From: a bacterium
GTDB lineage: Bacteria; Sysuimicrobiota; Sysuimicrobiia; Sysuimicrobiales; Kaftiobacteriaceae
DNA: 22,625 nucleotides
Direction of reading: 5' to 3'
Assembly (NCBI GenBank): GCA_044868695.1
Contig: JBIOWP010000104.1
Coordinates: 1-22,625 of the forward strand
Shown: positions 1-22,625 of the stretch, piece after piece
Position numbering within the stretch: position 1 is the first letter of the stretch
How the letters are laid out: each line of letters begins with the position of its first letter
Program-made: the position numbers and the translations under genes
Notes under the pieces: generated by a model
What the model was told of the DNA's origin: nothing
Databases searched by the model: none
Seen by the model: the letters and a program-made list of their open reading frames with translations, nothing else

Positions 1-364
1 CCGCCGCGGATCCCGCCGGCGGCCGGCCGGCCGGCCCCGCCCCGGCAGGCGGCACCGTCGTCTCCACCACAATCTTCCCTGCCGCCGCGGCGGCGATGTC
101 GAGAAGGATCTCCCGGTGTGCAGCATATGGCACGGTGACGACAATCACGCCGGCGGCGCCGGCGGCCTCCCGGTTGTGCCGGCCGGCCTCCGGGGAGAGC
201 CCCGAGGACCGCGCCGCGGTCTGCGCTTTGGTCACGTCGCGCGACCCGAGCAGCACGTCGACGCCCACGCCGTGCAGCCGCCGGGCCAGTGCCCCGCCAA
301 GCCGGCCGGTCCCGCCGATGACGGCCACCCGCATACCCACGCTGCCGGGCCCGCGGCCCGTCAT
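1..364 (-). CDS. NADPH-dependent F420 reductase / F420-dependent NADP oxidoreductase family protein (partial, runs off window start)
   Basis: Not in ORF track. ATG at 364-362 overlaps the M16 stop (ATGA). Manual translation: MTGRGPGSVGMRVAVIGGTGRLGGALARRLHGVGVDVLLGSRDVTKA...VIVVTVPYAAHREIL...AGKIVVETTVP. Rossmann GGTGxxG, GSR, VP(Y) and GKIVV motifs fit the FNO/NpdG family. Confidence 0.8.
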   Translation of the reverse strand, partial: MTGRGPGSVGMRVAVIGGTGRLGGALARRLHGVGVDVLLGSRDVTKAQTAARSSGLSPEAGRHNREAAGAAGVIVVTVPYAAHREILLDIAAAAAGKIVVETTVPPAGAGPAGRPPAGSAA

Positions 365-2976
365 TTCTTGTGTGGCCCGGCAACGGCCAGGCAGTACGAC
401 TCGCCGGAGAACGCCCGGGCCGAACGGACAATCGCATCGCGGCTGACCCCCCGGATGATCCCGGGATACCGGGCGAGGTAGTCGAGGCCCAGATCGAACA
501 GTTCGATGTCGGCCAGCATCTGCGCGAGCCCCGGATTAGTCTCGAGCCGGACCTGGAGAGATCCGATGAGGAAGCTGCGGGCGTCGGCCAGTTCTTCGTC
601 TTCGGGTCCGCCTTCTTGAAAGCGCCGGATCTCAGTCAGGATCCCTTCCACGGCGGCATCTTCGTTTGCGGGGTTGACACCGGCGCGGACCACCCAGGGT
701 CCGGCCAGGAGTCCGGCGCGCAGATCGCTGAACGCATAGTAGGCCATCCCCTGGCGCTCGCGCACGCGGTCACCGAGCCTGCCCATCAGCCCGAGCTGTC
801 CGAGAATGAGGTTGGCGATCATCGCGTCGTAGTAGCCGGGAGCGGTCCGCGCAACACCGGGAACGCCGAGCACGATATCGGACTGGATCTTGCCGTCCAT
901 GCGATGCTCGCCGCGCACCGGTGTCGCAAGTGGAGGGGTCGCCGGGACTGCGGGAAGGGACCAGGCGCCCTGTCCCGGCCAGGACGAGAAGGCCCGTTCA
1001 GCCGTCTCCAGGACATCGCCCGCCCGAATGTCCCCGACCACTGCCAGCACGGCCGCATCCGGCCGGTACCGGAGGCGGTGGAGCCCCACAAGATCGTCGC
1101 GGACGAGCGCGCCGACGACCGCGTCCTCGCCGTCCGGCACGCGGCGGTACGGGTGCGACTCGGGGTACAGCAGACGCCGGAACGTCCGGTCCGCCATCAG
1201 GCGGGTGTCCTGCGCGCCGATGCGGATCGACGTCAGCAGTTCGCCCCTCACCTTCTCGATCTCCTCGGGCGGAAAGACCGGTTGGGTCAGGAGCTCAGCC
1301 ACGATGCGCACCGCGGCGGCGGCATCCTCGGCAAGAGTGCGCAGGCTGACCGTCGTGACCTCCATGTCGGCGCGGACGCTCAGCGACGCACCCATGCCGT
1401 CGAGCAGTTCGGCCAGCGCCTGTGAGGTGAACGCTGCGGTGCCACGCTGCAGCATCGCGGCGACGAACCGCGCCAGACCGCTGCGCGCATCGTCGTACAT
1501 GGCCCCCGCCTTGACGTACCCGTGGATGGCCACGAGTCCGCTTCCCTGCACGTCCTTCACGAGCGCCACCAGGCCATTGGAGACCCGGCGGCGGGTCACG
1601 GTGTCGGGCGTAATCGCCGGTATCCGCACGCCCGCGCGGGCGGGCCCCGAGAACGAGAAGACATCGGGCCGGACGGCGGCCTGGACGGCGGCCGCGCTCG
1701 CGCCGGAGGACGGCAGGTACGTGCCGACCGTGCGGCTCCCTTCCCCCAGGTATGCGGCGCTGACGCGCATCACATCCTCCGCGGTGACGCGCTCAATCCG
1801 GGCCAGCAGCGACTCAAATGCGTCGGGGCGGTCCACGATCGCGAACGCCCCCAGACCCATCGCCGTGCGGAAGACGCCGTCGCGGCTGAACACGACCTGG
1901 GCCTTCGCCTGCTTCTTCACCTTTGCCAGCTCCATCTCCGCGGCAGGCTCGCGCGCAAGCTGCGCCACCTCGACCAGCGCCCGTTCTTCCACGGCCGTGA
2001 GGTCCACGCCCGCGCGGGCTGTGGCCATCACTCTAAAGAGCGTCGGGTCGGCGCTGGGTGTGAACGCGGAACTCGCCTCGGCGGCCAGGCCGGTTTCGAC
2101 CAGTGCGCGGTACAACCGCGAACTGCGCCCGCCGCCGCCCGGATCGAACGGGACGAGACTCTTGAAGCCCGACAGCAGGCCGTCCGCCACCAGCAGCGCC
2201 GGGAGGTCCGGATGGGAGGCCGCCGGCACATGGTACACAAGATGCAGATAGGCCGTCGCGCCCCCGGGGCGGGCCAGGAGCACGCGCCGTTCTCCTTCCT
2301 GCCGGGGTTCGTGCGCGCGCACGGCCGGGGGCGTCGGCCCGGCCGGAATCTCGCCGAACAAGCGCGTGATGGATTCCAAGACGGCGTCCGGCTCGAAAGG
2401 TCCGACGGCCACCGCGATGGCGTTGTTCGGATGGTAATAGGTCCGGTAATGCGCGAAGAGATCGTCCCGGGTGATGGCCCGGAGGTCGTCCTTCCAGCCG
2501 ATGACCGGTATCCGGTAGGGATGAACCTTGTGCGCCACTGCGTCGACTTCTTCCCGCAGCAGGTACGAAGGATAGTTCTCGCTCCCCTCTCGCTCAGAGA
2601 TGATGACCGTCCGCTCGCTCTCGACCTCCGCGGGGTCCATGATGGTGTTGCGCATGCGGTCGGCTTCAAGCCGGATGGCCACATCCAGGTGCTCCGCCGG
2701 CAAGACCTCGTGGTAGGCGGTGTAGTCCTTCCAGGTGAAGGCGTTCCAGCGGCCCCCGAGCCGGTCGATATGGCGGGTCAGCATGCCCTTCGGATGAGTG
2801 GGGGTCCCCTTGAACAGCATGTGCTCCACCCAGTGGGAGATCCCGGTGCCGCCGGGCGTCTCGTTGCGGCTCCCGACCCGGTACCAGACCCAGAACGTGG
2901 CCACGGGAACGGTGCGCTGCTCCACCAGCAGAACCGTCAGGCCGTTGGCCAGCGTGTGCGCGCGAAACGTGGACAT
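361..2976 (-). CDS. M16 (pitrilysin/insulinase-family) zinc peptidase, fused active + inactive halves
   Basis: HxxEH motif (SHWVEHMLFKGT), NAFT and RxxSRLY in the N half. The second M16 repeat (GLARFVAAMLQRGT...VRERQGMAYY) lacks the zinc ligands. Start placed at ATG 2976 rather than 2985 because a -10 element lies at 2987-2992. Confidence 0.93.
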   Translation of the reverse strand: MSTFRAHTLANGLTVLLVEQRTVPVATFWVWYRVGSRNETPGGTGISHWVEHMLFKGTPTHPKGMLTRHIDRLGGRWNAFTWKDYTAYHEVLPAEHLDVAIRLEADRMRNTIMDPAEVESERTVIISEREGSENYPSYLLREEVDAVAHKVHPYRIPVIGWKDDLRAITRDDLFAHYRTYYHPNNAIAVAVGPFEPDAVLESITRLFGEIPAGPTPPAVRAHEPRQEGERRVLLARPGGATAYLHLVYHVPAASHPDLPALLVADGLLSGFKSLVPFDPGGGGRSSRLYRALVETGLAAEASSAFTPSADPTLFRVMATARAGVDLTAVEERALVEVAQLAREPAAEMELAKVKKQAKAQVVFSRDGVFRTAMGLGAFAIVDRPDAFESLLARIERVTAEDVMRVSAAYLGEGSRTVGTYLPSSGASAAAVQAAVRPDVFSFSGPARAGVRIPAITPDTVTRRRVSNGLVALVKDVQGSGLVAIHGYVKAGAMYDDARSGLARFVAAMLQRGTAAFTSQALAELLDGMGASLSVRADMEVTTVSLRTLAEDAAAAVRIVAELLTQPVFPPEEIEKVRGELLTSIRIGAQDTRLMADRTFRRLLYPESHPYRRVPDGEDAVVGALVRDDLVGLHRLRYRPDAAVLAVVGDIRAGDVLETAERAFSSWPGQGAWSLPAVPATPPLATPVRGEHRMDGKIQSDIVLGVPGVARTAPGYYDAMIANLILGQLGLMGRLGDRVRERQGMAYYAFSDLRAGLLAGPWVVRAGVNPANEDAAVEGILTEIRRFQEGGPEDEELADARSFLIGSLQVRLETNPGLAQMLADIELFDLGLDYLARYPGIIRGVSRDAIVRSARAFSGESYCLAVAGPHKK

Positions 2977-2986
2977 AACAAGCATC

Positions 2987-2995
2987 AGTGTAGCA
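2987..2995 (-). promoter_or_regulatory. Putative extended -10 promoter (TGcTACACT) for the M16 peptidase operon
   Basis: Minus strand reads TGCTACACT ending 10 nt before ATG 2976; no SD visible, so the leader would be very short. Confidence 0.5.
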
Positions 2996-3030
2996 GTTGA
3001 CGTCGAGACTGCCTACGGCGGCGGGCTGGG

Positions 3031-3416
3031 AGTAGTGGTTCAGTCTGGACTGTCATCCGTCTTCTGTTGGGCGAGTGGAAGGCCGCTCGGAGGTTCCCGC
3101 AGCAGCTCGGGACGGACCAGAGGGCCGGGCGGCGGGCGAGTGGGGACGGCCCCGAGCGGAGATTGGAGGGCGGCAACCCACCTGGCAGGCCGTGAGGTCG
3201 GGATCGCCCCAGCCACGTCGCGGGAACGCAGCAGAGGCCGTCGTGTTCCGTCGCATATTGGCAGGCGAGCGCGCCAGGGAGCGGGAGGCCTGCACATCCA
3301 AGCCGAAGCCGCCCGACTCGACGCGAGGGACCGCCCCCGAGCAGCCAGCCGCCCGTCCATGCAGACGACCCACTCCCCAGAAGAGGGTAGTGGGTATTTC
3401 AAACTGACCCACTACC
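3031..3416. mobile_element. Non-autonomous element (MITE) copy 1 with IS1-like termini; composite with a 31-bp mini-element at 3386-3416
   Basis: Left end AGTAGTGGTTCAGTCTGGA, right end TTCAAACTGACCCACTACC (imperfect inverted repeats). Perfect 8-bp direct repeat GGGCTGGG at 3023-3030 and 3417-3424. 3031-3377 aligns closely by eye with 15973-16378. No transposase. Confidence 0.88.
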
Positions 3417-3437
3417 GGGCTGGGGACCTTGCCCCGT

Positions 3438-3461
3438 GTGAGACCGGGTACCCGGTCTCAC
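3438..3461. repeat. Perfect 24-bp palindrome GTGAGACCGGGTACCCGGTCTCAC
   Basis: Exact self-complementarity read from the sequence; lies between divergent genes and is followed by CTCCTTT. Confidence 0.85.
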
Positions 3462-3554
3462 CTCCTTTGATGTGGGTTTCCGCTATGCCGCCGTGGGACT
3501 TGGAGATCCAGCCAAACAGGAGGCGGGTGTCGAACGCGAAGAAGAAGCCGCATC

Positions 3555-4391
3555 ATGCGCGAAATGACCTGGGGGGACGTCGCCCGCTACCGCGCCGCGC
3601 TGCTCGCGCGGCACCACGTGCGGACGAAGCGGTCGGCGCTCGCGTTTGTCAACCGCGTGGGTTTCTGCTACGCCTTCACCAGCGGACCGGGCGGGCTACC
3701 GGGGCTCTTCGACGTCCTGGCGACGCGCAGCATCGACCGGATGTGGTCGTGGGCCTGGGCCTGGAAAGACGAATTGGCCACCGACAAGAAACTGTACTAC
3801 GGCAAGATCATCAGGGCCAAGCCCACGTACATTTCGTTGCGCTACCTGCCCTATTTCTACACGCTGACCGGGAACGTTGGAGACAGCGACGACTACCTGC
3901 AGGCCTACCGGGAGGGCCGGCTCAGCCTGCTCGCCAAGGACGTCTACGAGTACGTCCGCCGGCACGGCGCGTGCTCGACATGGACACTGCGCAGGCAGTT
4001 CGTGACCCGTGCCGACCGCGGCGCCGCCTTCCACCGGGCTCTCTCCGATCTGCAGGGCGCATTCCTGATCGGCAAAGTCGGCGAAAGCGATGGGAGCTAC
4101 AGCTTCATCTGGGACACGTTTGACCGGTGGCTTCCGCATGCGATCCGCTCCGCCGGTGCGGTGACGAGCGCGCGCGCGTCGATGCGGATCCTCGAGCGCT
4201 ACCTGCGCACGACGGGCGCGGTACCGGCCAGGGACATCGCGGCGCTGTTCCTGTGGCCTCCCGGGCTTCTGGCGGATGCCGAGCGCGCGCTCGCCGGAAC
4301 AGCGGTCCGGGTGCCGGTGGACGGGAACCCGGCCCTGGCCCACCGGGTGTTGATCCGGTGGCTCGGAGCCACGCGCGGGTCGCGGCGATGA
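3555..4391 (+). CDS. AlkZ-related / winged-helix (HTH_42-like) putative DNA repair protein
   Basis: Pattern ALAFVNRVGF...LPGLF...WAWKDEL...LYYGKIIRAKPTYISL...PYFY resembles AlkZ/YcaQ-related proteins; wHTH-like segment VYEYVRRHGACSTWTLRR; ATGA-coupled to dinB. Confidence 0.65.
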   Translation: MREMTWGDVARYRAALLARHHVRTKRSALAFVNRVGFCYAFTSGPGGLPGLFDVLATRSIDRMWSWAWAWKDELATDKKLYYGKIIRAKPTYISLRYLPYFYTLTGNVGDSDDYLQAYREGRLSLLAKDVYEYVRRHGACSTWTLRRQFVTRADRGAAFHRALSDLQGAFLIGKVGESDGSYSFIWDTFDRWLPHAIRSAGAVTSARASMRILERYLRTTGAVPARDIAALFLWPPGLLADAERALAGTAVRVPVDGNPALAHRVLIRWLGATRGSRR

Positions 4392-5494
4392 CGCGGACGA
4401 TCCTGCACGTCGACATGGACGCGTTCTTCGCGGCGGTCGAGCAGCTGCGCCGTCCCGAGTTGCGCGGCAAACCCGTGGTGGTTGGCGGCTCCGGCAATCC
4501 CCACAGCCGGGGTGTGGTGTCGACCGCCTCGTACGAGGCGCGGGCCTACGGCATCCACTCGGCGATGCCGCTGCGCACCGCATTTAAGAAGTGTCCGGAG
4601 GCCGTCTTCCTCCCGGTGGACTTCAGGGCCTACGGCGCCGCCTCGGCTCGGATCATGACGATCTTGCGCGAATACACCCCCCTGGTGGAACCGCTCTCGC
4701 TGGACGAGGCGTTCCTTGATGTGTCGGCGCGGACGGAACCGCCCCGCGCCCTGGCAGACGAGATCCGCGTCCGCATTCGCGGCACCACCGGACTCACCGC
4801 ATCCATCGGCATCGGACCCAACAAGCTGCTGGCCAAGATTGCGTCGGGCCTGCACAAACCGGACGCCGTCACCGAGATCCGGCCGGAGACCGTGGCGGGG
4901 ATCTTACGCGACCTGCCGGCAACCGTGCTCTGGGGGATCGGCCCAAAGACAGCCGCCCGGCTGGACGCCGCGCTCGCCGTGCGGACCGTCGGCGACCTCG
5001 TGGGAGTGCCGATCGCGACGCTGCAAGAACTGCTGGGGCCGCGCTGGGGCGAGCATCTCTACCGGACATCCCGCGGGGAGGACGACAGCCCTGTCGTCAC
5101 GGGCTGGGAACCCAAGTCCGCGAGCAGGGAGACGACCTACCAGCGCGACACGCGGGTGCGAGAGGCGATCGTGCGGACTATTACGGGGCTCGCCGCCGAG
5201 GTGATCGATGACCTCCGGCGGGACGGGTACCGGGGCAAGACCATCACCCTCAAGATCCGGTATCAGGACTTCCGGACCCACACCCGGGCGCTTACGCTTG
5301 AGGCGCCCACCAACGATCCCGCGCTGATCACCCGCACCGCGATCGCACTGCTGGATCGTTTCACTCTCGACCGGCCCGTGCGATTGGTCGGGGTGAGGGT
5401 GTCGGGACTCACAAGACCCGGGAACACGGGAACAAGTGAACCAGGGAACGAAGAGGAAACTCCACCGCGGCCACCCGGTCCGCTCGCTCCCTAG
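4388..5494 (+). CDS. dinB: DNA polymerase IV (Y family)
   Basis: ILHVDMDAFFAAVE, VVSTASYEARAYGIHSAMP, SLDEAFLD, NKLLAKIAS..KPD, VRLVGVRVS. Start ATG 4388 overlaps the upstream TGA. Confidence 0.97.
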   Translation: MTRTILHVDMDAFFAAVEQLRRPELRGKPVVVGGSGNPHSRGVVSTASYEARAYGIHSAMPLRTAFKKCPEAVFLPVDFRAYGAASARIMTILREYTPLVEPLSLDEAFLDVSARTEPPRALADEIRVRIRGTTGLTASIGIGPNKLLAKIASGLHKPDAVTEIRPETVAGILRDLPATVLWGIGPKTAARLDAALAVRTVGDLVGVPIATLQELLGPRWGEHLYRTSRGEDDSPVVTGWEPKSASRETTYQRDTRVREAIVRTITGLAAEVIDDLRRDGYRGKTITLKIRYQDFRTHTRALTLEAPTNDPALITRTAIALLDRFTLDRPVRLVGVRVSGLTRPGNTGTSEPGNEEETPPRPPGPLAP

Positions 5495-5521
5495 CTCCCT
5501 CCGTCCCGCTCCCTCGTTCCC
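5420..5521. repeat. Inverted pair of degenerate octamer arrays around the dinB stop
   Basis: GGGAACAC GGGAACAA GTGAACCA GGGAACGA (5420-5451) and TCGCTCCC TAGCTCCC TCCGTCCC GCTCCC TCGTTCCC (5484-5521); TCGTTCCC is the exact reverse complement of GGGAACGA. Confidence 0.65.
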
Positions 5522-5527
5522 TTTGTT

Positions 5528-6004
5528 TCAGTGGGTCAGCTTGCGGACCGCCGTCTCCACTTCCTGATAGTTCGGCTCCACGCCGGGGTTGTCCGACACC
5601 CACCGGTAGGTCACGGTCCCGTTCTTGTCCACGACAAAGACCGAGCGCTTGGCGACCCCCGGCAGCAGGCCGTTGGTGAAGTGGGGATCCTCGATGCCGA
5701 ACGTCCGCACCGCTTCACGCCTGAAGTCGCTGAGGATCGTAAAGTTCAGCTTGTTCTGCTCGACAAACGCCTTCTGGGCAAAGGGACTGTCGACACTGAC
5801 CGCGAGCACCTGCGCTTTCATCTCGGTGAACCTGGTCATCCCGTCGCGGAACGTGCACAGCTCCTTCGTGCAGACGCCGGTGAAGGCGCCCGGGAAGAAG
5901 ACCAGGACCGTGGGTGTGCCCAAGAACTCAGAGAGCTTCACCGCCTTGCGGTCGCTGCTGACCAGCGGGACGTCGGGGACGCGCGTGCCGACTTCAACGG
6001 CCAT
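5528..6004 (-). CDS. Peroxiredoxin (AhpC/TSA; BCP/PrxQ- or AhpE-like)
   Basis: PxxxTxxC motif FPGAFTGVCTKELC with a second Cys five residues later; SVDSPF; conserved Arg in KRSVFVVD; SD GGAGG 6 nt before ATG 6004. Confidence 0.93.
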   Translation of the reverse strand: MAVEVGTRVPDVPLVSSDRKAVKLSEFLGTPTVLVFFPGAFTGVCTKELCTFRDGMTRFTEMKAQVLAVSVDSPFAQKAFVEQNKLNFTILSDFRREAVRTFGIEDPHFTNGLLPGVAKRSVFVVDKNGTVTYRWVSDNPGVEPNYQEVETAVRKLTH

Positions 6005-6047
6005 CACTCACCTCCACACACGATGGCGATGCTCAGAAATCGGCATC

Positions 6048-6058
6048 ATTGTAGCACA
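6048..6058 (-). promoter_or_regulatory. Putative extended -10 promoter (TGTGcTACAAT) for the peroxiredoxin
   Basis: Near-consensus TGnTACAAT about 45 nt upstream of the start codon. Confidence 0.6.
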
Positions 6059-6116
6059 GCAGGATAGATCTTCCGCCGCGCGAACAAACACGCGGATCGG
6101 CCGCCGGAGCGCCACG

Positions 6117-7082
6117 ATGAAGATCACCCGCTACCTTCCCGACAGCGTTGAGGACGCCGCGACCGAGTCTCTCCCCCAGCTGCTGGCCCAGGACGGCGGG
6201 GCGATGTGGGTGGATATGACCGGGCCGACGGAGGATGACCTCCGGGTCCTGCGGGAGGTCTTTCGCTTTCATCCCCTGGCGATCGAAGACACGCTGAAGC
6301 AGCGCCAGCGGCCGAAGATCGAGGGATACGAGGGGTACTTCTTCCTGACGATCCATGCGGCGCAGGCCGGCCGGGAGCGCGACGCGCGGCTGGCCTGGGA
6401 CGAGATCGATATTTTCTTCGGCCCGCGCTACGTCGTGACCGTGCACCCACGGCCCGTCCCCGCCCTGGAGGAAGCCCGCGCGCGCCTCGGTCACGCGCTG
6501 CCGGCGCTGCGCGCGGGAGCGGACTACCTGCTCTACACCGTCGTCGATACGGCGGTCGACACCTACTTCCCCGTCATTGACCGGATCGACGCCGCGCTCG
6601 AGCGGTTGGAAGACCAGCTGTTCCGCAAACCCACCGCGCGCGCGCTGGACCATATCTTCGCGCTCAAACGGACCCTCCTGCAGATGCGGCGCGTGGCCGC
6701 GCCGCTCCGGGACCTCCTCAACGGCTTGACCCGGCGTGACGAGCCGATGATCCGGGTGCAGACGCTGGTGTACTTCCGCGACGTGTTTGACCACCTGCTG
6801 CGGATTACGGACATGATCGATACACACCGCGATCTCATCGCGGGGGCGCTCGATATCTATCTGTCGGTGATCAGCAACCGGCTCAACGAAGTGATGAAGG
6901 TGCTGACCGTGGTCACGGCCGTCTTCGCGTCGTTGGCCGTCATCACCGGCGTCTACGGGATGAACTTCCAGCGCGCCTATCCGGCTTTTGACTGGCCGTA
7001 CGGGTTTGCCGCGGTGCTGCTCGGCATGGCGGGCGTCACCGGCGCCATGCTGGCGCTCTTCCGCCGGCAGGGGTGGCTGTGA
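6117..7082 (+). CDS. corA: Magnesium/cobalt transporter CorA
   Basis: FHPLAIED, QRPK, NEVMKVLT, signature YGMNF between two C-terminal TM helices. Start ATG 6117 (the track's 5625 start overlaps the peroxiredoxin). Confidence 0.96.
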   Translation: MKITRYLPDSVEDAATESLPQLLAQDGGAMWVDMTGPTEDDLRVLREVFRFHPLAIEDTLKQRQRPKIEGYEGYFFLTIHAAQAGRERDARLAWDEIDIFFGPRYVVTVHPRPVPALEEARARLGHALPALRAGADYLLYTVVDTAVDTYFPVIDRIDAALERLEDQLFRKPTARALDHIFALKRTLLQMRRVAAPLRDLLNGLTRRDEPMIRVQTLVYFRDVFDHLLRITDMIDTHRDLIAGALDIYLSVISNRLNEVMKVLTVVTAVFASLAVITGVYGMNFQRAYPAFDWPYGFAAVLLGMAGVTGAMLALFRRQGWL

Positions 7083-8449
7083 CCGGTTACCCGCAGTTCG
7101 GATTCGTGACCCCGCAGAACATGGGGCTGCTGACCGACCTGTACGAACTCGTGATGGCCGACAGCTACCTGCGCCATCACATGAACGAACCGGCCACGTT
7201 CGACCTCTTCATCCGCGGGCTCCCGGAGCACCGTGCCTTCCTGGTCAGCGCCGGCCTGGAGCCGGTCCTCTGCTACCTGGACGAGCTGCGTTTTGGCGAG
7301 GAGCAGATCGCGTACCTGGCCGGGCTGCGGATCTTTAGCGATGCGTTCCTGGACTATCTGCGGACCTTCCGGTTCCACGGCGACGTCTGGGCCATTCCGG
7401 AAGGCGAGCTATTCTTTCCTCCGGAGCCTCTCCTGGAGATCACCGCTCCCCGGATCGAAGCGCAACTGGTCGAAACCTTCCTGCTCAACACGCTGACGTT
7501 CCAGGTCATGATCGCCTCGAAGGCCAGCCGGGTGGTGCTCGCCGCATCCGGCCGCGGCGTGGTGGACTTCTCGCCCCGGCGCGACCATGGGGCCGACGCC
7601 GCGCTGAAGGTGGCCCGCGCCTCCTTTATCGCGGGCTGCGTCGGCACGTCGAACGTGCTGGCCGGCATGGAGTACGGTATTCCCGTTTACGGAACAATGG
7701 CCCACTCGTATGTCATGTCGTTTCCGGACGAACTGTCCGCATTCCGCGCATTCGCGCGCGATTTTCCCGGGAACGCCATCCTTCTGATTGATACCTACGA
7801 GACGATGGGGGGAGCCAGGAATGCCGTCACGGTCGCGCGGGAGATGGCCGCGCGCGGGCAGCGGCTCCGCGGTGTCCGCATCGACAGCTACGACACCATC
7901 GAGCAACTCGCCGCGCTCAGCCGGCGGGTGCGGGCCATCTTCGACGAGGCGGGGCTCCCCGACACCCAGATCTTCCTCAGCGGAGACCTCGATGAGTACC
8001 GGATCGCCGAACTGCTCGCCCACGGGGCCGCCGCCGGCGCGTTCGGCGTCGGCACCCGCATGGGGACCTCGGAGGACGCACCGAACCTGGGAGGCGTCTA
8101 CAAGCTCGTCGAGGACGCCGGCGGACCCAAAGTGAAGCTGTCCACCGGCAAGGCGACGCTCCCCGGCCGCAAGCAGGTCTGGCGCGTCCGCGGCGGCGAC
8201 GGCGGCATCTCCGACACCATCGCGCTCCGGAACGAACCGCCCCCCACCGGCGCCGCGCCGCTGCTGGCGCCGGTGATGACCGGCGGCCGCGCGGTCCGGG
8301 CGGAAACGCTGCAGGCGATGCGCGACCGCTGCCAGCAGCGGCTGGTGGGCCTTCCGACGGCGCTGCGCGACCTCCGCGGCGCTCCGCCGCAGGTCAGGCT
8401 GAGCGGTCAGCTGCAGGTGCTGCGCGACGCGATGCAGGGAAAGAAATAA
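7079..8449 (+). CDS. pncB: Nicotinate phosphoribosyltransferase
   Basis: LLTDLYELVM, GTSNV, GTMAHS, LLIDTY, GVRIDS, FGVGT, GGVYKL, K.TLPGRKQV. GTG 7079 overlaps the corA TGA (alternative start 7073). Confidence 0.96.
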   Translation: MTGYPQFGFVTPQNMGLLTDLYELVMADSYLRHHMNEPATFDLFIRGLPEHRAFLVSAGLEPVLCYLDELRFGEEQIAYLAGLRIFSDAFLDYLRTFRFHGDVWAIPEGELFFPPEPLLEITAPRIEAQLVETFLLNTLTFQVMIASKASRVVLAASGRGVVDFSPRRDHGADAALKVARASFIAGCVGTSNVLAGMEYGIPVYGTMAHSYVMSFPDELSAFRAFARDFPGNAILLIDTYETMGGARNAVTVAREMAARGQRLRGVRIDSYDTIEQLAALSRRVRAIFDEAGLPDTQIFLSGDLDEYRIAELLAHGAAAGAFGVGTRMGTSEDAPNLGGVYKLVEDAGGPKVKLSTGKATLPGRKQVWRVRGGDGGISDTIALRNEPPPTGAAPLLAPVMTGGRAVRAETLQAMRDRCQQRLVGLPTALRDLRGAPPQVRLSGQLQVLRDAMQGKK

Positions 8450-8458
8450 CCGCGAACG

Positions 8459-8491
8459 CTATCTCTTCTTCTTGGCCTTCTTCTTCGCCAC
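8459..8491 (-). CDS. Putative 10-aa lysine-rich micropeptide MAKKKAKKKR
   Basis: GTG GCG AAG AAG AAG GCC AAG AAG AAG AGA TAG; SD GGGAGG (8503-8498) 6 nt before GTG. Confidence 0.6.
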   Translation of the reverse strand: MAKKKAKKKR

Positions 8492-8539
8492 AGGGGACCT
8501 CCCTTCGCGCACGCGCGCGGGGTAAGAGGCTCGTGGTGG

Positions 8540-8569
8540 CTACCGCTTCTTCTTTTTCTTCTTTGCCAC
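8540..8569 (-). CDS. Putative 9-aa lysine-rich micropeptide MAKKKKKKR
   Basis: GTG GCA AAG AAG AAA AAG AAG AAG CGG TAG; purine-rich SD-like AAAGGGGGGAG 4 nt before GTG. Confidence 0.6.
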   Translation of the reverse strand: MAKKKKKKR

Positions 8570-8754
8570 TGAGCTCCCCCCTTTACGCGGCTGCGCTCGT
8601 GATGGCGCCGAGGTGAGTCCCTCAGCGCGCCGGTGCGCGTCCGTGCATCATCCCTCGCCGCACCGGACGGTTCGCGTCCGCGTTGACTGAACATGCGACA
8701 TCGATGTGCGTTTTTCCTGCTGCACGAAGAATATTTTTGATAGAGTGAGTGGCG

Positions 8755-9576
8755 ATGACACCGGTGACCATTCGACCGATCACCGACGCCGCGGCGATGC
8801 GCGCGGTGGAAGAGTTGCAGCGTGATGTGTGGGGAATGCCCGACCTCGAAATCGTTCCCGCGCATCAATTGAAGGCGGCGGTCGGCGCAGGCGGCGTCAT
8901 CCTCGGCGCCTTCGACAGCGACGGGACGCTCGCGGGATTCTGTTACGGGTTTGTCGGATTGCGCGACGGCCGGCTGCTCTTCTACTCTCACATGGCAGGT
9001 GTGCGCCCGGAACACCAGGACCGCGACATCGGGTTCCTCCTCAAGCGCGCGCAGCGCCAGGAGGCGCTCGACCGCGGACTGGAGCGCATGATGTGGACCT
9101 TCGACCCCCTGCAGAGTCTCAACGCGTCGTTCAACCTCCACAAGCTGGGCGCGACGGCAGCGCGCTACTATGTGGATTACTACGGCGAGATGCCTGACGC
9201 GATCAACCGCGGCCTGCCCAGCGACCGGCTGGAGGCGGACTGGTGGCTGCGCGATCCGCGCGTAGACGCCGGGACCGCCACGCCCCGGTCGTGGCCGGAC
9301 GCGCGCGCAGTCCTGGCCGGGACCGCGCGGGACGGTCTCGTCCACCCGGGACGCCCGGTGCTGGAGCTGGACGACCCCATCCTGCGCCTTGAGATCCCCG
9401 GCGCGCGGGGTTCGGACGCTGAGACCGCGCACGCGTGGCGGCTGGCGTCACGTCAGGCGTTCCTTCATTACTTCGGCCGCGGATACAGCGCGGTGGACTA
9501 CGTCGCCTCCCGCTCGCAACCGACGGGATCATACATTCTGGAGCGCCACGCCACGGCGCGGCGGGACACGCCGTGA
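8755..9576 (+). CDS. GNAT-family acyltransferase (likely D-amino-acid N-succinyl/acyltransferase partner of NSAR)
   Basis: LQRDVWG, YSHMAGV, IGFLLKRAQR, WTFDPLQSLNA.FNL.KLG, SDRLEADW; GTGA-coupled to the OSBS/NSAR gene. Start 8755 or GTG 8749. Confidence 0.88.
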   Translation: MTPVTIRPITDAAAMRAVEELQRDVWGMPDLEIVPAHQLKAAVGAGGVILGAFDSDGTLAGFCYGFVGLRDGRLLFYSHMAGVRPEHQDRDIGFLLKRAQRQEALDRGLERMMWTFDPLQSLNASFNLHKLGATAARYYVDYYGEMPDAINRGLPSDRLEADWWLRDPRVDAGTATPRSWPDARAVLAGTARDGLVHPGRPVLELDDPILRLEIPGARGSDAETAHAWRLASRQAFLHYFGRGYSAVDYVASRSQPTGSYILERHATARRDTP

Positions 9577-10682
9577 GGATTCGCTGGGCCGAGATCCGAC
9601 AGGTTGAGCTGCCGCTGGTGTTCCCGTTTGAGACCAGCTTCGGCCGCCAGGAGACTCACTCGTGCCTCCTGGTGCGGCTTGCCGCCGACGGCATGGAGGG
9701 ATGGGGCGAGGCGCCGGTCGAGACGGCGCCCCTCTACAACGAGGAGACAACCGGCACGGCCTGGCATGTCCTTGAACGGTTCATCGTGCCGCTGGTGCTC
9801 GGCCGCGAGATCAGCCACCCGCGGGAGTTCCCTCCCCTGGTCCGCCATCTCCGGCGGCACCACATGGCGAAGGCCGGCGTGGAGGCGGCGCTGTGGGATC
9901 TGCACAGCCGTCAGGCGGGGATCCCGCTGTCGCGGGCGCTGGGCGGAACAGCCCCCGTCGTCGAAGTCGGCGTCAGCCTGGGGATCGAACCGAACGTGGA
10001 TGCGCTCCTGCGCCGCATCGAGGATTTCACCGGCCGCGGGTACCGGCGGATCAAGGTCAAGATCAAACCCGGGTGGGACACCGACGTGGTCCGGGAAGTC
10101 CGGCGCGCATTCAGCACGATCCGCCTCCAGGTGGACGCCAACTCCGCCTACTCGCTGGAGCAGGCCGGCGTCTTTCGCGCGATGGACGAATTCGACCTCC
10201 TGCTGATCGAGCAGCCTCTGGGCGAAGACGACATCGTGGATCATGCGGCACTGCAGGCGCAGCTGCGCACCCCTCTCTGCCTCGATGAGTCGATCGTTAC
10301 CCCGGACGACGCCAGGAAAGCCATCCAGCTCGGCAGCTGCCGTGTCGTGAACATCAAGGCGGCGCGCCTCAGCGGCCTGACCGCGGCCGGCGCCACGCAC
10401 GACATCTGCCGGGAGCGCGGCATCCCGGTCTGGTGTGGGGGGCTGCTGGAAACCGGCATCGGCCGGGCGGCCAACTTGGCGCTGGCCTCCCTCCCCAACT
10501 TCCGGCTTCCCAGCGACTTGTCCGCCAGCGACCGGTACTACCACGAGGATCTCATCGACCCGCCCGTGACCCTGAACGGCGACGGAACGGTGACCGTCCC
10601 TACCGGTCCCGGCCTGGGCGTCTTCGTGGTGCTCGACCGTGTCGAACGCCACACGGTGCGGAAGGCAACCTTCAAGGGCTGA
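9573..10682 (+). CDS. menC: o-succinylbenzoate synthase / N-succinylamino acid racemase (enolase superfamily, NSAR/OSBS)
   Basis: PFETSFG, KxK (RIKVKIKPG), metal ligands VDAN / IEQP / LDES, NIK, WCGGLLETGIGRA, D.SASDRYY. Start GTG 9573. Confidence 0.92.
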   Translation: MRIRWAEIRQVELPLVFPFETSFGRQETHSCLLVRLAADGMEGWGEAPVETAPLYNEETTGTAWHVLERFIVPLVLGREISHPREFPPLVRHLRRHHMAKAGVEAALWDLHSRQAGIPLSRALGGTAPVVEVGVSLGIEPNVDALLRRIEDFTGRGYRRIKVKIKPGWDTDVVREVRRAFSTIRLQVDANSAYSLEQAGVFRAMDEFDLLLIEQPLGEDDIVDHAALQAQLRTPLCLDESIVTPDDARKAIQLGSCRVVNIKAARLSGLTAAGATHDICRERGIPVWCGGLLETGIGRAANLALASLPNFRLPSDLSASDRYYHEDLIDPPVTLNGDGTVTVPTGPGLGVFVVLDRVERHTVRKATFKG

Positions 10683-10686
10683 GTTC

Positions 10687-10728
10687 GGGACCAGGGACCG
10701 GGGACCAGGGACCGGGGACCAGGGACCG
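10687..10728 (+). repeat. Heptamer tandem repeat (GGGACCA GGGACCG) x3
   Basis: Six consecutive GGGACC(A/G) units just after the menC stop; a related array lies on the minus strand at 14387-14414. Confidence 0.9.
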
Positions 10729-10757
10729 GCCTGAGATCGTTTGCCGGCCCCCCCAGC

Positions 10758-10785
10758 TTGACAGAAGGCACCGCCGTGCTAAGAT
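10758..10785 (+). promoter_or_regulatory. Sigma70-type promoter TTGACA-16-TAAGAT with extended -10 TG
   Basis: TTGACA 10758-10763, TG 10777-10778, TAAGAT 10780-10785. Confidence 0.7.
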
Positions 10786-10812
10786 GGCGATAATAACAGA
10801 AGGCGTTTGACG

Positions 10813-10856
10813 AGGCCAGGACGCCTCCGCATGCCGCGGGGGCGTTGTGCCTTTTT
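10813..10856 (+). terminator. Terminator-like hairpin in the 5' leader of the 47-aa ORF (possible attenuator)
   Basis: GACGCCTCCGC (10820-10830) pairs with GCGGGGGCGTT (10836-10846); outer AGGC/GCCT; T5 at 10852-10856. Confidence 0.55.
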
Positions 10857-10868
10857 AGGGAGGATCAC

Positions 10869-11012
10869 ATGGACGAGCGACACGATCCGATGGCGCTGTG
10901 GGTGGGGACGTGGACGCCCCAGGACGCCATCGATGTGGAAACCACCCGACTGCGCGAGGACCGCGCGCCGCGGAAGGAATCGCGCGACACGGCGGAGCCT
11001 GACGCGAAGTAA
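10869..11012 (+). CDS. Small hypothetical protein, 47 aa (MDERHDPMALWVGTWTPQDAIDVETTRLREDRAPRKESRDTAEPDAK)
   Basis: Not in ORF track. SD AGGGAGG 5 nt before ATG, own promoter, ends 12 nt before the convergent UPF0182 stop. Confidence 0.65.
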   Translation: MDERHDPMALWVGTWTPQDAIDVETTRLREDRAPRKESRDTAEPDAK

Positions 11013-11024
11013 TCATCCCGTGCC

Positions 11025-13703
11025 CTAGGGGGGAGCGCTGTCCTGGAGCTTCCGCAGTAGCTCCCCCAACCGTTCGATCTCCCTCGCGTAGCCGGTCAGG
11101 TCACCGCCCCGCAGCAGCTCCTGCGCGCGCTGATAGATCTCGGCAGCCTGCGTGATTAGGTCGCGCAGAGTTTCTCCTTGCGGGCCGGCCGGGACAGGCG
11201 GCGCCGCGCCCAGCAGTCTCGCCATCGCGGCGTCGAACGTCTCCTCCATCACGATCCGCGGCCCGCTGGCCACGATGATCCGCTTGAGCTCAGGCAGGTG
11301 ACTCCGCTCCGCCTGCAGGAACAGCGGCTCCACGTACAGCAGCGCGGTCTCCATTGGAATGACCAGGAGGTTGCCGCGGATGACGCGCGAGCCCTGCTGG
11401 TTCCACAGCGTCAGCTGCTGCGAGATGATCGCGTCCTGGTTGATCCGCGCCTCGACCTGCATCGGCCCAAACACCAGGCGGTCTTTGGGAAACCGGTACA
11501 CGACCAGCTCCCCGTAGGACGGCGTATCGTTGCGGGCCGCCATCCAGGCGATCATGTTGTCGCGGTTGGACGGCGCGAAGGGCAGGATCAGGACAAATTC
11601 GGGCTGGAGCCCGCCGCTCAACCGCATCGTCACGTAGTAGGGCTCCACGGGCACCGTCTCGTTGCCGAACACCTCGGTGGGAATGACCCAGACATCTTCA
11701 CGATTGTAATAGACGCGGGGGTCGCGCATGTGGAATGTCGCGTAGACGCGGGCCTGGATCTCGAAGAGGTCGACCGGATAGCGCAGGTGCGAGGCGATCT
11801 CCGCCGGCATCGCCGCCACCGGTTTGAACAGCTCCGGGAAAATGGCCGCGAAGCTGCCGGCGACCGGGTCCAGCGGATCCATCAGGTAGAAGTCGACCGT
11901 GCCGTCGTAGGCGTCCACCACCACCTTCACGGAGTTGCGGATGTAGTTGACGCCCTCGAACGGTGTCGCGTACGGGTACCGATCCGTCGTCGTGTAGGCG
12001 TCGAGGATCCACTTCAGCCGTCCGCCTGCCAGCACCAGGTACGGATCCTCGTCGTATCCCAGGAATGGCGCCAGCCGCCGGACGCGGGCGGGCAGGTCTC
12101 GCATGAACAGCATCCGGCTGCTCGCGGAGATGTCCGATGACAGCACCAGGCGCAGATCGCCGAAGCGGTACGCGAATGCCAGACGCCGGAGCGGCGTGAG
12201 CCGGATGCCCCCGCGCCCGGTGTAGGTGGTGTAGACGTTGTCATCGCCGCGCGGGTAGTCGAATTCCTGCCCGCGTGTGTTCGTAACCACATACCAGTCG
12301 GTGTGCTCACCAAAGTAGATCTGCGGGTGGGTGATCGTGAGGTCCGGTGCGCTGGAGGGCGGGATGTCCTTCAGGAAGAATTCCGGCATCCCCTCCTCCG
12401 ACACCCGGTTCACCGGGCTCATCACCAGGCCGTACCCGTGGGTGTAGACGAGGTGTTCGTTGACCCAGGTGCGCGCCTGCGGGGTCAGCCGCTGGATCTC
12501 CAGCTCGCGGGCCGCCAGCATCACCTGCCGCTGCAGGCCGCCGATCCGGTACCGGTCGATGTCGACGTCGCCGAACACGTAGTATGGACGCAGCGCCTGC
12601 AGCTGGCGGTAGGCGGACAGCAGGGGCCGGTAGTCCCACAGCCGTACGTTCTCGAGCGTGGCGCGGTTCCGCGCGACGATGTCGGAGGTGACCATCCCGG
12701 CGGTGAACTCCCGTTCCTGCACGCGGTCCAGCCCGAACGCCCGGAGCGTGCCGGTGATGCCGTGGCGGAGATAGGGCGTCTCAACGGTCAGCTCGTTGGG
12801 CGTGACGCGCACCTGCTGCACGAGACGCGGCACGACCCCCAAACCCACCAGCCACGCGCCCGCGATCACCACCGCGGTGAGCATCACGAGCCGGAGGGTA
12901 CGCAGCCGCACATTGGCAAACATGAGGCCCGCGGCGGCCAGGAACAGCACCGTGAGCAGGCGCAGCGCCGGCAGCGTGGCGTGGACGTCGGTAAACGTGG
13001 CGCCGACGATTGCGCCGCGCCGTGAATACAAGAGCGCGTACGCATCGAGCCAGAATCCCCATCCCCGGACCAGCAGGATCCATCCGGCCAGCAGGCTGAG
13101 GTGAGCGCGCGGGCCCGGCGGCAGCGCCCACACCCCCTTCACCATCCCGGAGGCATGCGTGAGATAGTACCCGGCGGCGACCACCAGGAAGATGGTGGAC
13201 AGCCACGAGAACAACCACGATTCGATGAACCCAAAGACGGGGAGCTTGAAGACGAAGAACCCGACGTCACGGCCGAAGATCGGGTCGGCCACGCCGAAGG
13301 GGCGGGCGTGGACGAATTGCTGAAACATCGGCCACCGCGCCGAGGCCGAGAGGCCGGCCGCGGCGGCGATCACGGCCAGCACGGCGAGCACCAGGCCCGA
13401 CGAGCGGACGCGCCGGGTGGCGCGGCGGTACGTGCCTCCTCCCCGCTGGTCCGGCTCCAGGTCAATGACGTCTTCGGGCTGGGAGAACCGCAGGAACGGG
13501 CGGAGGTTCAGCCACAACAGGAGCAGCAGGGCGCCTCCGGTGACGAGGGTCACGCCGATCCGCGACAACAGCGGCACCCAGAACACGCGGCGATACCCCA
13601 CTTCGCCGAACCACAGCCAGTCGGTGTACCAGCGCGCCAGGGTCGGCGCGAAGATGAAGAACACGACAAACGCGGCGATCAGCCAGAGACGGATTCGTCT
13701 CAT
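11025..13703 (-). CDS. UPF0182 family membrane protein
   Basis: YTDWLWFGEVGY, DPIFGRDVGFFVF.LP, NVRLWD, HLVYTHGYG, NYIRNSVKVVVDAYDG, GNLLVIP, YVEPLFLQA. Confidence 0.95.
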   Translation of the reverse strand: MRRIRLWLIAAFVVFFIFAPTLARWYTDWLWFGEVGYRRVFWVPLLSRIGVTLVTGGALLLLLWLNLRPFLRFSQPEDVIDLEPDQRGGGTYRRATRRVRSSGLVLAVLAVIAAAAGLSASARWPMFQQFVHARPFGVADPIFGRDVGFFVFKLPVFGFIESWLFSWLSTIFLVVAAGYYLTHASGMVKGVWALPPGPRAHLSLLAGWILLVRGWGFWLDAYALLYSRRGAIVGATFTDVHATLPALRLLTVLFLAAAGLMFANVRLRTLRLVMLTAVVIAGAWLVGLGVVPRLVQQVRVTPNELTVETPYLRHGITGTLRAFGLDRVQEREFTAGMVTSDIVARNRATLENVRLWDYRPLLSAYRQLQALRPYYVFGDVDIDRYRIGGLQRQVMLAARELEIQRLTPQARTWVNEHLVYTHGYGLVMSPVNRVSEEGMPEFFLKDIPPSSAPDLTITHPQIYFGEHTDWYVVTNTRGQEFDYPRGDDNVYTTYTGRGGIRLTPLRRLAFAYRFGDLRLVLSSDISASSRMLFMRDLPARVRRLAPFLGYDEDPYLVLAGGRLKWILDAYTTTDRYPYATPFEGVNYIRNSVKVVVDAYDGTVDFYLMDPLDPVAGSFAAIFPELFKPVAAMPAEIASHLRYPVDLFEIQARVYATFHMRDPRVYYNREDVWVIPTEVFGNETVPVEPYYVTMRLSGGLQPEFVLILPFAPSNRDNMIAWMAARNDTPSYGELVVYRFPKDRLVFGPMQVEARINQDAIISQQLTLWNQQGSRVIRGNLLVIPMETALLYVEPLFLQAERSHLPELKRIIVASGPRIVMEETFDAAMARLLGAAPPVPAGPQGETLRDLITQAAEIYQRAQELLRGGDLTGYAREIERLGELLRKLQDSAPP

Positions 13704-13723
13704 GATGCCTCCGCCACCGGAAT

Positions 13724-13752
13724 TTGACCCGCGGCAGGTCCGTTGTTACAAT
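13724..13752 (+). promoter_or_regulatory. Sigma70-type promoter TTGACC-17-TACAAT with extended -10 TG
   Basis: TTGACC 13724-13729, TG 13744-13745, TACAAT 13747-13752; ATG 13761 is 8 nt downstream with no SD. Confidence 0.75.
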
Positions 13753-13760
13753 CGATGAGC

Positions 13761-14093
13761 ATGAGCGAGATTCACGAAGACGACACGCTGACGCGCGAGA
13801 AGGTCGTGCAGATGCTGAGCACGATCTTCGACCCGGAGATCCCCGTCAATATCTGGGACCTCGGCCTCATCTACGACCTCCAGGTCGCCGGCAACGACGT
13901 CGCCATCAAGATGACCCTGACCGCGGTCGGCTGCCCCATCGGGCCGGCCGTCGCCGGCGAGATTGAGAACAAGCTGCAGTCCATCGGCGCCGAACGGGTC
14001 ACCGTGGACTTCGTCTGGAGCCCTCCCTGGTCCCCCGCCCGCCTCAGCGACGACGGCCGCCTGGCGCTGCAGAGCATGGGCTTCCCCGTCTAA
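13761..14093 (+). CDS. DUF59 / SufT-like metal-sulfur cluster assembly factor
   Basis: DPEIPVNIWDLGLIY, MTLTAVGCP, VWSPPW motifs (DPE...T...C). Confidence 0.92.
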   Translation: MSEIHEDDTLTREKVVQMLSTIFDPEIPVNIWDLGLIYDLQVAGNDVAIKMTLTAVGCPIGPAVAGEIENKLQSIGAERVTVDFVWSPPWSPARLSDDGRLALQSMGFPV

Positions 14094-14374
14094 CGGGCGG
14101 CCTGCTCGATCCGCGCGGCCATCGCGACATCCTTCTCCGTCACGGCGTGTTCGCTGTGGGTCATCAGCGTAAAGCTGACGTTGTTCCACCCAAAGATCAG
14201 GATGTCGGGATGGTGATTGGCCTCTTCGGCCGTGGCCGCCACCGCATTGACCAGCCGCATCGCGTCTTTGAAATCTCTGCGTTTGAAGGTCTTCCGAATC
14301 CCTTCGGCGGTCAACTCCCAGCCCGGCAATGCGGTGAGATGGGTGCGGATCTCGGACTCACTGAGCCTTGCCAT
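14090..14374 (-). CDS. Pterin-4-alpha-carbinolamine dehydratase
   Basis: LPGW, F.DAM..VN.VA..AEEANHHPDI, L.THS..VTEKD; SD GGGGAGG before ATG 14374. Confidence 0.92.
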   Translation of the reverse strand: MARLSESEIRTHLTALPGWELTAEGIRKTFKRRDFKDAMRLVNAVAATAEEANHHPDILIFGWNNVSFTLMTHSEHAVTEKDVAMAARIEQAAR

Positions 14375-15800
14375 GATCGTCCTCCCCGGCCCCCGGTCCC
14401 CGGTCGCCGGTCCCGTTTTTGAAGCGTTTGCAGGCGTCCACAAAGCGCTCCGCCATCACCGGATGGGTCGCGAAGTGCAGGTGGGTGTACGAGGCCAGCA
14501 GCGTCGGCGTGCAGATGCCGTCCCTGCCGTCCCCCATCCCGCGGCCGCCGTCCGACGTCAACCCGAACTCCGCCGAACCCGTGAGGGCGACGGTCGAGTG
14601 GTGATATTCGTGGCCTGAGACGGTTTCGCCGGTGCGGAGCAACAGCGTATCGGCCGTCGCCGTCACCCGCACATAGCCCAGGGCGGACAGCTGGGACTGC
14701 ATGCGCGTGCGGGCGGGAATCACTCCGGCCATCGAATGCTCGGCCCCGCCTGCGTCCACCAGTGTCTCGGCCAGGTACATCATGCCGCCGCATTCAGCGT
14801 AGACCGGCATGCCCGCCTCGGCGGCGTCTTTGACCTGCGCCCGCATCCTCGTGTTCTCCGCCAGCGCCTGCGCGTACACTTCGGGGAACCCGCCTCCCAG
14901 ATAGAGACCGTGCACGGCGGGGAGATGCCGGTCGTGGATCGGGCTGAACGGCACGAGCCGGGCTCCCCGTGACTCCAGGATCTCCAGTCCGTCCTGGTAA
15001 TAAAAAGAGAATGCTTCGTCGCGCGCCACGCCGACCGCCACCCCCTGTGCGACCGGCATCGGCGGAAAGACCAGCGGGCCGGGAACGAGCAGGGGCGGCG
15101 CGAGCCGGGCGACCCGCAACAGGCCCTCCAGGTCGACGTGCGCGTCGACCGCGTCGCTGAGCGACTCAACCGTCTCCTGGTAGGATCGTTCCGCGGCGGG
15201 GACCAGTCCCAGATGCCGTTGTGGGAGATGGAGGCGATCGTCCCACGGCAGTGCGCCGAGCAATGGAATCCCCGCGGGTTCCAGCGCCTCGCGCAGCCAG
15301 CGCACATGCCGCTCGCCACCAGCGCGGTTTGCGATCACTCCGGCAATCGTGACGTCGGGGTCGAAACGCACGAACCCCGAGGCCGTCGCGGCGGCGCTGC
15401 GCACCGACCCGGCCACATCGACGACCAGCACCACCGGCGCACGCAGGAGCTTCGCGACTTCGGCGGTGGACCCCGCGTCGCTGCGGCCGTCGACGCCGTC
15501 GTACAATCCCATCACTCCCTCGATCACCGCGGCGGAGGCGCCCTCGGCGGCGCGTGCGAACAGCTCCACGACGGTGGCGTGCGGGAGCAGCCAGGTGTCG
15601 AGATTCCGCGAAATCCTGGGGGGCGAACCCGCCGGCCCAGCTGCGGCGGTATGAATGCTGGGATCGATGAAATCCGGTCCAACCTTGAACGGCTGCACCA
15701 CGAGACCGCGCCGCCGCAGGGCGCGGAGTACTCCGGCTGTGACCGACGTTTTGCCGGCTCCGCTGTGGGTCCCGGCAATCACCACTCTGGGAATCTGCAT
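14358..15800 (-). CDS. cbiA: Cobyrinate a,c-diamide synthase (CbiA/CobB)
   Basis: IAGTHSGAGKT, FKVGPDFIDP, NLD, IEGVMGLYDG, RHLGL, AFSFYY, GGGFPE, YAECGGMMYL, GHEYH, SYTHLHF. Start ATG 15800. Confidence 0.94.
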   Translation of the reverse strand: MQIPRVVIAGTHSGAGKTSVTAGVLRALRRRGLVVQPFKVGPDFIDPSIHTAAAGPAGSPPRISRNLDTWLLPHATVVELFARAAEGASAAVIEGVMGLYDGVDGRSDAGSTAEVAKLLRAPVVLVVDVAGSVRSAAATASGFVRFDPDVTIAGVIANRAGGERHVRWLREALEPAGIPLLGALPWDDRLHLPQRHLGLVPAAERSYQETVESLSDAVDAHVDLEGLLRVARLAPPLLVPGPLVFPPMPVAQGVAVGVARDEAFSFYYQDGLEILESRGARLVPFSPIHDRHLPAVHGLYLGGGFPEVYAQALAENTRMRAQVKDAAEAGMPVYAECGGMMYLAETLVDAGGAEHSMAGVIPARTRMQSQLSALGYVRVTATADTLLLRTGETVSGHEYHHSTVALTGSAEFGLTSDGGRGMGDGRDGICTPTLLASYTHLHFATHPVMAERFVDACKRFKNGTGDRGPGAGEDDHGKAQ

Positions 15801-15847
15801 GAGGGTCTGGGTGAGGGTTCGACGGGACGGCTGCGCCACCCTGGGCG

Positions 15848-15968
15848 GGTTCAGATAGATCCGAAACACTTTGAGTAGGGGTGCCGATCCCGCACAATCG
15901 CACGAATTCCTAGCTCAACGAGCCCCACCACCATGAGAGGAGGCAAAGTGCTTCGGATGTACTGAACC
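15848..15968. repeat. 121-bp segment bounded by ~25-bp imperfect inverted repeats
   Basis: GGTTCAGATAGATCCGAAACACTTTG (15848-15873) versus CAAAGTGCTTCGGATGTACTGAACC (15944-15968). Confidence 0.75.
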
Positions 15969-15972
15969 AGTT

Positions 15973-16378
15973 AGTAGTGGTTTAGTCTGGACTGTCGTCC
16001 GTCTTTTGTTGTGCTAGTGGAAGGCCGCTCCGCTCTCGGGGCGGCTCACCCGCCGGGCGTAGCGCTCGGCGGCCTTCTACCAGCCCCACGGGAGGGGACT
16101 CGCAGAAGCTCGGGACGGACCAGAGGGCAGGGCGGCGGGCGAGTGGGGCGGCCCCGAGCGGAGATTGGAGGGCGGCAACCACCTGGCAGGCCGTGAGGTC
16201 GGGATCGCCCCAGCCACGTCGCGGGAACGCAGGAGAAGCCGTCGTGTTCCGTCGCATATTGGCAGGCGAGCGCACCAGGGAGCGTGAGGTCTGCGCATCC
16301 AATCCGAAGCCGCCCGACGCGACGCGAGGGGCCGCCCCCGAGCAGACCGCCGCCCGTCCATTCAGACGACCCACGACC
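15973..16378. mobile_element. Non-autonomous element (MITE) copy 2 with IS1-like termini
   Basis: Left end AGTAGTGGTTTAGTCTGGA, right end TTCAGACGACCCACGACC. Perfect 8-bp direct repeat AACCAGTT at 15965-15972 and 16379-16386. Same orientation and body as copy 1, plus ~60 bp extra. Confidence 0.9.
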
Positions 16379-16393
16379 AACCAGTTCACACCC

Positions 16394-16423
16394 TTGACAG
16401 CCCGAAGGAGGCCATGCTACGCT
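16394..16423 (+). promoter_or_regulatory. Sigma70-type promoter TTGACA-18-TACGCT with extended -10 TG
   Basis: TTGACA 16394-16399, TG 16415-16416, TACGCT 16418-16423. Confidence 0.6.
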
Positions 16424-16431
16424 GGCCGTGT

Positions 16432-16583
16432 TTTTCAGCCATGCCAGTGGCTGAAAAGGAAGGAGGTGAGGCCGACAATGAGTAGACACACCCCGGCCCA
16501 CCAGAAAGGATTGCTCAGGTAAGCGGTTTGCCGTCTACCTGACACCAAGCGTCCTGGCTTGTGGGCCGGGGCGCTTTTCTTTT
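16432..16583 (+). ncRNA. Putative small structured transcript containing a 14-aa ORF (16478-16522, MSRHTPAHQKGLLR)
   Basis: Hairpin TTTTCAGCCA/TGGCTGAAAA; SD AAGGAGGTGA; long interrupted stem CCCCGGCCCAC/GTGGGCCGGGG with inner AGGAT/GTCCT and TCAGGTA/TACCTGA; followed by TTTTCTTTT. Confidence 0.5.
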
Positions 16584-16752
16584 CAGGGGATTTCTGGGTG
16601 CCTCCTCGGGACATCTCCGTCCCCGCCTTGGGGATTTCGCGGGGACTGACGTTCCGCCGGCCGGGGTATGGTGCAGGTAGATGCCGCTGCGCAATGTCCG
16701 GAGAGCGGCACGCTGGAAAGGCAGACCGGACCCGCGCAGTGACTCGTAGAGG

Positions 16753-18210
16753 TTGCCTCTGGTCAACAGGAGTCGCACGGCCCCGCACCTCCCTTGGCGC
16801 CTGTTCCTGCCGGCGCTCATTGTCAGTTTTCTGGCCTCCGCCATGCCGGCTCCGGCGTCGGGGTTCGGAACGACCCGCATCACCGCGATCGCGTGGGAGC
16901 CGGATGGGGAAATCGGGAAGGTGATCATCCGCCTGGACGGCCCCGTCACGTACCGCACCGTCGCGTCGCCCACCAGCATCGTCGTGGACATGTGGCAGGC
17001 CCGTCATGCGGACTGGGAAGCCCGCACCATGGTCCACCCCTACGTGCAGCGGGTCCGCCTCAACCAGGTCACCGACGATCTGGCGCGCGTGCGGATCGAC
17101 CTGTGGCGCCCGGCCCGGTACAAGACGTTTGTGAACGATGGGTTGCGCACGCTGTCGATCGTGGTCATCCCGCCCTGGATGGCCACCACCCCGCTCCCGA
17201 GCTCCGTGGTCTACGAGCAGCAGCGCGTGCGCACCGGCGCCGGGACGACCGCGGTCCACGTGCTGCGCATCAACCCCGACGACCGCTATCTGGAGATCCG
17301 CCCCACGCTCGCCGCCGACATGGTCTCCGGCACCGAAACAACCAGCATCATCGCCACCCGTCATGACGCGATCGCCGGGATCAACGGCGGGTACTTCGGT
17401 GGCCCGGGCATGCCGTTGGGCATGGTCTTGATCGACGGCGAACTCTTATCCGCCCCCCTGCCGCGCCGCTCGGTCTTTGCCATCTCGCGGTGGGGGAAAC
17501 CCATGATCGACGACTTCCAGCTCACCGGGCGGGCGCGCACCGAGTTCGGGCTGACGCTGCCGGTGAATGCCGTGAACGCACCACCCCAGGCGGGCGGCGT
17601 CGCTGTCTACACGCCCCACTACGGCCCGTTGACCCCGCCCTCAGAGGCGGCCATCCGGGTGCGGCGCGGCGTGGTGGACCAGCAGACATCGGGGCGGATT
17701 CTGATCCCCAGCGACGGCTACGTCTTGACCGCCGACGCCGACGACGCCGAGATGCTCTGGCGCGTGCAGCCCGGAACGCGCGTGGCGGTGACGCTGAGCA
17801 TTGCGCCTGATCTCGAGGTCGCCAACGCGCTGGGCGGCGGGCCGAGACTTGTGAAAGACGGGCAGATTCATATTCCATACATGTGGGAGTGGTTTTCGTC
17901 GAAGCTAGTTATGAAGCGGGCCCCGCGCACGGCCATCGGCATTACCGACACTGGAAAGGTGCTGCTGGTCACCGTGGACGGCCGGAGCCGGCGCAACACC
18001 GGGATGACGCTGAATGAGCTGGCCGAAGTCATGCTGCAGCTCGGCGCATGGAACGCGATGAATCTCGACGGCGGCGGATCGGCGACGATGGTCGTCGGCG
18101 GTCGTGTCGTCAACGATCCCTCCGACGGCGAAGAGCGGCCGATTGCCTCTGCGCTGCTGATCCTTGCGAGGACGCCGGCGAAACCGCCGGGATCCTCCAC
18201 GACCCCCTGA
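16753..18210 (+). CDS. Exported phosphodiester glycosidase (NAGPA-like) family protein with AMIN-like N-terminal domain
   Basis: Signal-peptide-like N-terminus; AGINGGYF, GGGPRLV, APRTAIG, LVTVDGR, GMTL.ELA, AMNLDGGGS, N.PSDG.ER. Start codon uncertain. Confidence 0.88.
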   Translation: MPLVNRSRTAPHLPWRLFLPALIVSFLASAMPAPASGFGTTRITAIAWEPDGEIGKVIIRLDGPVTYRTVASPTSIVVDMWQARHADWEARTMVHPYVQRVRLNQVTDDLARVRIDLWRPARYKTFVNDGLRTLSIVVIPPWMATTPLPSSVVYEQQRVRTGAGTTAVHVLRINPDDRYLEIRPTLAADMVSGTETTSIIATRHDAIAGINGGYFGGPGMPLGMVLIDGELLSAPLPRRSVFAISRWGKPMIDDFQLTGRARTEFGLTLPVNAVNAPPQAGGVAVYTPHYGPLTPPSEAAIRVRRGVVDQQTSGRILIPSDGYVLTADADDAEMLWRVQPGTRVAVTLSIAPDLEVANALGGGPRLVKDGQIHIPYMWEWFSSKLVMKRAPRTAIGITDTGKVLLVTVDGRSRRNTGMTLNELAEVMLQLGAWNAMNLDGGGSATMVVGGRVVNDPSDGEERPIASALLILARTPAKPPGSSTTP

Positions 18211-18290
18211 CCGTTCGCAGCCGATAGCCGTCCGGCATTCCCTGCGTTACGGGTTCGTTGCACTCCGAGCGACAAGATATCTGCGTGCCC

Positions 18291-19007
18291 ATGCGCAGCC
18301 CGCCCAAGCGCGCCGGTCGTGAGTTCCTCGACACACCGGGCCAAGATCCAGAGGAGTTGTGGGGCCTGCTGTGCGACATCCGCCGCACGAACCGGCGGTT
18401 CGGCGGCTACTCCCTGATCGTGGGATACCTGCGACAGTTCCTGCCGGCCCTGGGGCCTCGTCCCCTCACCCTGCTCGATGTCGCGACGGCAAGCGCCGAT
18501 GTGCCGCGCGCCGTGGCGTCCTGGGGCCGCCGCATCCACGTCCCGGTCCGCGTCGTCGCCCTCGATCTGAGCGAGGACATATTGGCCCTGGCCGGGCGTG
18601 GGCTCGATGCGTTTCCTGAGATCGCCCTGGTCCGCGCAGACGCGCTCGCGCTGCCGTTTGCCGACCACAGCGTCGACATCGTCACCTGCGGGCTGGCGCT
18701 GCACCACTTCACGTTCGAGGCCGCGGCCGGGGTGCTGCGGGAAATTGACCGGGTGGCGCGAGGCGCCTTTGTGGTCAACGACGTCGTCCGTTCGTGGGGC
18801 GCGTATGCCGGCGCATGGCTGGACACGCGCCTGCTCAGCCGCAACCGGCTGGCGAGGCACGACGGCCCGCTATCCGTGCTGCGTTCGTTCACGCTCGACG
18901 AGTTTCGCGCCCTGGTCCAGGAGGCCGGGGTCCAGCGCGTCGAACTTCATCGCCATCCAATGTTCCGCGTTGCGCTCGTACGGCGGCCGCTGCCGGTGTC
19001 ACGATGA
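18291..19007 (+). CDS. Class I SAM-dependent methyltransferase
   Basis: EFLD...L.DIRRTNR.FGG, LLDVATASADVP (motif I variant), DALALPF, LALHHF, VVND..RS, RHDGPLSV.RSFT..E. Start ATG 18291. Confidence 0.88.
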   Translation: MRSPPKRAGREFLDTPGQDPEELWGLLCDIRRTNRRFGGYSLIVGYLRQFLPALGPRPLTLLDVATASADVPRAVASWGRRIHVPVRVVALDLSEDILALAGRGLDAFPEIALVRADALALPFADHSVDIVTCGLALHHFTFEAAAGVLREIDRVARGAFVVNDVVRSWGAYAGAWLDTRLLSRNRLARHDGPLSVLRSFTLDEFRALVQEAGVQRVELHRHPMFRVALVRRPLPVSR

Positions 19008-20173
19008 TTCCCGACGCCGACGTCATTGTCATTGGCGCCGGGCCGGCGGGGAGCTGCGCGGCGGCGCTGGCCGCGCGCGGGTGCCGGGTGCTGCTGGTCG
19101 ACAAGGTCGCGTTCCCGCGCGTGAAGCCGTGCGGGGACTACTGCAACCCGGGCGCCGTCGCCCAGCTCTCCGAGTTCGGGGCTCTCCCGGGCGTCCTGGA
19201 CGCGGGAGCGGCCATCATCTCCGGAATGTCCATCGTCGCACAGGACGGCACCCGGTGTGACGCGCAGTTCCCGGCGGGCCACGGGCTTCTGATCCCGCGT
19301 CTGCGGCTCGACGCAGCATTGCTGGCGCATGCCGCGCGCGCGGGAGCCGCCTTTCTCGATCGCGCTCCGGTTGAGGCGGTGAGGATTCACGACGACGGCG
19401 TGGAGGTCACCATCGGGTCGGGCCGGATTCTCCGGGCCCGGCTGGTGATCGCCGCCGACGGCATGCGGTCGACCGTCGCGCGCCGCCTCGGGCGTTTGAC
19501 GCTGCCGCGGGCGGGACGGTACACGGTCGGGGCCTACTTCTCGGGCCTCCCGCACCGGGCACCGCGCGGCGAACTGCACCTCGGCACGGACATGTACTGC
19601 GGCGTCGCGCATTTCGGCGAAGGGCTCGCCAACGTCTGCATGGCGCTGCCCCGCCGTCTGTGGGCGGGCCGGGATGCGCAAGCCGCGTTCGCGGAAGGCG
19701 TACGGTCGCTGCCGGTGCTCGCCGACGCGCTGTCCGGCACCCGGCGGGAGAGCCCGTTCCGGTGCACCGGTCCGGTCGGCATTGCGGTGCGGCACCCCGT
19801 GGCCGGCCGCGTTCTGTTTGCCGGCGACGCGGCCGGGCAGATCGAGCCGATGACCGGTCAGGGGATCTTCCTGGCGATGCGGTCCGCGTGCCTGGCCGCC
19901 GAGACGGTCCTGGCGGCGCTCCCGGGAGATGACCTGTCACACCGCCGGCTCAGGCGCTACGCGGCCCGCCAGCGCGCCCTCCTCTCCCGCCGGCTCACGG
20001 TCTCCCGCCGGCTGCAGCAGGTGGCGTTCCACCCGCGCGTAACGCCGGCGCTCGTGCGCAGGCTGCGCAGCCGGCCGGGCCTCGCCGCTGAACTGCTGGG
20101 CGCCACCGGCGACCTGCTGCCGCCGGAGAGGATTCTGTCACCCGTGTTCCTCGCGCGCGTTCTGCTGGCGTGA
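19004..20173 (+). CDS. FAD-dependent oxidoreductase (geranylgeranyl reductase / monooxygenase-like)
   Basis: VIVIGAGPAGS, FPR.KPCGD, R..LD..L, IAADG..S, AGDAAG...P.TGQGI..A; ATGA-coupled to the methyltransferase. Confidence 0.9.
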   Translation: MIPDADVIVIGAGPAGSCAAALAARGCRVLLVDKVAFPRVKPCGDYCNPGAVAQLSEFGALPGVLDAGAAIISGMSIVAQDGTRCDAQFPAGHGLLIPRLRLDAALLAHAARAGAAFLDRAPVEAVRIHDDGVEVTIGSGRILRARLVIAADGMRSTVARRLGRLTLPRAGRYTVGAYFSGLPHRAPRGELHLGTDMYCGVAHFGEGLANVCMALPRRLWAGRDAQAAFAEGVRSLPVLADALSGTRRESPFRCTGPVGIAVRHPVAGRVLFAGDAAGQIEPMTGQGIFLAMRSACLAAETVLAALPGDDLSHRRLRRYAARQRALLSRRLTVSRRLQQVAFHPRVTPALVRRLRSRPGLAAELLGATGDLLPPERILSPVFLARVLLA

Positions 20174-20628
20174 TGCATACCCGGCACGAATGGCTCGCCT
20201 CGGCGCCGCCGGAGACGGTGTTCGCGGTTGCCGCCGACGTCGAACGGTGGCCGTCGCTCCATCGGGCCTACCGGTGGTGCCGTGTGCTCGAACGGGCGCC
20301 GGACCGGATCGTGTTCGAGATGGCCGGCCGCATCCGCGGGTGGCCTGCGCGGTGGACGGCGGTCCAGGAGCGGGATGCCTCCGCGGGACGCATTGTGTTC
20401 CATCACACGAAAGGCATCACCACCGGCATGCGTGTGGAATGGCAGGTCCGGCCCCGGCCGCGCGGGACGAGCATCACGCTGTCGCATGACCTCGTGATGC
20501 GGTGGCCTGTGGTGGGCCGGTTGGTGTCCAACCTGATCGTCGGACCGATCTTCATCGACTGGATCGCGCGCCATACCCTGCGGGTCGTTGCGCAGGCGGC
20601 TGAAGGCATGAGCGAGCCGAATGGTTAG
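20170..20628 (+). CDS. SRPBCC / polyketide cyclase-aromatase (START-like) family protein
   Basis: APPETVF.VAADVERWP, W...Q......I.F.H..G...GMRVEW pattern; start overlaps the upstream stop. Confidence 0.85.
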   Translation: MMHTRHEWLASAPPETVFAVAADVERWPSLHRAYRWCRVLERAPDRIVFEMAGRIRGWPARWTAVQERDASAGRIVFHHTKGITTGMRVEWQVRPRPRGTSITLSHDLVMRWPVVGRLVSNLIVGPIFIDWIARHTLRVVAQAAEGMSEPNG

Positions 20629-20653
20629 AGGCGCGCCAAGGAGGGAAATGAAG

Positions 20654-21892
20654 ATGCGGCGTGTCGTGGTCACGGGCATCGGTGCGGTGACGCCGGTCGG
20701 ATCGACCGCAGGAGGACTCTACGAGGGTATGCGCCGGTCACGCTCTGCCGTGAGCCGGATCAGCCGGTTCGACCCTTCGGCGTTCCACTGCCAGGTGGCC
20801 GCAGAGGTCGCAGGGTTCGACCCGCTCGCGTATATGGACCCCAAGCGCGCGCGCCGCCTGGACCGCTTCGCGCAGTTTGCCGTCGCAGCCGCGCGCCAGG
20901 CCGTTGACGACGCTGGTCTGCACCTGGAGGATGAGGACCGGGACCGGTCTGGATGCTTTCTCGGCGCCGCGTTGGGCGGGGGGGCGTTCGCCGAAGAGCA
21001 ACACGAGATCTTCCTGCGGGAAGGCATCCGGAAGGTGAAACCCACGCTGGCGCTGGCCGTCTTCAGCGGGTCGGCATCATGCAACATCGCGATCGACCTG
21101 GGGCTGACGGGCCCCACCAGTGCCAACTCCGACAGCTGCAGCTCCGGGGCCATCGCGATCGGCGAAGCGTTCCGGGAGATCCGCTCGGGTGGCGCCGATG
21201 TGATGCTGGCAGGAGGCGTCGAATGTCCTCTCTCCCCGCTCATCTTCGGCGCATTTGACATTATCCGCGCCATGTCCACCCGCAACGACGCGCCCGAGCA
21301 GGCGTGCCGGCCGTTTGACAAAGATCGGGACGGGTTTGTGATGGCGGAGGGAGCCGCGGTGCTCGTGCTGGAAGCGCTCGACCATGCGGCCCGCCGCGGC
21401 GCGCCGGTCTATGGGGAGGTCCTGGGGTACGGCACGACCAATGACGCCCACCACATGACCGCGCCGCTGCCCTCGGGTACGCAGGCCGCCCGCGCCATGC
21501 GCCTGGCGCTGGACGAGGCGCACCTGGCAGCGGAACAGATCGGCTACATCAACGCGCATGCCAGCAGCACTCCGCTGAACGACACAGTGGAGACAAAGGC
21601 GATTAAGCTGGCGCTGGGTGAGCACGCCTATCGCGTGCCGGTCAGCGGGACGAAGGCCATGCACGGACACTCGCTGGGGGCCACCGGAGCCATCGAGGCG
21701 GCTATCTGCCTCCTGGCGTTCCGGCACGACTACCTGCCGCCCACGATCAACCTGGACACACCGGATCCCGAGTGCGACCTTGACTACATTCCCTCACAGG
21801 GCCGGGAGACGCGTGTCGACCATATCGTGAGCAACTCCTTCGGGTTTGGCGGGATTAACGCGGCGCTCGTGTTTGGACGCTACGAGGGATAA
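20654..21892 (+). CDS. fabF: Beta-ketoacyl-ACP synthase II-like ketosynthase
   Basis: RRVVVTGIG.VTP, Cys-His-His triad (DSCSSG, INAHASST, KAMHGHSLGA), RPFD..RDGFV, SNSFGFGG.N; SD AGGAGG upstream (alternative ATG 20648). Confidence 0.9.
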   Translation: MRRVVVTGIGAVTPVGSTAGGLYEGMRRSRSAVSRISRFDPSAFHCQVAAEVAGFDPLAYMDPKRARRLDRFAQFAVAAARQAVDDAGLHLEDEDRDRSGCFLGAALGGGAFAEEQHEIFLREGIRKVKPTLALAVFSGSASCNIAIDLGLTGPTSANSDSCSSGAIAIGEAFREIRSGGADVMLAGGVECPLSPLIFGAFDIIRAMSTRNDAPEQACRPFDKDRDGFVMAEGAAVLVLEALDHAARRGAPVYGEVLGYGTTNDAHHMTAPLPSGTQAARAMRLALDEAHLAAEQIGYINAHASSTPLNDTVETKAIKLALGEHAYRVPVSGTKAMHGHSLGATGAIEAAICLLAFRHDYLPPTINLDTPDPECDLDYIPSQGRETRVDHIVSNSFGFGGINAALVFGRYEG

Positions 21893-21906
21893 CGACAGCC
21901 TTCCGT

Positions 21907-22625
21907 CTAGTCAATTCCTCTCAGCCGCGGCATCAGCCACAGCGCCAACAGCACAACGATCACCCCGCCGCCCGATAGGGCGGGGCCGACGCCGAAGAGG
22001 TCGGCGGCGGCGCCGACCGGCAGGCTGCCGAGCGCAAACCCGCCGAAGGCCACCATGCTGTAGAATCCCATGAGCCGCCCGCGGGCGTGCGGGGGCGTGC
22101 TGAGCTGGACCAGCGTGTTGGCGGCCGCCAGGGACAGCGACTGCGCCGCGCCGATGAACACCAGCACCGCCATGGCGGGCCAGAAGGACCGCACCAGCCC
22201 GAGGACCGTCACCAGCCCTCCGAACACCAGCGCGCCGGCGCCGAGCAGGGTGCCCTTCCCTCCGGCGTCCGAGAGGCGACCGACCAGCAGCACCGAGAGC
22301 AGCGTCCCCACCCCCGGGGCGGACTGCAGGAGCCCGAGAGACGTCGCGCCTGCGTGCAGGACCTCGCGCGCGAACGCCGGCATCATCCGGACGTAGGGCC
22401 GGCCGAAGAAACTCAGCACCAGGACCGTGCCCAGAAACAGGAGCAGGCGCGGCTGCCCGCGCAGCAGCGACACGCCCTCCCGCAGGTCGTCCGACACCCT
22501 GGCCGGCGCCGACGCCGCCTGTGCCGGCGTCGCCATGAGCGCCAGCGCGGCCAGCACCGCCAGATACGACGCCGCGTTGACGAAAAAGCACCCGGCCTCC
22601 CCAATGGCGGCGATCACGAGGCCGC
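21907..22625 (-). CDS. MFS transporter (C-terminal part; start outside window)
   Basis: Multiple hydrophobic helices; CFFVNAASY, MPAFAREVL, NTLVQL.TP...RGR.MG.Y. Confidence 0.88.
   Translation of the reverse strand, partial: GLVIAAIGEAGCFFVNAASYLAVLAALALMATPAQAASAPARVSDDLREGVSLLRGQPRLLLFLGTVLVLSFFGRPYVRMMPAFAREVLHAGATSLGLLQSAPGVGTLLSVLLVGRLSDAGGKGTLLGAGALVFGGLVTVLGLVRSFWPAMAVLVFIGAAQSLSLAAANTLVQLSTPPHARGRLMGFYSMVAFGGFALGSLPVGAAADLFGVGPALSGGGVIVVLLALWLMPRLRGID

Follow-up and report, generated by a model that had tools for sequence, protein, structure and literature searches.

Two lysine-rich open reading frames (ORFs) of nine and ten residues lie in tandem on the minus strand of the 22,625-nt stretch of DNA analysed here (the window), between pncB and a divergent gene. 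Their size and repetitive composition raise the question of whether they are genes at all and, if so, what such short products might do.

Two micro-ORFs with separate translation signals

The arrangement proposed by an earlier, sequence-only reading of the window is confirmed: two minus-strand units, each consisting of a Shine–Dalgarno (SD) sequence, GTG, an Ala codon, a Lys run, an Arg codon and TAG, lie 48 nt apart (Table 1). Unit 1 reads GTG GCA AAG AAG AAA AAG AAG AAG CGG TAG and is directly preceded by GGGGGGAG-CTCA; unit 2 reads GTG GCG AAG AAG AAG GCC AAG AAG AAG AGA TAG and is directly preceded by AAGGGAGGT-CCCCT. The synonymous differences listed in that reading (Ala GCA/GCG, Arg CGG/AGA and one Lys AAA) are all present. 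The SD duplexes reach −11.8 kcal/mol for unit 1 (top 18% of 755 long ORFs) and −12.5 kcal/mol for unit 2, as scored against a generic anti-SD, used because the 16S end of this genome was not found.

The 2.59-Mb genome (67% G+C) holds four such ORFs: the window pair, MAKKKAKKKR on contig C152 and MAKKKKAKKKKMKM on contig C45. The peptide of micro-ORF 2, which recurs unchanged on C152, is also found unchanged in relatives. Genome-wide, four closed ORFs of 8–16 codons have a Lys content of 55% or more; all four have an SD of −9 kcal/mol or lower, and no such ORF was obtained in any of five block-shuffled genomes. When the equivalent test was applied to 17 other residues, SD-led cases appeared for Arg alone (2/22).

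Table 1. Features of the micro-ORF locus, with positions in the window
Feature	Position	Strand	Basis
Micro-ORF 1, MAKKKKKKR, 9 aa	8540..8569	minus	sequence, syntenic conservation, shuffles
Micro-ORF 2, MAKKKAKKKR, 10 aa	8459..8491	minus	sequence, syntenic conservation
SD of unit 1, GGGGGGAG	8574..8581	minus	sequence, duplex energy
Small GC hairpin (8519-8506), then SD of unit 2, AAGGGAGGT (8505-8497)	8497..8519	minus	
Predicted 5′ leader, ~110 nt, several short GC hairpins	8582..8692	minus	alignment, consensus fold
Predicted sigma-H-type promoter: −35 GCAGGAAAA (8720-8712), 12-nt spacer, −10 GTCGCAT (8699-8693)	8693..8720	minus	
Weak hairpin (−10.7 kcal/mol) over the stops of ORF 2 and pncB	8440..8468	minus	z −1.98
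pncB, convergent neighbour (context only, not part of the unit)	7073..8449	plus	Pfam PF17767, PF04095
Divergent neighbour, 275 aa, no Pfam match, followed by an enolase-superfamily gene	8749..9576	plus	

Conservation at orthologous loci

Loci within the family were selected solely by homology of a neighbouring gene (pncB or an HD-domain gene). An intact, SD-led ORF was present at 19 of 21 pncB-syntenic loci, both misses being contig ends (one of these genomes has a unit at the end of another contig). It was likewise intact at 14 of 16 HD-domain loci, the remaining two genomes having it at a distance of 3.4 kb or on a different contig. A third locus class has the unit upstream of an aldehyde-dehydrogenase gene; the paralogues found there (L022, L018, L323 and L326) have Met-rich tails (MKM, MGKM, MGM), unlike the others. 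All 22 family genomes searched contain between one and four copies.

Start, stop, SD and frame are kept at the orthologous loci, and indels comprise whole codons. A pattern search of related genomes for conservation and synonymous bias, as the sequence-only reading had suggested, returned ORFs in which start, stop and Ala codons vary and the peptide pattern is kept. The phylum concerned is most likely CSP1-3 (Sysuimicrobiota), in which PMC11962464 places the slow-growing soil family 13-1-40CM-64. Across this phylum, 43 of 94 genomes match a pattern that allows gaps of any phase, and all 77 start sites in the matches (counted by hand from the table) open an in-frame closed ORF. A looser pattern, applied to 10 of the 51 negative genomes, revealed SD-led forms of 14-30 aa in all 10. 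The unpublished genomes G062 and G033 are both among the 43, and G062 contributes one of the 53 units described below; no conclusion rests on them. The exact decapeptide pattern occurs in 11 GTDB stretches, nine of which share flanking genes with the relatives of the window.

The tandem arrangement is common to the window and genome G002. The hairpin and SD found ahead of unit 2 recur in G002, before its second unit, and in genus g2, before its only unit, and spacer remnants in other genera suggest that the tandem is an old duplication followed by differential loss.

Coding signature

Across 24 genomes, 53 distinct units were compared; they begin with ATG (29) or GTG (24) and end with TAA (29) or TAG (24). 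Codon 2 specifies Ala in 51 units, with all four Ala codons in use. The products contain solely K, A, R, M and G: 378 of the 543 residues are K and 109 are A, and the Lys:Arg ratio is 378:22. Lys is encoded by AAG 367 times and by AAA 11 times (97% and 2.9%), compared with AAA shares of 24.8% genome-wide, 13.5% in the ribosomal-protein operon and 7.6% for Lys before Lys, although these codon counts overstate the significance because related genomes are not independent. In A+T-rich metagenome hosts, runs of eight or more A occur in 2 of 39 distinct matches, against 19.6-35 expected. A curated subset of 20 contains no run of nine or more, against 15.1 expected; 15 loci had been dropped from it by judgement (ORF ends, duplicates and doubtful cases, including one with a 9-A run), and further loci for too few neighbouring codons. 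As described in PMC4363877, iterated AAA codons let ribosomes slide and AAG keeps the frame, so that a scarcity of A-runs is what would be expected if the frame is kept through the Lys runs. The AAG bias could partly come from avoidance of slippage by DNA or RNA polymerase.

Syntenic conservation, the codon pattern and the shuffles together support selection on the peptide, as had been proposed from the synonymous differences, over a simple (CTT)n microsatellite. That the ORFs are chance products of such a repeat has a negligible probability in our view. The sequences are indeed of low complexity, some database matches are the ends of longer ORFs or lack an SD, and a match in Rhodothermales has none, but syntenic conservation and the shuffles refute this explanation. 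From these sequence comparisons, the ORFs are very probably real translated genes.

A predicted sigma-H-type promoter

The promoter, the leader of ~110-115 nt and the two copies on other contigs were absent from the earlier reading and were found here. The predicted promoter (Table 1) lies just downstream of an A/T-rich tract, and a sigma-70 promoter scan of 8300-8900 found none. Its elements GCAGGA-A and GTCG-A are invariant across 13 aligned orthologues, and it is the top genome-wide match of a matrix trained on relatives, a result that is partly circular. According to PMC4754846, the sigma-H consensus is (A/G)(A/C)AGG(A/G)(A/T)3-N11-12-(A/G)(A/G)(A/C)GAA(A/T). When T is also allowed at the second −10 position, as in a table of the same article, the window promoter has one mismatch to this consensus relaxed at one position; its −10 box deviates from the published GAAT core. 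Two mismatches at most were counted for 36 of the 53 units, as compared with 2 of 400 random and 13 of 300 low-G+C windows, and for 25 of 29 units of a further set, mostly from other families.

When membership of the sigma-H regulon was assessed, both −35 and −10 boxes 11-12 nt apart and a sigH gene in the genome were found; sigH scores above the TIGR02859 cut-off in 20 of 22 genomes. The protein is 98% identical between two genera. Genome-wide, the motif gave 40 matches against 15-21 in shuffles, a modest enrichment. One gene of this genome bearing the same motif is spoVS, which is sigma-H-dependent in Bacillus. We know of no sporulation in phylum CSP1-3. Sigma-H-like sites were also seen in this genome (G000) upstream of genes for Ku, an FtsE-resembling ABC ATPase, an AMIN-domain amidase and an S-layer protein.

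Predicted leader RNA and terminator

A GCGC-N4-GCGC hairpin directly 5′ of the SD is retained in relatives. In a consensus fold of the leader from 13 orthologues the stems are retained, with changes on both sides in 2 of 19 pairs and a covariation term of 0.11; the window leader itself folds no better than shuffles (z −0.59), and an Rfam scan of the window gave no match. A switch that sequesters the SD was considered, and inspection by eye did not establish one.

Downstream, a terminator-like hairpin is found 3′ of 47 of the 53 units, a count made without shuffle control. At the position of the weak hairpin of Table 1, relatives have a strong terminator (−36 kcal/mol, z −5.4 in G015), which is largely lost in this genome. 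With a weak hairpin over the pncB stop in place of the terminator, the unit transcript may run antisense into pncB; as the pncB stop lies only 9 nt beyond that of unit 2, both transcripts may overlap.

A promoter, structured leader and terminator of its own would also suit a small RNA that base-pairs with its targets through the (AAG)n tract. Alternatively, the antisense strand might be the functional one, since it reads as a Phe-rich, FFFLAFFFA-like leader in the 51 of 53 units printed. We regard both proposals as very improbable: no start, stop or SD is conserved in the antisense frame, sense starts and stops switch among valid codons only, indels are whole codons and Rfam gave no match.

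Gene neighbourhoods

Neighbours vary between locus classes and are mostly convergent. At the window locus pncB converges on the unit, and the view that these are not classical leader peptides is upheld, as is that of a stand-alone, unannotated peptide-coding family. The divergent neighbour is presumably acetyl/succinyl-transferase-like. A 341-aa antisense ORF (8407-9432) crosses the unit in another frame and is probably a shadow of the plus-strand gene. A test for RiPP precursors found no modifying enzyme or exporter kept beside all copies, the neighbours varying among locus classes.

Attenuator leaders of the pheL, trpL and hisL type combine a short ORF, a run of one codon type and a downstream hairpin, and the micro-ORFs share all three. 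They differ in that three locus classes lack a co-oriented gene, each tandem copy has an SD of its own and the neighbours have no relation to lysine. In a search for attenuation, no co-oriented lysine-related operon was found, the pncB, HD-domain and MlaD genes all being convergent.

A related, rather unlikely explanation is that translation itself is the function: a structured mRNA with strong SDs and slow Lys runs would hold ribosomes, sense Lys-tRNA or control a neighbour in cis, the peptide being a by-product. Lys runs are slow even on AAG, according to PMC4363877, the leader hairpins are conserved, and same-strand genes lie downstream at the aldehyde-dehydrogenase locus and in CPR. However, the next gene converges at the pncB, HD-domain and ltaE/MlaD loci, with a terminator between them in relatives, and there is no lysine-pathway gene among the annotated neighbours. 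Nor would this explanation account for Ala at position 2 in nearly all units, the avoidance of A-runs, or orthologues in which xAKK repeats dilute the Lys run.

Longer orthologues and H1-like tails

At the ltaE/MlaD locus, products are 10-12, 20 or 27-30 aa long (MAAKKAAKKATAKKTSAKKTAKKAARKKR is an example). The CSP1-3 orthologues of 27-30 aa are made of xAKK repeats; the window peptides hold one xAKK unit at most and no Pro. In composition, the long forms resemble histone-H1 tails. The longer orthologues have no significant match in Pfam (PF07382 included) or NCBIfam, where the best E is 0.91, or in PDB, the 9-10-mers being too short to scan. The nearest named Atlas cluster is HC2 (score 0.86, 20% of members), which is a lead only, and unnamed Atlas clusters match longer relatives at 0.93-0.94. 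One longer relative is held by the Atlas letter for letter, and an exact look-up of six in a collection of 15 billion proteins found none.

Lys/Ala low-complexity composition is common to the micro-ORF family, Hc2 (PF07382), the tails of AlgP and PhaF and the Rv3852 family, and repeat number varies in Hc2/AlgP/PhaF-type proteins as it does here. In AlgP and PhaF, lysines of the KPAA-repeat tails mediate binding to DNA or RNA (PMC9239181, PMC12818456). H1-like proteins, however, exceed 100 aa or carry the tail on a folded domain, whereas the micro-ORF products here are 9-14 aa long, have no Pro and come with their own promoter and terminator and with several loci per genome. The micro-ORF product would resemble an H1-like tail in its action, yet it does not qualify as a member of those families.

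Elsewhere in this genome, contig C60 (L376:1274-1474, minus strand) carries an SD-led ORF of 67 aa whose N-terminal half is rich in Lys, Arg and Ala and whose tail is rich in Pro and Met. It gave no family match and is absent from the protein collection; it may encode a similar but longer basic protein.

Occurrence beyond the phylum

The pattern MAKKK[AGSTR]KKK[KR]-stop matches 89 metagenome stretches (69 distinct) of 27-68% G+C. At least eight of the 89 are C-termini of longer ORFs (L049, L056, L090, L120, L127, L077, L106 and L122), and several matches have no SD. Tandem SD-led copies recur at loci L053 and L074. One of 10 neighbours looked up placed the decapeptide pattern beside a Micrarchaeia gene, and further loci look archaeal, judging from TATA-like boxes and GAGGTGA SDs. 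The Rhodothermales match, which lies beside an N gap and is probably antisense to a signal peptide, was set aside. Poly-Lys ORFs of 19-25 aa, mostly SD-led and with A-runs capped at 7-8, were noticed on A+T-rich phage contigs (L141, L145, L162, L187, L195, L198, L207 and L213).

In CPR, hpf-secA or polyamine genes follow the micro-ORF on the same strand. The order murB - micro-ORF - hpf (PF02482) was found at 5 of 42 annotated metagenome loci, all CPR-type and four with secA next, and in two GTDB genomes. Polyamine or deoxyhypusine genes lie downstream at 3 of the 42 loci, and one locus reads secA - micro-ORF - rpsI. At the CPR-type loci L110, L116 and L123, genes for arginine decarboxylase, AdoMet decarboxylase, spermidine synthase and deoxyhypusine synthase follow the micro-ORF directly. 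The strict pattern occurs in 6 of 251 CPR genomes of one order, four times stand-alone and twice inside longer genes; a loose pattern matches 23 of 151 in the phylum, and the two matches that were inspected lie within longer ORFs. In its exact form, the short peptide is therefore patchy in CPR. Because the sequence is simple and the search selects for identity, the decapeptide may be shared across domains by descent or by convergence.

These loci bear on the possibility that the product is a ribosome-bound microprotein with a defined site, perhaps on resting ribosomes. Such a role is unlikely in our estimation. Bacterial bS22, bL37 and bTHX and eL41 are fixed, Arg-rich sequences encoded in one copy. 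The micro-ORF products resemble them in being very short, basic and easily overlooked by gene callers, and lie behind strong SDs; the hpf and rpsI arrangements also favour this reading. Against it, the micro-ORF family varies in length and copy number and is dominated by Lys, and longer relatives have no PDB or Pfam match. Annotated CSP1-3 loci lie in no ribosomal-protein operon, except for two that, by eye, are upstream of infC/rplT-like genes. Co-regulation with hpf was not supported in the family, where 4 of 20 hpf genes lie within two mismatches of the promoter motif. The earlier suggestion of a ribosome gap filler thus fits poorly, because orthologous loci encode 9-30 aa and genomes hold 1-4 copies.

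Possible function

Length is free to vary, charge is conserved, copies are several, and the neighbours are unrelated and mostly convergent; these features fit a product whose effect depends on dose and that acts in trans by charge. Of the functions proposed earlier, condensation of the nucleoid or of RNA is the best match, given the xAKK repeats of the longer orthologues. Our best explanation, for which we put the chances at about even, is a stand-alone two-gene unit with sigma-H-type transcription whose 9- and 10-residue, H1-tail-like products would bind RNA or DNA by charge in trans during slow growth or stationary phase. Sigma-H would transcribe the unit and both micro-ORFs would be translated. 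Methionine aminopeptidase would remove Met before Ala2, leaving peptides with a charge of about +7; these would bind nucleic acid non-specifically, at a dose set by copy number and tandem duplication. Against the charge-based role, a free peptide of 8-9 residues may be short-lived and bind weakly, and the placement in CPR, ahead of hpf-secA or polyamine genes, would also suit a function in cis or one linked to the ribosome.

Other needs that the peptides might serve were considered. Replacement of polyamines is weakened by the presence of spermidine synthase (speE) in 5 of 5 genomes searched, and a missing nucleoid protein was rejected, HU being present in 5 of 5. An improbable alternative is a store or sink, that is, a nitrogen or lysine reserve, an acyl-group sink or a polyphosphate counter-ion. 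A Lys content of ~70%, the predicted stationary-phase promoter and the slow growth of these deep-soil lineages (PMC11962464) would suit it, as would the association of AlgP with polyphosphate granules (PMC9239181). Conversely, PPK1 was not found in 4 of 5 genomes searched, this one included, nor PPK2 in any of the 5, and a transferase-like neighbour occurs at one locus class only.

It is tempting to speculate further, and doubtful as the extension is, we hold it to be a genuine possibility, that the oligolysine peptides are encoded polyamine or protamine analogues. Switched on by sigma-H in slow-growing soil bacteria, they would condense or shield RNA, ribosomes and DNA in starvation, and the same decapeptide would be used in CPR and DPANN by descent or convergence. 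If so, they would be the smallest nucleic-acid-packaging proteins known, with 8-9 residues after Met removal.

Novelty and further elements of the window

The earlier description of the locus as an undescribed system holds insofar as no published account of these oligolysine micro-genes was found in full-text literature, the coverage of which is without most subscription papers and supplements; the class is, however, wider than this genome. GMSC calls ORFs from 30 nt (PMC11364881), and catalogues may therefore list these micro-ORFs without function. New here are the shortest forms, the occurrence of several loci in one genome, the promoter of sigma-H type and, at a single locus, a series of products from 10 to 30 residues. 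If translated, the micro-ORFs would rank with the shortest prokaryotic protein genes that stand alone and are not leaders; several copies are maintained across the phylum, although they fall below the limits of gene callers and escape tryptic proteomics. The length series ties the peptides to H1-like tails and makes the minimum length of a charge-based nucleic-acid binder testable. The promoter indicates under which condition to search, and synthesis of the peptides is trivial.

The window also contains two copies (3031-3420 and 15973-16400; core 94% identical) of a highly structured intergenic repeat of 350-430 nt with a fixed left end. The scan of the window against Rfam gave no match to it. 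Whole or partial copies lie on 14 other contigs of the genome, and the repeat is possibly a non-autonomous mobile element or an undescribed RNA.
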